Positions 1 through 64,000 of a stretch of 64,000 nt of DNA are shown here, one piece after another. Below the pieces are notes generated by a model. The model saw only the letters and a program-made list of their open reading frames with translations, was not told the origin of the DNA and searched no databases. This stretch comes from Bacteroidota bacterium (lineage in GTDB: Bacteria; Bacteroidota; Bacteroidia; UBA8524). Position 1 is the first letter of the stretch. The number at the start of each line of letters is the position of its first letter. The translations under genes were made by a program, and so were the position numbers. The stretch is from NCBI GenBank assembly GCA_008933805.1, contig WBUH01000011.1, forward strand, positions 53,117 to 117,116. The letters are read 5' to 3'.

Positions 1-1
1 A

Positions 2-472
2 AAAGAACTGCTTTTAGTAAATAACAGCAGCGGGGGGATATTATTTGAATGGCAAACTGGTGACGGCACAACATTTTATCACCGAAGGCAAAAAGACACC
101 ACATATACCTATGCGGATAGCGGCTACTATACGCTGTTTTTAAAAGTTACTGATGAAAACGGCTGCACCGATACGGCCACACGCGTTATAAGGGTTTTTG
201 ATGCAATGTTTTGCGTAATTCCTAATGCGTTTACACCCAACGGTGACGGAAACAACGATGTATTTGCTCCTGTTTGCAACGGATTGAGCAACTATACCTT
301 AACTATTTATAGTCGTTGGGGGCAAGTATTGCAAGAGTGTATTAATTGCCACTGGGATGCAAATTATGCCGACGCACCTGTTCCTGATGGACTTTACCTG
401 TATAAAATTCAAGTAAATGCTGAAAGCGGTCTTAAAGAGATTATTTACGGGCAAGTAAATGTGCTTAGGTAA
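2..472 (+). CDS. T9SS type B sorting domain (gliding-motility CHU_C-like) protein, 5'-truncated by window start; PKD-like region upstream of the C-terminal domain
   Basis: The reading frame is open from the window edge to TAA at 470-472. The C-terminal motif 'CVIPNAFTPNGDGNNDVFAP...YSRWGQ' is the characteristic type-B (TIGR04131-like) sorting domain. The preceding 'YTYADSGYYTLFLKVTDENGCTD' looks like a PKD strand. Confidence 0.75.
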   Translation, partial: KELLLVNNSSGGILFEWQTGDGTTFYHRRQKDTTYTYADSGYYTLFLKVTDENGCTDTATRVIRVFDAMFCVIPNAFTPNGDGNNDVFAPVCNGLSNYTLTIYSRWGQVLQECINCHWDANYADAPVPDGLYLYKIQVNAESGLKEIIYGQVNVLR

Positions 473-479
473 ACTAAAG

Positions 480-530
480 ACTTTATAAACAAAAAATCCG
501 AGGCAACCAGCCCCGGATTTTTTGTTAGGA
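480..530. terminator. AT-flanked hairpin between convergent genes (aaaaaatccg...cggatttttt); possible bidirectional terminator
   Basis: An inverted repeat aaaaaatccg / cggatttttt surrounds a ~13-nt loop and is flanked by A/T runs. It lies between the 3' ends of the + gene ending at 472 and the - gene ending at 550. Confidence 0.4.
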
Positions 531-549
531 TAAACTCGTCACCCAATCG

Positions 550-2361
550 TTATTCAACCATTAATAAAATGGTTTTGCCTTCACCGTTTTTGGTCACACG
601 CACACTGTAAGTGCCTGCGCTCATATTGGTTGTACTCATATCAACAGGCAATTTGTTTTTGCCTTTTACTACTTCGGCTTTGCCGCTGTAGTATTGCCTG
701 CCCAGCATATCATAAATAGCTACGTCCACAGTTCCTGCATCGGTACTTTCATACTCAACACTCACTGCTTTTGTACCTGTTTGTGCAGGGTTTGGCATTA
801 CCAGCATCGCCTCGTTTTCTTTGTTAGTATTCACAGGGGCTACACGGGCATTATTTCCACCGCCAATTATAGGAGCAAAACACAAGGTCATATCCTGTAT
901 CGGAATGCTAAACGCCCCGATATTACCGGCAGGGTTAATATTAACAAACGGAACAGCGGGCATTTGCGGCATTGGTGGAATTCCGGGCAATAGTACGGGG
1001 GTAGAAAGTATCTCGTTACATCCGCCTGCAGTTGATACGCCATTGTAGTATGCTTTGATATTCATCATATCACTGTTACCGCCAATGTTTGGTAAGCTAC
1101 CCCAAGTTGAGAATATGCTTAAGCCGTCAAAATTAGGTATAGGAGGGCCGCAAAGAACCAGATTACGCTGGTCTAATTTGGCACCAAAATCGTTGCCATT
1201 ACCACCGTAGTTAAACTCATCACCTACGAAAGACGCACCAAATAAGTCCATCTTCACCACCATAATATCAAAGCCGCCAAACACACCATTTTGCACATTA
1301 CCCATTGCATAAAACTCGCATTGGCAAGCTGAGTTTATACGTTGGATTGCATCGTAGCAGCGGTTATCATTACCTGCTGCTAAGCTGTAATCGTATGTAT
1401 TCATAATAAAGGGGGCAATCAACGGATCCATGCGTACTACTAAAAAGTCTTGGTTACCGTTCACATCTGTATGTCCGCCCAATACAAAACCGGGAGGATA
1501 ATTAGGGCATTGTGGGGCTGATTCGATACTCCAAAGTGCATCTACCGTATTAGGAAAACCGTAAATAATAACGGGGTGTGGGGCAGGCATACCGGTTAAA
1601 CCGTCAATGTGTAATAAAAAGCCGTCTTGATTACCGTTGTTTACTACCTCGCCCACAATGGCAGCAGCTACAGGCGAAAACAAAGGCACTTGGTTTTCAG
1701 CAATATCACGTGCAGTTGTTTGTGTAACAGGGGCTAAAATGTCATAAATCATACCCCAAGCCATTGCTCCGGTACATTCGTTAATACGTAATGCAAAAGC
1801 ACGGCGTGTTGCAGCACCATCAATTACAGTACCGGTTAGGTACCACTCTCCGGGTAAAAACTGCGATTGCGCAACACCACCCATCGAAACAATATCGAAG
1901 CCTGGGGGAGGTGTGTAGGTAAATACAGGTCCGGGGGCGCCGCCTGCATTCACAATCATGTAATACACCGCAGTGTTGTTACCTGCTGGCAATGCGGGGT
2001 CTAAATAAAAGCCCGACATACCCAAAGTAGGGCCGCAAGTTGTTAACGCCATAGCATTAGAACCACCTTGTGGGCTTACAAGATTTCCGGCGGGTGAGGT
2101 GAAAAGGTAGTTGTTTTCGAAAAAGAAGCCACCGCCAACGTTTCCGTTCATATCGTTGTAGGTAGCAGTAGCAGCATTTACAGGCAGACAGGTGAAAGTG
2201 ATACCTGTTTGAAAATGACCAACCGGAAGCGGGTTAATGGGTGTAATGTTTACACCTGAGGTTGAGTAATCATCATTGGCACTTCCGTAAAGATGGTGGA
2301 AGTACTGAGCTTTGGCAGTTAACCCTGTTAACACCAATGCAATTAGTAATAGTTTTTTCAT
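550..2361 (-). CDS. secreted T9SS type A C-terminal sorting domain protein, paralog 1 of a tandem family
   Basis: ATG at 2359-2361 gives 'MKKLLLIALVLTGLTAKAQYFHHLYG', a signal peptide. The C-terminus 'NPAQTGTKAVSVEYESTDAGTVDVAIYDMLGRQYYSGKAEVVKGKNKLPVDMSTTNMSAGTYSVRVTKNGEGKTILLMVE' is a canonical Por_Secre_tail. The upstream part of the longer ORF (to 2505) carries no signal peptide. Confidence 0.75.
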   Translation of the reverse strand: MKKLLLIALVLTGLTAKAQYFHHLYGSANDDYSTSGVNITPINPLPVGHFQTGITFTCLPVNAATATYNDMNGNVGGGFFFENNYLFTSPAGNLVSPQGGSNAMALTTCGPTLGMSGFYLDPALPAGNNTAVYYMIVNAGGAPGPVFTYTPPPGFDIVSMGGVAQSQFLPGEWYLTGTVIDGAATRRAFALRINECTGAMAWGMIYDILAPVTQTTARDIAENQVPLFSPVAAAIVGEVVNNGNQDGFLLHIDGLTGMPAPHPVIIYGFPNTVDALWSIESAPQCPNYPPGFVLGGHTDVNGNQDFLVVRMDPLIAPFIMNTYDYSLAAGNDNRCYDAIQRINSACQCEFYAMGNVQNGVFGGFDIMVVKMDLFGASFVGDEFNYGGNGNDFGAKLDQRNLVLCGPPIPNFDGLSIFSTWGSLPNIGGNSDMMNIKAYYNGVSTAGGCNEILSTPVLLPGIPPMPQMPAVPFVNINPAGNIGAFSIPIQDMTLCFAPIIGGGNNARVAPVNTNKENEAMLVMPNPAQTGTKAVSVEYESTDAGTVDVAIYDMLGRQYYSGKAEVVKGKNKLPVDMSTTNMSAGTYSVRVTKNGEGKTILLMVE

Positions 2362-2504
2362 GTTTTGCGATTGATAATTGAATGATAGTAAAGAACTTAA
2401 ATGCAAGTTAATGTAATTAATATGACAAAAAAAAGATTTTTTTTGATTGTAACACATTGCCTGTGAGGACATAGGAAGCCAAAAGCACTGCATTAATAAC
2501 AACA

Positions 2505-2545
2505 AAGGCGGGGCATGACTATAAAAGTCATGCCCCGCCTTTTTG
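2505..2545. terminator. rho-independent terminator hairpin (ggcggggcatgact-ataaa-agtcatgccccgcc)
   Basis: A perfect 14-bp stem at 2507-2520 / 2526-2539 with a 5-nt loop, followed by a T-run. It sits immediately downstream of the 3' end of the - strand gene ending at 2562. Confidence 0.7.
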
Positions 2546-2561
2546 ATAAACTTTTCAGGGA

Positions 2562-4349
2562 TTATTCAACCAATAGTAACACCGATTTATTTACACCGTT
2601 CATAGTTATACGAACTGTGTAAGTACCGGTACTCATGTTTGATTTGCTGATATCAATAGGCAAGGTATTGCTTCCTTTTGCAAGGTCAACGCTGCCTGCA
2701 TAATACTGCCTGCCAAGCATATCATAAATGGCTACTTGTGCAGTGGTTGCACTCTCAACCTCTACCGAAACAGCAATGGCTTGCGTACCGGTTTGCATTG
2801 GGTTTGGAGCTACAACAGCTTGCTTATCGCCTTTAGGTTCAGCAGGAGCTACACGGGCATTGCTTCCGCTTGCCAGTGTATTTGCATAGCAAATATTAGC
2901 ATCGTAAGCATTGGTATTTCTCCATTTCATTTTAGCATCAGGCACCAGTTTGTCAACAAAGTTTACACCGGTAGTAGCATAAATTTTTGGCCCGCTGATA
3001 ATGGGCACATCAACGATTATTTGATTGCAAGGAGTTTCGCCGTTAAAGTAGGCTTTCACCAAATACATATCATAGTTACCGTTAATTACAGGGCCTGAAG
3101 CACCTTCCCTAAAGCCAAATACGCTAATACCATCGGCACCTGTACCGTTGTATTGATCGATAGCAATACCATAATCAATACGGCCATCGCCATAGGTAAA
3201 CTGACCGAAACCGCTGGTAGAACCACCGTCTTCAATTTTATCTACCAATATGTCATAGTCGCCCAAAAGGCCCCTGTACACATATCCGGCAGCATAATAT
3301 TCAAAATTACCCGATGTGTTTTTGCGTTCGATAATATCGTTACACACGTTTTGTGTACCGGGATTACCGTTATAATCGTGCAGGGTAGCCCACAAGGTAT
3401 TACCCACGTGGTCGGTTTTGTTCAACCAAACATCTTCGCTACCTGCCCTATCGCTGTAACCGCCTATAATGTAACCATCGCTACCGCCCTTAGTACTTTG
3501 GGCAATATCAATAGCATTAAACGATTCTGATGAGGCAGTAGTACCGTACAAGTTAACAGCAGCCATTGGGTTACCGTTAGCAGCATCCAACCTCAGCATA
3601 TAACCGTCAGGCAATGCTCCCGAAACGTTTTCGCGGGTTTCGCCCACAACAACTATTTCTTTGTTTCCGGTAGGTGAATAAGGGCTGGTGATAACGTCTT
3701 TACCAAATGCAATACCGGCACCTGAACTGTAAACGATATCATAAATACCGCTCCATACAAGTCCGCCGGAGTTTACATCAATCATCATGGCAAAGGGGTC
3801 TAAAGTACCGCTGGTAGTAGTTACAGTTCCTGTAACATACACTTCGTTACCGCCTGTGAAGATAGATTCGTAAATACCTCCTACAGAAATAACATCCTGT
3901 CCTGTACCGCCACCTGCGGGTATATAGGTATAAATTACGCTTACGTTTCCGGCTTGGTCCATCATTAAGTAAAACACCCCTGTAGTTGCAGGAAATACTG
4001 AATAATCAGCAAATTGGCCAATGATACCAAAACCATTACCGTTGTTCATTTCAAAGGCTTTTGATTCGCCCACATGAACTACGTTTCCGGTTACTGAGCT
4101 GATTAGAAAATACCAGCCGTTAAAATAGGGTGCTCCGGTAATATTACCGGTACCGTCGGTGCGTGAAACCGATAGCCCTTGCTGGCTATGATGGCCCACT
4201 AAGAAATGTCCCATGCTCGAAATAGCTGGGTCAGTGTTGATACCTGATGAAAGTTTTTGTCCGTCCGTAGTTCCATAGATGTGATGGAAATACTGTGCAT
4301 TTGCTGTTAACCCGGTTAACACCATTGCAATTAAGAATAGCTTTTTCAT
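2562..4349 (-). CDS. secreted T9SS type A C-terminal sorting domain protein, paralog 2
   Basis: ATG at 4347-4349 gives 'MKKLFLIAMVLTGLTANAQYFHHIYGTTDGQKLSSGINT'. The C-terminus 'VAPNPMQTGTQAIAVSVEVESATTAQVAIYDMLGRQYYAGSVDLAKGSNTLPIDISKSNMSTGTYTVRITMNGVNKSVLLLVE' is a Por_Secre_tail. Long blocks are identical to paralog 3. Confidence 0.8.
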   Translation of the reverse strand: MKKLFLIAMVLTGLTANAQYFHHIYGTTDGQKLSSGINTDPAISSMGHFLVGHHSQQGLSVSRTDGTGNITGAPYFNGWYFLISSVTGNVVHVGESKAFEMNNGNGFGIIGQFADYSVFPATTGVFYLMMDQAGNVSVIYTYIPAGGGTGQDVISVGGIYESIFTGGNEVYVTGTVTTTSGTLDPFAMMIDVNSGGLVWSGIYDIVYSSGAGIAFGKDVITSPYSPTGNKEIVVVGETRENVSGALPDGYMLRLDAANGNPMAAVNLYGTTASSESFNAIDIAQSTKGGSDGYIIGGYSDRAGSEDVWLNKTDHVGNTLWATLHDYNGNPGTQNVCNDIIERKNTSGNFEYYAAGYVYRGLLGDYDILVDKIEDGGSTSGFGQFTYGDGRIDYGIAIDQYNGTGADGISVFGFREGASGPVINGNYDMYLVKAYFNGETPCNQIIVDVPIISGPKIYATTGVNFVDKLVPDAKMKWRNTNAYDANICYANTLASGSNARVAPAEPKGDKQAVVAPNPMQTGTQAIAVSVEVESATTAQVAIYDMLGRQYYAGSVDLAKGSNTLPIDISKSNMSTGTYTVRITMNGVNKSVLLLVE

Positions 4350-4481
4350 GCTTTTGATAGATAGTTTAAATTGTTCTAAAAGAACTTTTTGCAAGTTATA
4401 GCAAATTAAATCATAAAAAAAACAACTTTCAACAAACGCAGTAACCACAAGGGTTTAAGCCATGTCAACTTAAAAAACAAA

Positions 4482-4512
4482 AAGGGTGGCTGCGTTGCAC
4501 ACAGCCACCCTT
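4482..4512. terminator. rho-independent terminator (gggtggctg-cgttgcaca-cagccaccc) with a T-run on the minus-strand transcript
   Basis: A 9-bp GC-rich stem. The - strand transcript continues into 'tttttgtttttt' (the complement of 4471-4483). It lies downstream of the gene ending at 4538. Confidence 0.7.
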
Positions 4513-4537
4513 GTATAATTATGCGTTATAGTGCTAA

Positions 4538-6328
4538 TTATTCAACTAGCAGTAACACCGATTTGTTTTCACCGTTCATGGTTATACGAAGTGTATAGGT
4601 ACCTGCACTCATGTTTGATTTGCTGATATCAATAGGCAAGGTATTGCTTCCTTTTGTCAGGGTAACGCTACCTGTATAGTATTGTCTGCCCAGCATATCA
4701 TAAATAGCTAGTTGCGCAGTGGTTGCACTTTCAACCTCTACCGAAACAGCAATGGTTTGCGCACCGGTTTGCATTGGGTTGGGTGCTACAACAGCTTGTT
4801 TATCGCCTTTAGGTTCAGCAGGAGCAACACGGGCATTGCTGCCTGCACCAAGGCTGGTAGCAAAACAAATATTCAGGTCGTTTGCTGTGGTTTGTCCCCA
4901 ATTAAAAAGGGTTAATGGCACCAAGCGGTCAACCAAATTTGCCGACACAGATGTCATTAGTCCGGGGCCTGATGCATTAATAGCATCCACTATTTTTTGA
5001 TTGCAAGGAGTTTCACCGTTAAAGTAGGCTTTCACCAAATACATATCATAGTTACCGTTAATAACAGGAGAGCTGTATGCTTCACGGAAACCAAACACGC
5101 TGATACCGTCTGCACCGGTTCCATTGTATTGGTCGATGGCAATACCGTAATCGGTAAACTTATCACCGTAGGTAAACTGCCCCATTCCGGTGCTTACCCC
5201 CATATCGTTGGTTTTCACAACCACCATGTCATACGTTCCTCCCATCAAACCATTACGCACATAACCTGCGGCATAGTACTCATATTTACCGCCGGTATTC
5301 AAACGTTCAATCACATCGTTACAAACATTCTCAGTACCACCGTTGCCGTTATAATCATGCAAGCTGGCCCAAAGCGAGCCCAAGGTTTGGTCGGTTTTCA
5401 CCAGCCAAAAATCTTCGCTGCCGTTAACGTCGCTGGCTCCGCCTAAAATAAAGCCATCGCTACCTCCTGCGGTAGCATTTGCTATGCTTATAGAGTTAAT
5501 CTCATCCGTTGATGATGTTGTACCGTAAATATCGGCAGCACCTGTAACGGGAATTCCTGTGCTTGCATCAACACGCAAACTGAACGCATCAGGCAATGAA
5601 CCGCCTGTGGGGTCGTATAATTGCCCTACAAGTACTGCCTCGTCAACACCGTTTGGTGTATATGGACTTTCAATAATATCCCTGGAATATGCATAAGCCG
5701 AGCCTGCACCTGAAGCCAGTTGTATATCATATATCCACGACCACCTGATACCGCCCGAAGTCATATCAAGTTTCATTGCATAGGCAAATACATTACTGCC
5801 TCCGTAAGCAGAACCTGTAATGTATATATCTTTTCCGCTGCTTAGCACTGATTCTGCAACACCGCCAACATTAAAAATATCAATAACAGTTGTTACACCC
5901 GATGGCACATAAGTAAAGATGTTTGATACACCGCCTGCAGGGGTTAGTTGCATATAGAAAATACCTGTGTTAGGTGCGCCAAGACTTAAATCTTGGAACT
6001 TTCCAACAATACCAAAACCTCCGCCATTGTCCATTTCAAACGCCTCTGATTCCTCAACAAAAACCTGTGAGCCTGTAATTGGACTAAAAAGGGTGTACCA
6101 TCCGTCAAAATAAGGTGCTCCAGTCACGTTTCCTGTAACATCAGTACGAGAAACTGCCAGCCCGTTTTGGCCGTTATGGCCTACCAAAAAATGACCTAAG
6201 CCAAGTGCGTTGGTGTTAATACCCGATGATAGCTTTTCTCCATCCGTTGTCCCGTAAATGTGATGGAAATACTGCGCTTTTGCTGTTAACCCTGTTAACG
6301 CCAAAATAATTAATAGAATTTTTTTCAT
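4538..6328 (-). CDS. secreted T9SS type A C-terminal sorting domain protein, paralog 3
   Basis: It starts 'MKKILLIILALTGLTAKAQYFHHIYGTTDGEKLSSGINT'. The last ~250 residues are nearly identical to paralog 2 (for example 'YEYYAAGYV', 'YDMYLVKAYFNGETPCNQ', 'ARVAPAEPKGDKQAVVAPNPMQTG'). It ends in a canonical T9SS tail '...GTYTLRITMNGENKSVLLLVE'. Confidence 0.8.
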   Translation of the reverse strand: MKKILLIILALTGLTAKAQYFHHIYGTTDGEKLSSGINTNALGLGHFLVGHNGQNGLAVSRTDVTGNVTGAPYFDGWYTLFSPITGSQVFVEESEAFEMDNGGGFGIVGKFQDLSLGAPNTGIFYMQLTPAGGVSNIFTYVPSGVTTVIDIFNVGGVAESVLSSGKDIYITGSAYGGSNVFAYAMKLDMTSGGIRWSWIYDIQLASGAGSAYAYSRDIIESPYTPNGVDEAVLVGQLYDPTGGSLPDAFSLRVDASTGIPVTGAADIYGTTSSTDEINSISIANATAGGSDGFILGGASDVNGSEDFWLVKTDQTLGSLWASLHDYNGNGGTENVCNDVIERLNTGGKYEYYAAGYVRNGLMGGTYDMVVVKTNDMGVSTGMGQFTYGDKFTDYGIAIDQYNGTGADGISVFGFREAYSSPVINGNYDMYLVKAYFNGETPCNQKIVDAINASGPGLMTSVSANLVDRLVPLTLFNWGQTTANDLNICFATSLGAGSNARVAPAEPKGDKQAVVAPNPMQTGAQTIAVSVEVESATTAQLAIYDMLGRQYYTGSVTLTKGSNTLPIDISKSNMSAGTYTLRITMNGENKSVLLLVE

Positions 6329-6599
6329 GCTTTTTGTTTGAATTAGAAAATGATAGGTTGATTGATAGTTTAATCAACTGCAAATTATAGTTTAATGTGA
6401 TAAATGAATACCTGAGAGGAGAATTTTCGATGAAAATCTACCCAACGAAGTGCCACAGAAAACAATAAGACACTATCAATCAAAACATTACAATTCAATT
6501 ATTTTACTACAAAAAGTACGCACGATTATTAAAAGGCAAAAGCTTTTTAAGCTCCTGTTGAGCGTAACTGAATAACATTTGATGCCATGTTTTTAAAAA

Positions 6600-6612
6600 C
6601 CCGTACTTTTGC
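6600..6612 (+). promoter_or_regulatory. candidate Bacteroidota sigma-A -7 element (TActTTTG) about 20 bp upstream of gpsA
   Basis: 'tacttttg' matches the TAnnTTTG -7 consensus of Bacteroidetes promoters. Its spacing to the ATG at 6629 is appropriate. Confidence 0.35.
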
Positions 6613-6628
6613 GGTTTAGCCTCTTAGA

Positions 6629-7627
6629 ATGAAAGTAGCTGTTGTAGGTGGTGGTAGTTGGGCCACCGCGATTATAAAAATCCTCTCGGACAAATACCAT
6701 GATAACGGGGTGAAGCTGATTTGGTGGCTTCGCAACCCTGAGAATATTGAGTACATAAAGAAACACCGACACAATCCCAATTACATTAACTCTGTTACCG
6801 TACCCACCGAAAAAATTGAATTAAGCAGTGATTTTGAATGGGTGATAAACGAAGCCGATATTATCATCACAGCTATTCCTTCGGCATTTGTGTACGATGC
6901 TTTTAAAGACCTGCCCAAAACCGCTCTGAAAGGTAAGATTATGGTTTCGGCAGTTAAGGGTGTAGTACCGCAAACCCACCAAGTACTAAACGATTATTTC
7001 CGCCAGCAATTCGATATTCCTGAAAAGAAAATTGTGGTAATAGCAGGCCCTTGCCATGCTGAAGAAGTAGCTCTTGAAAAACTCAGCTACCTAACCATTG
7101 CCGGCGCATCAAAAAAGAACGCTCAACTGCTGGCCGATATGCTTTCGGTACGTTATATAAAAACCACTGTAAGCAAGGATATTGTCGGGGTTGAATACGC
7201 ATCGATACTTAAAAACATCTACGCCATTGCCGCAGGCATTTGCCACGGCTTAGGCTACGGTGATAATTTTCAGGCAGTATTAATTACCAATGCCATGGAA
7301 GAAATGAAGAATTTTCTTGACCACGTGGGTAATCGCGACCGCCATATTGAGCAAAGCCCCTACTTGGGCGATTTGCTGGTAACTGCTTATAGCCAGTTTA
7401 GCCGCAACCGCACTTTTGGTAATATGATTGGCAAAGGCTACAGCGTGAAAACTGCACAGCTTGAAATGAGCATGGTGGCCGAAGGATACTATGCTACCCT
7501 TAGTATGTATGAAATTTGCAAAGAGCTGGATTATAAAATGCCTTTGCTAAACACCATTTACCGCATTTTGTACGAGAAAAAGGCCGCCGGCCCCGAAATG
7601 CGCAAACTGGCCGAAAGCTTTATTTAA
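6629..7627 (+). CDS. gpsA: NAD(P)H-dependent glycerol-3-phosphate dehydrogenase
   Basis: The N-terminal Rossmann motif 'MKVAVVGGGSWATAIIKIL', a length of 332 aa, and conserved GpsA blocks ('ITAIPS', 'GPCHAEEVA', 'NAMEEM') support the call. Confidence 0.9.
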   Translation: MKVAVVGGGSWATAIIKILSDKYHDNGVKLIWWLRNPENIEYIKKHRHNPNYINSVTVPTEKIELSSDFEWVINEADIIITAIPSAFVYDAFKDLPKTALKGKIMVSAVKGVVPQTHQVLNDYFRQQFDIPEKKIVVIAGPCHAEEVALEKLSYLTIAGASKKNAQLLADMLSVRYIKTTVSKDIVGVEYASILKNIYAIAAGICHGLGYGDNFQAVLITNAMEEMKNFLDHVGNRDRHIEQSPYLGDLLVTAYSQFSRNRTFGNMIGKGYSVKTAQLEMSMVAEGYYATLSMYEICKELDYKMPLLNTIYRILYEKKAAGPEMRKLAESFI

Positions 7628-7736
7628 CATCCTGTATGCCGCAGGTTGAAACCTGCCGCTGTTGAATAACCTTTCCGGCAAAAACATTAAGCTTCACCCT
7701 GCAAACATGCCTTCAAAGGATTAATTTTGCGGCACT

Positions 7737-8684
7737 ATGCAAAACCGCATCACACAACTTTTTGGCATTAAATATCCCATTATACAAGCCGGCATGATTT
7801 GGTGCAGCGGCTGGCGATTGGCAAGTGCAGTATCAAACGCTGGCGGACTTGGTTTAATCGGCGCAGGCTCTATGTACCCCGATGTGTTGCGCGAGCACAT
7901 ACAAAAATGCAAAGCAGCTACGGATAAGCCTTTTGGGGTGAATGTTCCCCTACTATACCCCGACATTGAGAAATTGATGGAGATTATTGTGGAAGAAGGC
8001 GTAAAAGTTGTGTTTACCAGTGCGGGCAACCCCAAAACATGGACGGAACATCTAAAAAGCAAAGGCATAACCGTAGTACACGTGGTGAGCAATACCAAGT
8101 TTGCCAAAAAATGCGAAGAAGCAGGTGTTGACGCGATTGTAGCCGAAGGCTTTGAAGCAGGCGGACACAACGGTCGCGAAGAAACCACCACCCTTTGTCT
8201 GATACCAATGGTACGCGAAGCGGTTACCATTCCGTTGATTGCAGCTGGCGGTATTGGCAGCGGTAAAACCATGTTAGCAGCTATGGCACTGGGAGCTGAA
8301 GCTGTGCAGGTAGGTAGCCGATTTGCCGCCAGCGAAGAATCATCAGCACATCAGAATTTTAAGCAGGCTATTGTAGCTGCCGGCGACGGCGATACCCAGC
8401 TTACTCTAAAGGAACTTACCCCGGTGCGTTTGATAAAGAATAAGTTTTTTAACGACATACAAGAGGCCTACGCCCGCAAAGCAAGCGCCGATGAACTGCG
8501 CGAACTGCTGGGACGTGCCCGTGCAAAACGCGGTATGTTTGAAGGCGATATGGAAGAAGGCGAATTGGAAATAGGCCAGATATCAGGCTATATACACGAA
8601 GTGAAACCCGCCGCCCAAATTGTAACCGAAATGGTAGACGAGTTTAACCTCACCGCTGAAAAAATTGGCGGTATGAGATTGTGA
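7737..8684 (+). CDS. nitronate monooxygenase family (NMO/FabK-like) FMN-dependent oxidoreductase
   Basis: 'FGIKYPIIQAGMIWCSGWRLASAVSNAGGLGLIGAG' is the typical NMO/2-nitropropane dioxygenase N-terminus. It continues as a TIM-barrel-like protein ending in a GIGSG phosphate-binding motif. Length is 315 aa. Confidence 0.8.
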   Translation: MQNRITQLFGIKYPIIQAGMIWCSGWRLASAVSNAGGLGLIGAGSMYPDVLREHIQKCKAATDKPFGVNVPLLYPDIEKLMEIIVEEGVKVVFTSAGNPKTWTEHLKSKGITVVHVVSNTKFAKKCEEAGVDAIVAEGFEAGGHNGREETTTLCLIPMVREAVTIPLIAAGGIGSGKTMLAAMALGAEAVQVGSRFAASEESSAHQNFKQAIVAAGDGDTQLTLKELTPVRLIKNKFFNDIQEAYARKASADELRELLGRARAKRGMFEGDMEEGELEIGQISGYIHEVKPAAQIVTEMVDEFNLTAEKIGGMRL

Positions 8685-9107
8685 TATCCTTAACTCCCGC
8701 CCCTAAAAGGGTACTTTACACACTACGGGCAAGTGCGGCGGACATCCTGAGCCTGCCGAAGGATAGAGCCTGCCGAAGGGCGCGATAGTTGCAACCAGCC
8801 CCTCGCCTTTAGGAGAGGGCGAAATTGAGCTATCAAGCCATCCTTATCCTTCGGGTGAGGTAAGCGAAGAACCCTATAAAAATGTATTAACAGAGCGTGA
8901 TAAGATGCTCCCTTCGTCAGCAAGACAGTAGTTTCTCCGTAATTGCGAGGTCTCCCGCAGCAATCCGCTTACACAATATCAAAAGGATTGCTTCAAAACC
9001 AAATACCTTAACTGTAGGTGATAGATTATTGTACTTTTGCATACTCGTCTTCCCGAATTAATTTCGGGGTAGCATATCCTGTAATGCGATGCTGAACCAA
9101 GTTCAGC
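8685..9107. repeat. 423-bp non-coding spacer carrying short direct repeats (gagcctgccgaagg x2) and hairpins; shares the 'attgcgagg...gcaatcc' motif with the 53-kb repeat cluster
   Basis: 'gagcctgccgaagg' occurs at 8748 and 8766. 'gtaattgcgaggtctcccgcagcaatccgc' resembles 'tcattgcgaggaggtacgacgaagcaatccg' at 53345. Hairpins 'cccgaaattaatttcggg' and 'gctgaaccaagttcagc' sit just upstream of the M16 peptidase start. Confidence 0.5.
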
Positions 9108-10364
9108 ATGACGAACCTCAAAATCAAAGATAACTCTGTGCACAAAATACATCAGTTTCCCAACGGCCTGCGGCTTATATACCAACACCACCCGTCAAAC
9201 ATTGCCCACTTTGGTATTCATATCAATGCGGGCACCCGTGATGAAAGCGCTAACATTATGGGTATGGCTCATTTTATAGAGCATATGCTGTTTAAGGGCA
9301 CCCAAAAACGCCGCGCCTTGCAAATTATCAGCCGACTGGAAGAAGTAGGCGGCGAAATGAACGCCTACACCACGAAAGACAAAACCACCTTGTATGCCTC
9401 GTTTATCGACGGGTATTTGCCCCGTGCAGTTGATTTGCTTACCGATGCAGCCTTTCACTCCAATTTCCCTGAAAAAGAGATGGAGAAGGAAAAGAATGTG
9501 ATACTGGAAGAGATTGATATGTATGCCGATAACCCCGAAGAATGTGTAAACGACGAATTTCAGGAGTTAATGTTTAAAAACCATCCGCTGGGGTATAACA
9601 TATTAGGCACGCAAGACACCGTAAAATCTCTCACCCGCGAGCAATCCATAGGGTTTATAGCTGCCAACTACTTACCGCACAACATTGTGTATGCCTACGT
9701 GGGCAATTCGTCCATAGAAAAGGTAATAGGACTGTGCGAGAAATATATGCCTACCATACAAAACGGCACAAAACCCAATAAACGCGAGGCGTTTAAAAAC
9801 TATGTGCCCTTTACTACCGTTAAAGAAACCGAACACGCCCAGTGCTATTGCGTAATGGGCAACTTATCGTACAATAATTCACACCCGCTGAAACCTGCGT
9901 TGGCTCTGCTATGCAATTTGTTGGGCGGCCCGGGATTGAACTCCCGCTTGAATTTGGCAGTGCGCGAACGCTACGGCTATGCTTACCAAATAGACAGTAG
10001 TTTTTCTACTTATGAAGACACCGGATATTTCAGCATTTATTTCGGTACCGACCCTAAGTACCTTGATAAAACCATGAAACTGGTGGAGGCCGAACTAAAA
10101 CGCCTGCAAAAAGAAGCCCTGAGCGAAACCGTACTGAACAAGTACAAACGGCAGATGGAAGGCCAAATGTTGCTGGCCGAAGAGAGTAAAGTAAGCCTGA
10201 TGCTTTCATTGGGTAAAAGCCTGTTGGATTATAACAAAGTAGATACGCTGGAAGAGGTCATCCAAAAAATATATGCCGTTACCCCCGCCCAAATACTGCA
10301 AGTAGCCCGCGAAGTGTTTGACGAAAGCCAAACCAGCCGCTTGATTTATAAAAGCAAGGCATAA
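9108..10364 (+). CDS. M16 family (pitrilysin/insulinase-like) zinc metallopeptidase
   Basis: It carries the inverted zinc-binding motif 'HFIEHMLFKGT' (HxxEH) near the N-terminus. Length of 418 aa and overall architecture match M16 peptidases. Confidence 0.85.
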   Translation: MTNLKIKDNSVHKIHQFPNGLRLIYQHHPSNIAHFGIHINAGTRDESANIMGMAHFIEHMLFKGTQKRRALQIISRLEEVGGEMNAYTTKDKTTLYASFIDGYLPRAVDLLTDAAFHSNFPEKEMEKEKNVILEEIDMYADNPEECVNDEFQELMFKNHPLGYNILGTQDTVKSLTREQSIGFIAANYLPHNIVYAYVGNSSIEKVIGLCEKYMPTIQNGTKPNKREAFKNYVPFTTVKETEHAQCYCVMGNLSYNNSHPLKPALALLCNLLGGPGLNSRLNLAVRERYGYAYQIDSSFSTYEDTGYFSIYFGTDPKYLDKTMKLVEAELKRLQKEALSETVLNKYKRQMEGQMLLAEESKVSLMLSLGKSLLDYNKVDTLEEVIQKIYAVTPAQILQVAREVFDESQTSRLIYKSKA

Positions 10365-10483
10365 AGGGGCTATCACAAAAGTAAGTTATGCGTGTTTTTG
10401 CAACGACAGGTTAAAACCCCTGACTTTTGAGAAAGTCCCATTATCCCCAAACTTTCAAAAAACGTACCTTTGCCCTACACCTT

Positions 10484-11374
10484 ATGATTGAAGTAATACC
10501 CGGCCAACTACCCACCGCAAAATTGCACGCCTATATGCTTGCATCGGTTGCACCCCGCCCTATATGCTTTGCCAGCACTGTAGATGCGGAAGGGAATGTA
10601 AACCTAAGTCCGTATAGCTTTTTTAATGCCTTCGGCAGCAATCCTACCACGCTTATCTTTTCGCCTGCAAGGCGCGTACGCGATAACACCATAAAACACA
10701 CCCTTGAGAACGTAATGGCTACCAAAGAGGTGTGCATTAACGTAGTAACGTATGAAATGGTGTACCAAGCCAGCCTTGCCAGTACTGAGTACGAAAGAGG
10801 GGTTGATGAGTTTGTAAAAGCTGGTTTTACCCCCGTAGCTTCTGATTTGATAAAAGCCCCGCGTGTAAAAGAAAGTCCCGTACAAATTGAATGCAAAGTG
10901 CGCGAGATTATTGAAACCGGACAAGAAGGCGGCGCAGGTAACCTTGTGGTGTGCGAAATCTTGAAAATGCACATTAACGAGGATATTTTGGGCGAAGACG
11001 GGATGATAGACCAACGCAAAATACATTTGGTGGCAAGATTGGGCAAAGACTGGTATTGCAAAGCCTTTGGCGATGCTTTGTTTGAAGTAGAGAAGCCCAA
11101 CACCAAAAAAGGGGTTGGCGTTGATGCTATACCCGCCCGCATACGCCTTAGCAATGTACTTACAGGCAATAACCTTGGACAGTTAGGTAATTTAGAAATA
11201 CTACCTACCCCTGATGAGGTAAGCGGCTATAAATACGAAAATGCCGAGTTGAAAGAGTTGTTGGAGCGACTAACCAACGACCCCGATAATTTGGAAACCC
11301 AAAAGCACCTGATGGCCAAAAACCTGCTGGCACAAGGCAAAACCGTAGAAGCATGGAAAGTGCTTTTATCATAA
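10484..11374 (+). CDS. flavin reductase-like FMN-binding domain protein with a C-terminal extension
   Basis: 'PRPICFASTVDAEGNVNLSPYSFFNAFGSNPTTLIFS' is the typical flavin reductase split-barrel motif. The start is taken at ATG 10484 (MIEVIPGQ...) because the upstream 57 nt of the ORF do not look protein-like. A start at 10427 is the alternative. Confidence 0.7.
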   Translation: MIEVIPGQLPTAKLHAYMLASVAPRPICFASTVDAEGNVNLSPYSFFNAFGSNPTTLIFSPARRVRDNTIKHTLENVMATKEVCINVVTYEMVYQASLASTEYERGVDEFVKAGFTPVASDLIKAPRVKESPVQIECKVREIIETGQEGGAGNLVVCEILKMHINEDILGEDGMIDQRKIHLVARLGKDWYCKAFGDALFEVEKPNTKKGVGVDAIPARIRLSNVLTGNNLGQLGNLEILPTPDEVSGYKYENAELKELLERLTNDPDNLETQKHLMAKNLLAQGKTVEAWKVLLS

Positions 11375-11411
11375 ACCAAACAATTTTGCAGGTGCAACTA
11401 TTATTACTGTT

Positions 11412-11981
11412 GTGAACATACAAATACAAGCCGGCTCGCCACAGAAAAACAGCCTTTCGCTGCGCGTGGCCAAGGCAATAGCAAAACAAATAGGCACAGA
11501 ACATACCCACAGTATTGTTGATTTTAACCAATACGATATACCGTTTATGAACCAAGGTAGTGTTGAGATGGATAACCTCACCCCTTTTCAGCAACAACTG
11601 ATAAACGGCTGGGCAGATGCCAAACTGGTGATTGTAGTATCGCCTGAATACAACTGGTTTCCAAGTGCCGAGTTAATTAACACCCTGCACCAATTAGGCA
11701 GCCGCCATCACAAAAACCTGTTCGACGGAAAGGTATTTGCCTTTGCAGGGGTTTCAAACGGTCGAGGCGGACGTATGCCCACCATGCAGTTAACTACGGT
11801 TTACAATAAACTGATTAATGTATTGGCTACCCGCTCATTTAGCAGCGGTAAAACGTTTGAATCGCAGTTTACACAAAACGTATTGGACGAAAACGGCGAT
11901 TCGTTGGGCAATGCCGAGTACGATAAGGGACTAAAAGCCTTTGTTGATTACTCGCTGGATATGGCCTCACGTTGGCAATAA
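11412..11981 (+). CDS. NAD(P)H-dependent FMN reductase / flavodoxin-like fold oxidoreductase
   Basis: 'IQAGSPQKNSLS' is the GSPxxxS-type phosphate-binding loop of FMN_red family proteins. Length is 189 aa. Confidence 0.65.
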   Translation: MNIQIQAGSPQKNSLSLRVAKAIAKQIGTEHTHSIVDFNQYDIPFMNQGSVEMDNLTPFQQQLINGWADAKLVIVVSPEYNWFPSAELINTLHQLGSRHHKNLFDGKVFAFAGVSNGRGGRMPTMQLTTVYNKLINVLATRSFSSGKTFESQFTQNVLDENGDSLGNAEYDKGLKAFVDYSLDMASRWQ

Positions 11982-12003
11982 ACTGACCCGCAGCCCAAAA
12001 ACA

Positions 12004-12045
12004 AACAAGCCCCGATATATTGACTATATCGGGGCTTGTGTTTGT
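12004..12045. terminator. bidirectional rho-independent terminator (caagccccgatata-ttgac-tatatcggggcttg)
   Basis: A perfect 14-bp stem at 12006-12019 / 12025-12038 is flanked by T-rich runs on both strands. It lies between the convergent genes ending at 11981 (+) and 12059 (-). Confidence 0.75.
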
Positions 12046-12058
12046 ATAAAGTGGTTTA

Positions 12059-13180
12059 TTAATAATTGTTCAGCATCATTGGCATCACAAGCATCAACAT
12101 ATCTTCGCTGGGCTCGTTCTCAAAAGGCAACAATACACCTGCACGGTTAGGCGTACTCATTTCAAAACGTACTTTATCAGTATCCATGCTGGTAAGCATA
12201 TCCATCAGGTATTTACTGTTAAAGCCAATCTCCATGTCTTGTCCTTCGTATTCGCAATTCAAACGCTCGTGGCCTTCATTGCTTTGGTCAAAATCTTCAG
12301 CAGAGATAATCATATTGCTACCGGCCAGTTTCAAACGTATTTGGTGGGTAGTTTTGTTTGATACAATAGAGATACGGCGCACTGAGCTTAAAAACTCACC
12401 CCTGTCAATCACTAACTTGTTAGGATTTTCTTTGGGGATAACCGCGTTATAATCAGGGTAACGTTCGTCAATCAAGCGGCACACCAAACTCACATCACCA
12501 AACGAGAAGAACGCGTTGGCGTTGTTAAAATCAACACGCACAGCAGTTTCATCATCCTTCAACGATGATTTTAGCAGGTTAGATGCCTTTTTAGGTAAGA
12601 TAAACGATTGCTCAACACCGGGGGCAACATCCACACGTTTGTAGCGCACCAAACGGTTTGCATCAGTAGCTACAAAAGAGATGTCGTTATTTTTCAACTC
12701 AACAAAAATACCGGTAAGGTTCAGACGCAATTCATCATTACCCGTAGCAAATACTGTTTTGGCTATAGCCTTCAACAATACCTCGCTCTTAATGCTGAAT
12801 GATTTATCGCTTTCTACCTCTGGTATTTTTGGGAAATCTTCACCGGGCTGACCTGCAAGTTTAAAGCGGCCGTTACCCGAGCTGATTTCGATAGCATGGG
12901 TTTTTTCATCAATAGTAAACGTAAGCGGCTGATCAGGCAGCGAACGCAAAATATCAAGACAAAGTTTAGAGGGTACAGCTATCTGGCCTTCTTCCTGTGC
13001 TTCTACCTTCAAGGTAGTAGTCATACTGGTTTCAAGGTCAGTAGCACTAATGGTAAGGTTACCTTCCTTAATGTCAAACAAGAAGTTCTCTAAAATAGGA
13101 ATAACCGCCTTTGATACCACCACACCACTCACCACCGAAAGGTGCTCCAGCAAAACTGTTTTGGAAACTATAAACTTCAT
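12059..13180 (-). CDS. dnaN: DNA polymerase III beta subunit (sliding clamp)
   Basis: 373 aa starting 'MKFIVSKTVLLEHLSVVSGVV', with a three-domain beta-clamp pattern ('LKAIAKTVFA', 'IRLKLAGSNMIISAEDFD'). Confidence 0.9.
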   Translation of the reverse strand: MKFIVSKTVLLEHLSVVSGVVVSKAVIPILENFLFDIKEGNLTISATDLETSMTTTLKVEAQEEGQIAVPSKLCLDILRSLPDQPLTFTIDEKTHAIEISSGNGRFKLAGQPGEDFPKIPEVESDKSFSIKSEVLLKAIAKTVFATGNDELRLNLTGIFVELKNNDISFVATDANRLVRYKRVDVAPGVEQSFILPKKASNLLKSSLKDDETAVRVDFNNANAFFSFGDVSLVCRLIDERYPDYNAVIPKENPNKLVIDRGEFLSSVRRISIVSNKTTHQIRLKLAGSNMIISAEDFDQSNEGHERLNCEYEGQDMEIGFNSKYLMDMLTSMDTDKVRFEMSTPNRAGVLLPFENEPSEDMLMLVMPMMLNNY

Positions 13181-13345
13181 ACCTTGCTCTACTATTGTTG
13201 TTATTTAAAATGCCAAAATTAGGGGCACTGTGCAATATAGTCAATTGTTATTTATCTACATTTATTTGTTCAGGGTGTTCGCAAGGTGTGTTTAAGTAAA
13301 CACAATCCCTCTCATACAGGCGTATATCTGTAAAGTAATTACCTG

Positions 13346-14164
13346 CTACAATGTAATAGTGTTTGGAAACGAAAGATGCACCCGTCCTTCTAACACGGCT
13401 TTTTTATAGGCCAATGGTGTAATTGTAGTAAATGCCTTAAACGTTCTAATAAAATGGGCTTGGTCGTAAAAACCGTTATCCAATGCCACATCCACCAACG
13501 GAATGCGCGGGTGGTTGGCTATCTGGGCAATGGCTGCGTTCACTTGTTTCAGCCGCAAATACTTTTGCGGACTTAGCCCGTACACTTCACTAAACGCATG
13601 AATAAACTTTTTGTGCGAAAATCGCTTTTCGTCCAAAAACTGTTTAATACGTCCCTTTTGCAAAGGCTCTTGGGTAGTTATTTCGGCAAACTCCAACACA
13701 TCTTCGGCTGTTTTTGCAGGTTGTGCCGCCTTTAACAAAAACCTTTCAAGGTGCTTAATTTTATCCGTCGCGTTTTTTGTATGCTCAATTTCTGCAATCA
13801 CCGAACTTATTGCAGTGCCGAAAATATAAGACAACGGGCGCGGAACTCCCAACCCTGATATATCAATACCCAGCAAGCGGTGCAGCCCTTGGGGCTTAAA
13901 CATAATGCCCAACGCCTTGTACCTTCCCGATACTTTGGTAGTTAATTGTTGTTGGTAGATGCCCGATACCCCGCCTGCTTTGGTATAGGAAAATGCTGCA
14001 TTACCGGTTTGGATTGAAAACTCTTCACCGAAATTGATGATGATTTCTTGTTGCAAAAAAGGGATGCTTACCGATGCATACTCCCATTGCTCCTCGCTTT
14101 GATACCAAATGCACTCAATCACCTCTTTCAACTCATTATCAGGCGTATGGATGAGGGCATTCAT
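13346..14164 (-). CDS. AraC family transcriptional regulator
   Basis: The C-terminal AraC-type HTH is present ('FIHAFSEVYGLSPQKYLRLKQVNAAIAQIANHPRIPLVDVALDNGFYDQAHFIRTFKAFTTITPLAYKK'). Confidence 0.8.
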   Translation of the reverse strand: MNALIHTPDNELKEVIECIWYQSEEQWEYASVSIPFLQQEIIINFGEEFSIQTGNAAFSYTKAGGVSGIYQQQLTTKVSGRYKALGIMFKPQGLHRLLGIDISGLGVPRPLSYIFGTAISSVIAEIEHTKNATDKIKHLERFLLKAAQPAKTAEDVLEFAEITTQEPLQKGRIKQFLDEKRFSHKKFIHAFSEVYGLSPQKYLRLKQVNAAIAQIANHPRIPLVDVALDNGFYDQAHFIRTFKAFTTITPLAYKKAVLEGRVHLSFPNTITL

Positions 14165-14204
14165 AGCGCAAAATTAGTTAAATAAGAACTACTGTACCTA
14201 ACCC

Positions 14205-14320
14205 GTTTTGCTAACAGGCATAAAGCCCATACTGTTGCGCCCATCGTCCCGAATGATTTTAAACCATTCGGGATGAACCATTAAAAAGCAGCGGGTTTTA
14301 TACCCGTCGAGAAAATTGGT
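14205..14320. repeat. compound-hairpin dispersed repeat (MITE/REP-like), copy 1 of 4 in the window
   Basis: It contains 'ggcataaagccc', the palindrome 'cgtcccgaatg-attttaaaccattcgggatg' and 'cgggttttatacccg'. It is ~85-90% identical to 14962-15080. Confidence 0.7.
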
Positions 14321-14420
14321 ATAAAACCTATTGACTTAATAGTTAAAAAGATAGAAAGGCATCACAACTACATGATAAATATTTTCTAATCATGAAGTTA
14401 CAATAATATAAGTAGCCTCA

Positions 14421-14879
14421 TTATTTTATTCTATATACCCTGTCGGCTAGAGATATGCGCATACGCGTTGAATCAACCGTGGCAAATGCTTTTGTAATGA
14501 TAACAATGCCTGTAGATTTTAATTGCCTGATTTTAGCAATTACCTCAGGTGAAAAACTTGAGCCTACTATTCCAAAAGAATCTGTTTCATTCTCAACCTT
14601 TCCGGTATATTTATTTCTTATCCGTTGCGACGTAACAACCGTAAATGAGTCAACAGTTATGCCTGGCTCAGGCTTATAACCAACATAAACCACAAGAGTA
14701 GGGTTTCGCAACAAACTGTCTACTGTTGTGAATCCATCATTAACATTCCCTACTTTAAAGAATATTGTTGAAATATATCCAATCTTTGCTTTTGTGCTGT
14801 CTTTTTTGGTTGATTGTCCAGCAACCGTGAGCGGCATTGTTAATAGAGCTATAAAAACACACCATCTTGCCATATTCAA
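14421..14879 (-). CDS. small secreted hypothetical protein (signal peptide) flanked by two direct copies of the ~110-bp repeat
   Basis: 152 aa with N-terminus 'MNMARWCVFIALLTMPLTVAGQ'. No recognisable domain. Confidence 0.5.
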   Translation of the reverse strand: MNMARWCVFIALLTMPLTVAGQSTKKDSTKAKIGYISTIFFKVGNVNDGFTTVDSLLRNPTLVVYVGYKPEPGITVDSFTVVTSQRIRNKYTGKVENETDSFGIVGSSFSPEVIAKIRQLKSTGIVIITKAFATVDSTRMRISLADRVYRIK

Positions 14880-14961
14880 CGATTAATTTCATTTTAAAAC
14901 GGATTACCATCGCTTTTATTTTAAAAGTTAATTCCTAACAGGTGAAAACCAAAAAGACGGC

Positions 14962-15080
14962 TCTTATTCTGACGGGCATAAAGCCCATCGCTGTTGCGCC
15001 CATCGTCCCGAATGGTTTAAAACCATTTGGGACGAACCATTAAAAAGCGGCGGGTTTTATACCCGTCGGAACAATAGATT
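14962..15080. repeat. compound-hairpin dispersed repeat, copy 2 (direct relative to copy 1)
   Basis: 'gacgggcataaagcccatcgctgttgcgcccatcgtcccgaatggtttaaaaccatttgggacgaaccattaaaaagcggcgggttttatacccgtcgg' aligns to 14205-14320. Confidence 0.7.
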
Positions 15081-15151
15081 TCAACCTCGCCCAAGCAAAC
15101 AATAACAAAACTGCAGGCCTGTTTTTACACAAACCTTCATTACTTTGTAGC

Positions 15152-16975
15152 ATGGTAAGATACATTGGGGTACTTTTAATGGTGGCCGGGTTTGCTACCC
15201 AAAGCATTGCACAAAAAGCAAACAAGCACCAGCAAATGGCTGATTCCTTTTTTGTGTTGGCACAGTATGAAACAGCCATCAAATACTACGATTCAGCACA
15301 AAAAACCTCTCCAACCGACAATATTATCATGTTCCGCAAGGGGATATGTTATTATAACCTTCAAAAAAGCAAAGAAGCAAAAGCCAGTTTCGACAAAGCG
15401 TTGCAGCAAAACCCCCGCTGTTTGTATTGCGAGTATTTTTTGATTTCAATACTTACCGAGGCACAGCAAACTGATGCTGCTTTGCACAAGGCCGACAGTG
15501 TACTTACTAAATATGCCGATACAGGCAAAGTACTTAGTTCATACATGGATATAAAAGCATTGAAAGCCCGTATATACTGGAACAGAGGCCAGCTTGAAAA
15601 AGCAGGAGCGGTGTATGATGAATTGGTGACCGATTACCCTGATACCGCCGGTGTATATTACTTACGCGGTGAGTTTAACTTTATAAATCAACGAAAATCA
15701 GGGGCGATAAAGGATGTAACTAAAGCCATCGAGTTAGACCCTAATGTTGCCGCATACTATTTTTTGAAGGCCAAAATTTACCTTACCATCAACTACTATA
15801 AAGAAACCCTGCCCATTATTAATAAGGCAATTGAGCTGAATAGTGAAGAGGGTGAGTTTTACGGATACAGAGGAGGCATTCATCATCATTTAGGCAATTA
15901 TAATGAGGCACTGAACGACTACATACTTGCATTAAAATACAACGGTGCAGGCGGTTTCTACAACGCCAAGGTTTCAGAACTATACTTGATAAAGGAAGAC
16001 ATGGACTCCATGTGTTTTTACTTGCAACGCTCAAAAGAATCTTTTGAAAAAGACCCTCCGGCTATGCAAGAAGACATTGATATGCAAACACTGGTATTGC
16101 ATAGGCAGCAGGAGTTTTGCGATAATAGTAAACCCGGTTATTATTACCAACGCGGAGTAGCTATGTATAACCTCGGCTTGTACGATAGCTCGATTTATTT
16201 TTATACAGCGGGGCTTGAAAAGTTTGTAAACCAACCCGTGATGCACAACTTTAGGGGCAATGCTTATGTAAAAACAGGCGAATGGGCAAAGGCTGAAAAA
16301 GACTTTTTATTATCGATGCAAAACCCCGAGGAACTTAAAAAAACGCTTGCAGAACGCTTTAAATACGACGACCCTCAAGCCAATGAGCGGTATTACAAAG
16401 GATTTATTGCCTCAGCATATTTGGGTTTATCTGAAGTATATCTGCAAATGGGGTATTACGATAAAGCCATAAAAGCTGCTGATAGCGCCTTAAACATTGC
16501 CCCCATCGGCAGCGGCATCCCCCTTGCAGATTATTATAACCAGTTGGGAAGATCATACCTTGCTGCGGGTAACTACGACAAAGCAATAAGTGAGTTTGAA
16601 AAAGTAATCACACTTGAAGCTGAAAACCCGATAGGGCACATAAATTTGGGGTTAGCAACGGCTTATAAAGCCACTGAAACTCCTGAAACAAACAGGAAAT
16701 TCGGATTTTCAGGCACTTGGAATTCGGGAACTTCACAGCTAAAGTTTGAAAGTAAACCCATAAAACTTACCCAAAACCAGCAAAAATTAATGCAAGATGC
16801 CATTGGCTATTGTGATAAAGCCATACAGTTTGCTCCACAAGAAGCTCAGTTTTATGTAATACGCGCTTACGTGAAAAACATGGCCGGAAATAAAGATGTT
16901 TGTGCAGACATAACAAGGGCAAAAGCATTGGATATAAAAAGCATAAACGAATCTTTAAGCAGCCTGTGCCCTTAA
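15152..16975 (+). CDS. tetratricopeptide (TPR) repeat protein, secreted/periplasmic
   Basis: Signal peptide 'MVRYIGVLLMVAGFATQSIAQ'. Multiple 34-aa TPR-like units with (W/Y)..G..Y...G.Y..A...Y..AL spacing ('AIKYYDSAQK', 'YYLRGEFNF', 'AYYFLKAKIY', 'YYQRGVAMYNLGLYDSSIYFY'). Confidence 0.7.
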   Translation: MVRYIGVLLMVAGFATQSIAQKANKHQQMADSFFVLAQYETAIKYYDSAQKTSPTDNIIMFRKGICYYNLQKSKEAKASFDKALQQNPRCLYCEYFLISILTEAQQTDAALHKADSVLTKYADTGKVLSSYMDIKALKARIYWNRGQLEKAGAVYDELVTDYPDTAGVYYLRGEFNFINQRKSGAIKDVTKAIELDPNVAAYYFLKAKIYLTINYYKETLPIINKAIELNSEEGEFYGYRGGIHHHLGNYNEALNDYILALKYNGAGGFYNAKVSELYLIKEDMDSMCFYLQRSKESFEKDPPAMQEDIDMQTLVLHRQQEFCDNSKPGYYYQRGVAMYNLGLYDSSIYFYTAGLEKFVNQPVMHNFRGNAYVKTGEWAKAEKDFLLSMQNPEELKKTLAERFKYDDPQANERYYKGFIASAYLGLSEVYLQMGYYDKAIKAADSALNIAPIGSGIPLADYYNQLGRSYLAAGNYDKAISEFEKVITLEAENPIGHINLGLATAYKATETPETNRKFGFSGTWNSGTSQLKFESKPIKLTQNQQKLMQDAIGYCDKAIQFAPQEAQFYVIRAYVKNMAGNKDVCADITRAKALDIKSINESLSSLCP

Positions 16976-17073
16976 TCAAGCACAGACAGACAAACAAGCT
17001 ATCTATTTGAAAATAAACGAATAACAAAGTTTACTGAAAAAATTATAGCTTTGACTTAAACAAAACACTAACC

Positions 17074-18099
17074 ATGAAAATCCTAAAAACTATTCTTAAA
17101 GTATTAGGGGTTATTTTACTGCTGGTAATAATAATCTCCCTGTTTTTGCCTGCGGGCGTCAGAGTTGAGCGTTCAATTACTGTGAATGCCTCACCCGAAG
17201 AGGTGTATGCACACATCAGTGATTTGAAAAAATGGGATACGTGGTCGCCTTGGAAAAAGCGTGACCCAAATATGCAAAACACTTATGAAGGGACTGACGG
17301 TGCTGTAGGCCAAAAAAGCATTTGGAAAAGCGAACACCCAAGAGTAGGTAATGGCTCAATGACCATTGTAGAGCTGAAACCCTACGAATCAGTAGTTACC
17401 GAACTTGATTTTGGACAAGGCGGAAAACCCAAGGGAGGTTTCAAAATTGAAAAAACCGATAGCGGCTCAAAAGTAACGTGGTACATGGAAGACGACGGTT
17501 CACAAACACCGTTTTTATTTAAAATAGTGGCCAAATACGCTAATCTGATGATGGACGGTATGTTGGGTCCTGATTTTGAAGAAGGTCTGAAAGGTATTAA
17601 AACTGCTGCTGAAGCAGGTGCCGGCGCAGCACCACAATTAACTTATACTATTGAGGAAGTGGACTTGGCTCCAATGAGTGTGATTGCAGCACCTCCAAAC
17701 AAAATAAAAGCAGATCAGATTTCAGCCTATTTAGGTAAATATATCCCAAAACTATTTGCCGCAGCAAAGAAAAACGGTCAAAAACCCGGAATACCGGCAG
17801 CAATATATCATTCTTGGACAGGCACAGAAACTGAGGTTGAAGCTGTTTTACCAGTTGATAAAGTAGTAATGGAGGGCAGCGAGTTCCCCCACCACCCGAT
17901 GCCTGAAGGAAAAGGGCTTAAGGTAGATTACTACGGCCCTTATGCCGGCTCAGAAAAAGCCCACATGGATATTGATGCGTATGCTAAATACAAAAAACTG
18001 AAACTGGGCAATCCTTGGGAGATATATGTAACTGACCCTACGACTGAAAAAGATACTTCAAAATGGCTTACTCAAATCTACTACCCTATAGTAAAGTAA
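17074..18099 (+). CDS. SRPBCC (polyketide cyclase/AHSA1-like) domain fused to a GyrI-like effector-binding domain; N-terminal TM anchor
   Basis: 'VNASPEEVYAHISDLKKWDTWSPW' is typical of the SRPBCC/Polyketide_cyc2 N-terminus. The C-terminal half ('YHSWTGTETEVEAVLPV...YYGPYAGSEKAHMDIDAY...WEIYVTDP') resembles GyrI-like small-molecule binding domains. Confidence 0.55.
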   Translation: MKILKTILKVLGVILLLVIIISLFLPAGVRVERSITVNASPEEVYAHISDLKKWDTWSPWKKRDPNMQNTYEGTDGAVGQKSIWKSEHPRVGNGSMTIVELKPYESVVTELDFGQGGKPKGGFKIEKTDSGSKVTWYMEDDGSQTPFLFKIVAKYANLMMDGMLGPDFEEGLKGIKTAAEAGAGAAPQLTYTIEEVDLAPMSVIAAPPNKIKADQISAYLGKYIPKLFAAAKKNGQKPGIPAAIYHSWTGTETEVEAVLPVDKVVMEGSEFPHHPMPEGKGLKVDYYGPYAGSEKAHMDIDAYAKYKKLKLGNPWEIYVTDPTTEKDTSKWLTQIYYPIVK

Positions 18100-18149
18100 A
18101 CGATATTTATTATTGCTAAAAAAGGGCGGGGAAACCTGCCCTTTTGCTT

Positions 18150-19133
18150 TTATACCACCATGGTGTTGCAGCCGCGTACCTCGCTAAAATCAAGGCGACC
18201 CAGCACCTCAAAACTTCCGTCGACATATTTCCTACCTAAATCTTCCGTCTCTATAAAACTGCACGAATACAAATTGGCAAGGTCAATCACATTTATTCCG
18301 CCTGTTTTTCCTGTGGCGGCATAGCTAAACGGATCGTCGGCATCGCGCACCAAAACACGCATCCACGGTGGACAAAAGAACCGCCCTTCGCTTTTTGAAT
18401 ACGCCTGTGAAAACAGTTCCGTCATGCCATACTCAGAATGTATGGCCGATGGTCCAAAAGCAGTTTGTAGCTCTGTGTGCAGCTCTTTGCGGGTAATTTC
18501 CTTCCTCCTGCCCTTCATCCCTCCCGTTTCCATAATCAGGGTATGTGTCAACTCCATCGGGTATTGAGCCGCAAAATCAAGCAAAGCAAACGATACCCCC
18601 AGCAACAATGTTTTTTGCCCCTTCGCTTCATTTTGGCGTATTACCTTAGCCAGCCCCTCAAAATCATTCAGGTAAAAGCCGCTATCGGCATGTCCGCTTT
18701 GTTGTTTCAGCTTATCAGCCATATACACCAATGATGAACCCGTACGTTCTAAATAACCGGGTAATAGAGCCAATATGCAATACTCTTGGGGTACACCGTA
18801 AAATAACTCAAATCCCTTGTTAAAAGAGTTTTCATAAACCCCTAAATCAGCGGCAAGGTGGCGGCTTTGTCCCGTACCTGTTGTACTGCTGCTCAAAAAG
18901 GTATGCTGTGCATGCATTCCCTCTGCCAATACATCATGGGTTTTAAAAAAGCGGATAGGCAAAAAGGGTATTTGGTGCAACTGCTGCACCCTAGCCGGAT
19001 TTACCCGTAAAAAATCGAGGTATTGGGCATACACAGCACAGTGTTTTGCCTGAAAACTGAAAACTTCATAAACGCTTTCTTCAAAAAAATCGTTATTTGT
19101 AGTAAATATCTCCTGTTTTAAACGGGTAAGCAT
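18150..19133 (-). CDS. LuxE-like acyl-protein synthetase / acyltransferase family protein
   Basis: 327 aa. The N-terminal pattern 'LKQEIFTTNNDFFEESVYEVFSFQAKHCAVYAQYLDFL' and 'SSSTTGTGQSRH' match Bacteroidota LuxE/PaaK-family acyltransferases as I recall them. Confidence 0.5.
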   Translation of the reverse strand: MLTRLKQEIFTTNNDFFEESVYEVFSFQAKHCAVYAQYLDFLRVNPARVQQLHQIPFLPIRFFKTHDVLAEGMHAQHTFLSSSTTGTGQSRHLAADLGVYENSFNKGFELFYGVPQEYCILALLPGYLERTGSSLVYMADKLKQQSGHADSGFYLNDFEGLAKVIRQNEAKGQKTLLLGVSFALLDFAAQYPMELTHTLIMETGGMKGRRKEITRKELHTELQTAFGPSAIHSEYGMTELFSQAYSKSEGRFFCPPWMRVLVRDADDPFSYAATGKTGGINVIDLANLYSCSFIETEDLGRKYVDGSFEVLGRLDFSEVRGCNTMVV

Positions 19134-19135
19134 CT

Positions 19136-19693
19136 ATGAATGGGTTACAATTATTAAAATATACGGCTATAGCCCTTGTTACGCTAACCGCGCTGCAAAG
19201 TTGCTCGCGAAGCGATGATGGAGGCCCACCTGTTCCCGAATTGGGTTATACGGGATACAGCAAATTTAAAAACACAGCCGGAAAAGACAGCTTTGTTACA
19301 CTAAATCTTACGTTTAAAGACGGTGACGGCGATATAGGCCTAAGCGAAAGCGATTCAGTCCCCCCGTATTCATACGGTAGCCCGTTTTTTAACAACCTTT
19401 TTGTTGAGTTTTATGTGATTGAAAACGGCTTGCCTGCTAAAATCACCTCGCAATTCATCGGCCCTGATACACTATACAAAGACACAGTAAATTTTAGCCA
19501 GCGGATAAAATACCTGACGCCTGAAGGAAAAAATAAAAGTATAAAGGGAAGGATAGATGTAATTACTCCGTTTTTTCTGCTTGATTTGGCTACCTACAAA
19601 CCCGATTCAGTGTATTACGAAATTACCTTGGTCGACCGTAGTCTTAACCGCAGCAATTTGATAAAAACACCCTTGATTATGCTTGACTTTTAA
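19136..19693 (+). CDS. hypothetical lipoprotein
   Basis: 'MNGLQLLKYTAIALVTLTALQSCSRSDDGG' is a lipoprotein signal with a lipobox Cys. No recognisable domain. Confidence 0.55.
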   Translation: MNGLQLLKYTAIALVTLTALQSCSRSDDGGPPVPELGYTGYSKFKNTAGKDSFVTLNLTFKDGDGDIGLSESDSVPPYSYGSPFFNNLFVEFYVIENGLPAKITSQFIGPDTLYKDTVNFSQRIKYLTPEGKNKSIKGRIDVITPFFLLDLATYKPDSVYYEITLVDRSLNRSNLIKTPLIMLDF

Positions 19694-19707
19694 GCGAAGA
19701 GCGACGA

Positions 19708-19956
19708 TTAAAAATCGTCGTCTTCAAAGTCGTCGTCATCATCAAAGTCGTTAAACCCGGTTTGATAACCCGCATCGGTGTCGGTCTCAAAATCATCATC
19801 ATCATCGTCCTCTTCTACATCGCTGTAGTTTTCGTCGTCTTCTTCTTCATCCTCGTCGCCGCTTTTGGGTTTAGCCGCCGAGCGTACAGCACCGTAGTTT
19901 GCTGCACCAAACATTACACTGTTAAAACCTTGAAGGATAGTTCCCTGCATTTTCAT
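19708..19956 (-). CDS. small poly-acidic protein (82 aa; C-terminal two-thirds are almost entirely D/E interspersed with F/Y)
   Basis: 'MKMQGTILQGFNSVMFGAANYGAVRSAAKPKSGDEDEEEDDENYSDVEEDDDDDDFETDTDAGYQTGFNDFDDDDDFEDDDF'. The gat/gac/gaa codon run is read cleanly in this frame. It sits 72 bp downstream of, and co-oriented with, the HDAC-family gene. Confidence 0.5.
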   Translation of the reverse strand: MKMQGTILQGFNSVMFGAANYGAVRSAAKPKSGDEDEEEDDENYSDVEEDDDDDDFETDTDAGYQTGFNDFDDDDDFEDDDF

Positions 19957-20028
19957 CTCAAAATAGAAATTTTATGCTAATTTAAAGGAATTAGGAAAAA
20001 CAATAGCAAGTGAAATTTATAAAAATGC

Positions 20029-20931
20029 TTAAAAATATACCCTCAGGGCTTGCTTAAAGGTATTACAATGGGCATTTACCACATCGCTAAGGCGGGGTGA
20101 GTACCCTCCACCCATGCTCACAACTACAGGAATACCAAGGGCTTTAAGCGTTTCAAACACGTAAGCATCTCGCTGTTCACACCCCTGCATACTCACCGAA
20201 AGCTTCCCTAATTTATCTGTTGCCAAAATATCCACGCCCGACAGGTAAAAGGCAAAAGTGGGTGCAAAGTCGGCAATAATTTTTGGCAAATGGGTATGCA
20301 ACAAGGCAAGGTATTCTGCATCGGCGGTATGGGTAGGCACTTCGATATCCAAATGCGATTTTTCTTTTTTGTAAGGATAATTGTCTTTGCCGTGCATACT
20401 AAAGCAAAACACCTGTTTGCTGCCGGCAAAAATTTGCGCAGTGCCGTTGCCTTGGTGCACGTCTAAATCAATTATCAATATCCGTTCGGCCGGGTTTTGT
20501 TTTAAGAGATAGTTTGCCGCCACCGCAAAATCATTCAGCAGGCAAAAACCCTCCCCGCTACCAGTAAACGCATGATGAGTGCCTCCGGCCACATTCATCG
20601 CTACCCCGTACTCACGTGCATGGACGGTGCAGTCAATGGTTCCCTTGCATATAATAATCTCGCGTTGCACCAACTCTTCCGACAGCGGAAACCCAATTTT
20701 GCGCATCTCTTTCGGGGTCAACTCAAGGTGCTTCATCCGCTGCCAATACTCCGCGTCGTGGGTCAGCAAAATGGTCTCATCGTCCAGCGGTTCTGGTTCA
20801 AAAAGATTGTGCTCAGTTATTGCTCCTTCGTGTATCAGCTGTTTAGGAATCAGGTCGTATTTCTCCATCGGAAAACGGTGACCTTCGGGCAATGGGTGGG
20901 CGTAAATAGGACTCCAAGCTATTTTCAGCAT
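20029..20931 (-). CDS. histone deacetylase / acetoin utilization (AcuC-like) family deacetylase
   Basis: 300 aa of the arginase/deacetylase fold. The conserved HDAC blocks are present: 'GGTHHAF...GFCLLND', 'IIDLDVHQGNGT', 'SMHG...YP', 'GGGY'. Confidence 0.85.
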   Translation of the reverse strand: MLKIAWSPIYAHPLPEGHRFPMEKYDLIPKQLIHEGAITEHNLFEPEPLDDETILLTHDAEYWQRMKHLELTPKEMRKIGFPLSEELVQREIIICKGTIDCTVHAREYGVAMNVAGGTHHAFTGSGEGFCLLNDFAVAANYLLKQNPAERILIIDLDVHQGNGTAQIFAGSKQVFCFSMHGKDNYPYKKEKSHLDIEVPTHTADAEYLALLHTHLPKIIADFAPTFAFYLSGVDILATDKLGKLSVSMQGCEQRDAYVFETLKALGIPVVVSMGGGYSPRLSDVVNAHCNTFKQALRVYF

Positions 20932-20987
20932 TTTGTAGTTATACTTTTTGTAGCGCCTGCTTTATGCAGCAGCTTACCACAACTCAA

Positions 20988-21698
20988 TCAATTAAGATAA
21001 AAAAGCGTTTGATTGTTTTGGGCAGAATCGAAAAAATTAACCGGCTGTTGCCCTTCAACTCCGTCAAGGGTATTTAGACTCCTTAGCGTAGCTGTATAAT
21101 AACCATTCAGGTATTGGCCGTTGCCGTGAAAGCCGTTGTTTTTGTAATCTATTAATTCTATCACTCCGTCGTTGTTATAATCAGTAATGTACAACGCGCC
21201 GGGCAGCCAATCCGTTTGTAACACTGTTATATCTTTTGTTTCAGCAGTATCTATTGCAACCACTGTACACTTTCCGGCAAAAGCACCAGTTTCTTGCGGG
21301 TCAGTCAAAACAAGTACTATAAACCCATTTTTTGAAAGAGGCACAAACAAAACAGCCTCTAACTGCAAACGTGCCCGCTGCAAACTCAACGGAAGCTCCC
21401 ATTTTTTTTCTTTATAGGAAACTATCGGTGTATCAACTATAGCTGTATTTTTTCCCTTATCATCCGACTCATACTCAGGAAATAGCGGAACAAACAGATG
21501 GTTAATTACAATGCTGTCGTTATGATAAACAAACGCTGTTTGGTTGGTAGTTAAAGAAATCGTATCGATTGGCGGTTGCGGATACATTGTTTTTAGCAAC
21601 CCCATAATTGTATCAAAGCCCTGTTTATCGGGCTGCTTATTTGTATTGCATCCGTATACTGTACAGGCAAAGGCAACAATTAACCAATGCCAACGCAT
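20988..21698 (-). CDS. hypothetical lipoprotein
   Basis: The start is taken at ATG 21696-21698 ('MRWHWLIVAFACTVYGCNTNKQ', lipobox). The longer ORF to 21938 overlaps the upstream gene out of frame. Confidence 0.5.
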   Translation of the reverse strand: MRWHWLIVAFACTVYGCNTNKQPDKQGFDTIMGLLKTMYPQPPIDTISLTTNQTAFVYHNDSIVINHLFVPLFPEYESDDKGKNTAIVDTPIVSYKEKKWELPLSLQRARLQLEAVLFVPLSKNGFIVLVLTDPQETGAFAGKCTVVAIDTAETKDITVLQTDWLPGALYITDYNNDGVIELIDYKNNGFHGNGQYLNGYYTATLRSLNTLDGVEGQQPVNFFDSAQNNQTLFYLN

Positions 21699-21699
21699 A

Positions 21700-22410
21700 T
21701 TACTCCTCACTTTCAAACCTGGCTCTAAATCCAACCTTTGAAGTATTGAAGCCCGAGTTGTAGCTGTTATAATTTTTTTGCTCAACGGTAATGATGTTAA
21801 ACATATCAAACGGCGGAACAAGCAAATCATTATGCAGGCAATGAAGCATACACTCTTCAAGAATTTTATTGGTGTACATCTCGCCCATTTCCATAGTAGT
21901 GAAATCGTTGTACAAAAAGCTAAACGGACGGCTGCCATCCATAAAAAAGTGTTTCTCGCGGTTCACAAACAGACGGGTAATCAGCGAGCCCATATCTCCC
22001 CCTCTGTTGTATTTCAGTGAGTCTGAAAGAAAATTATATACCTGTATCAACCCGCAGTATTCGCGCAACGGGTCTTCTTTCACATACGGCAATTTGTTGA
22101 TTGCATGGCCGCTGTCAAAATCAAAAATATTGGTGTGCATCATAAACACCAGTGTATCTCCTCCAAATTTCAGATGCGCTTCAAAAGGGCCTACTTCTGT
22201 AAATTTCACATCAAGATTTTTGTGCAGTCCTTGTATTTGATTGTTCAGGTTTTGCTCATATCCCTGCATCACTTTCTTAAACTCGGCCATCACTTCAACA
22301 GTGGCCTGATAGGCTTGTTGTTTTGCTACCGATTTATTGCGCATTATATCTACAATCTCTTCTATACGGGTTTTAGGCATCTTCTCAGGGGATTTATTTA
22401 TGATGCACAA
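21700..22410 (-). CDS. hypothetical cytoplasmic protein, immediately upstream of (likely co-transcribed with) the lipoprotein
   Basis: 236-aa ORF with no signal peptide and no recognisable motif. There is a 1-bp gap to the downstream gene. Confidence 0.45.
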   Translation of the reverse strand: MCIINKSPEKMPKTRIEEIVDIMRNKSVAKQQAYQATVEVMAEFKKVMQGYEQNLNNQIQGLHKNLDVKFTEVGPFEAHLKFGGDTLVFMMHTNIFDFDSGHAINKLPYVKEDPLREYCGLIQVYNFLSDSLKYNRGGDMGSLITRLFVNREKHFFMDGSRPFSFLYNDFTTMEMGEMYTNKILEECMLHCLHNDLLVPPFDMFNIITVEQKNYNSYNSGFNTSKVGFRARFESEE

Positions 22411-22431
22411 AGTTTAGTTGTTTGTACATAA

Positions 22432-22470
22432 AAACAAAACCCGCCTGCAAAAACTACAAGCGGGTTTCAT
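22432..22470. terminator. hairpin terminator (aaacccgc-N15-gcgggttt) downstream of the FG-GAP gene
   Basis: An 8-bp stem with AT-rich flanks, 3' of the - strand gene ending at 22489. Confidence 0.5.
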
Positions 22471-22488
22471 AGAATTTATCGGGAGTGT

Positions 22489-25400
22489 TTATTTCAAAAA
22501 CACTTTCACGGTTTTATAAACATTGTTACCGTTTACTTTTACCAGATAGTAGCCCGTTGATACTCCGTTTACGGTTAGGGTTTGTATTTGGTTGCCTGTG
22601 AAGCTTACAGGGGCTTGTACCGTTCTGCCCAACAAGTCTAACACTTCTACCGTGTAGCTTGTTGTGTTGGGTGCATTGATGGTAATAGTGTTACCCGTGC
22701 TGCCCACATACACAGGAACTTTGTTTTCTGTTACTTCTTCTACACTTACGCCGCTTTTCTTGCTGAAACGTAGTTCAAAACGGTTGGCTGTATTGCTAAG
22801 GTCGTGGGCAAAGGTGTAATCGCCTTTGGTGATGTCGTGTTTAGCTCCGCTTTGCTTGTCTTCTAATTCAACGGTGATATTAGGAGCCATGTTTTCTTTG
22901 GTGAAGCTGAAGGTGTATTGTCCTGCTTCTTTGGCTTCAAAACTTAGTTGGGCTGCTTCATTGTTTTCGGGCAATGTGTTCCATACTTCTTTGTTCGCTT
23001 TCTTGCCTTCTAATACAAAGTATAAGTTGGGAGCTGCTAAGTTAGGACGTTTGTTACCGTCCATCACATCGTAACCGTTGGTAGCGTTATCATCGGTATA
23101 AAACTTCACTTTGTCTGTTTTGCCGTTGTTGTCGCTTACTTGTACTTGTACAAAGTTGGGCAGACTGGTTTTATCAAAGTAGTTTACCAAACTGTCTGTT
23201 GTTCTGGCACTGTTCTTTAAAGTGATGCTGGTGTTGTTTGTGGTTACTTCTATCAGCATCGGGGTAAAGGGCGGGATTACTCCGTTATCCGTTCCGTCAA
23301 ATACTTGGTATGCTCCTGCGCTTTGGTTGTATAACCATACTTGGTTGCCTTGTACACCACCGCTGTTAATCGTGATGTTGTTATCGTCCCAGGTAAATCC
23401 GCTGGGCCATGGGTTGCCTATGTAATGCCAGCCTGTGGTATCTGCCATTGAGCCTGTACGGGTGAGGTTAGCGTGGGTATAGTCGGATGTTCCTCGGTAA
23501 GATCCTTGGATATCTAAAGTAAGGGGAAGCGGATTAGCCCAGCTTGAAGTACCGCCCATATAAATAGAGTAGGCACTGTCGCCAAAGGCTGCACTCGTGC
23601 CTGAAGGAATTGACCAATAAGGTGAGGTTTGCTCGTTAAAGTAATACACGGTAGCAAAACCATTATCAGGTGTACCGAAGTTAAGGTTTACATCGTCGTT
23701 TACTTGTGCTAAGGTTGCTCCGCTAACGGGTGAGTTCACAGGTCTCCAATCGGCTCCGCCTCCTGCTATCAGCATTTCAGCGGTTACGCTGCCGCTTAGA
23801 GTACCTGTGCCTGTGCCTGCTATCTGGCCATAGGTGGTTGCTCCCGTGGCTTCTAATTTTAGTTTGTCATTGGTGGTTAGGGTACCGCTGGTAAGAGTAA
23901 GTACTCCGTTGATGCCAAGTGAGTCCTGTATGGTAGCTCCTGCACTATTGTTCAGTTGCAGGTTACGGGTAGTACCCGTTCCGTAAATGTTCTGGGCTGA
24001 AGTACCGTCTAATACTATTTTACCTACTCCGCTTACAGTTCCGTTGTTGGTGTAGTTACTCTTTATGTTTAAATCACCGCTTAGGCTGGCGGTGGTTCCG
24101 CTATTCACCGTTAAGGTGTTTAACACTGCACCGGAAGCGATTGTAGCCGTTCCGGCTGAAACAGTACAAACACAAGATACGGTAGAGCCGCTGGGGCTAG
24201 AACCTACCCAGCCGTTGTTGTATTCAAGTTCGCAGGTACTATTTTGAAAAAAGTAGGCCGCTCCGGCATTGCTTTTATAGTTTCCGCCGGCACTGTCCCA
24301 ATCGTTACCGGCACCTTGTGTACCCGAGCTTATTAATGCATACGTTCCGTCAACTGCTACTGCTGTACCAAAGCGATCACCGGCTACACGGGCACTGTCA
24401 GTATCGGGCGGGGTTAGCTTTTTGCTGTAGCCCCAAACGCCGTTGCTTTTCTTAAACACATAGGCAGCCCCCGATGTAGATTTGAAGTTAACACCAGAGC
24501 TGTCCCAATCCTGCTGTGAAGCACCTATTAATATATAATTACCGCTTATGCTTAATGAGTTACCAAACCCATCACCAATCTTCCTTGCACTATCACTGGT
24601 ATTGGAGGGTGGGGTAAGTTTTTTCACATATCCCCATACCCCGTTATTGCGTTCAAAAACATACGCTGCTCCGGTTTGTAGGGCAAAATTGCCGCCCGCA
24701 CTGTCATAATCATTGCTAACCGCCCCTACTACCAGTGTAGTGCCTTGTAAACTCATGTTTTGCCCAAATTGGTCGCTGCCTACCCTTGCGCTATCGGTAT
24801 TGGGCGGGGTTAGTTTTTTGGCATACCCCCATACTCCGTTTCTTCGTTCAAACATATATACCGCACCGGCCAAACTTTTAAATCTGCCGCCCGCACTGTC
24901 CCAGTCTTGTCCATTGGCACCCACTGCTATATAATCACCGCTAACGGCTACAGCAACACCAAAGTTATCACTGGCTACCCTTGCACTATCGGTATTGGGG
25001 GGGGTTATTTTCTTTTGAAAACCCCAAACCCCGTTCACCCTTTCGTATATCCACGCTGCACCGGCATTACTTTTACCGTTACCGTTGGCACTATCCCGGT
25101 CATGGCCCGGCGCGCCTACTACAATGGTAGTGCCATCTATGGCCACCCTTGTACCAAACTGGTCCAAACTTTGTCGGTCGGGTGCAGTAATTTTTTTCAC
25201 TTGCGTCCATGCTCCAACGCTGTTTCGTTCCCAGATATAAGCAGCTCCGGCTGATGACATATTGTTAAACCCTGTGGAGTCAAAATCATGGTCGCGTGCA
25301 CCCACCACACAATAATCACCACTGATACCGACAGAAATACCAAAAAAATCACTTGTGGCACGGGCAGTATCTCCCCCGCCTGAACTTCTTGGAGACAGTC

Positions 25401-25683
25401 TTTTTACCCTGCCCCATACGCCCGTACTTGGGTTGCGCTCCCATATATGGGCACTACCGGCAGCATTTAAAGAGTTATTCCCAGCTGAATCGTACTCAGC
25501 ATCGGACGAGCCTATAATAGCATAATTACCGCTGAGGCTCACGGATACCCCGAAGTTGTCACCCGCAACCCTTGCACTATCGGTATTGGGGGGGGTTATT
25601 TTTTTTAGGTAATTAAAATTTTGCGAATAGCTCTCAAGGCAGCTAAGCAGGATAAATACCGAAAGTAGTAAAAACCGATTCAT
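22489..25683 (-). CDS. giant secreted FG-GAP (integrin-alpha-like beta-propeller) repeat protein with T9SS type A C-terminal sorting domain
   Basis: Signal peptide 'MNRFLLLSVFILLSCLESYSQ'. There are about 9 repeats of '...KKITPPNTDSARVAGDNFGVSV..SG.Y..IG....D.DSAG......AG.A.I.ER'. The C-terminus 'TVEVLDLLGRTVQAPVSFTGNQIQTLTVNGVSTGYYLVKVNGNNVYKTVKVFLK' is a Por_Secre_tail. Confidence 0.8.
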   Translation of the reverse strand: MNRFLLLSVFILLSCLESYSQNFNYLKKITPPNTDSARVAGDNFGVSVSLSGNYAIIGSSDAEYDSAGNNSLNAAGSAHIWERNPSTGVWGRVKRLSPRSSGGGDTARATSDFFGISVGISGDYCVVGARDHDFDSTGFNNMSSAGAAYIWERNSVGAWTQVKKITAPDRQSLDQFGTRVAIDGTTIVVGAPGHDRDSANGNGKSNAGAAWIYERVNGVWGFQKKITPPNTDSARVASDNFGVAVAVSGDYIAVGANGQDWDSAGGRFKSLAGAVYMFERRNGVWGYAKKLTPPNTDSARVGSDQFGQNMSLQGTTLVVGAVSNDYDSAGGNFALQTGAAYVFERNNGVWGYVKKLTPPSNTSDSARKIGDGFGNSLSISGNYILIGASQQDWDSSGVNFKSTSGAAYVFKKSNGVWGYSKKLTPPDTDSARVAGDRFGTAVAVDGTYALISSGTQGAGNDWDSAGGNYKSNAGAAYFFQNSTCELEYNNGWVGSSPSGSTVSCVCTVSAGTATIASGAVLNTLTVNSGTTASLSGDLNIKSNYTNNGTVSGVGKIVLDGTSAQNIYGTGTTRNLQLNNSAGATIQDSLGINGVLTLTSGTLTTNDKLKLEATGATTYGQIAGTGTGTLSGSVTAEMLIAGGGADWRPVNSPVSGATLAQVNDDVNLNFGTPDNGFATVYYFNEQTSPYWSIPSGTSAAFGDSAYSIYMGGTSSWANPLPLTLDIQGSYRGTSDYTHANLTRTGSMADTTGWHYIGNPWPSGFTWDDNNITINSGGVQGNQVWLYNQSAGAYQVFDGTDNGVIPPFTPMLIEVTTNNTSITLKNSARTTDSLVNYFDKTSLPNFVQVQVSDNNGKTDKVKFYTDDNATNGYDVMDGNKRPNLAAPNLYFVLEGKKANKEVWNTLPENNEAAQLSFEAKEAGQYTFSFTKENMAPNITVELEDKQSGAKHDITKGDYTFAHDLSNTANRFELRFSKKSGVSVEEVTENKVPVYVGSTGNTITINAPNTTSYTVEVLDLLGRTVQAPVSFTGNQIQTLTVNGVSTGYYLVKVNGNNVYKTVKVFLK

Positions 25684-25912
25684 AAGTAAGTTAGCAGTTA
25701 TTTATTTCACTAACAAAGGTGGGCATATTAATCAATTGTTATACGCTGTGAAATCAACCGTTTCTTGTTCAAATCAATCGTTCATGTATAATATAATAAA
25801 CATGATTACTTATAACTAATGAATAAAATAAGGTGGACACATTTTTTGCAATACTGTAGCTGATTTGAACAAGTAAGATAACTGTTTGTAATGCTCTTAA
25901 ATTCCCAAAAAA

Positions 25913-25952
25913 CAAAAGGGCAAAAGTACTGTATGTGCTTTTGCCCCTTTGT
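25913..25952. terminator. rho-independent terminator (gggcaaaag-N-cttttgccc) downstream of proS
   Basis: A 9-bp stem flanked by T-runs, 3' of the - strand proS gene ending at 26010. Confidence 0.65.
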
Positions 25953-26009
25953 ATATGGGTCAACTACCGTTGGCAAGCTATGTGATAAACAAGCGTGCTA
26001 CCGGCTTAA

Positions 26010-27506
26010 TTAATATGCTTTTGCAAATAATACCCGTTGGGTAGACGGCTTTCCTGTTAATATACAAGTGCCTTCTTCTTGTTTATTATCTAAAGGTATA
26101 CAACGAATGGTTGCTTTAGTAAGCTCTTTAATTTTCACCTCGGTTTCAGTAGTACCGTCCCAATGTGCTGCTATAAAACCGGCTTTGTTTTCTAATATAT
26201 CGGTAAACTCATCCCAAGTATTTGCATAATGGATGTTATTATCCCTAAAATCAAGGGCACGCTGGTATATATTGTTTTGGATGTTCTCAAGCAGGTGCAC
26301 AATCTTCTCGTCCAAATCAATCATGCTTAAAAACTCCTTCTCTTTGGTATCGCGGCGAGCCACCTCAACAGTACCCTTTTCCACATCTTTAGGACCAATG
26401 GCTATGCGCACGGGTACACCTTTCAATTCGTACTCGTTAAATTTAAAGCCGGGCTTGTGCGTATCGCGGTTATCATACTTTACTGATAATCCTTTCGCCT
26501 CCAGCATTTTTTTGGCTTCAAGGGCTTTTTCGTTCACCAAAGCAAACTCTTCTTCGCTACGATAAATAGGTATAATTACCACTTGTATGGGAGCCAAACG
26601 AGGTGGCAATACCAACCCGTCGTCATCGCTGTGCGCCATAATCAAAGCACCCATCAGGCGGGTACTCACCCCCCACGATGTTGCCCACACATAATCCAAC
26701 TTACCTTCTTTATCGGCAAATTTCACATCAAATGCTTTGGCAAAGTTTTGCCCTAAAAAGTGTGAGGTACCCATTTGCAATGCTTTCCCATCTTGCATCA
26801 AACCTTCTATACAGTAGGTATCATCGGCACCTGCAAAACGTTCGTTTTCGGTTTTCACACCCTTTACTACAGGCACGGCCAATACGTTTTCAGCAAAATC
26901 AGCATACACCTCCAGCATTTGTTTGGTTTCGGCCACTGCTTCTTGTGCGGTAGCATGGGCAGTGTGCCCCTCTTGCCACAAAAACTCAGCCGTGCGAAGG
27001 AACAAACGGGTACGCATTTCCCAACGCACTACGTTAGCCCATTGGTTTACCAAAATTGGCAAATCGCGGTAGCTCTGTATCCAGCCTTTATAGGTGTTCC
27101 AAATAATCGCCTCACTGGTGGGGCGTACTATCAGCTCTTCTTCCAGTTTGCTGTTGGGGTCAACAATCAATTTGCCTTTGTTATCAGGGTCAGCTTTTAG
27201 TCGGTAGTGAGTTACAACTGCACATTCTTTTGCAAAGCCTTCCGCATTTTTTTCTTCGGCCTCAAAAAGACTTTTGGGCACAAAAAGCGGAAAATATGCA
27301 TTCACGTGTCCGGTAGCTTTGAACCTCCTGTCCAAATCCTGTTGCATCTTCTCCCATATTGCATAGCCGTACGGCTTTATCACCATACATCCTTTAACTG
27401 CACTATGCTCGGCCAAATCGGCGTTTTTCACAAGGTTGTTGTACCAAAGCGAGTAGTCCTCGCTGCGTTTTACTTTTTTATTGTCCATTGTGTTTACATT
27501 ATTCAA
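26010..27506 (-). CDS. proS: proline--tRNA ligase (archaeal/eukaryotic-type class II ProRS typical of Bacteroidota)
   Basis: '[43 protein letters not shown]' is the signature ProRS N-terminus. Length of ~490 aa and the C-terminal Zn-binding ProRS-C1 region ('CIPLD...[10 protein letters not shown]') fit. The true start may be the downstream ATG at 27488. Confidence 0.9.
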
Positions 27507-27607
27507 GTTTATTGCCTACCTTGTACAAGTCAGCAGGCTTTGTTACCATTTGCTTTGGAATGGTTTTTGAAGTATTTACAGTGTAACACCCCAAAACCAC
27601 ACACGTT

Positions 27608-29008
27608 ATGAAATGGGTATCTTCTTTAGTTATTGTTCTTTTGTTGGGCGCTTGCTCAACGTCGCAAAAATATTCAAATAGCCGATACCAAAGGCAGAAT
27701 AATACCGACGATGCGTATTTTTCGCCCGATGATGTGAAAAAAAACACCTCCGCCAAACGCGAGGAGGCTAAGACAGAAGTGGAAGAAGCGCCGGTAGAAC
27801 AATACCAAGGCAACTCTTCGTACTACGATAATACCCACGACGAAACTGCAAACCCAAATGCTGCACAACGCGGCACTAACTATCAGCAGTATTCTCAAAA
27901 TAATAATACTTCTACCAATATTACTCCTCCGCCTTCAAACCCAAATTCATTGCAAGGCACCCCACAATACAACATTACCAATAACTACTACGGTGGTTCG
28001 TATTTTGGCCGCAGACCATACTCTCCCATGTTTTACCCTTGGATGTCAAGCCCGGGCATGTCAATTTCATACAACACATGGAATAATTCGTGGTACATAG
28101 GACCCACTTTTAATTCAGGTTGGGGCTACAATAATTGGAATGCCGGATACAACCCATACGACCCTTGGGGGTGGAATAATAATTACTGGGGCTGGAATAA
28201 TTCATGGGGATATAATAGCTGGAATAATCCTTGGAATAATAACTTTGTTTACGACCCATGGATGAATACTTGGGTATATATGCCATTTAGCTACAATAGC
28301 TGGGGCTATAACCCTTATAATCCTTACATGGGGTATAACCCATATTCGCCTTATTATTCACATTGGGGACATAACCCCTACGACCCTTTTTGGAGTATCG
28401 GTAATAACAACGGCGGCAGCACAGTATCTAATACCGTAAACACCCGCCGAAGACCCACCAACAGCTTTATGCCTGCCACACAAACCGCAGGAACCAACGG
28501 CGGTTCTCGTATTGTAGGCCGTACAGAACGTATTGAGCAACCAACCACAGGCAATACTCCTACCCCTACAACTCCCCCCGCAGGCGGCACTTATACAAGG
28601 GGTGATGTTAATACAACACCTACTACCCCAACAACTACCGGTACTCGCACACAACCCGATTACCGTACTTACCCAACGGGTAGTAATACACCGTCAACCC
28701 CATCTGCTCCATCAACTAATACAACGCCTCCGCCAACAAATTACAACCCTTCGCCCGCTGGAGGCACGTATGGTAATGGAAACGCAAGCACAACACCATC
28801 GCGTAACAACAACACGCCAACTAATGTGCAGCCTGCTCCGCAAGCCCCTACACAACAACGCTATACTCCCCAACCTACCAATAATGCTCCCCGCGATGTA
28901 TTTGCCCCACAAAACACCGGAGGCAATAACGGAGGCTCTAACCGTAACGGCGGTAGCACCGGCGGTGGTGGTGGAGGTAATAACGGTGGCGGCGGCAGAA
29001 GAAGGTAA
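27608..29008 (+). CDS. extreme low-complexity lipoprotein: W/N/Y-rich aromatic-Asn repeats, then a P/T-rich tract, then a Gly/Asn-rich C-terminus ending RRR
   Basis: Lipoprotein signal 'MKWVSSLVIVLLLGACSTSQ'. 'WNNSWYIGPTFNSGWGYNNWNAGYNPYDPWGWNNNYWGWNNSWGYNSWNNPWNNNFVYDPW', then '...PTTPPAGGTYTRGDVNTTPTTPTTTGTRTQPDYRTYPTGSNTPSTPSAPSTNTTPPPT', then '...GGNNGGSNRNGGSTGGGGGGNNGGGGRRR'. It lies 29 bp upstream of the FadL-like OMP gene. Confidence 0.6.
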   Translation: MKWVSSLVIVLLLGACSTSQKYSNSRYQRQNNTDDAYFSPDDVKKNTSAKREEAKTEVEEAPVEQYQGNSSYYDNTHDETANPNAAQRGTNYQQYSQNNNTSTNITPPPSNPNSLQGTPQYNITNNYYGGSYFGRRPYSPMFYPWMSSPGMSISYNTWNNSWYIGPTFNSGWGYNNWNAGYNPYDPWGWNNNYWGWNNSWGYNSWNNPWNNNFVYDPWMNTWVYMPFSYNSWGYNPYNPYMGYNPYSPYYSHWGHNPYDPFWSIGNNNGGSTVSNTVNTRRRPTNSFMPATQTAGTNGGSRIVGRTERIEQPTTGNTPTPTTPPAGGTYTRGDVNTTPTTPTTTGTRTQPDYRTYPTGSNTPSTPSAPSTNTTPPPTNYNPSPAGGTYGNGNASTTPSRNNNTPTNVQPAPQAPTQQRYTPQPTNNAPRDVFAPQNTGGNNGGSNRNGGSTGGGGGGNNGGGGRRR

Positions 29009-29037
29009 TCTAAGCTGTTTTTTGTAAGCACTTTTGC

Positions 29038-30549
29038 ATGAAGAAATTAATTTTAGCATCGATGCTGGCAGGGCTTGCTGTGCAAGCACAGGCTCAAGGT
29101 TTTTTAGACCTTAAACGATATTCTGTAACCCGCCAGTTTGGTACGGCCCGAAGCATGGGTATGGGCGGCGCAATTGGTGCTACCGGTATTGATTTTAGTG
29201 TGTCGCAGGTAAATCCTGCCGCATTGGGACAAATCCGAATAAGTCAGGCATCGGGCACTATCGGGTTAAACTTTACCGGAAACAGCGGCACCTATCTCGA
29301 CCATAACGTGCAAGACAATCGCTTTAATTTTTCAATACCCAATATTGGAATTGTGTTATCTAAAGTGCAAACCAAAATGGGTAAGGAAAAAACCACTGGA
29401 TTGGTGAGTTACTCGTTTGGCTTTGGATTTAACCGCGTAAATGATTTCAACCGAAATATTACAATCTCTGCCCCAAATTCACAAAGCAGTTATTTGGATT
29501 ATCTGGCCGAACAAGCCACTAAATATGTTGACTGGAATAGCACTGCCAACAATTTTTATCCCTTTTACCCCGAAGAATTAGCCTTAGCGGCAAATACCAT
29601 TGTTCACGTAGGTGATAATAAATACGAAGCAAACCTGCCCAACGTAGTAACCATGAACCAAAACTACCGCTATCAGCAAAGCGGCAGGCAAACCGATTGG
29701 AATATCTCGTGGGGAGGGAACTTTAGCCACCGTATGTATTTTGGAGCTGCTATAAGTGTTCCCGCAATACGGTATAACTCAACCGAAACCATCACCGAAC
29801 AGTCTGACGACCCCAACCTAAGCCCCAACGTTTCGTTTGAACAAAACACAACTGTTTCTACCTCAGGAACGGGCTTTAATGGTAAAGTAGGGCTAATGTT
29901 CAGAGCTAATGACTGGCTTCGCTTGGGTTTGGCTTACCACTCGCCTACCTCATACACCCTTACCGACCAGTTTAGTTATACGTTCATGTCTCGTAACTTT
30001 ACAAACGGTCAGTTTGTGTACACCTCAGGACAACTACTGAGTTCTGACCCCGGCAACTTTAAGTATAAATTTGTTACCCCGGGAAAAATGGTATTGAGCA
30101 CTGCCCTAGTTTTGAAAAAAACAGCCATGGTAGCCATTGATTACGAGATGGTGAATTATAAAGAAGCCCAAAGCCCAACCAGCGAACTCATTTTCGTAAA
30201 CAATTTAGTACGTGATAATTTTAGGACGGCTGATAATTTCCGCATCGGGGGCGAATACAATTATTTAGATTACCGTTTCAGGGCAGGATATGCAATGTAT
30301 GCTTCGCCGTTTAACAATGTAATTTTAAATGCCATCAAAGGCGAGAACCTTGCCTTGCAGGTATATAGCCTCGGCTTTGGCTATCAGGAACCGTCAGGAA
30401 ACCTGTTTTTTGATGCCGCATTAATGTACGAGCAGTTTAGTGAGTTCTATACTCCGTATTTATTAGAAACCTCAAACAGACCCTATTTCACCTCAAGTAA
30501 TAAAGTAGGCATCACCCGTTTGATGTTTACAGTAGGTTCACGTTTCTAA
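29038..30549 (+). CDS. FadL/OmpP1/TodX-family outer-membrane beta-barrel (possibly PorV/LptO-like)
   Basis: Signal peptide 'MKKLILASMLAGLAVQAQA'. The N-terminal 'SARSMGMGGAIGATGIDFSVSQVNPAALG' is the hallmark FadL-family motif. The C-terminus ends in an aromatic residue ('...MFTVGSRF'). 503 aa. Confidence 0.6.
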   Translation: MKKLILASMLAGLAVQAQAQGFLDLKRYSVTRQFGTARSMGMGGAIGATGIDFSVSQVNPAALGQIRISQASGTIGLNFTGNSGTYLDHNVQDNRFNFSIPNIGIVLSKVQTKMGKEKTTGLVSYSFGFGFNRVNDFNRNITISAPNSQSSYLDYLAEQATKYVDWNSTANNFYPFYPEELALAANTIVHVGDNKYEANLPNVVTMNQNYRYQQSGRQTDWNISWGGNFSHRMYFGAAISVPAIRYNSTETITEQSDDPNLSPNVSFEQNTTVSTSGTGFNGKVGLMFRANDWLRLGLAYHSPTSYTLTDQFSYTFMSRNFTNGQFVYTSGQLLSSDPGNFKYKFVTPGKMVLSTALVLKKTAMVAIDYEMVNYKEAQSPTSELIFVNNLVRDNFRTADNFRIGGEYNYLDYRFRAGYAMYASPFNNVILNAIKGENLALQVYSLGFGYQEPSGNLFFDAALMYEQFSEFYTPYLLETSNRPYFTSSNKVGITRLMFTVGSRF

Positions 30550-30632
30550 GCTGTTTGTTCGCCGAAAACTTTCGGTTTTTCTATGTTTATTAGGGCTTGT
30601 CGCGTATTTTTGTTAAAAACGCTCTTAAACCT

Positions 30633-31211
30633 ATGACAGAATGGTGGACTGCCCTCGACGGCTTCGATAAAATGCTATGGGCCATTACCCTTGTTTCTAC
30701 CCTTATTTTTATCTTTCAAACTATCGCCACCTTCACAGGCATGGATAGCGACGGCGGTGTTGATGCCGATTTTTCAGGTGATATGGAAACCCACCACGGC
30801 GGTGATACTCCGTTTCAACTGTTCACCTTCCGCAACTTTGTAAACTTCTTCTTGGGCTTCGGCTGGACGGTATTATCGTTAGAAGACACCATTGGCAACC
30901 GCGCAATAACTTTACTTATCGGCGTGTTGGTGGGTGCTTTGCTCGTAGCAGCAGTCATGTACATGTTTTTCGCCATCAGCAAGCTTAGCCAATCAGGCAA
31001 CATGGAGTTGAAAAATGCCATAGATAAAACCGCACAGGTATATCTCACCGTTCCGGCCAATAAAAGCGGAGCAGGTAAAGTACACGTGCAAATACAAGGC
31101 AGTTTGCACGAGCTGGATGCAATGACCGAAGGGGACGCACTGCCCACCGGCTCTATGGCAAAAGTGAAAGAAATACTTACCGATAAAATAGTATTAGTAG
31201 AAAAAATCTAA
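30633..31211 (+). CDS. NfeD/YqiJ-like membrane protein (flotillin-associated, OB-fold C-terminus)
   Basis: It has two or three TM helices then a C-terminal beta-rich domain ('KVHVQIQGSLHELDAMTEGDALPTGSMAKVKEI'). It lies directly upstream of a flotillin gene, the classic yqiJ-yqiK arrangement. The start is taken at ATG 30633; the ORF extends to 30597. Confidence 0.65.
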   Translation: MTEWWTALDGFDKMLWAITLVSTLIFIFQTIATFTGMDSDGGVDADFSGDMETHHGGDTPFQLFTFRNFVNFFLGFGWTVLSLEDTIGNRAITLLIGVLVGALLVAAVMYMFFAISKLSQSGNMELKNAIDKTAQVYLTVPANKSGAGKVHVQIQGSLHELDAMTEGDALPTGSMAKVKEILTDKIVLVEKI

Positions 31212-31234
31212 CCTCTTTAATAGTTCATTAGTTT

Positions 31235-32767
31235 ATGCCCGAATTAATTTTTGTAGTTGTAATTGCTGCCGTTCTGTTTGTAACATTTGCAGCCCTTTTA
31301 TCGCGTTACAAACGTTGTCCGTCAGACAAAATTTTGGTTATTTACGGTAAAACCGGAAAACAGTCTACCGCACGTTGTGTGCATGGTGGTGCCGCCTTTA
31401 TCTGGCCGGTTATCCAAAGCTATGCCTTTTTGGATTTGAAGCCCATTTCTATCGAAGCTAACCTTACTAATGCACTTAGTAAGCAAAACATCCGTGTAGA
31501 TGTTCCCTGCCGTTTTACCATTGCAATTACCACCGACCCTGACAGCATGAACAACGCTGCCGAACGTCTTTTGGGTCTTAGCAACGACCAAATACACGAG
31601 TTGGCTAAGGATATGCTGTTTGGCCAATTACGTTTGGTGATTGCAACCATGGATATTGAAGAGATTAACAGCGACCGTGATAAGTTTTTGGCCAACGTTT
31701 CAACCAACGTAGATACAGAATTGCGCAAAATAGGCTTGAAACTGATAAACGTAAACGTAACGGATATAAGAGACGAATCGGGCTATATTGAGGCCTTGGG
31801 TAAGGAAGCTGCTGCAAAAGCCATTAACGAGGCTAAAAAGAGCGTTGCTGAGCAAGACCGCTTTGGTGAGATTGGTAAGGCGGTAGCCGAACGTGATAAA
31901 GACGTAAGTATTGCCGAAACCCAACGCGACAGGGATGCCAGTATTGCCAATACGGTAAAAGACCGTGAGGTATTGATTGCGATTGCAAAACGCGACGAGG
32001 CCATCGGTAAGGCAGAAGCAGAACGCGAAACCCGTATAAAAACCGCTGAAGCGAACTCAATTGCGGTGGAAGGTGAAAACACGGCAAAAATCACCATTGC
32101 CAATTCTGATTCGTTGCGTCGTGAACGCGAAGCAGAGGCTAACAAAAAGGCGGTATCGGCTGAAAAGGTGCAAACTGCAAAAGCATTGGAAGAATCGTAC
32201 CATGCTGAAAAACTTGCGGAAGAAGCCCGTGCACAGCGCGAAAAGGCAACCCAAGAAGCTAACATTATTATCCCTGCACAAATAGAAAAAGAAAAGGCGA
32301 TTATCGACGCTGAAGCCGAAGCAGAGCAACTGCGCCGCAGGGCAAAAGGTGAGGCAGATGCAATATTTGCTAAAATGGACGCTGAGGCCCGCGGTATGTA
32401 CGAAATACTTACCAAGCAGGCCGAAGGTTACCAACGCATTGTAGCGGCTGCCGGCGGCGACCCTGCTAAAGCGGTTACCTTCTTAATTGCTGATAAACTG
32501 CCCGAATTGGTGCGCACACAGGTAGAGGCCGTTAAAAACATTAAAATTGATAAGATTACGGTTTGGGAAAACGGCAGTAATGCCGATGGCACTACCAGTA
32601 CCTCTAACTTTATTTCAGGAATGATGAAGGCCGTGCCCCCATTAAACGATTTGTTTAATATGGCAGGAATGAACCTACCCAATTACCTGAAAGGGGATGA
32701 TAAAAAGGCGGACGCTCCTACCAACACTACTACACCCACTAACGACAACGATAAACCTGCGTTGTAA
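31235..32767 (+). CDS. flotillin (SPFH/band-7) family protein, YqiK/FloT-like, with a long coiled-coil and an acidic/Thr-rich tail
   Basis: N-terminal TM 'LIFVVVIAAVLFVTFAALL', the SPFH block 'VDVPCRFTIAITTDPDSMNNAAERLLGL', and a long A/E/K/R-rich coiled coil ('AEAERETRIKTAEANSIAVEGENTAKITIANSDSLRREREAEANKKAVSAEKV'). Confidence 0.85.
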   Translation: MPELIFVVVIAAVLFVTFAALLSRYKRCPSDKILVIYGKTGKQSTARCVHGGAAFIWPVIQSYAFLDLKPISIEANLTNALSKQNIRVDVPCRFTIAITTDPDSMNNAAERLLGLSNDQIHELAKDMLFGQLRLVIATMDIEEINSDRDKFLANVSTNVDTELRKIGLKLINVNVTDIRDESGYIEALGKEAAAKAINEAKKSVAEQDRFGEIGKAVAERDKDVSIAETQRDRDASIANTVKDREVLIAIAKRDEAIGKAEAERETRIKTAEANSIAVEGENTAKITIANSDSLRREREAEANKKAVSAEKVQTAKALEESYHAEKLAEEARAQREKATQEANIIIPAQIEKEKAIIDAEAEAEQLRRRAKGEADAIFAKMDAEARGMYEILTKQAEGYQRIVAAAGGDPAKAVTFLIADKLPELVRTQVEAVKNIKIDKITVWENGSNADGTTSTSNFISGMMKAVPPLNDLFNMAGMNLPNYLKGDDKKADAPTNTTTPTNDNDKPAL

Positions 32768-32780
32768 TAAGGCATTATAT

Positions 32781-32827
32781 GAAACGTCCGCCTCCCTTCG
32801 ACAAGCTCAGGGTCAGGCGGACGTTTC
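32781..32827. other. strong 13-bp stem-loop (gaaacgtccgcct-N21-aggcggacgtttc) after the flotillin gene, with a duplicated 'cttcg(a/g)caagctcagggt' motif
   Basis: Perfect inverted repeat. It is not followed by a T-run, so it is REP-like rather than a classic terminator. 'cttcgacaagctcag' recurs at ~47795. Confidence 0.5.
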
Positions 32828-32866
32828 AATAATGGTAAAAGCCCTTCGGCAAGCTCAGGGTAAGAA

Positions 32867-33625
32867 TTAATCCCTAAAGCGATACACTTCTTTAAAAGTG
32901 GTTTCAATTTGGGTGCGGTCTTGCGGGGGCAAGGCTACCAGGTAAAAGATTGTGTAGGTGCGGTCTAAGGCACTTTTCTCTTTGTATTTAATATCCAGTT
33001 CGCGATAGCCGTCAGTAGAAACCGCTACCACACGATTGGCTGTATCTGTAAACACCATCATGCGGAAATCATTGGCTCCTTCAGGCGAACGTCCGTCGTG
33101 GGCAAACCACATCGTATAAGGCCCTGTCAATTCAGCCTTGATAAAGCCGAAATCAACAGCAAACTTTTCAAATACCCCCCATTGTTTGTTCTTTTTGGCT
33201 TTAGCAACTGCTTCAAAGCGGGGTTCCATGCGGGTTGATTCAATAATGGCCGTATCGGGAATGTATAAATAGAGGGCAAACTTTTTTAAATGCCTGTAAT
33301 TGCCCTGCAACGGGTCGTTAAAGAAGGGCAATGTAAAATCAGTAACAGTCTTAGAACGAATACTGAAATCAAAAAACTCACGCAAAGGGGTGCCTGCCTT
33401 TATCTTATTGCCCTCTTTTATGTATTGGGTATCTACATAGCCTACCCACATAATCATGCGCCATTTGCCGTATGCAGGCTCGTATGGATAAACCATAGCA
33501 CTATCTGCAAACTCTACCATTGCATTGCCGTCTATTGCTTGTAAAGCAGTCGTGCCTTTTTTAACCAGCTCGGCACGACCAACAACAGCTACAAACAGTA
33601 AAAGTATTCCCCAAAAACTTTTCAT
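32867..33625 (-). CDS. hypothetical secreted protein
   Basis: The start is taken at ATG 33623-33625 ('MKSFWGILLLFVAVVGRAELV', signal peptide). No recognisable domain. Confidence 0.5.
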   Translation of the reverse strand: MKSFWGILLLFVAVVGRAELVKKGTTALQAIDGNAMVEFADSAMVYPYEPAYGKWRMIMWVGYVDTQYIKEGNKIKAGTPLREFFDFSIRSKTVTDFTLPFFNDPLQGNYRHLKKFALYLYIPDTAIIESTRMEPRFEAVAKAKKNKQWGVFEKFAVDFGFIKAELTGPYTMWFAHDGRSPEGANDFRMMVFTDTANRVVAVSTDGYRELDIKYKEKSALDRTYTIFYLVALPPQDRTQIETTFKEVYRFRD

Positions 33626-33744
33626 TATTCTATTCTCCGTAAAATCCGTGCCGAATGTGGTTGTTTGCATTAATTCTTACCACGTCTCAGCTAAATTAAT
33701 GGTTTTGAGCCAGCCCTCTTATTATTTTATACAACCGCCTTAAA

Positions 33745-33780
33745 ACAAAACGGGGCTACCAAATGGCAGCCCCGTTCTTA
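33745..33780. terminator. rho-independent terminator (aacggggct-accaaatgg-cagccccgtt)
   Basis: A 9-bp stem, 3' of the - strand PPIase gene ending at 33797. Confidence 0.6.
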
Positions 33781-33796
33781 TAAAGTCTTTTATCTA

Positions 33797-35947
33797 TTAA
33801 TAGAATTTGTAGCGCATATCTGTAATATCAGACAGTTTGCGCAATGCTTCAGTAGCACGCATTTCTGAACCGCTGGTAGCTTGTTGCGCCATACGCAATT
33901 TAACCTCGTCTAGCTTTTCAGGAGCTTTAGCTTCATCCTTAGCTGTTATGTAAAATGCATACACGCCGGCTTGACCTTTTACAGGACCGGTAATTTTATT
34001 TTTCTCGCTGCCGAACAAATAACCCAACAAACGAGGCTCCATACCGATACTCAAAACGTTTGGAGATACAAAAGTTTGGTAAGGAATATCTATTACCTGA
34101 GTGTTTAGTTTTTGTGCCACTTGGTCAAGGCTGGTAGCACCGTTCAGTGCATCCTGCATTTTTTGACGCAATTGGGCAGCTTTCTTTTCTTTACGAACTT
34201 GCTCTTCTAGTTTCTCACGAACGTCTTCTACCTTGGCAGTACCTTTTTCGCGGATACCTACTACACGTGCAATGATAATCTTGGTGTTACCATCAACATC
34301 CATAGGCTCAGAAATATCGCCAACTTTACGGTCGTCGTTAAACGCCCAAAGTACAACACGACGAGCATCGTTGATACCTGAAAACGTTTGGTCGTTAGGA
34401 CCTACTTGGTCAGCTATACGCTTGCTCATTCCCATTTTCTCAATCAGTTGGTTAAACTGCTCTTCGTTTGATGCAGAACCATAGAATTCAGTAGCCTTAT
34501 TTGATATGCTTTTCAGTGTTTCTTTTCCGGGTTCAATCACACGGCTGATCTCAGCCACTTTTACCATGCGTGAGCTTGGTTCAGCAGTTACTTTTACAAG
34601 GTGAACACCTTGGCCGGTAGCTACAATAGTATAATCACCGGTGCGGGTGCGGGTTACTGCATCCACAAGGTCTTTAGGCAACATTGGTGATTTTTTCTCA
34701 AACCATCCCAAATCACCACCTTTAGTGTTAGTACCGGGGTCTACGCTAAATTCTTTTACAGCATCTTCAAACGATTTACCACCGCGAATTTGAGCCAGTA
34801 CATCGGCAGCTTTTTTACGGGCGTTAATGGTATCGTCTTTGGTGATACCTTCAGGCCTGATAAGAATTTGAGCTGCATTGTAAAACAAAATGGTGTCGTT
34901 TTTAGCATCCAACACTTTGTAAATTTTATACGCTCCGTCTTTATACAAGGGGCCTACAACTGTACCTTTTTCAGCACTGAACAAAGGACCTTCAACTTCT
35001 TGGTTGAAAGCACCGCGGCGTTTAAAGGTTGTATCGTACATACCACCGTTGTTTACGATATAAATTGAATCGTTGGCAGTTTGTTTTAGCGCTTCGGTTT
35101 TTTCTACAGCCCATTTAAGAGTAGAAGCAGAATCTTCTTTTGATGGGAATATGTTAAAGGCCACATACTCCATTTTGCGAGAGTCTTCTTGCTTGAAATC
35201 TTCTGGGTGTTTTTGCAAGTATTCGCTCAACTCAGCATCAGTTACTTTAATAGTAGAATCTGAAATACTGAAAAAGTCAAGTTTTACAATCTGTGCTTTA
35301 ACATTGGTGTTAGTTGCAGCAAAATCTTCTTTGGCTTCTAGTGAGGTAACGTGTGAAACCTGACGCAAGTACGTGAAGTACTTTTTGTTTTGGATTTCTT
35401 CCATGATACCGTTATCAATGTATTCAATCCATTGCTTTTCTTCGTCGCTACCTTCTTCCAATTGCTGGCGGTGACCAAGTGCTTTTGAAAGATCAAGCTG
35501 ACCCATTGGGTTACGGAACTGTTCAAAGATTTGTCCTTCCTGTGGGTTGGTAAAATAACTCACCATACGTTGCGAAGGCTCAGGAGCTTTAAACTCAATC
35601 CAAGTAAGTTCCTCAGGACTGATTTTAATACCCATTTTCTCGTATTGTTTTTTCAATACAAGGTCTTTGAAGAAGTTTTCCCAAACTTGGTCGCGTATCA
35701 TACCTTGAAGCTCGTTGGGAACTTCACCGTATTGTTTGCGGTAGTTTTCTTCTACTTCGTTAACTTTTTTATCAAAGTCTTCGAATTTGATTTTTGTGCC
35801 TCCGATTTTTCCGACGGTATTTTCTTGTCGGTTAAAAAGTGAACTGTTGCTTGAGAAGGCATCTGTAAGGATGAACGCAAGCAGCGAAACAAAAATAACG
35901 CCTATAACAAGGCCCGAACGTTGTCTAATTTTACCTATAACAGCCAT
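33797..35947 (-). CDS. PpiD/SurA-like periplasmic chaperone, peptidyl-prolyl cis-trans isomerase (parvulin domain) with N-terminal membrane anchor
   Basis: The N-terminus 'MAVIGKIRQRSGLVIGVIFVSLLAFILTDAF' is PpiD-like. The parvulin block 'SFEDAVKEFSVDPGTNTKGGDLGWFEKKSPMLPKDLVDAV' is present. 716 aa. Confidence 0.8.
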   Translation of the reverse strand: MAVIGKIRQRSGLVIGVIFVSLLAFILTDAFSSNSSLFNRQENTVGKIGGTKIKFEDFDKKVNEVEENYRKQYGEVPNELQGMIRDQVWENFFKDLVLKKQYEKMGIKISPEELTWIEFKAPEPSQRMVSYFTNPQEGQIFEQFRNPMGQLDLSKALGHRQQLEEGSDEEKQWIEYIDNGIMEEIQNKKYFTYLRQVSHVTSLEAKEDFAATNTNVKAQIVKLDFFSISDSTIKVTDAELSEYLQKHPEDFKQEDSRKMEYVAFNIFPSKEDSASTLKWAVEKTEALKQTANDSIYIVNNGGMYDTTFKRRGAFNQEVEGPLFSAEKGTVVGPLYKDGAYKIYKVLDAKNDTILFYNAAQILIRPEGITKDDTINARKKAADVLAQIRGGKSFEDAVKEFSVDPGTNTKGGDLGWFEKKSPMLPKDLVDAVTRTRTGDYTIVATGQGVHLVKVTAEPSSRMVKVAEISRVIEPGKETLKSISNKATEFYGSASNEEQFNQLIEKMGMSKRIADQVGPNDQTFSGINDARRVVLWAFNDDRKVGDISEPMDVDGNTKIIIARVVGIREKGTAKVEDVREKLEEQVRKEKKAAQLRQKMQDALNGATSLDQVAQKLNTQVIDIPYQTFVSPNVLSIGMEPRLLGYLFGSEKNKITGPVKGQAGVYAFYITAKDEAKAPEKLDEVKLRMAQQATSGSEMRATEALRKLSDITDMRYKFY

Positions 35948-36005
35948 AATGCTATTTCAAAAGAGTCGCAAAATACACTATTTGTGTATGAAATTCAACC
36001 GGATA

Positions 36006-36953
36006 TTAATTTGTTGGAACTGGGTTACTATTTTTTGACAGAAAATCGGCATAAGCAATCTTAATACCCTCTGTTAAAGTTGTTTTGGGTTTCCAGCCTG
36101 TTGAAAACAGTTTATTGCTGTCCATCAGCTTACGTGGAGTACCGTCAGGCTTGGTGGTATCAAATTTTAATTCGCCTTGATAGCCTATTACATTTTTAAC
36201 GGTTTCGGCCAGTTCTTTTATAGTCAAGTCTTCGCCGTAACCAATGTTTACAAACTGTTTCTCGTTGTAATTCAGCATTAAATGAAAACAAGCATCCGCT
36301 AAATCATCGGCAAACAAAAATTCACGCAACGGGGTACCTGTCCCCCAAATTTCAACAAAAGAAGCTCCGCTTTCTTTAGCCTCATGAAACTTGCGGATAA
36401 GCGCAGGCAATACGTGTGAGTTTTGGGGATGGTAATTATCGTTTAACCCATACAAGTTGGTGGGCATTACGGCTATATAATTACAACCGTATTGGTCGCG
36501 GTAGGCTTCGCACATTTTTATGCCTGATATTTTAGCAATGGCATACGGCTCATTGGTAGGCTCCAGCAACCCTGTAAGCAAATATTCTTCTTTTAGCGGT
36601 TGTGGTGCCAACTTAGGATATATGCACGACGACCCGAAGAACATTAGTTTTTTTACATTGTTTACGTACGATTGGTGAATGATGTTGTTTTGAATCATCA
36701 GGTTATCGTACAAAAAATCGGCACGGTAAGTATTGTTGGCTACAATACCGCCCACTTTTGCTGCCGAAAGAAAAACATACTCAGGTTTTTCAGCCGCAAA
36801 AAAATCAGTAACAGCTTGTTGATTACGCAAATCCAACTCAGCACTGGTGCGGGTAACTATGTTATTATATCCTTCAGCCTGTAATTTGCGAACCATTGCC
36901 GAACCCACCATACCACGGTGACCGGCAACATATATCTTTGAACTCTTATCCAT
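36006..36953 (-). CDS. fcl: GDP-L-fucose synthase (GDP-4-keto-6-deoxymannose 3,5-epimerase/4-reductase)
   Basis: '[18 protein letters not shown]', '[10 protein letters not shown]', 'SSCIYPK', 'YAIAKI' are SDR catalytic motifs typical of Fcl. 315 aa. Confidence 0.9.
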
Positions 36954-37362
36954 TATGAGTTGTGTTTTGTGATTGGTGATTAGTGGTTTGGGTTAACTTT
37001 TGTTTCAACCTGCTTAATAAACCATTCAGCATTTTTCCAATTGAATCTAAACTTGAGTTAAGGCTTGTAAATTCTTCTATATTGATATAATTTAAATCCT
37101 TACTGAGTATCAAAAAATACTTGCATTCCTCTGTTGAACCTCTTGAAATGGTTAGAAAGTGAATAAGTTCAGCGGTAGTTTTACGCCCGCATCCTTCAGC
37201 AATGTTTGCTGGGATTGAGATTGATGCCCGTATTAGTTGGTTGGTCAAACGATATTCTTCAGTTTTAGGAAAAGAAGCTGTCTTTTTATATATGGCGAGT
37301 ACATACTCATGCGCTACTCGCCAAACTTCTAAATCTTTGAAACTGTTAATTTTGTTTTCCAT
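36946..37362 (-). CDS. four-helix-bundle protein (TIGR02436-type), inserted between gmd and fcl
   Basis: '[77 protein letters not shown]' is characteristic. The start is taken at ATG 37360-37362. There is an 8-nt overlap with the fcl start. Confidence 0.75.
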
Positions 37363-37406
37363 GCCCCAACACAAAACACTAATCACCAATCCCTAACCAC
37401 CAAACC

Positions 37407-38540
37407 CTATTCAAAATAGTTCATCGTCTTGTAGCCGCCGTCGCGCATATACTTGTCTTTTTTCATCAGTTTCAAGTCGCTGCGCATCATATCATCTACA
37501 AGGGCTTTCAGGTCGTATTTAGGCTCCCAACCCAATTTGGTTTTGGCTTTGGTAGGGTCACCTATTAGCAAGTCTACTTCGGTAGGACGGAAATAACGAG
37601 GGTCAACCGCAATCACTTCTTGTCCTTCTTTCAAGCCTGTGCTAATATCTAACGCGGTTAAGCGGTCAAGGTTTATTGAGGATACCACACCAACTTCCTT
37701 CACTCCCTCACCTTTAAATTCAATAGTAATGCCAAGAAACGCAAACGCCATACGGATAAAATCGCGCACATGGGTGGTAACCCCTGTGGCTACTACATAA
37801 TCCTCGGCTTTTTCTTGTTGTAGCATCAAGTACATCGCCTCTACGTAATCTTTCGCGTGACCCCAATCGCGCTGAGCATCCAAATTACCCACATACAACT
37901 TTTCTTGCAAGCCCAACGTAATTTTTGAAGCCGCACGGGTTATCTTACGGGTTACAAAAGTTTCCCCGCGTATTGGTGATTCGTGGTTAAACAAAATACC
38001 GTTGGTAGCAAACATATTGTAGGCTTCGCGGTAGTTTACCGTAATCCAGTATGCATACATTTTAGCCACCGCATAAGGAGAGCGGGGGTAAAACGGAGTT
38101 TTTTCACTTTGGGGCACCTCTTGCACCAAACCGTACAACTCTGATGTTGACGCTTGATAAAAGCGTGTTTTCTCCGTCAAATTCAATATACGGATGGCCT
38201 CCAACAACCTTAGCGTACCAATAGCATCGCTGTTGGCAGTATATTCAGGCGTTTCAAAGCTCACATGTACGTGGCTTTGTGCAGCAAGGTTATAAATTTC
38301 GTCAGGCTGGGTCTCCTGTATAATCCTAATCAGGTTGGTACTATCCGTCAAGTCGCCGTAGTGAAGTTTCAGCTTCACATTCTTTTCGTGCGGGTCTTGG
38401 TACAAATGGTCTATACGGTCAGTATTAAACAGCGAGCTGCGGCGTTTAATACCGTGTACCTCATAGCCCTTATTCAGCAAAAATTCGGCAAGGTATGCCC
38501 CGTCTTGTCCTGTAATACCTGTTATTAGTGCAGTTTTCAT
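37407..38540 (-). CDS. gmd: GDP-mannose 4,6-dehydratase
   Basis: '[36 protein letters not shown]...YNLAAQSHV...[10 protein letters not shown]...YAVAK' are canonical Gmd motifs. 377 aa. Confidence 0.95.
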
Positions 38541-38600
38541 TCAAAAAAGTGGTACTTGAGCGGTTTTAGTTAATTTGCAAAAGTATTTAATAAATCGTTA

Positions 38601-39905
38601 ATGGTAATCATTTATTGCCCTCAAAGCAGCGTTCGGTTCACTTACGCGGTCAAGCAAGTGTTTAGTCTTATGCCCGGGGCCAACTATGAAGTTACCGATA
38701 ACAAAGATGCTTTTTTGCAAAGTAAAGCTGCACGTATTAATTACGATAGCTCTTACATACAAGGAGCAATAAATATTTTTCCGCAGGGATTGCTGTTTCA
38801 AACAAGCATTACCCCTGTAAATCCTACCATCGGGCAATGGCAGGAAAATCCTACACTTTTTGCGGGTGAAGGGGATATACCTTTTGATATTTTCAGTGCC
38901 GCGTTTTGGTTAACAAGCCGCTACGAAGAATATACTGATACCACCCGCGACAACCACGGAAGGTTTGCTGCAAAACAAAGTTTTTTGTTTAAAAACAATT
39001 TACTGCACCTGCCGCTGATTAATATTTGGGCAGATGGACTGCGAAGGATGCTTAATAACACACATGGTCTCGCTTTAAAACCTTTGTCATACAGCTACGT
39101 GCCCACGTTGGATATCGACCAAGTGTATTACTACAAATACCGGCCTCTTATCAGCAGTGTTTTGGGAGCCGGAAAGCAATTTACCAAGGGAAACTTTAAA
39201 GGCTTGGAGCAACGTATGTTGGCTACTCTAAACCTTGTGCCCGACCCTAATAATACGTTTGCATACCAACATAAAATACATGAGCAATACAACATTAGCC
39301 CTGTGTATTTTTTTCATATGGGTACAGGTGGTAAGCACGACCCCACTCCCTTACACACCAAAAAATCAGTTTTAGCCGTAATTAATTCTGTTTCATCCCA
39401 AAATATGGCGGGTATACACCCTTCTTACCGCTCGTTTAATAACGAAGCCATTATCTTGGCCGAGAAAAGAAGGTTAGAGGAAATCATTGGCCGCACTGTG
39501 GAGTGCAGCAGACAACACTACCTTAGATTTACATTACCGGATACTTACAGGCAGTTGATTGAATGTGGTATCACCCATGAATACAGCATGGGCTATGCTG
39601 ATAACACCGGCTACCGCGCAGGTATTTCGTCACCGTTCTTTTGGTTTGACTTGGAACGGAACGAGGTTACCCCACTCACAGTGCACCCGTTTGCAGTGAT
39701 GGATGTAACACTGAAAAACTATATGAAACTTAACACGTTAAATGCTATAAAGGAAATTGAAAAACTAGCTACACCTGTGAAACAATACGGTGGTGAGTTT
39801 AGCAGTTTATGGCACAATGAGTCGCTGGGAAGCTTGCCTGAATGGAAAGGCTGGAGTGATGTTTACGAGGCAATGACTAGTTTTTGCATAACAAATGAAG
39901 ATTGA
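38601..39905 (+). CDS. hypothetical protein, possibly of the Bacteroidota 'polysaccharide deacetylase family protein' group
   Basis: 434 aa with no signal peptide. The N-terminal 'MVIIYCPQSSVRFTYAVKQVF' pattern resembles proteins annotated that way next to sugar-nucleotide loci, but this assignment is from memory only. It overlaps the next gene by 11 nt. Confidence 0.35.
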   Translation: MVIIYCPQSSVRFTYAVKQVFSLMPGANYEVTDNKDAFLQSKAARINYDSSYIQGAINIFPQGLLFQTSITPVNPTIGQWQENPTLFAGEGDIPFDIFSAAFWLTSRYEEYTDTTRDNHGRFAAKQSFLFKNNLLHLPLINIWADGLRRMLNNTHGLALKPLSYSYVPTLDIDQVYYYKYRPLISSVLGAGKQFTKGNFKGLEQRMLATLNLVPDPNNTFAYQHKIHEQYNISPVYFFHMGTGGKHDPTPLHTKKSVLAVINSVSSQNMAGIHPSYRSFNNEAIILAEKRRLEEIIGRTVECSRQHYLRFTLPDTYRQLIECGITHEYSMGYADNTGYRAGISSPFFWFDLERNEVTPLTVHPFAVMDVTLKNYMKLNTLNAIKEIEKLATPVKQYGGEFSSLWHNESLGSLPEWKGWSDVYEAMTSFCITNED

Positions 39906-40812
39906 GTTTTTACATAGGGACGAGATTGACGATGCACTTTGGGATGCTTGTATAAATAAAGCCCTCAATAGCCTTATTTACGGGTACTCATGGTATTTGG
40001 ATGAGGTGTGTGATGATTGGGATGCCCTTGTGTATGACGATTACAAAGCCGTGATGCCCTTGCCCCACCGTCGCAAATGGGGTTTTACATATTGTTACCA
40101 ACCGTTTTTTTGCCAGCAATTAGGCGTTTTTTCTACAACTGAAACCGGTGAAGCGTTATTGAAGGCATTTTTCAGTGCCCTCCCAGCTCACTACACTCTT
40201 TTTGATATGCAGCTTAATGTGTTCTCAAAGCCCCTTGATGGTTTAGGAAAACTGAGAACACGCACAAATTACCGCCTGCCCTTAATCCCTGTGTACGAAA
40301 AGATTGCGTCAGGATATAACAACAACACCAAGCGAAATATTAAAAAGGCAGAGGCCAATAAGATAGCTGCTTTTGAAAATGCTGACCCGTTCTCAGTAAT
40401 TGCACTCTATAAACGCCATTATGCAGATAAAACTCCCGAAATTAATGACGCGGCTTACGACCGATTGACCCGATTGGTTTCAAAGGCAATAAAAATGGGA
40501 GCGGTACAGGCCTGGGGGGTGTACGATGAACACAATACCTTATGCGGCGGGGCGATTTTTTTAACCGACCATAAAAACCTTTATTACCTTTTAGGTGGCG
40601 CTGACGATGCCGGACGCTACAACGGTGGCCTACACACATTGTTTGACGCATTGATTAAAAGGTATGCGGGTTTGGATTTAGTGCTGGATTTTGAAGGCAG
40701 CGATATTGAAGGTATAGCCCGTTTTTATGCCGGTTTGGGAGCAAAACCACTCTCTTATTATCATTTACGAATTAACCGTTTGCCTTGGTGGCTTAAGCTG
40801 TTTAAGAAATAG
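39895..40812 (+). CDS. GNAT-fold / FemAB-like acyltransferase family protein
   Basis: 305 aa. The C-terminal half ('WGVYDEHNTLCGGAIFLTDHKNLYYLLGGADDAGRYNGGLHTLFDALIKRYAG...LDFEGS') resembles Acetyltransf_6/FemAB-type GNAT domains. It is translationally coupled to the upstream gene. Confidence 0.45.
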   Translation: MKIEFLHRDEIDDALWDACINKALNSLIYGYSWYLDEVCDDWDALVYDDYKAVMPLPHRRKWGFTYCYQPFFCQQLGVFSTTETGEALLKAFFSALPAHYTLFDMQLNVFSKPLDGLGKLRTRTNYRLPLIPVYEKIASGYNNNTKRNIKKAEANKIAAFENADPFSVIALYKRHYADKTPEINDAAYDRLTRLVSKAIKMGAVQAWGVYDEHNTLCGGAIFLTDHKNLYYLLGGADDAGRYNGGLHTLFDALIKRYAGLDLVLDFEGSDIEGIARFYAGLGAKPLSYYHLRINRLPWWLKLFKK

Positions 40813-40840
40813 TAATACTCTTTTTGTAACTTGACCCAAA

Positions 40841-41746
40841 ATGAAGGCAGAACTATCTACTGTTTTTTTGGGCATCATCTCATCAGCTGCAACGGCTTGG
40901 ATTACTTATTTTTTTACAAGGCGCAGCGACGAAAGCAGACTTGAAACCGAAAAAAGGCTTGAGCAAAAATTTAAATACTTCTTTCCGTTTAAAAACGAGT
41001 GTATTGAGTTTAAGCACCGTGTGAAACACATTGCCCGCGACTTGAGCGGATTTAGAGGAAACAATGACGGGGTTAAAAAAATTAATCAGGCTAAAATGAA
41101 AGCCCACTTTAAAGAGGGCTCAACGTTGGATATCCCGTCTGAAAAAACCGATTGGTTTTTTGTTGACTTTTACTCACGCCCTATCAACGGCAACCCGATT
41201 ATACCCGGCGGGTATTTTTTTACTTCAACACTGTATATGCACTGTCTGCTATTCAGACAAATTACCATTCTGCAAAACGAATATCCTTTTATGTCGGTTG
41301 AACTAAACAAATTCAGTCCTCCAAAAAGTGCAGGGGCAGATACCGGTGACGTTGAGTTTTTTAACTACTGCAAAAAGGTTGTAAGCCAAGAGTCAGTGGG
41401 CATAGGGTACCGGAATAAACTGGTTGAAATACGCGAAAAAGGACCTATACAAAGCATCAACACTTTAATTGAAGCCATCCGCTTATCTACAGTGTTTAGC
41501 GGCGGACTACCTTACAATATGCACATCTCATTTGGCGCCTACGTTATGAAAGGCGATGGCATTATAAGTTATGAGGAATTTTGTACAGAACTGACCAATA
41601 AAAGTACCCTAACAAAGTTTTTGCCCCTGATACGATTTTGGCAAAAACTGGGTAGCGATGATGGCGATGTTCAATCAGAGGCCATACAAAGTTTATGTGC
41701 TTTGTATGTAGCACTAGAAAATATTGAGTATTGCGATTTGAAGTAG
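40841..41746 (+). CDS. hypothetical membrane-anchored protein (single N-terminal TM)
   Basis: 'MKAELSTVFLGIISSAATAWITYFF' is a TM helix. No recognisable domain. 301 aa. Confidence 0.45.
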   Translation: MKAELSTVFLGIISSAATAWITYFFTRRSDESRLETEKRLEQKFKYFFPFKNECIEFKHRVKHIARDLSGFRGNNDGVKKINQAKMKAHFKEGSTLDIPSEKTDWFFVDFYSRPINGNPIIPGGYFFTSTLYMHCLLFRQITILQNEYPFMSVELNKFSPPKSAGADTGDVEFFNYCKKVVSQESVGIGYRNKLVEIREKGPIQSINTLIEAIRLSTVFSGGLPYNMHISFGAYVMKGDGIISYEEFCTELTNKSTLTKFLPLIRFWQKLGSDDGDVQSEAIQSLCALYVALENIEYCDLK

Positions 41747-41747
41747 C

Positions 41748-42281
41748 TTATGCCCCTAAAATTTTTGCATTCACAAAAAAGCGGGTTTTCACATCCAAAT
41801 CAACGTTTTGGTTAAGGGCTTTATCTGTAACGGTTTTCACCCTTAGTTTAATCTTATCCTTCATCACATACTCTTTCAGGTTATCGCTGGCATAATCCAA
41901 CTCAAGCACGCTTAAACCATCGGGAATATTGTTTTTTGATGCTATTTCTTTTTCGGGCAAACCATCAGCAGAAATAAACACGTTTATTGATTTCAAAAAA
42001 TCAAGATTTTGGCCTTGTGGTGCTTTCACAGTAAGGTTCATTCCTGCCATCTTAATCTCGTCCACCATATCCTTGCGAGTATCGTTGGCACTAAACTGCT
42101 CTTCGTAGTTTGTAGTAATATCGGGCGTAAGTATATCAAACGGAAGATTAATACCCATATTGGCAGGCACGGTTACAGAGGCATTATAGTCTAAATAAAA
42201 CTCGGTAAGTTTTTCAAGCTTCTTGCAAGCATTCAATGTAAGCCCTGTAACGGCAATCAGAATAACGATCAGTTTTTTCAT
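41748..42281 (-). CDS. hypothetical lipoprotein
   Basis: 'MKKLIVILIAVTGLTLNACKK' is a lipobox. 177 aa, no recognisable domain. Confidence 0.5.
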   Translation of the reverse strand: MKKLIVILIAVTGLTLNACKKLEKLTEFYLDYNASVTVPANMGINLPFDILTPDITTNYEEQFSANDTRKDMVDEIKMAGMNLTVKAPQGQNLDFLKSINVFISADGLPEKEIASKNNIPDGLSVLELDYASDNLKEYVMKDKIKLRVKTVTDKALNQNVDLDVKTRFFVNAKILGA

Positions 42282-42375
42282 AGCGGTAAGTTTTAATTAA
42301 AAGTTAACCCCGCAAAACGCGGAACCTATTTATGTATCTACAAATTCCCACATCAGCGGGAACGGCTGTTTCTAC

Positions 42376-44520
42376 CTATTTTATAATTGTTGCCCCAAGC
42401 AAATCAGTGATTTGTTTGCGGTAATTTAAAAACATCATGTGTTTTTGCAATAATACATCCAATTTTTGGGCCACATCTTCTGTTTCAACAGCTTGTGTGC
42501 CTTCATTATCAAAAACATCCTCCGCAACCGGCGGCAAATCAATCACATTTCCGTCTTCATCTATAAACACCGGAATCTCTTCTTGGTTCATTGTGTCCAC
42601 AGGCATTTCAATAATATTTCCGTCCTCGTCCACATACACCGGCACGTTTGCCCCCTCATTAAAAGATGCCTGAACAGTAACAGGCGTTTCCTCTAGCCTG
42701 CGCATTTCTTCAAGGTTTTGCTGCATCATCACATCCAGTTTCTTTAGTTTCAGGTGCAGCATCACACTATCCGCATCGTTTGCGTAATTGTCTTTTATCT
42801 CGGTAATATAAATTTCAAACTTCTCTTCCCAATGAGGACTGATTTTGTACTTCTCGGTCAAAAAATCAGCCGCCTGTGCCACAATCTCCAAATCCTCACT
42901 GTGTAAAAAAAAGTTCTCACCCAAAGGCTCCATATTTTCAATGGTAGTTTTCACCATTTGCAACACCCGCTTATAAAGGGGATGCTCAAACTCAAATCCA
43001 TCGGCCTCTATCTGTTGCAATAAATAATCAGCAACGGTAAACACTGTATCGCGGTAGGGTAAATGACCGTATTGCATCAACACCCTTGCCACACCCTTCT
43101 CCTGTTCTAAACCAATACTTATGGCAGGTTGGGTTTCTTCTTCCCAAAATGGTTCGGCGTTTATGTGTTCCAGTTCATCCAGCAGCTTGCGTTCTTCGGG
43201 GTCTTTTACATCCGTTTTACGGCGTATTTTGTTCACCTCCGCCATCAGCAACTCAGGCCCTACTTCAAACACCCTTGCACACTCGTTAATAAAAGTGCTG
43301 CGGGTTATGCTGTCGGTTATTTTGCTGATGCTCTCTACTATATCACGTATGGCCGCCGATTTCTTTATCGGGTCGTTTTTAGCTTCACCTATCAGCAACT
43401 CCGATTTATACAGGATAAAATCCTTTTCGTTTTCGTCGAGGTATTTCTGGAAGGCCGCACCGCCCAATTTCTGGCAATATGTATCAGGGTCTTCGCCTTC
43501 GGGCAGCAGAACCACCTTCACATTCAGCCCGCCTGCCAAAATTATGTCGATACCGCGCAAAGCAGCTTTTATACCCGCAGGGTCGCCATCGTATATAATA
43601 CTTACGTTTTTTGTGAACCGATAGATTTGCTTTACCTGCCCATCAGTAAGTGAGGTGCCTGATGAGGCTGCTACGTTTTCAATTCCTGCCTGACTAAGTG
43701 TGATAACATCGGTATAGCCTTCTACCAGATAACATTTATCGTGCTGACGGATGCTGTTTTTGGCGAAGTAAATGCCGTATAAAATCTCTGACTTTTTGTA
43801 AACATCCGTTTCGGGACTGTTCAGGTATTTAGGGCTTTTATCATCTTTTACCAACTGGCGTCCGCCAAAAGCCACTACCCTGCCGCTAAGGTTATGAAAG
43901 GGGAACATTACCCGTTCTCGGAACATATCAAAGGCGCGGCCCTGGTCGTTTACTTTGCTCAATCCTGCTTTTTGCAGCACATCAAGGCTGTAGCCAATTT
44001 TTACAGCATTATCTGTAAAACTACCCCACTCCTTCTTAGTGTACCCCAGCCCGAATTTTTTTATGGTTTCATCCCTAAAACCTCGTTCGTAAAAGTAGGT
44101 TTTGCCAACTGTTTTGCCCTCTTCTTCCTCCCACAAATTGTGTTGAAACTGTTGTGCGGCATACTCAAGGGCGATAAACAAACTTTCGCGTTCGCTGGCA
44201 GCGGCCACCGCTTCGGGAGTTTGGTTCTTTTCTTCAACAACCTCAATATTGTACTTGCGGGCTAAGTAACGCAAAGCATCGGCGTACTCCATTTTCTCGT
44301 GGTCCATAATAAAGCCCACAGAGTTTCCTGCCTTTCCGCACCCGAAGCATTTGTAAATGCCTTTATTGGGCGACACCACAAACGAAGGGGTCTTTTCACC
44401 GTGAAACGGGCATAATCCCATAAGGTTTGACCCCCGCTTTTTCAGCGTGACAAAATCGCCTACCACCTCATCTATCTGGGCGGCGGCCAATATGTCTTCA
44501 ACTGTTTGCTTAGGGATCAT
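42376..44520 (-). CDS. dnaG: DNA primase
   Basis: CHC2 zinc finger 'CPFHGEKTPSFVVSPNKGIYKCFGCGKAGNSVGFIMDHE', the Toprim region ('YLVEGYTDVITLSQAG', 'IYDGDPAGIKAA'), and a long C-terminal extension. The start is taken at ATG 44518-44520 (MIPKQTVEDI). The ORF extends to 44547. Confidence 0.9.
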   Translation of the reverse strand: MIPKQTVEDILAAAQIDEVVGDFVTLKKRGSNLMGLCPFHGEKTPSFVVSPNKGIYKCFGCGKAGNSVGFIMDHEKMEYADALRYLARKYNIEVVEEKNQTPEAVAAASERESLFIALEYAAQQFQHNLWEEEEGKTVGKTYFYERGFRDETIKKFGLGYTKKEWGSFTDNAVKIGYSLDVLQKAGLSKVNDQGRAFDMFRERVMFPFHNLSGRVVAFGGRQLVKDDKSPKYLNSPETDVYKKSEILYGIYFAKNSIRQHDKCYLVEGYTDVITLSQAGIENVAASSGTSLTDGQVKQIYRFTKNVSIIYDGDPAGIKAALRGIDIILAGGLNVKVVLLPEGEDPDTYCQKLGGAAFQKYLDENEKDFILYKSELLIGEAKNDPIKKSAAIRDIVESISKITDSITRSTFINECARVFEVGPELLMAEVNKIRRKTDVKDPEERKLLDELEHINAEPFWEEETQPAISIGLEQEKGVARVLMQYGHLPYRDTVFTVADYLLQQIEADGFEFEHPLYKRVLQMVKTTIENMEPLGENFFLHSEDLEIVAQAADFLTEKYKISPHWEEKFEIYITEIKDNYANDADSVMLHLKLKKLDVMMQQNLEEMRRLEETPVTVQASFNEGANVPVYVDEDGNIIEMPVDTMNQEEIPVFIDEDGNVIDLPPVAEDVFDNEGTQAVETEDVAQKLDVLLQKHMMFLNYRKQITDLLGATIIK

Positions 44521-44569
44521 TTTTACAAAGGATTTTTTGTTTTGCAAAGAAACAAGATTTTGGGCAGTA

Positions 44570-44680
44570 ACACGGGCCTGAATATAAAATTCAGGCCTTT
44601 TGCGGATTTATCCCCAATGGTTTAAAAGCATTCGAGATAAACCATTGAGCAAAACACGGGCTTTATGCCCGTTGCCACAA
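44570..44680. repeat. compound-hairpin dispersed repeat, copy 3
   Basis: 'cctgaatataaaattcaggcc', 'ccccaatggtttaaaagcattcgag...aaccattg' and 'cgggctttatgcccg' are the same modules as at 58965-59090 and 14205/14962. Confidence 0.65.
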
Positions 44681-44736
44681 CCGTTGTAAAAAACCTACAT
44701 CATAATTCAACCAAAACCCTGTATTTTGAAACCACA

Positions 44737-47163
44737 ATGCCCGCTAATACACAAGCTGCAATTAATTGGTTTTCATCGCTGGGCTGGACTCCCCAAAAGT
44801 TCCAGCAACAGGCTTGGAACGCCTATTTGCAAGGTAAAAGCGGATTGGTTAATGCCCCTACAGGCAGCGGCAAAACATACAGCCTATTGATACCCGCCCT
44901 ATTAGAAGGGCTGGCCAATGGCACACAACCAACCACCAAAGGCTTGCAGCTTATTTGGCTCACCCCTATAAGGGCATTGGCGAAAGAAATTGAACTATCT
45001 GCCCGCAGGGCTATTGCCGGGCTGGGCAGCACGTGGGAGGTGGGCATCCGCACGGGCGACACTTCTACCAAAGAGCGGACTAAGCAAGCCAAACAAATGC
45101 CGCAAATACTGATTACCACACCTGAAAGTTTACACCTGATGTTTTGCCAAAAGGGGAATAGCGAGCTATTTAAAAATCTTAAGTGTGTGGTGGCCGATGA
45201 ATGGCACGAGTTGGTAGGCAGTAAACGCGGAGTACAAGTTGAACTGGCACTCAGTCGTTTAAAAAAAACATCTAATCAACTGAAAATATGGGGAATATCT
45301 GCGACAATTGGCAACATGGACCAAGCCCGAGAGATTTTGCTGGGCACAGACTATTACCCCCAATCGGTGCTTGTAAAATCCGATATTAAAAAGAAGGTGA
45401 TTGTTGAAACCGTTTTCCCTGATGAGATTGAAAATTTCCCTTGGGCGGGTCATTTAGGAATAAAACTGCTTGAGAAGGTAGTCCCTATTATAGATGAAGG
45501 CAAAAGCACGCTACTGTTTACCAATACCCGCGCACAAAGCGAGATTTGGTACCAGCGCTTACTGGATGCCGCTCCCCACCTTTCGGGCATTATGGCTTTG
45601 CACCACGGCAGCATTGGACTTGAGCTTCGCCACTGGGTAGAGGAGCAACTGCACATAGGCAACCTAAAAGCAGTGGTTTGCACCAGCAGTCTTGATTTGG
45701 GAGTAGATTTTCGCCCTGTGGAAACCATTATCCAAATTGGCAGCCCCAAAGGTGTTGCCCGCTTTTTGCAACGGGCAGGACGAAGCGGACACCAACCGGG
45801 AAAGCCCAGTAAAATCCACTTTGTACCCACTCACTCGCTGGAGATAATAGAAGGTGCCGCCCTGCGCGAAGCCATTAAACAAGGGATGATGGAAGATCGT
45901 ATTCCCTTTGTACGCAGTTTTGATGTGTTGGTGCAATACTTGGTTACACTGGCCGTTGGCGAAGGATTCCGCGCACAAGAAGTATATGAAGAGATAACAA
46001 CCACCTTTTGCTACAGCAGCATAAGTTCCGAAGAATTTGAGTGGGTGTTGAGATTTATCGTTTCAGGGGGCGATAGCCTTCAAGCGTATGATGAATACCA
46101 CAAAGTAGTAATTGAAAACGGCTTGTTTAAGGTAGAAAGCAGGCAAATAGCCATGCGTCACCGCCTTTCTATCGGCACAATTGTGAGCGACGCCGTTTTA
46201 CGCGTAAAATTTTTAAGCGGAAAAAACATAGGCACTATTGAAGAGTCGTTTATCAGCAAATTACGTCCCGGCGACACTTTTTGGATAGCAGGCCGCAACC
46301 TTGAATTGATACAAGTGAAGGAAATGGATGTATTGGTGCGAAAATCAGACGGAAAAAAAGGGATAACGCCCAGTTGGGGCGGGGGTAGGATGCCCCTATC
46401 ATCACAGCTTTCTGAAATGTTGCGCCACAAACTGCACACCGCAAGCACCAGCAACGAGGAGGAAGTGAAACTGCTGCGTCCGTTGTTTGATATGCAAAAC
46501 AAACTCTCGATTGTTCCCAACGAAAACCAGTTTTTGATTGAGAAGTTTACTACCAATGAGGGTTGCCATGTTTATTTTTACCCTTTTGAAGGCCGTGCCG
46601 TGCATGAGGGGATGGCGGCCTTGTTGGCTTTCCGTTTGGGGCATTTTAAAAACTTCAGCTTTAGCATTGCGATGAACGACTACGGGTTTGAACTCCTTAG
46701 CGACCAAGACATTCCCATTGAGCAAGCGGTGGATAGCGATATTTTTACGCTCGACCATTTGTTTGCTGATATACGCGCCAGTATAAACGATACCGAGATG
46801 GCCCGCCGTAAGTTTGCAGAGATTTGCAAAGTAGCAGGATTGGTATTTCAGGGCTATCCGGGTAAAGGAATAAAGGAACGCCATTTGCAATCATCGTCGC
46901 AATTGTTTTTTGATGTGTTCCACGAGCATGAACCCGATAATTTATTACTGAAACAAGCCTACGAGGAGGTGTACGACTTTCAGCTGGAGCAAACCCGTAT
47001 GCAAAAGGCTATGGAGCGCATTAACCGACAAGAGATAATTATCCGGTATCCTTCACAACCTACACCGTTTTCATTCCCCATTATGGTTGACCGCCTGCGT
47101 GAAAAATACAGCAACGAGCCCATTGAGGAGCGTATCAAAAAGATGAAACTGGAGTTTGATTAG
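44737..47163 (+). CDS. Lhr-like DEXH-box ATP-dependent helicase (ligase-associated/Lhr-core type)
   Basis: 'FQQQAWNAYLQGKSGLVNAPTGSGKT' (motif I), 'VVADEWHEL' (DExH), 'LFTNTRAQSE', 'HHGSIGLELR', 'SSLDLGVDF', 'QRAGRSGH' (motif VI). The start is taken at ATG 44737 because ATG 44665 lies inside the repeat hairpin 'cgggctttatgcccg'. Confidence 0.8.
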   Translation: MPANTQAAINWFSSLGWTPQKFQQQAWNAYLQGKSGLVNAPTGSGKTYSLLIPALLEGLANGTQPTTKGLQLIWLTPIRALAKEIELSARRAIAGLGSTWEVGIRTGDTSTKERTKQAKQMPQILITTPESLHLMFCQKGNSELFKNLKCVVADEWHELVGSKRGVQVELALSRLKKTSNQLKIWGISATIGNMDQAREILLGTDYYPQSVLVKSDIKKKVIVETVFPDEIENFPWAGHLGIKLLEKVVPIIDEGKSTLLFTNTRAQSEIWYQRLLDAAPHLSGIMALHHGSIGLELRHWVEEQLHIGNLKAVVCTSSLDLGVDFRPVETIIQIGSPKGVARFLQRAGRSGHQPGKPSKIHFVPTHSLEIIEGAALREAIKQGMMEDRIPFVRSFDVLVQYLVTLAVGEGFRAQEVYEEITTTFCYSSISSEEFEWVLRFIVSGGDSLQAYDEYHKVVIENGLFKVESRQIAMRHRLSIGTIVSDAVLRVKFLSGKNIGTIEESFISKLRPGDTFWIAGRNLELIQVKEMDVLVRKSDGKKGITPSWGGGRMPLSSQLSEMLRHKLHTASTSNEEEVKLLRPLFDMQNKLSIVPNENQFLIEKFTTNEGCHVYFYPFEGRAVHEGMAALLAFRLGHFKNFSFSIAMNDYGFELLSDQDIPIEQAVDSDIFTLDHLFADIRASINDTEMARRKFAEICKVAGLVFQGYPGKGIKERHLQSSSQLFFDVFHEHEPDNLLLKQAYEEVYDFQLEQTRMQKAMERINRQEIIIRYPSQPTPFSFPIMVDRLREKYSNEPIEERIKKMKLEFD

Positions 47164-48467
47164 CTCCAAAACCATCGGGAATAAATCCTGATGCTATTGA
47201 TAGCAGGTTAGGGTCTGACCGCAACCCGTCATTCCCAACTTGATTGGGAATCTCACTTTTCGACCCCTACACGATTAATTATTAGGCCGACATGCCCATA
47301 GTCGCCTTCCCCTGTAGGGAAGGAAAAGTTAAAGGCTGTCTGCAAAACAGATAGTCAGGAAGGGGGTCAAAGGGTTGCGCGCGGCTTCCCTCCTTGCTAA
47401 AGCCTGTGGGAGGGAAAGGAGGGACTGAGGGAGGTGTGTTACCTAAACCCATCGGGAATAAATCCCGATGCTATTGATAGAATGTTGAGCACTCTATCTA
47501 TAGCGGCAGGTCTGCGAACCTGCCGACCAAAGACCCCATCCCGATTAATTCTTAGCCCGACATTCCCACACTCGCCTTCCCCTGAAAAGTTAAAAGCTGT
47601 CTGCAAAACAAATAGCCAGGAAGGGGTTAGGTTTTTAACTCGCCCCCGAAACTTCCCTTAGCTAGACTTTCAAATAGTCGCCCCTCTCTATATTTAGAGA
47701 GGAAAAGTTTGTTAGTCGCACAATTATCAATCATTCTGGGGTGAGTTAAAATTCTTTTCACGACCACCCCTAACCCTTCCTTTTCCCTACGCTCATACTT
47801 CGACAAGCTCAGTATTGATGCCTTGCAAAGGAGGGGAACAACCGCACAGGCTCACTAACCCAAAATGGTGGCAGCTATAAAAAATATCATTCGGCGTTCA
47901 ATGTCCCCCTCAATGAAGGGGTAGGGGGAGGATTTTTCCCCCTCCTGCACCTCCCAAAGGGAGGAGATTGGAGTGCTAATTGTGCCCATCAAAGCAATCC
48001 GTTTGTTTACCCTCATCCCAGAAAAGCACAGCTTCGCCCGAATATTAGCCAATCCCTTCTCCACATGGAGAAGGGCGACGTGCAAGTGTGGTTAGAGAAC
48101 TGGTTGCTAAGATGAGGCAAAAGCCACCACGACCACCCCTAGCCCCTCCTAAAAACAGGAGGGGAACAACCGCACAGGCTCACCAGCCCAATAATAACGG
48201 CAGTTATTAAAACTCGTTCGGCGTTCAAGGGCTATGCGCGGGGCTTCCCTCCTTGGATAAGGAGGGACAGAGGGAGGTTTGAACACTGGTTGCGGGGATG
48301 AGGCGGCCCAGCGCGTCGCATTTCCCCTCCTACGGTGGGCAGTGGGTGGTTTAGGAGGGGACTAAGGGGTGGTCAGAATAGTGGAAACGTGGGCTATTCC
48401 ACAATTATCAAATGGTCAGGGGTGAGTTAAAACAGGCACAAGCAGGACGCTAGCGGAGGTTATGTTT
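47164..48467. repeat. 1.3-kb non-coding mosaic of at least 5 short repeat families in direct and inverted copies, rich in G/C hairpins
   Basis: There is a ~275-bp tandem duplication (47164-47439 vs 47440-47650: 'ccatcgggaataaatccYgatgctattgatag...gccgacatNcccaNaNtcgccttcccctg...aaagNtgtctgcaaaacaNatagNcaggaagggg'). 'cacgaccacccctaRcccYtcc...aggaggggaacaaccgcacaggctcacYaRcccaa...ttcggcgttcaa' occurs at 47757 and 48123, with an inverted copy 'ggaggggactaaggggtggtcag' at 48350. 'gcgcggcttccctccttg...ggagggaNagagggaggt' occurs at 47380 and 48237. 'caattatcaaNNNtcNggggtgagttaaaa' occurs at 47722 and 48400. Confidence 0.75.
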
Positions 48468-49646
48468 CTATTGTTCGTTTTGCTTAATTTCTTTTTTTAC
48501 TTGATCAATAAACATACGAGGGTTCCAACCTTTTATTAAACCTTCTAATATATAAGAGTCAAACATAGTAAGCCCTAAACCACTAATACTTGGTGGGATA
48601 GGTAGACTACTTAAAGAAGATACATATTCCCCCAATGCATACATACCGAATGTTTTCATAAACTTACCCTTACCTTCTTCAAAAAAACCCTTTTTATTTG
48701 CTATTACATCTATGTATTCTCTTACTATTTCTTCTGGGGGTACAGTAATGGATTTAGCGTTTATCCATTTTCTGTACTCTTTTATGTTTTTATTATTCCG
48801 TAATTCAAACGCCCTATTAAAAGGTATCTTTTTTTGTAAAAAAAGAGAATAAATATCAGGTAAGGTTTCTTGCTTCAGAATTTCACCCGTGCCTTCAGAA
48901 ACACCTAATGCACTTCTAATGTGTCTAATACTTTCGTCTGTTAGCCGATAATAATTATATTTATTATAACTCTTATACTTCTTTTCAGCTAATACGGTTG
49001 TTTCTAATATTTGTGACCCTAAATCTAATAAGATGGTTCTTTGTGTGCTATCCAATTCTTCCGCAGCTTTTTCAAAAGGCAAATCAAACTCTGCTAGCCG
49101 GTTATTGTTATAAGCATCTAATACAATGCTCACTGCATTAGAAGAGATATTTTTTTCTGGTAGTTTATACTGCTTAAGCGCTTTTCTCTTGAAAATTCTT
49201 TTCCTGTCTCTATGAAGACCCGTAATTTTTAAAAGAAGGTTGTCAATATTTTTTTCAGGGTCACTATCGTTTTCTGTAAAACTCCCAGCTATTAATGGCG
49301 GAGTTCCTATTGCCGCCGTGTAATCAATCGGTCCATTAGCGTCCTCCTGATGACCTGTTACTGCTGCAATAACTGGTGTCCACAAAACAAGTTGAATAAT
49401 ATCTTTCTCCAAAAGCTCTTCAACTTTATTTAATCCTAATTCGCGGATAAGAAAATATAATGATAAATTATCTCGTTCTACTTTTATAGCTATTTTGTCA
49501 AATAATAGGAACTGTTCGAAAAGTAGTGCTAATAAACGTTGCTTAACTATTTCTTCTGATGGCGAGTTTTGGGGTATTGGGGCGATTTTTTGTATGAATT
49601 GTTGCCCATAAAGTTCAACTTCTGGATTAAAAACTATATCTGCCAT
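48468..49646 (-). CDS. orphan hypothetical protein in a strongly AT-rich (low-GC) gene, likely horizontally acquired
   Basis: 392-aa ORF. Its nucleotide composition is visibly far more AT-rich than all neighbouring genes (for example 'tttcttttttacttgatcaataaacatacgag...ttttattaaaccttctaatatataagag'). No signal peptide and no motif I can assign. It is bounded by the 1.3-kb repeat mosaic on its 3' side. Confidence 0.55.
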   Translation of the reverse strand: MADIVFNPEVELYGQQFIQKIAPIPQNSPSEEIVKQRLLALLFEQFLLFDKIAIKVERDNLSLYFLIRELGLNKVEELLEKDIIQLVLWTPVIAAVTGHQEDANGPIDYTAAIGTPPLIAGSFTENDSDPEKNIDNLLLKITGLHRDRKRIFKRKALKQYKLPEKNISSNAVSIVLDAYNNNRLAEFDLPFEKAAEELDSTQRTILLDLGSQILETTVLAEKKYKSYNKYNYYRLTDESIRHIRSALGVSEGTGEILKQETLPDIYSLFLQKKIPFNRAFELRNNKNIKEYRKWINAKSITVPPEEIVREYIDVIANKKGFFEEGKGKFMKTFGMYALGEYVSSLSSLPIPPSISGLGLTMFDSYILEGLIKGWNPRMFIDQVKKEIKQNEQ

Positions 49647-49752
49647 TATTTTATAAAGACTTCCATGTAAAAATACAAAATTCCCCCGATAATCTCCCCT
49701 CCCTCACCCAAATCTCACCCCACAATTACAAAAACTTTTTACCTTCGCCAGT

Positions 49753-52700
49753 ATGAAAATACTGCTGCCTGTTTTTCTTTCATTTATTACAATAAGCGCA
49801 TTCGCACAAGACAAACCCAAGTGGGACGTTAGCAACCCGCCGGGGCCGTATAAAGAAGTTACCATCACCACCCACGAGGGTACGTGGATGAACCTCGACG
49901 TGAGCCCCGATGGCAACACCCTTGTATTTGATATGCTGGGCGATATATACAGCCTGCCCGTTGCGGGCGGCACAGCCGCGCTGTTACGCGGCGGTCATGC
50001 CTTTGAGGTGCAGCCCCGCTTTAGTCCCGATGGTAAAAAAATATGCTTTACCAGCGATGCAGGCGGCGGCGATAACGTGTGGGTGATGGATGCCGACGGT
50101 AAAAACGCCAAACAAATTACCCAAGAAGATTTCCGTTTGCTAAACAACCCCGTGTGGACACCCGACGGGCAATACATTATTGCGCGCAAGCATTTTACCA
50201 GCAGCCGTTCATTAGGCGCGGGCGAAATGTGGATGTACCACATCACTGGCGGCAGCGGCATACAGCTTACCAAACGCAAAAACGACCAGCAGGACGTGAA
50301 CGAGCCAGCCCTTTCGCCCGATGGCCGCTACCTGTACTTTAGCGAGGATATGTACCCCGGCGGCTATTTCCAGTACAACAAAGACCCCAACAGCCAGATA
50401 TACATCATTCGCCGTTACGACCGCGAAACAGGCGAATTGCGAGACCTTATCAGCGGGCCCGGCGGTGCTTGCCGTCCCCAAGCCAGTCCTGACGGAAAAC
50501 AACTGGCTTTTGTGCGCCGTGTACGCACCCAAACCGTGCTGTACGTGCACAACCTGCAAACGGGGCAACAAATCCCCGTGTTTGATAAACTAAGCAAAGA
50601 CCAGCAAGAAGCATGGGCCATTTTCGGTGTGTACACAGGCTACAACTGGCTGCCCGATAACATCCACATCGTTATTTGGGCGCAGGGCAAGCTGTGGAAG
50701 ATAAACACCCAAACCCAACAAGCGGCTGAAATTCCGTTTACGGCCACCGCCACGCACCGTATACACGATGCGGTGAAATTCAGGCAGGAAGTGTCGCCCT
50801 CCACCTTCGAGGCCAAAATGATACGCCACGCCATCACCTCTCCCGACGGGAAAACCCTTGTGTTCTCTGCCGTAGGTTATTTATGGAAAAAAGAATTGCC
50901 CAACGGAACGCCTGTGCGCCTCTCTACCCAAGCCGATGCGTTTGAATTTGAGCCTGTTTTCAGTCCCGATAATAAAAAACTGTTATACGTTACGTGGAAC
51001 GATACCACCACGGGTGCTATTTGGGAATACGAGTTTAAAAAAGGAAAAACCAAAAAAATAACTACTGAAAAAGGTATTTTCCGCGAGCCCGCTTACTCGT
51101 CTGACGGTAAAAAAATAGTGTACCGCAAAGAAGGTGGCAACGACCACCAAGGCTTTACCTATTGCGAAAATACTGGCATATATATAGCCGATACCGATGG
51201 TAAAAACGTACAGTTAGTTAGCGAAGACGGGAGCAATCCTGTTTTTACTGCCGATGGAAAAAATATTTATTACCAACAGGGTAAAAAGTATTTCGAGGTG
51301 GATTTATCGGGCAATAACAAAAAAGAATTATTTACTTCAGAGTACGGAAAAGACTACACCCCAAGTCCCGACGGAAAATGGATAGCCTTTACCGATTTGC
51401 ACAAAGCCTACATTATCCCTGTTCCAAAATCGGGCAAAACCTTTGATTTGAACCGCAACACCAAAGCCGTGCCCGTTTCGCAAGTAGCACGCGATGCCGG
51501 TTTCAACCTGCATTGGAGCGGCGATAGCAAAAAACTGCATTATACATTGGGCGAAGAATATTTTACGGTAGAAATTAAAAACCGTTTCCTTTTTGTAGAG
51601 GGTGCAGCCGATAGCATTGTACCCGTTGATACCGTTGGGATAAAAATAGGTTTGCAATTAAAAACCGATAAACCCGCAGGTACAAAACTGCTTACCAATG
51701 CCCGCATAATCACCGTTGATAATAATAACAACGTGATAGAAAACGGGTATATTTTAATTAAAGACAATATTATCACCGATATAGGCTTGATGACCGATGT
51801 TTGGAAAACCAGCCCCAAAGCGGATGATACCATTGATTGCAGCGGCAAAACCATTATGCCCGGTTTGGTGGATGTACACGCGCATTTGGGTACTTTCCGT
51901 CAAGGCTTGCACCCGCAAAAACACTGGCCATACTATGCAAGTCTGGCATACGGAATCACCACCACGCACGACCCCAGCAGTAACAGCGAAATGGTATTTA
52001 CCCAAAGCGAGATGGTGAAATATGGCAGTATGATTGGTCCCCGTGTATACTCAACAGGGACGATATTGTACGGTGCCGACGGCGATTTTAAGGCCGTGGT
52101 AAATAGTTTAGAGGATGCTAAATCGGCGATACGTAGGACTAAAGCATTGGGTGCTTTTTCGGTGAAAAGCTACAACCAACCTCGCCGCGAGCAACGCCAG
52201 CAGGTGATTGAAGCAGCCCGTCAGTTGAGCATCATGGTAGTACCCGAAGGCGGTTCGTTCTTCTACCACAACATGAGCATGATTTTAGACGGCCATACGG
52301 GCATTGAACACAACATACCCGTTGCTCCTGCATATAATGACGTAATACAACTGTGGAGTGCCAGCCAAACGGGATACACGCCCACGCTGATTGTAAACTA
52401 TGGCGGCGTAAACGGCGAATATTACTGGTACCAGCACACCAACGTGTGGGAAAAGGAACGTTTGCTCAACTTTACCCCTCGCGGCATTATTGACGAGCGC
52501 AGCCGCCACCGCACCATGATACCCGAAGAAGAATACGAAAACGGGCACATTTTGGTAAGTAAGTCGTGCAAACAACTAAGCGATAGCGGTGTGAAGGTGA
52601 ATTTGGGCAGTCATGGACAGATACAAGGCATTGGCGCACATTGGGAACTATGGATGCTGGCACAGGGCGGTATGAGTGCGATGGAAGCCATACGCAGTGC

Positions 52701-53010
52701 TACGATGAACGGTGCGCAATACATCGGCATGGGCGACCAAATAGGCAGCCTTGAACCCGGTAAACTGGCCGATTTGCTGATTATGGATAAAAACCCGCTG
52801 GATACGATTACTAATACCGAAAGCCTTCGCTACACTATGATAAACGGCCGTTTATACGATTGCAATACGCTGAACGAAGTAAACAGCCCTAAAAAACGCG
52901 CACCGTTTTGGTGGGAAAACAATGGCTACAACGCCACCTTCCATTGGCACGAAGAAACCAACAGCTTTATGCCCACCCAATGCGGTTGCGGCGGCCATCA
53001 CGGGGAGTGA
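49753..53010 (+). CDS. secreted TolB-like PD40 beta-propeller repeats fused to a C-terminal metal-dependent amidohydrolase domain
   Basis: Signal peptide 'MKILLPVFLSFITISAFAQ'. Repeated 'SPDG(K/N)xLVF...D...Y' PD40 units are present (about 10). The C-terminal 'GKTIMPGLVDVHAHLG...' (HxH metal site) plus the later 'VNLGSHGQIQG' and 'ADLLIMDKNPL' are amidohydrolase-family motifs. 1085 aa. Confidence 0.8.
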   Translation: MKILLPVFLSFITISAFAQDKPKWDVSNPPGPYKEVTITTHEGTWMNLDVSPDGNTLVFDMLGDIYSLPVAGGTAALLRGGHAFEVQPRFSPDGKKICFTSDAGGGDNVWVMDADGKNAKQITQEDFRLLNNPVWTPDGQYIIARKHFTSSRSLGAGEMWMYHITGGSGIQLTKRKNDQQDVNEPALSPDGRYLYFSEDMYPGGYFQYNKDPNSQIYIIRRYDRETGELRDLISGPGGACRPQASPDGKQLAFVRRVRTQTVLYVHNLQTGQQIPVFDKLSKDQQEAWAIFGVYTGYNWLPDNIHIVIWAQGKLWKINTQTQQAAEIPFTATATHRIHDAVKFRQEVSPSTFEAKMIRHAITSPDGKTLVFSAVGYLWKKELPNGTPVRLSTQADAFEFEPVFSPDNKKLLYVTWNDTTTGAIWEYEFKKGKTKKITTEKGIFREPAYSSDGKKIVYRKEGGNDHQGFTYCENTGIYIADTDGKNVQLVSEDGSNPVFTADGKNIYYQQGKKYFEVDLSGNNKKELFTSEYGKDYTPSPDGKWIAFTDLHKAYIIPVPKSGKTFDLNRNTKAVPVSQVARDAGFNLHWSGDSKKLHYTLGEEYFTVEIKNRFLFVEGAADSIVPVDTVGIKIGLQLKTDKPAGTKLLTNARIITVDNNNNVIENGYILIKDNIITDIGLMTDVWKTSPKADDTIDCSGKTIMPGLVDVHAHLGTFRQGLHPQKHWPYYASLAYGITTTHDPSSNSEMVFTQSEMVKYGSMIGPRVYSTGTILYGADGDFKAVVNSLEDAKSAIRRTKALGAFSVKSYNQPRREQRQQVIEAARQLSIMVVPEGGSFFYHNMSMILDGHTGIEHNIPVAPAYNDVIQLWSASQTGYTPTLIVNYGGVNGEYYWYQHTNVWEKERLLNFTPRGIIDERSRHRTMIPEEEYENGHILVSKSCKQLSDSGVKVNLGSHGQIQGIGAHWELWMLAQGGMSAMEAIRSATMNGAQYIGMGDQIGSLEPGKLADLLIMDKNPLDTITNTESLRYTMINGRLYDCNTLNEVNSPKKRAPFWWENNGYNATFHWHEETNSFMPTQCGCGGHHGE

Positions 53011-53039
53011 TTTATTTATGATTTTTGACTTGTTGATTT

Positions 53040-53388
53040 GGAGATTTAATTCCCGTCTGTGCGTCATTGCGAACGGGTTTTAAAATAATTATTGAATTAT
53101 AAATAAAAGATTAGTGAAGCAATCCCAATGAAACGATACAAACGGATTGCTTCGTCAGCCGAAGACGGCCTCCCCGCAATGACGACTCGGCGTTCGTCAT
53201 TACAAGCGTCAAAATCAATTATACCCGAAACCAAAAAATAATAGCGAAGCAATCTTATACTATCTTTACAAAAAGATTGCTTCGGCAAGCTACGCAAGCC
53301 TCGCAATGACGATAGTTGCTCGAAAAGACAGAAACTTTGCGTCATTGCGAGGAGGTACGACGAAGCAATCCGTTGCCACAGAAATAAA
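53040..53388. repeat. cluster of short palindromic repeat units (core 'ggattgcttcgtcagccgaagacggcctcc[t/c]cgcaatgacg...cgtcattgcgag') upstream of the GIY-YIG gene
   Basis: Repeated 'gattgcttcg' / 'cgaagcaatc' inverted pairs occur at 53111, 53146, 53237, 53273 and 53361. 'cgcaatgacg'/'cgtcattgcg' hairpins occur at 53176/53201, 53301/53340 and 53061. Confidence 0.7.
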
Positions 53389-53700
53389 ATGAAACGTGTC
53401 GGCTATACTTACATTCTAACAAATGCTAATAACACCACATTATATGTTGGGGTTACTGCTGATTTGATGAAAAGAATGGAGGAGCATATTAATAAGAAGT
53501 TTCCCAATAGTTTTTCAGCAAAATACAATTTAACAACGCTGGTTTGGTTTGAAGGGTTTAACCACATAGAAGAAGCCATTGCAAGAGAAAAACAATTAAA
53601 AGCAGGGAGTAGAAAACGAAAAGAGGAGTTGATAAATACTATAAATCCCAAGTGGGAAAATTTATACCTCAAGATTATTTCGGGGGAGATTGAGGTTTAA
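53389..53700 (+). CDS. GIY-YIG nuclease family protein (small, stand-alone)
   Basis: 'GYTYILTNANNTTLYVGVTADLMKRMEEH' matches the GIY...YIG motif and spacing of small GIY-YIG (UPF0213-like) proteins. 103 aa, embedded in the palindromic repeat cluster. Confidence 0.7.
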   Translation: MKRVGYTYILTNANNTTLYVGVTADLMKRMEEHINKKFPNSFSAKYNLTTLVWFEGFNHIEEAIAREKQLKAGSRKRKEELINTINPKWENLYLKIISGEIEV

Positions 53701-54070
53701 CTTTGGGATTGCTTCGTCGCCCGAAGACGGCCTCCTCGCAATGACGAACTTTGGCCGCCACCTCGTCATTGCGAACAGGTAATTTCAAAAAGCAGGAAAT
53801 TATATATTTTGGTTAGTGAAGCAGTCTTTTGAAATAATTCATTGGGATTGCTTCGTCAGCCGAAGACGGCTTCCTCGCAATGACGGCTCGGCGTTCGTCA
53901 TTGCGAGCGGCAAAACCAATTATACCTGAAAACCAAAAAATAATAGCGAAGCAATCTTTAACGACCTTTACAAACGGATTGCTTCGTTGACCTAAGAAGG
54001 TCTCCTCGCAATGAACGAACGCCGAGCAGGCTTAACAATTAGCCTATAACCCTCCCCGCAATTACCGTAA
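53701..54070. repeat. continuation of the palindromic repeat cluster downstream of the GIY-YIG gene (at least 3 more units)
   Basis: 'gggattgcttcgtcgcccgaagacggcctcctcgcaatgacgaac...cgtcattgcgaac' at 53705. 'gggattgcttcgtcagccgaagacggcttcctcgcaatgacggctcggcgttcgtcattgcgagcg' at 53843. 'ggattgcttcgttgacctaagaaggtctcctcgcaatgaacgaacgccgag' at 53966. 'tagcgaagcaatc' at 53944. Confidence 0.7.
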
Positions 54071-54142
54071 AACCAAGTCTTTAGTAACAAGCAGTTGAAC
54101 ATTACCCCATTTTGCGCTATTTTTGAGGGCATATAGATTTTT

Positions 54143-55414
54143 ATGTTACAGCTTAGCTATTTACGAGAGAACACAAACGAAGCCATAGAAAGGCTTAGTA
54201 AGAAAATTGCCAACGCAAAAGAAGGCGTAGAGGCTGTTTTGTTGGTTGACGACAAACGCCGCGCAGCACAAAAAGAGCTTGACGATGTTTTGGCAGTCTC
54301 CAACAAATTGGCTAAGGAAATTGGCGACTTGTACAAAAGCGGTCAGCGTGAAAAGGCCGACGAGCTAAAACAACAAACCGTCGTGCAAAAGGAGAAAGAA
54401 AAAACCCTTTTGGGGCAGCTTGAGAAACTGGAAGCCGAGTTGAAAGATGCTTTGGTGATATTGCCCAACGCCCCCAGTCCGATGGTGCCTGTGGGTCGCA
54501 CGCCCGAAGATAACGAGGTAGTAAAAACATGGGGAACGATGCCCGCTTTGCAAGAAGGAGCTAAACCCCACTGGGAACTTACCACCCAATACGATTTGAT
54601 TGATTTTGAAACCGGTGCTAAAATTACCGGAGCAGGTTTCCCTGTATACCGCGGCAAAGGAGCAAGGTTGCAACGCGCCCTTATTAACTTCTTTTTAGAC
54701 GAAGGGTTAAAAGCCGGATATTTCGAAATTCAACCACCGATTTTTATTAACGAAGACAGCGGTTTCGGTACCGGTCAGCTACCCGATAAAGAAGGACAGA
54801 TGTACCATATGCAGTTGGATAACTTGTACGCTATCCCAACGGCAGAGGTGCCCATTACCAACTTGTACCGCGATGTGATTGTGCGCGAGGATGAACTACC
54901 CATTAAAAACATGGGCTATACTCCTTGCTTCCGTCGCGAGGCAGGCAGTTATGGTAAAGACGTTCGCGGCTTGAACCGTTTGCACCAGTTTGACAAGGTG
55001 GAGATTGTGCAGGTAACCACTCCCGAAAAATCGTACGAAACGTTGGAGCAAATGAGCGAATACGTTCAAAGCCTGTTGCAAAAGCTTGAGCTGCACTACC
55101 GCGTATTGCGCTTGTGCGGTGGTGATATGAGCTTTGCCAGTGCCCTCACGTATGATATGGAGGTGTACAGCGCAGCCCAGCAACGTTGGTTAGAGGTGAG
55201 CTCGGTATCAAACTTTGAAACCTTCCAAGCCAACCGTTTGAAGTTGCGTTATAAAAACAGCGAGGGTAAAAATATCATCGCTCATACACTAAACGGCAGT
55301 GCGCTGGCGTTACCCCGTATTGTAGCTGCATTACTCGAAAACAACCAAACCCCTGACGGAATTGTGTTGCCCAAAGTATTGCACCCCTACACGGGCTTTG
55401 AAATCATAAAATAA
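54143..55414 (+). CDS. serS: serine--tRNA ligase
   Basis: 423 aa. The N-terminal coiled-coil arm is followed by a class II core ('TAEVPITNLY', 'CFRREAGSYGKDVRGLNRLHQFDKVE', 'GSALALPRIVAALLENNQ'). Confidence 0.9.
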   Translation: MLQLSYLRENTNEAIERLSKKIANAKEGVEAVLLVDDKRRAAQKELDDVLAVSNKLAKEIGDLYKSGQREKADELKQQTVVQKEKEKTLLGQLEKLEAELKDALVILPNAPSPMVPVGRTPEDNEVVKTWGTMPALQEGAKPHWELTTQYDLIDFETGAKITGAGFPVYRGKGARLQRALINFFLDEGLKAGYFEIQPPIFINEDSGFGTGQLPDKEGQMYHMQLDNLYAIPTAEVPITNLYRDVIVREDELPIKNMGYTPCFRREAGSYGKDVRGLNRLHQFDKVEIVQVTTPEKSYETLEQMSEYVQSLLQKLELHYRVLRLCGGDMSFASALTYDMEVYSAAQQRWLEVSSVSNFETFQANRLKLRYKNSEGKNIIAHTLNGSALALPRIVAALLENNQTPDGIVLPKVLHPYTGFEIIK

Positions 55415-55417
55415 ACG

Positions 55418-55906
55418 TTGTTAAAACACATCATATATACACTGGTAGGCTCTGTGTGGGCTTTATCGGCAGCAGCACAAGGAAACGGCTGTTTCGATGA
55501 TTTTGCTAAAAATCCTACCTACCAGTGTAATACTCCTTTTAACCCTGTTTGCGCTTGCGACGGTAAAACCTACTTTAACGAGTGTGATGCCATTAACCAC
55601 GGGGGAATACAGAATTTTAGTTATACCACAGGGGTTTGCGGCGATTGGGAAATGTTTATAGGTCAAGATGCCCCTAATAGGATGATTAAAGCCTCCTTTC
55701 AGTTTAAAAACAGCGGAGGTAGCCTCACCTTTATGATTGTGGATATATACGGTAATGTGGTGCAGCAGCAGTTTATCAATAGTGTAAACAGTTTTCCTAT
55801 CCAGTTGGATATAAGCACCGTTTCTTTTACCCCGGGCATTTACATTGCGTACGCCTTTGGCGGTAACTACCGCAAAACCATCAAATTTTCGGCAGGGAAT
55901 TTTTAA
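55418..55906 (+). CDS. secreted Kazal-type protease-inhibitor domain protein with a probable T9SS C-terminal sorting domain (TTG start)
   Basis: Signal peptide 'MLKHIIYTLVGSVWALSAAAQG'. 'CNTPFNPVCACDGKTYFNECDAINHGG...C' fits the Kazal C-x-PVC-G-DG-TY-N-C-x-C pattern. The C-terminal ~80 aa ('SLTFMIVDIYGNVVQQQF...FTPGIYIAYAFGGNYRKTIKF') resembles a Por_Secre_tail. The start codon is TTG, 3 bp after the serS stop. Confidence 0.5.
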   Translation: MLKHIIYTLVGSVWALSAAAQGNGCFDDFAKNPTYQCNTPFNPVCACDGKTYFNECDAINHGGIQNFSYTTGVCGDWEMFIGQDAPNRMIKASFQFKNSGGSLTFMIVDIYGNVVQQQFINSVNSFPIQLDISTVSFTPGIYIAYAFGGNYRKTIKFSAGNF

Positions 55907-55952
55907 TTTCAAAATCGGCACACACCCGCAAAGCCGTTATATTTGCGTTGCT

Positions 55953-56324
55953 ATGCAAATCACTAAAGACAATAAACTTCGTAAACTGGTATTAGTAGGC
56001 GATAAGGTATTGATAAAGCCCAAAAACTTTAGCGATAAAACCAAAAGCGGTCTTTACCTGCCCCAAGGCGTGTATGAAAAAGACGAGGTGCAAACGGGTA
56101 CCATTGTACAAATAGGCCCCGGATATCCCATTCCTAATTTTGAAGATGACAGCGAAAGCTGGAAACCCCAAAGCAAAATGAAATACTTGCCCCTGCAAGC
56201 ACAAGACAACGATGGGGCAGTGTTTTTACGAAAAGGGGCGTATGAGGTAGAATACGAAGGCGAGAAGTATTTAATAGTTCCCCATCACGCAATTTTGATG
56301 CTGATTAGGGATGAGGAACTATAA
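55953..56324 (+). CDS. GroES (Cpn10)-family co-chaperonin-like protein, stand-alone 123-aa form
   Basis: 'LRKLVLVGDKVLIKP...KSGLYLP....EKDEVQTGTIVQIGPG' follows the GroES pattern, and the C-terminal 'YLIVPHHAILMLI' is also GroES-like. There is no adjacent groEL. The start is taken at ATG 55953. Confidence 0.55.
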   Translation: MQITKDNKLRKLVLVGDKVLIKPKNFSDKTKSGLYLPQGVYEKDEVQTGTIVQIGPGYPIPNFEDDSESWKPQSKMKYLPLQAQDNDGAVFLRKGAYEVEYEGEKYLIVPHHAILMLIRDEEL

Positions 56325-56333
56325 GTAGAGTCT

Positions 56334-57479
56334 TTATTTAACCTGCAACGCTTGTTCCAAGTCGGCTAGCAAATCTTCAATATCTTCAACTCCTACGCTA
56401 AGGCGCAAAAGACCGTCGCTAACGCCTGCTTTTTCGCGTTCTTCTTTAGGAATGCTGGCGTGCGTCATGCTGGCAGGGTGACCGATTAATGATTCAACAC
56501 CACCCAACGATTCAGCCAATGAAAATACCTCAAACGATGAAGCCACGCGGAAGGCTTCTTCTTTATCATCGCCTTTAAGGGTAAAGCTAATCATACCGCC
56601 AAAATCGCGCATTTGTTTGCGGGCAATTTCATAGCCGGGGCTGTCTTCAAAACCGGGCCAATATACTTTGCCTACACGTGGGTGTTGGCGCAAGTAATGT
56701 GCAATGGTGCGGCCGTTGCTGCAATGGCGCTCCATACGCAAATGCAGGGTTTTTATACCGCGCAATACCAAAAAACTGTCCATAGGGCCGGGAGTAGCTC
56801 CGCAGCTATTGTGTATAAAGGCTAATTGCTCATACAAGCTGTCGCTGTTCATGCACAAAGCACCCATTACCACATCGCTGTGGCCGCCCAAATATTTGGT
56901 AACGCTATGCATTACAATATCAGCACCCAAATCCAAAGGGTTTTGAAGGTAGGGAGACGCAAATGTATTATCTACTGCCAGTGTAATGTTGTGTTGCTTG
57001 GTAATAGCAGCTATGGAAGCAATATCAATAATCTTACAAGTGGGGTTGGTAGGAGTTTCTATCCAAACCAGTTTGGTAGCAGGGCTAATGTGTTGTTTCA
57101 GATTATCTGCCACTGTTAAATCAACAAACTTAAAGCTGATGCCAAAGTGGGCAAACACCTTTGTAAACATACGGTAAGTACCGCCGTACAAATCATCGGC
57201 ACAAATTACCTCATCGCCGGGGCGCATTAGTTTGGCTACTGCATCAATAGCACCCATACCGCTGCTAAAGCACAAGCCGTATTTAGCATTTTCCAAAGCG
57301 GCAATACAATCTTCCAACGCCTTGCGGGTTGGGTTTTTGCCGCGTGCATAAGCATACCCTTTATGATTACCGGGGCTTTCTTGCACATAAGTACTGGTTT
57401 GGAAAATAGGAGTCATAATAGCTCCGGTGGTTGGGTCGGGCTCTTGTCCTGCGTGTATGGCTTTTGTTCCGAATTTCAT
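56334..57479 (-). CDS. PLP-dependent trans-sulfuration family enzyme (cystathionine gamma-synthase / beta-lyase / methionine gamma-lyase)
   Basis: 'MKFGTKAIHAGQEPDPTTGAIMTPIFQTSTY' and the Lys-PLP region 'HSVTKYLGGHSDVVMGAL' are present. 381 aa, Cys/Met metabolism PLP family. Confidence 0.9.
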   Translation of the reverse strand: MKFGTKAIHAGQEPDPTTGAIMTPIFQTSTYVQESPGNHKGYAYARGKNPTRKALEDCIAALENAKYGLCFSSGMGAIDAVAKLMRPGDEVICADDLYGGTYRMFTKVFAHFGISFKFVDLTVADNLKQHISPATKLVWIETPTNPTCKIIDIASIAAITKQHNITLAVDNTFASPYLQNPLDLGADIVMHSVTKYLGGHSDVVMGALCMNSDSLYEQLAFIHNSCGATPGPMDSFLVLRGIKTLHLRMERHCSNGRTIAHYLRQHPRVGKVYWPGFEDSPGYEIARKQMRDFGGMISFTLKGDDKEEAFRVASSFEVFSLAESLGGVESLIGHPASMTHASIPKEEREKAGVSDGLLRLSVGVEDIEDLLADLEQALQVK

Positions 57480-57706
57480 CTTCGTTGTCGGTTATTTGTT
57501 ATCAGTTATTGGGATTGCTGTTGGCTCTTGGGTTAGGAATGCTAATAGCCAAAGGCCAACTGTTAAAAGCATTTTGCTGCTGCAAACCTACGGGTTTTTG
57601 ACAAGACTGTTTGACGTGGAACTGGGATAAATTTTTAGTCTGCAAAAAATTTTTCATTTCGGCGTAGGGGTATTGTTTCACATGAATGTCATAAGGGCAT
57701 AAAACC

Positions 57707-58927
57707 ATGAAACAGATTATTTTTTTAGCAGCATTGCTGCTTGCAACGTTAACAAATGTATGGGCACAAAACGACAGCTTGCCCAATGTAGATACTTTAA
57801 GAGCCACCGAAACTGTAATGCCTATGCAGTTTGGCTTTATTCACCCCTTAGGTACTAATGGCTTAAACAGCACGAAAGTGTATAACACGGTTTCGATAAA
57901 CGCCATAAGCGGACATAGCAAAGGCACACTGGGTACTGAAATCTCAGGGGTGTACAGCATTACTAAAGCACACGCCGTAGGGTTTAAAGCCTCAGGGGTG
58001 ATGGACCTTGTGCACGGCAGTGTGTTGGGTACACAAGTAGGCGGTGTGATGGCTTCGGCAGGCGGTGCTTCAAAAGGCTTTCAGGCAGGAGGAGTGGTAG
58101 CTCTGAACGGCGGTAGTTTTGAGGGTTTGCAAGCAGGGGGTGTTTTTGCAGGTAATAATGGAAGTGTTGACGGATTTCAGGCGGGTGGTGTAGTTGCTAT
58201 TATTGGCGGTGATAGTGTAGAAGGTATGCAAGCCGGCGGTGTAGTAGCCATTAGTAACGGAAATATAGAAGGGATGCAAGCAGCAGGTGTAGTAAGTCTT
58301 TGCAAAGGTGATGTTGAAGGCGTGCAGATTGCGGGTGTGGTTAGTCAGGCCCGTTTTGTAAAGGGTGCACAAATAGGCATTATTAATATTGCTGATTCTA
58401 TGGATGATAAATCCGTGCAGCTGGGTTTGGTAAATATATCCCGTAAAGGGGGCATTATGCGCTTTGGGGTAATGACGACGGAGTTCTATAACGCTACAGC
58501 GTTTTTAAAAAGCGGTACGCGCCACTTTCACGGGTATGTGGGTATGGCAACCCAATTGCACGAAAAAGATTACCGTTACGGCCCTATGATTGGTATTGGT
58601 ACCAGTATACGTCTTGCCAACCGCGTTTATATTGAGCCTGAGTGGATGCAATGGTTTGTGATACACAAAAACAATCTGGTGTACAAAAACCGCAGTACAC
58701 AAATACAACAACTAAGAACGATGTTCAGCTTTTCAACAGGCAAAAAAGGGCCTCACATCAGCGCAGGACCAACCATTAACCTCAGCTATACCTCGTATAA
58801 AAATAACAACGGCGAAATTGGGGTTGATTTCTCACCCTCTTACTTCTACAATAAAACCTTTACCCGCAGTCAAGTAAACGTGAGGGCTTGGTTTGGCTAC
58901 AACGTTACGGTCTCGTTGGGTAAATGA
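57707..58927 (+). CDS. secreted hypothetical protein with ~8 tandem 19-residue Gly-rich repeats (xGxQAGGVVAxxxGxxEG) and a beta-rich C-terminal half (possible beta-helix + outer-membrane barrel)
   Basis: Signal peptide 'MKQIIFLAALLLATLTNVWAQ'. Repeats 'GFQAGGVVALNGGSFEGLQAGGVFAGNNGSVDGFQAGGVVAIIGGDSVEGMQAGGVVAISNGNIEGMQAAGVVSLCKGDVEGVQIAGVV'. The C-terminal region has alternating hydrophobic residues typical of beta-strands. Confidence 0.45.
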   Translation: MKQIIFLAALLLATLTNVWAQNDSLPNVDTLRATETVMPMQFGFIHPLGTNGLNSTKVYNTVSINAISGHSKGTLGTEISGVYSITKAHAVGFKASGVMDLVHGSVLGTQVGGVMASAGGASKGFQAGGVVALNGGSFEGLQAGGVFAGNNGSVDGFQAGGVVAIIGGDSVEGMQAGGVVAISNGNIEGMQAAGVVSLCKGDVEGVQIAGVVSQARFVKGAQIGIINIADSMDDKSVQLGLVNISRKGGIMRFGVMTTEFYNATAFLKSGTRHFHGYVGMATQLHEKDYRYGPMIGIGTSIRLANRVYIEPEWMQWFVIHKNNLVYKNRSTQIQQLRTMFSFSTGKKGPHISAGPTINLSYTSYKNNNGEIGVDFSPSYFYNKTFTRSQVNVRAWFGYNVTVSLGK

Positions 58928-58964
58928 TAATGCTTGGTATAAAAGAATAGTCACGGGTTTAAAG

Positions 58965-59090
58965 CTCGTGGCAAAATTACCTGAATATAAAATTCAGGTC
59001 TTTAAACGGTAACGTCCCCAATGGTTTTAAACCATTGGGGACGTATCTATTAAAAGAGGCGGGCTTTATGCCCGTCGACAAAACGGGTTT
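58965..59090. repeat. compound-hairpin dispersed repeat, copy 4 (most complete copy)
   Basis: 'cctgaatataaaattcaggtc', 'cgtccccaatggttttaaaccattggggacg' (perfect 13-bp palindrome arms), 'cgggctttatgcccg'. Confidence 0.7.
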
Positions 59091-59095
59091 AATTT

Positions 59096-60418
59096 CTACA
59101 AACGGGCAGCAACGGCCAATCTTCCGCCAAATCCTGCAGTTTTGGTAGGCAACAGCATTCCTTCAATACCAAACAAACCCAATGCGGTTGAATACCGCTT
59201 GTTAATTTGCCAACCGCACGATTGGTAAATATCAAACGGGCCAAACCCGCCAATGGAAATGCCGGTGGTAGAGTAGAATTTTTTGCCGATAAAGTTTACC
59301 GACTCAATGTTTAACTGCGGACGATAGCTGGCTATCGCCATAGCACGCAAGCGAATGTTTAAGAAGTGCTTATCGTTAAACTTAAGGTAATAGGTAAGTG
59401 CAAAACGGGCAGGCAATGCTGAGCTAAACGCATTTACCGAAAACGGAATGTTAAAACGGGTAACAATACTGTCGCCCAAACGCTCTACGTAGCTCGGACT
59501 GCTCAAACTATCGGGCGAGGAAACAAATACGCCTTCGTATCGTATGGTAGTGTCTCGGCGAGAATAGGTAGAAGAACCTTCTTTCCAACGGATAAAACCA
59601 ATATCGCTAATATCAACGCCAATTCCTGTTTTCTCATTAATAGCCATATTAAACTTCACGTCGCAAATGGCTCCCCAGCCCGAAGGCTCAAGATAAAACG
59701 GGCGGTAGGGCTGAAAATAGCTTTGTTTAGCCTCCAACTCCAGCGATAAGTCAATGTATTCGCCGTTAGATTCGGTAAACATACGTGAACGGCCAATGTC
59801 GTAGCGGCGGTATTCAAATCCCCTTGCAAGTCCTGCGCTCACAGCAATATTTGCCCTGCGGCCTTTTATGGTAAAAAATCGGGTCCAGCCTAGTTGCAAA
59901 GCATCGTAGCGGGTGGTAAGGTATTGCAGGTCGTCAAAAATCTGCTCTTTTCCTGCGCCTTGCTTATTTCCCCTAAAAAAGAAATTACCAAAATCGTTGG
60001 TAAACTCAGCGCTTTGATGCCTGCGGAATGCATACTTCACTGTAAACAGGTGGTTATACATTTTTTTGGGCGAGATAACGAACTGAAACCCTGCGTTGGT
60101 TTCCCTGCCGCCAATGTTTAGCGCCGAAAGTTTATCGGCAGTGGTCTTTATATCGGCAGCGTTCAGTGGTTTTTTAAAGTAAAAATCATACGCAAGGGCA
60201 TTTACAGCACAGTTAGAGCTAAACTCAAGGCCGTAATCGGCCTCAAACATACTGCCCTCGTAGTGGCTGCTTAGGGGGTGCATATAAAAAGCCGTAAACC
60301 TGTCAAGCGGGTTGGGCGTAGCAACAAAACCTTTAGTAGTATCGGTTTGTGCTTTTAGCCCGCTAAAAAACAAAAGTGTAGCAGCAATGGCAGCGGGTAG
60401 TCTAAAAGCGTTGTTCAT
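59096..60418 (-). CDS. hypothetical outer-membrane/secreted protein
   Basis: The start is taken at ATG 60416-60418 ('MNNAFRLPAAIAATLLFFSGLKAQ', signal peptide). No recognisable domain. It overlaps the upstream gene's 3' end and is probably co-transcribed. Confidence 0.5.
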   Translation of the reverse strand: MNNAFRLPAAIAATLLFFSGLKAQTDTTKGFVATPNPLDRFTAFYMHPLSSHYEGSMFEADYGLEFSSNCAVNALAYDFYFKKPLNAADIKTTADKLSALNIGGRETNAGFQFVISPKKMYNHLFTVKYAFRRHQSAEFTNDFGNFFFRGNKQGAGKEQIFDDLQYLTTRYDALQLGWTRFFTIKGRRANIAVSAGLARGFEYRRYDIGRSRMFTESNGEYIDLSLELEAKQSYFQPYRPFYLEPSGWGAICDVKFNMAINEKTGIGVDISDIGFIRWKEGSSTYSRRDTTIRYEGVFVSSPDSLSSPSYVERLGDSIVTRFNIPFSVNAFSSALPARFALTYYLKFNDKHFLNIRLRAMAIASYRPQLNIESVNFIGKKFYSTTGISIGGFGPFDIYQSCGWQINKRYSTALGLFGIEGMLLPTKTAGFGGRLAVAARL

Positions 60419-62531
60419 AAACAAAATCACCGGTAAGTTTAACGTCGAATTTATAATGGCTGTATATTTTAACTGGGGTAGTGCTATTTTTTGGCGTATT
60501 AAAAGTAGCGCGCACTAATAAGCGTTTTGATTGTTTCACTTTTTCCATCCTTTCGCGGCTAAAGTGGGCTTTTAGTACCGAACGCACGGGCGAAATTACC
60601 TTGTTGGTATTTACGTCAACATTTCCAGCTATTACAACATTGTTGGGCATTGCAATAACTGAGTCGGTAATGTTGCCAAACTCATCCAAAAGGTACAATT
60701 GTACGCCCGCTGAAAAGGGAAATGAGTTATCAATAATGATATTGAACGAACCTTCCTTCACGCGGTTCAGATTGCCGTCGCTAAACATTTCAAAAGCCAA
60801 TGTATCAGCAAGCACTAAGTTATCAGCCAATATTGAAAGCGGCATACTTAGCCTTAAATCAGCCCTAAGCTCCGATTTGTCGTAAAGAAAATCTTTCCAG
60901 TTAGATACGTTGCCGTTAGGGTTGGTGGTAACATCCATTTCGTACTCCAACTCATCCGGCATGTTAAGAATAAATGCCTTAACGTTAGAGTTGTTTTTAT
61001 TGAGCAGATACGAGTTTTTCTTCTCCATAAACGGATTATCCGTAGCACGGGGAATGTTTACGGGTGTTCCAATCAGTGAAGGCGCATTAAGAATTACCGT
61101 ATTGCCTGTTCGGGTATTGCGAGATTTAAGGCTCTTAATATCCACCTTTGCCTCAGCTCCAATACCGTTTACAAGGTTCACGGTCAAGTCCATGTCTTCA
61201 AAATCAATGTTTCCCGTAGTGTTTTTAAACATACTGAAGGCTTGTGTAGAAGGGCCTGCTTTAAGCACTTGTTGGCCAAAATAACCTTCGGCATATTCGG
61301 CCACCATGTTTAGTAGGCCGTAATAAATATAAACACTGTCGCTAAGCGAAACGCTGGTTTGCCTTCCCGATGAATCAAGAGTTACGTTCAGCAAGTTCCA
61401 AAACGCATTTACGGTATCATCTACCGATGGGTTACGACCCCTTAAATCAATGGTATATCCTTCAAGCGGAATATCTTTTATTACATCAGTGCCGCCGCCG
61501 GGGGGTGCTGCATTTACCTTCAAAACCTCGCTTACTGAGTTGCCGTTGCGAGTAGCATGCGGTATACTGTAATACACCGTCATGTTTTCTTGTATGGTAC
61601 TAACAATACGCAGGCGCAAAACGCCTTCTTTAATGCGTATTTTCTTCATTTCGGCTCCGTTAAAGTTATACAGCGCGTTCTCGTCTTTGCTGTGCACACT
61701 TTGTGAGGGGAAAATAGCCGTAGCACTCTGCGGTTTTAGTCCGCGTACAGTAATGGTAATATTTACTTTATCGTTTTTGTTTACGGTAACAGGGTTGGGT
61801 GTAGCGTAGGTTTTCATACTTATCACCTGCACCTCTAATGAAGCATCCACCTGTTTGCCCGCCAAGTTGCTGGTAGCTGTTTTTGTTTGCCCCGATAGTA
61901 TATTGGTAAGCTTATCTGTAGCCAGCGTATTGCCGGTAACCTTGTTTATCAGCTTAAACTCAATCTCTTCTATATCCACCGGAAAACCGTTGCTTATTGA
62001 AAAATCAATGTAGCCTTCGTTTAACAATGCTGTTTGAAAAAACGAACTGGCATCTATAGGAGTTGGGGGCACACTGGTTACGTTTTGTGCCGGCACGTTT
62101 ACTGTGAAACCGTGCAAGGCTGCCGCACCCGGAAACGCTTGCTCAAGGGTAATAGCCTGAGACAATGTTCGATCAGACAGCACTAACTTTTCCAACGTCA
62201 AAGTTGCTTTTACCTCCGTATCGGGGATTACAAAAAAGTCATTGGCGCGCGCTGTATACAAGGTATGGTCGAAAACAAGCTGTAATGAGCTGTCTAAGTT
62301 TTCTCTCACTACCGAATCCGTGACCAGTTGATTGAGCGTTAACGAAGTACTGGCAATGGGCGTGAGCATGTTGGTTTCCCATGATGAATACTCATCGCGC
62401 CGACATGAGGCAAAAGCCATCACGGCTGCCAAAATAATCAATACGGGTTTGATAATAGTTTTCAATTGGTTAGGCGGTTTAAGCAAATGTAAGACAATAT
62501 AACTTTTTAATAGACGGAGAAATTGGTGCAA
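60402..62531 (-). CDS. large hypothetical lipoprotein (709 aa)
   Basis: N-terminal 'PVLIILAAVMAFASCRRDEY' is a lipobox. No recognisable domain. The true start may be an internal Met. Confidence 0.5.
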   Translation of the reverse strand: MHQFLRLLKSYIVLHLLKPPNQLKTIIKPVLIILAAVMAFASCRRDEYSSWETNMLTPIASTSLTLNQLVTDSVVRENLDSSLQLVFDHTLYTARANDFFVIPDTEVKATLTLEKLVLSDRTLSQAITLEQAFPGAAALHGFTVNVPAQNVTSVPPTPIDASSFFQTALLNEGYIDFSISNGFPVDIEEIEFKLINKVTGNTLATDKLTNILSGQTKTATSNLAGKQVDASLEVQVISMKTYATPNPVTVNKNDKVNITITVRGLKPQSATAIFPSQSVHSKDENALYNFNGAEMKKIRIKEGVLRLRIVSTIQENMTVYYSIPHATRNGNSVSEVLKVNAAPPGGGTDVIKDIPLEGYTIDLRGRNPSVDDTVNAFWNLLNVTLDSSGRQTSVSLSDSVYIYYGLLNMVAEYAEGYFGQQVLKAGPSTQAFSMFKNTTGNIDFEDMDLTVNLVNGIGAEAKVDIKSLKSRNTRTGNTVILNAPSLIGTPVNIPRATDNPFMEKKNSYLLNKNNSNVKAFILNMPDELEYEMDVTTNPNGNVSNWKDFLYDKSELRADLRLSMPLSILADNLVLADTLAFEMFSDGNLNRVKEGSFNIIIDNSFPFSAGVQLYLLDEFGNITDSVIAMPNNVVIAGNVDVNTNKVISPVRSVLKAHFSRERMEKVKQSKRLLVRATFNTPKNSTTPVKIYSHYKFDVKLTGDFVYEQRF

Positions 62532-62748
62532 TAGGTTGTATAGCGTAAAACTACTGTAAAAATGTGCGTTTTGCTATTGTTTTCGACGAAAGGCTCGTGA
62601 TTGCTGCAATGTTTAGCGGGTAGCAGAGGTTGCCCGATACTGATTTATCTTTCTAACGATAGTTTATTTGTTGATTTTCAAAAATTTGTGTGTTCTAATC
62701 ATGTATTGCTTTACTATTTTAGTAAACAGCGGTGTAATATTGCCAACT

Positions 62749-63411
62749 ATGTCATCTCACCATTTTGTAAAAGAGAAACAAGAGCCGGCGTTGATTATTG
62801 CTAACGGCGAAGAGTGCAGTGCTGAACTGATGGGTCAGTTGCTAGAGTGGCAACCAACTGTAATGGTGCTTGACGGTGCGCTTGACCGTGTGCTTGAGCT
62901 AGGGATAAAGATTGATATTGTGCTGGGTGATTTTGACCGCGAACACCGCCCCGAGGAGAAACTGGCACACCACCAGCCTGTGACGGTTGTGCATACCCCC
63001 GACCAAAATAAAACCGATCTTGAAAAGGGTATTGATTACTTGCTTGAGCAAGGGTACCCCGCGGTGAACATTGTTTGGGCTACCGGCCTGCGCGCCGACC
63101 ATACTATGGCAAATATTACCAATATAGTAAAGTATAAGGGTAGCATAAATATAGTGGTGTGGGATAACTACTCTAAAATTTTCCCGATTAACGGAAATTT
63201 TGAAAAATGGTACCCTAAAGGAACAATTTTATCGCTGGTGCCTGTAGGTTTTGCAGGGGGTATAAGTACAGAAGGGCTTTTGTATAACCTTACTAATGAT
63301 TGGCTTGAATTGGGCAAAAGAATAGGCAGCAGCAATGAAGCTTCGCAAAACGGTATTGTTAAAATCAGTTATACCGAAGGCGATTTATTGCTGATGGAAT
63401 GCCATGATTAG
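62749..63411 (+). CDS. thiamine diphosphokinase (thiamine pyrophosphokinase)
   Basis: 'ALIIANGEE...LDGALDRVLELGIKIDIVLGDFDR' is the TPK catalytic motif (GDFDS-type). There is a C-terminal thiamine-binding beta domain. The start is taken at ATG 62749; the listed ORF begins with TTG at 62668. Confidence 0.75.
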   Translation: MSSHHFVKEKQEPALIIANGEECSAELMGQLLEWQPTVMVLDGALDRVLELGIKIDIVLGDFDREHRPEEKLAHHQPVTVVHTPDQNKTDLEKGIDYLLEQGYPAVNIVWATGLRADHTMANITNIVKYKGSINIVVWDNYSKIFPINGNFEKWYPKGTILSLVPVGFAGGISTEGLLYNLTNDWLELGKRIGSSNEASQNGIVKISYTEGDLLLMECHD

Positions 63412-63644
63412 AGTTGTAGGTTTGAGGTACCCTATCATGTAAATTCAAAAAAAACAAATAGACCTAAAAGCACTATAAATATAGTGGCCACGAATACCCA
63501 AAAAACAAATTGTATTCTTTTCTGGCGTAGTTGATGGCGTTCCCAGGTTAAAGCAGGTTTTTTCTTTTGTTTCATTAACCGTATGCAAATACGTAAATAT
63601 TTCTTTACTGGAAAAGTATTTGCGATTAAAGATTTATGATTTTT

Positions 63645-64000
63645 TTATTGTAATGAAGAGTGCATTCTTAATGTTTTCAATTTGTTTGCAATTAGGTCTC
63701 TTTCTTTTGGACTTTTTGCTAATGCTGCTGATGAGATAAGATGTTGCTCTTCTAATGATTTTTGTCCTGTTATATGGTATATATGTGCCAGAGCAGCGTG
63801 GTACAGATGATGGTTTCTTAGCTCGTTTAGTCGCAATAATAGTTCTATGGACTGCATCGGTTGCCCTGCATGGGCAAGTACAATGGCCTTGTTCAGCTGC
63901 ACCATTGGCGATGGGTTTATCTTTTCTAATAGTTCATACAAACGATATATTTCTCCCCATTCTGTCTTTTCAAATGAAGGGCTAAGACAGTAATACGAGG
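63645..64000 (-). CDS. 5'-truncated CDS running off the window end; helical C-terminal domain of a sigma-factor-like / DUF6596-like protein
   Basis: The reading frame stays open from 63941 to 64000 with no stop ('...SYYCLSPSFEKTEWGEIYRLYELLEKINPSPMVQLNKAIVLAHAGQ...'). The stop is at 63645. The assignment is weak. Confidence 0.35.
   Translation of the reverse strand, partial: SYYCLSPSFEKTEWGEIYRLYELLEKINPSPMVQLNKAIVLAHAGQPMQSIELLLRLNELRNHHLYHAALAHIYHITGQKSLEEQHLISSAALAKSPKERDLIANKLKTLRMHSSLQ

What the first reader, a model, noticed from the sequence alone, without database searches (positions are those of the whole stretch)
53040..54070. Stand-alone GIY-YIG nuclease gene embedded in at least 8 copies of a two-hairpin palindromic unit
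Units of the form 'ggattgcttcg-tcagc-cgaagacggcctcctcgcaatgacg-N10-cgtcattgcgag' recur on both sides of the 103-aa GIY-YIG gene. Each unit carries two inverted repeats ('gattgcttcg'/'cgaagcaatc' and 'cgcaatgacg'/'cgtcattgcg'). The arrangement suggests either a mobile GIY-YIG cassette with terminal repeats, or a nuclease that recognises or maintains this repeat family. Related modules occur at 8930-8970.
Basis: seen in the sequence. Interest (0 to 1): 0.55.

Follow-up and report, generated by a model that had tools for sequence, protein, structure and literature searches.

The report
Ssn-type ssDNA nuclease with target repeats
This is a small GIY-YIG nuclease gene of the recently described Ssn family (enzymes that cut single-stranded DNA next to a specific hairpin), sitting inside an array of its presumed target hairpins, so it is a real but already explained kind of feature.

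Summary
A 103-aa single-domain GIY-YIG ORF (53389-53700, +) lies in the 1.1-kb gap between a Tricorn-like amidohydrolase gene and serS. It is surrounded by 10 copies of one oriented module, CGTCATTGCGA-insert-GAAGCAATC(C/T). They form five inverted dimers, and the gene sits in the central loop of the third.

This is an Ssn/SRM locus (Chenal et al. 2025, PMC11893778). The protein is 43% identical (E=1e-24) to the 94-aa Neisseria gonorrhoeae ORF that lies among 16 NTS repeats. The three residues mutated in the paper are conserved. The module shares the NTS frame: CGTC, a palindrome starting ATT, then AAT-C.

In 80 genomes carrying homologues, 64 have the module on both sides of the gene. Density is about 100-fold higher within 100 nt than beyond 1 kb.

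Two points depart from the publication. The module fails the published SRM search pattern, and a single module is predicted to fold only weakly.

Verdict: new member of a known kind, modest interest. Cleavage itself is inferred, not tested.

The parts
53389..53700 (+). ssn-like gene: 103-aa single-domain GIY-YIG nuclease
   Evidence: ORF. Pfam PF01541 E=1.5e-15. 43% identity and E=1e-24 to the 94-aa N. gonorrhoeae ORF that lies among NTS repeats. Y8, Y19 and E67 align with Y6, Y17 and E64. Model pLDDT 95 with a GIY-YIG fold.
53340..53371 (+). Compact SRM-like module immediately upstream of the gene: CGTCATTGCGAGGAGGTACGACGAAGCAATCC. It is the left arm of dimer 3.
   Evidence: (I3 16/16 and I12 14/14 complementary to 53706-53746).
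53706..53746 (-). Compact module immediately downstream of the gene, reading CGTCATTGCGAGGAGGCCGTCTTCGGGCGACGAAGCAATCC on the minus strand. It is the right arm of dimer 3. The 15-nt insert forms its own small hairpin.
53144..53184 (-). Compact module, right arm of dimer 1 (dimer spans 53061-53184)
   Evidence: (family D2). The dimer folds as single-stranded DNA at -28.1 kcal/mol, z -6.7.
53274..53311 (-). Compact module, right arm of dimer 2 (dimer spans 53195-53311)
53845..53885 (-). Compact module, right arm of dimer 4 (dimer spans 53764-53885)
   Evidence: The dimer folds at -24.8 kcal/mol, z -5.2.
53976..54014 (-). Module with a degenerate CGTCAT end (...CTCGCAATGAac), right arm of dimer 5
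   Evidence: (D2, 77%).
53061..53125 (+). 'Split' module: CGTCATTGCGA, a 43-nt AT-rich insert, then GAAGCAATCC. Left arm of dimer 1.
   Evidence: Inserts of 41-47 nt recur in other genomes.
53195..53254 (+). Split module with a degenerate 5' half (CGTCATTACAAG ... GCGAAGCAATC). Left arm of dimer 2.
53764..53826 (+). Split module with a degenerate 3' half (GAAGCAGTC). Left arm of dimer 4.
53896..53956 (+). Split module, left arm of dimer 5
54051..54066 (.). Remnant half-site CCTCCCCGCAATTACC at the serS-proximal end of the array
   Evidence: family D4.
8936..8995 (+). Remote, decayed copy: CCGTAATTGCGAGGTCTCCCGCAGCAATCC, an 18-nt loop, then GGATTGCTTCa

Best explanation
The locus is an Ssn/SRM system. 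It consists of a single-domain GIY-YIG endonuclease of the Ssn family (CDD cd10448 type) together with an array of its cognate Ssn-related motifs.

Shown here:
- homology to the Neisseria protein;
- conserved catalytic residues;
- a module sharing the NTS frame (CGTC, a palindrome beginning ATT and ending AAT, then C);
- very strong gene-module co-localisation across Bacteroidota.

Inferred from the published biochemistry of four homologues: the protein binds the module only when the DNA is single-stranded (during replication, transformation, conjugation or repair). It reads the strand that spells CGTCATTGCGA...GAAGCAATC and nicks a few nucleotides 5' of CGTC. It ignores duplex DNA, RNA and the complementary strand.

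In this window the presumed cleavable strand is the plus strand for the module at 53340-53371 and the four split copies. It is the minus strand for the five compact copies.

The biological role in Bacteroidota is unknown. By analogy with Neisseria it would restrict or shape recombination of incoming or exposed single-stranded DNA that carries the motif.
For: 1. Protein. GIY-YIG domain. tblastn E=4e-15 against a 7.3-Gb database, hitting the only match in an N. gonorrhoeae chromosome. That 94-aa ORF sits among 16 NTS copies in 3.3 kb. BLASTP gives 43% identity at E=1e-24, with Y8/Y19/E67 aligned to Y6/Y17/E64, the residues whose mutation abolished cleavage in the paper. The protein is a single domain with no extra DNA-binding domain.

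2. Motif. The consensus from 275 modules is C-GTCATTGCGA-insert-GAAGCAATC-T. It keeps the GTC 5' of the palindrome and the C right after it. The paper found these positions critical for cleavage and binding respectively.

3. Hairpin. Compensated stem variants occur: ACTGC, ATCGC, ATAGC, ATCAC. Other stems in the same frame occur next to homologues that lack the module: ATTCCCGC, ATTCT, ATATC, ATCTC, ATGCCCAA. Inserts are GNA triloops (GGAAC, GGCAC) or self-complementary hairpins.

4. Association. 64 of 80 genomes have half-sites on both sides within 400 nt, and 10 more on one side. Density is 7.1 modules per kb at 0-100 nt against 0.04-0.08 per kb beyond 1 kb. Close homologues in a different genomic context (L004/L125) are flanked in the same way.
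Against: - No biochemistry was done here, and no Bacteroidota homologue is among the four enzymes tested in the paper.
- The module does not match the published SRM search pattern: 0 hits in the window, whereas that pattern hits the NTS.
- A single module is predicted to fold weakly as DNA (-2.4 to -8.2 kcal/mol, z between +0.9 and -1.2). The NTS folds at -8.9 kcal/mol, z -4.45. The thermodynamically favoured structure is pairing between neighbouring inverted modules (z -5 to -7), so the recognised structure may differ from the NTS hairpin.
- Homologues with different stem types do not cluster by protein similarity, so strict enzyme-motif co-evolution is not evident in this sample.
- CDD assignment (cd10448) could not be run.
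Confidence: 0.8

Rival explanations
1. The unit module(-)-gene-module(+) is an autonomous IS-like mobile element with terminal inverted repeats. The gene-less inverted dimers would be its non-autonomous MITE- or REPIN-like derivatives, spread by the nuclease. This is not mutually exclusive with the Ssn reading.
For: - The inverted-repeat architecture around the gene is the commonest arrangement in other genomes (upstream module forward in 36 loci, downstream module reverse in 41 loci of 80).
- Homologues lie in unrelated neighbourhoods.
- The array next to this amidohydrolase gene is lineage-specific: absent downstream of 79 more distant orthologues.
- Orphan modules and dimers are widespread, including at least 120 viral contigs.
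- The authors of PMC11893778 raise the same idea.
Against: - A roughly 100-aa GIY-YIG nuclease has no known strand-transfer activity.
- There is one copy in the window.
- An identical protein (P0093) is in the same leuS/Tricorn context in all 24 contigs read.
- No target-site duplication or clean empty site was found.
- The predicted cleavage (5' of CGTC) does not coincide with the cargo boundaries, which lie at the AATCC ends.
Confidence: 0.12
2. The repeats are RNA-level or generic DNA structural elements, such as terminators, mRNA stabilisers or REP-like sites for other proteins. On this view the GIY-YIG gene merely landed in a repeat-rich intergenic region.
For: - Orphan modules lie mostly outside long ORFs. 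Only 37% fall inside naive ORFs, against 82% of bases covered by such ORFs.
- The dimers form very stable hairpins.
Against: - There is no Rfam match at E<=1.
- The modules occur in both orientations in the same array.
- Enrichment within 100 nt of homologous genes is about 100-fold across 80 genomes.
- The module shares the oriented CGTC...C frame of the experimentally defined Ssn target.
Confidence: 0.05
3. The gene is a free-standing GIY-YIG homing endonuclease that cuts duplex copies of the palindrome and copies itself into them.
For: - The gene sits exactly in the central loop of a palindromic dimer whose empty versions exist.
- There is a weak, sub-threshold NCBIfam match to group I intron endonuclease: 24.8 bits against a cutoff of 56.
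Against: - The protein lacks the C-terminal DNA-binding domains of I-TevI/Seg-type enzymes. It is 103 aa with a single domain.
- In other genomes the gene sits between the opposite module ends (L125, L143), so there is no fixed homing site.
- It is single copy with a stable context.
Confidence: 0.03

Closest known systems
SsnA/NTS of Neisseria meningitidis and the Ssn family with SRM repeats (Chenal et al., Nat Commun 2025;16:2388, PMC11893778)
   Same: - A single-domain GIY-YIG protein of about 100 aa, 43% identical to the Neisseria homologue, with conserved catalytic Tyr/Tyr/Glu.
- The gene is flanked on both sides by oriented hairpin repeats in the frame CGTC-ATT...AAT-C, alternating in orientation.
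- Orphan copies of the repeat occur elsewhere and mostly outside genes.
   Different: - The stem is only 5 bp (ATTGC/GCAAT). It has a purine-rich interior and either a GNA triloop or a nested hairpin, instead of the 8-bp GC-rich NTS stem.
- The module fails the published SRM search pattern, and a single module is predicted to be weakly stable.
- Modules are organised as inverted dimers, with the gene in a dimer loop.
- Copy density outside the array looks low in this window: one decayed copy in about 63 kb.
- The host is Bacteroidota, and no enzyme from that phylum has been assayed.
REP/BIME repeats with RAYT (IS200/IS605-like TnpA) and REPIN doublets
   Same: A single-copy nuclease gene is flanked by inverted copies of a short palindromic repeat that is dispersed as orphans and as inverted doublets. 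Recognition is of hairpins in single-stranded DNA.
   Different: - The enzyme is unrelated (HUH Y1 transposase versus GIY-YIG).
- REP sequences are species-specific, whereas this module is nearly invariant across many Bacteroidota genera and appears in MAGs labelled Chlorobiota, Omnitrophota and Proteobacteria.
- No evidence was obtained that Ssn spreads the repeats.
UPF0213 / YhbQ-YazA stand-alone GIY-YIG proteins (PDB 1ZG2, BH0048)
   Same: This is the closest solved structure and sequence in the PDB. It is a stand-alone GIY-YIG domain of similar size.
   Different: Similarity is only marginal (E=4e-4, 30% over the structural alignment). It belongs to a different CDD family and has no reported association with flanking hairpin repeats.

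Membership tests
Ssn nuclease family (cd10448) with SRM repeats | Single-domain GIY-YIG protein of about 90-105 aa with no additional DNA-binding domain | tested here: met
   103 aa. Pfam GIY-YIG covers residues 5-78. The model has pLDDT 95 and is one compact domain. PDB matches are GIY-YIG domains only.
Ssn nuclease family (cd10448) with SRM repeats | Homology to Neisseria SsnA at E<1e-10 (the paper's tblastn criterion) | tested here: met
   tblastn E=4e-15 to the only match in an N. gonorrhoeae chromosome. BLASTP gives 43% identity at E=1e-24 to the 94-aa ORF among NTS repeats. That this ORF is the SsnA orthologue is inferred from its length, uniqueness and NTS context.
Ssn nuclease family (cd10448) with SRM repeats | Conserved residues needed for cleavage (Nm Y6, Y17, E64) | tested here: met
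   Y8, Y19 and E67 align with them. They are invariant in 25 homologues. Mutant data are from PMC11893778.
Ssn nuclease family (cd10448) with SRM repeats | Assignment to CDD cd10448 (GIY-YIG_unchar_3) or placement in that clade | not testable with these tools
   No CDD/rpsblast tool is available. NCBIfam gave only a sub-threshold intron-endonuclease match.
Ssn nuclease family (cd10448) with SRM repeats | Gene flanked 5' and 3' by oriented hairpin repeats | tested here: met
   Ten modules lie within 330 nt either side. The same holds in 64 of 80 genomes with homologues. Enrichment is about 100-fold.
Ssn nuclease family (cd10448) with SRM repeats | Repeat matches the published SRM search pattern HGTCWYN(0-2)YYVSBRHN(0-5)WNVSBRGN(0-2)RNCYNB | tested here: not met
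   0 hits in the 64-kb window, and none of three canonical module variants match. The NTS matches. The pattern is a search heuristic built from 29 genomes, not a definition of the family.
Ssn nuclease family (cd10448) with SRM repeats | Repeat keeps the functionally critical positions: GTC just 5' of the palindrome and C just 3' of it | tested here: met
   In the consensus, G99 T100 C97 precede ATTGC, and C97 follows GCAAT. Their importance is reported in PMC11893778.
Ssn nuclease family (cd10448) with SRM repeats | Repeat forms a hairpin on its own in single-stranded DNA | tested here: inconclusive
   The 5-bp stem is supported by compensated variants. Predicted stability is no better than shuffles, at z +0.9 to -1.2. 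The energy model does not credit sheared G-A pairs or GNA triloops.
Ssn nuclease family (cd10448) with SRM repeats | Strand- and sequence-specific cleavage of single-stranded DNA only | not testable with these tools
   This requires purified protein and oligonucleotide assays.
REP/RAYT systems | Flanked gene encodes an IS200/IS605-type HUH (Y1) transposase | tested here: not met
   The gene is GIY-YIG.
GIY-YIG homing endonucleases (I-TevI/Seg type) | N-terminal GIY-YIG domain joined to a C-terminal DNA-binding region | tested here: not met
   103 aa with a single domain. The TIGR01453 match scores 24.8 bits against a cutoff of 56.

The most novel reading that the evidence does not exclude
The inverted module dimers may be more than nuclease targets. 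They could be a REPIN-like unit whose central loop serves as a landing or exchange site for genes.

In this window one dimer holds the nuclease gene. In a strain with about 95% nucleotide identity across the locus (L001), the neighbouring dimer holds a 1.65-kb segment where the window has an 18-nt loop. That segment encodes a TIR-like effector (PADLOC E=3.8e-19) and a HisKA/receiver protein.

If single-strand nicking by Ssn at these dimers drives such cassette turnover, Bacteroidota would have a new hairpin-guided gene-exchange platform. It would also carry an SRM class that the published search pattern misses.
Probability: 0.1. Interest if true: 0.7.

Novelty: new member of a known kind. Interest (0 to 1): 0.3.

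Why it matters
The locus adds a Bacteroidota example to a nuclease family described only in 2025.

The commonest flanking motif in this sample (59 of the 82 sequences classified: 80 loci, the window and Neisseria) is a variant that the published SRM search pattern does not detect. Ssn-repeat associations in this phylum are therefore probably under-counted.

The motif is nearly invariant across many genera. That makes it an easy candidate for a new single-strand cleavage specificity, which is the biotechnological interest of the family.

It does not open a new biological question beyond those the original paper already raised, namely the role outside Neisseria and a possible mobile origin.

Tried and rejected
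- **Rfam:** a scan of 52900-54250 at E<=1 found nothing.
- **Literature by sequence:** full-text search for the motif as DNA strings or as its typical spurious translations returned only unrelated primer matches. Searches for REP/Bacteroidetes terms, SsnA and cd10448 returned nothing beyond PMC11893778. The paper's supplementary tables are not held.
- **Solved structures:** there is no SsnA entry in the PDB by sequence or fold, only UPF0213 BH0048, Slx1 and UvrC.
- **Defence annotation:** the protein has no meaningful PADLOC match.
- **Recent mobility:** the identical protein P0093, recorded on many contigs, is always in one context.
- **Empty site:** 79 more distant orthologues of the upstream amidohydrolase lack the nuclease gene and the modules. 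They also lack serS downstream, so there is no syntenic empty site to compare.
- **Enzyme/motif co-evolution:** homologues flanked by other stem types do not group together by protein identity.
- **Single-module folding:** predicted stability is not better than shuffles, so thermodynamics alone cannot decide which structure is recognised.
- **Promoter:** no Bacteroidota-type -7 box (TAnnTTTG) lies upstream of the gene. The only ones in the gap overlap the stop codon (53698) and precede serS (54118).

Full report
**1. What is in the sequence**

The 1.13-kb gap between a 1085-aa PD40/Tricorn-like amidohydrolase gene (49753-53010, +) and serS (54143-55414, +) holds one intact ORF. It runs 53389-53700 (+) and encodes 103 aa, matching Pfam GIY-YIG at E=1.5e-15 over residues 5-78.

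The rest of the gap is built from one repeated module. On the plus strand it reads GGATTGCTTCG-N-CTCGCAATGACG. On the other strand it reads CGTCATTGCGA-N-GAAGCAATCC.

- The half-site CGTCATTGCGA occurs 9 times in the 64-kb window against 0.68 expected. Eight of these lie in 53062-53906.
- GATTGCTTCG occurs 15 times against 3.2 expected, ten of them between 53115 and 53986.

I count 10 modules:
- Five are compact and read CGTCATT... on the minus strand: 53144-53184, 53274-53311, 53706-53746, 53845-53885, and 53976-54014 (degenerate).
- One is compact on the plus strand: 53340-53371.
- Four on the plus strand are split by a 39-45-nt AT-rich insert: 53061-53125, 53195-53254, 53764-53826, 53896-53956.

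The natural higher unit is an inverted dimer: module, an 18-19-nt loop, then the inverted module. There are five dimers, 10-28 nt apart. The third carries the GIY-YIG gene in place of the short loop. A decayed copy lies at 8936-8995.

The count should be five two-hairpin units, or ten modules, rather than eight or more units.

**2. Identification**

Rfam has nothing here. The protein has over a thousand close homologues, almost all from Bacteroidota and annotated only as GIY-YIG nuclease family protein.

The literature held by the tools contains one directly relevant paper: Chenal et al. 2025 (PMC11893778). It defines the Ssn family as single-domain GIY-YIG proteins of about 94 aa (CDD cd10448). 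Their genes are flanked by hairpin repeats: the NTS in Neisseria (CGTCATTCCCGCGMAVGCGGGAATCYRG) and 'SRM' repeats in general.

Four homologues (three Neisseria, one Wolbachia) were shown in vitro to cleave single-stranded DNA near their own repeat. For the N. meningitidis enzyme the paper also shows:
- binding of the repeat only as single-stranded DNA;
- cutting a few nucleotides upstream of the repeat;
- no activity on duplex DNA, RNA or the reverse strand.

**3. Link to the characterised enzyme**

A tblastn search of the plasmid collection hit N. gonorrhoeae chromosomes that are filed there as plasmids (E=4e-15). The matched region encodes a 94-aa ORF lying among 16 NTS copies in 3.3 kb, in alternating orientation.

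BLASTP of the window protein against that ORF gives 43% identity over 91 residues at E=1e-24. Y8, Y19 and E67 align with Y6, Y17 and E64, the residues whose mutation abolished cleavage in the paper. They are invariant in an alignment of 25 homologues.

The predicted structure (pLDDT 95) is a single GIY-YIG domain with no appended DNA-binding domain. Its best solved relatives are UPF0213 BH0048, Slx1 and the UvrC N-terminal domain. No SsnA structure is in the PDB.

**4. The module as an SRM**

From 275 compact modules in 80 genomes the consensus is C-GTCATTGCGA-insert-GAAGCAATC-T. It shares with the NTS the CGTC tail, a palindrome that starts ATT and ends AAT, and the C immediately after it. 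The paper found the three bases upstream of the palindrome decisive for cleavage and that C decisive for binding.

The palindrome here is only ATTGC/GCAAT. It is supported by compensated variants (ACTGC, ATCGC, ATAGC, ATCAC). It is also supported by quite different stems in the same frame next to homologues that lack this module: ATTCCCGC, ATTCT, ATATC, ATCTC, ATGCCCAA.

The inserts are GNA triloops closed by G-C (GGAAC, GGCAC), or GA-rich extensions of these, or self-complementary hairpins.

Two things depart from the published picture:
- The module does not match the published degenerate SRM pattern. There are no hits in the window, while the NTS matches.
- Single modules are predicted to fold no better than shuffled sequence (-2.4 to -8.2 kcal/mol, z +0.9 to -1.2), whereas the NTS gives -8.9 kcal/mol and z -4.45.

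Whole dimers fold strongly through pairing between the two inverted modules: -28.1 kcal/mol (z -6.7) and -24.8 kcal/mol (z -5.2). The energy model does not credit sheared G-A pairs or GNA loops. Which structure the enzyme reads therefore remains open.

**5. Association across genomes**

In 80 genome loci encoding homologues (50-71% identity, mostly Bacteroidota), 64 have module half-sites within 400 nt on both sides. Ten more have them on one side and 6 have none. Four of those six (L164, L169, L178, L196) carry other CGTCAT-type hairpins on both sides of the gene, L174 only downstream, and L158 none.

Module density by distance from the gene:

| Distance from gene | Modules per kb |
|---|---|
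| 0-100 nt | 7.1 |
| 100-200 nt | 3.7 |
| 200-400 nt | 1.5 |
| beyond 1 kb | 0.04-0.08 |

The simplest and commonest layout is one module on each side with the CGTC ends pointing outward, as in this window. The opposite layout also occurs (L125, L143, and Neisseria).

Close homologues at the same locus (L001, L003) and at an unrelated locus in a 3.79-Mb genome (L004/L125) are flanked in the same way.

In the other direction, the module is common without the gene. Only one of these contigs has a GIY-YIG ORF of this family, 2 kb away. These orphans are depleted from long ORFs.

That asymmetry is exactly what the Ssn paper reports for the NTS.

**6. Mobility**

The architecture resembles an insertion sequence with terminal inverted repeats, and the authors of the paper say so too. 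I found no positive evidence of movement:
- There is one copy in the window.
- An identical protein recorded on many contigs sat in one and the same context in all 24 contigs read.
- Among 79 more distant orthologues of the upstream amidohydrolase, none has the nuclease gene or the modules downstream. The arrangement is therefore lineage-specific. They also lack serS downstream, so no empty site is available for comparison.
- Homologues with different stem types do not cluster by protein similarity.

**7. A polymorphism worth noting**

A contig with about 95% nucleotide identity across the locus (L001) is colinear with the window except for two segments.
- A 576-nt segment with a 181-aa membrane-like ORF follows the amidohydrolase stop. 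It is bounded by a 25-nt direct repeat of the end of that gene.
- A segment of about 1.65 kb replaces the window's 53789-53845. It lies exactly between the two modules of dimer 4. It encodes a protein with a TIR-like effector match (PADLOC E=3.8e-19) and a HisKA/receiver protein.

The cargo boundaries lie at the AATCC ends of the modules, not at the predicted cleavage side. This does not by itself implicate the nuclease.

**8. Verdict**

The feature is real and is an Ssn-type nuclease gene embedded in its presumed target repeats. Family membership is well supported by sequence, conserved residues, motif frame and comparative context. The activity is inferred from homologues.

It is a new member of a known kind. 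Its motif variant escapes the published search pattern and appears to be the predominant one in Bacteroidota. Interest is modest.

Noticed in passing
window 9088-9112 (-) and 47228-47252 (+): Two isolated hairpins of other SRM types in the same CGTC...C frame: CGTCATGCTGAACTTGGTTCAGCATC (9-bp stem) and CGTCATTCCCAACTTGATTGGGAATC (8-bp stem). A generic scan found 11 frame matches in the window against 3.0 +/- 1.4 in shuffles. They suggest further motif families, and perhaps further ssn paralogues, elsewhere in the genome.
   Followed up: partly
L001 4446-6095 (corresponds to window 53789-53845): A strain with about 95% nucleotide identity across the locus carries about 1.65 kb between the two modules of dimer 4, where the window has an 18-nt loop. 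One gene has a TIR-like effector match (PADLOC PDLC00733, E=3.8e-19) and a weak nucleoside 2-deoxyribosyltransferase match. The other is a HisKA/receiver protein on the opposite strand.
   Followed up: partly
L001 3029-3604; L003 5608-5710; window 52943-53046: The 3' end of the amidohydrolase gene is duplicated at the far side of inserted material. In L001 a 25-nt direct repeat bounds a 576-nt insert with a 181-aa membrane-like ORF. In L003 a roughly 100-nt copy follows the ssn array plus a 306-aa ORF with no family match. This looks like a recurrent insertion site at the gene's end.
   Followed up: partly
L130 15509-15779; L173 7153-7272; L029 2727-2818: There are head-to-tail arrays of the module in one orientation: seven copies at about a 45-nt period in L130, four at about 40 nt in L173, and three at 33 nt in a viral contig. 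These are unlike the alternating arrays around ssn genes.
   Followed up: no
window 53073-53115, 53207-53243, 53775-53816, 53908-53946: The 39-45-nt AT-rich inserts that split the plus-strand modules fall into two conserved types: ACRGGT...TTAGT and CGNCAAAA...AATAATAGC. Inserts of 41-47 nt recur in other genomes. Their role is unexplained.
   Followed up: no
L005-L124 (IMG/VR contigs): The module is present in at least 120 contigs classed as viral, often as inverted dimers, almost never with an ssn gene, and mostly outside long ORFs. Whether phages carry it as a liability, a decoy or through host-derived DNA is unknown.
   Followed up: partly
window 8749-8790: Two adjacent copies of GAGCCTGCCGAAGG lie in the same intergenic region as the decayed module. 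This is a different short repeat.
   Followed up: no
L205 (NZ_CP119140.1 1880787-1884056): The plasmid collection holds complete N. gonorrhoeae chromosomes (2.17 Mb) labelled as plasmids and almost unannotated. This is what allowed the ssnA region with 16 NTS copies to be read here.
   Followed up: yes
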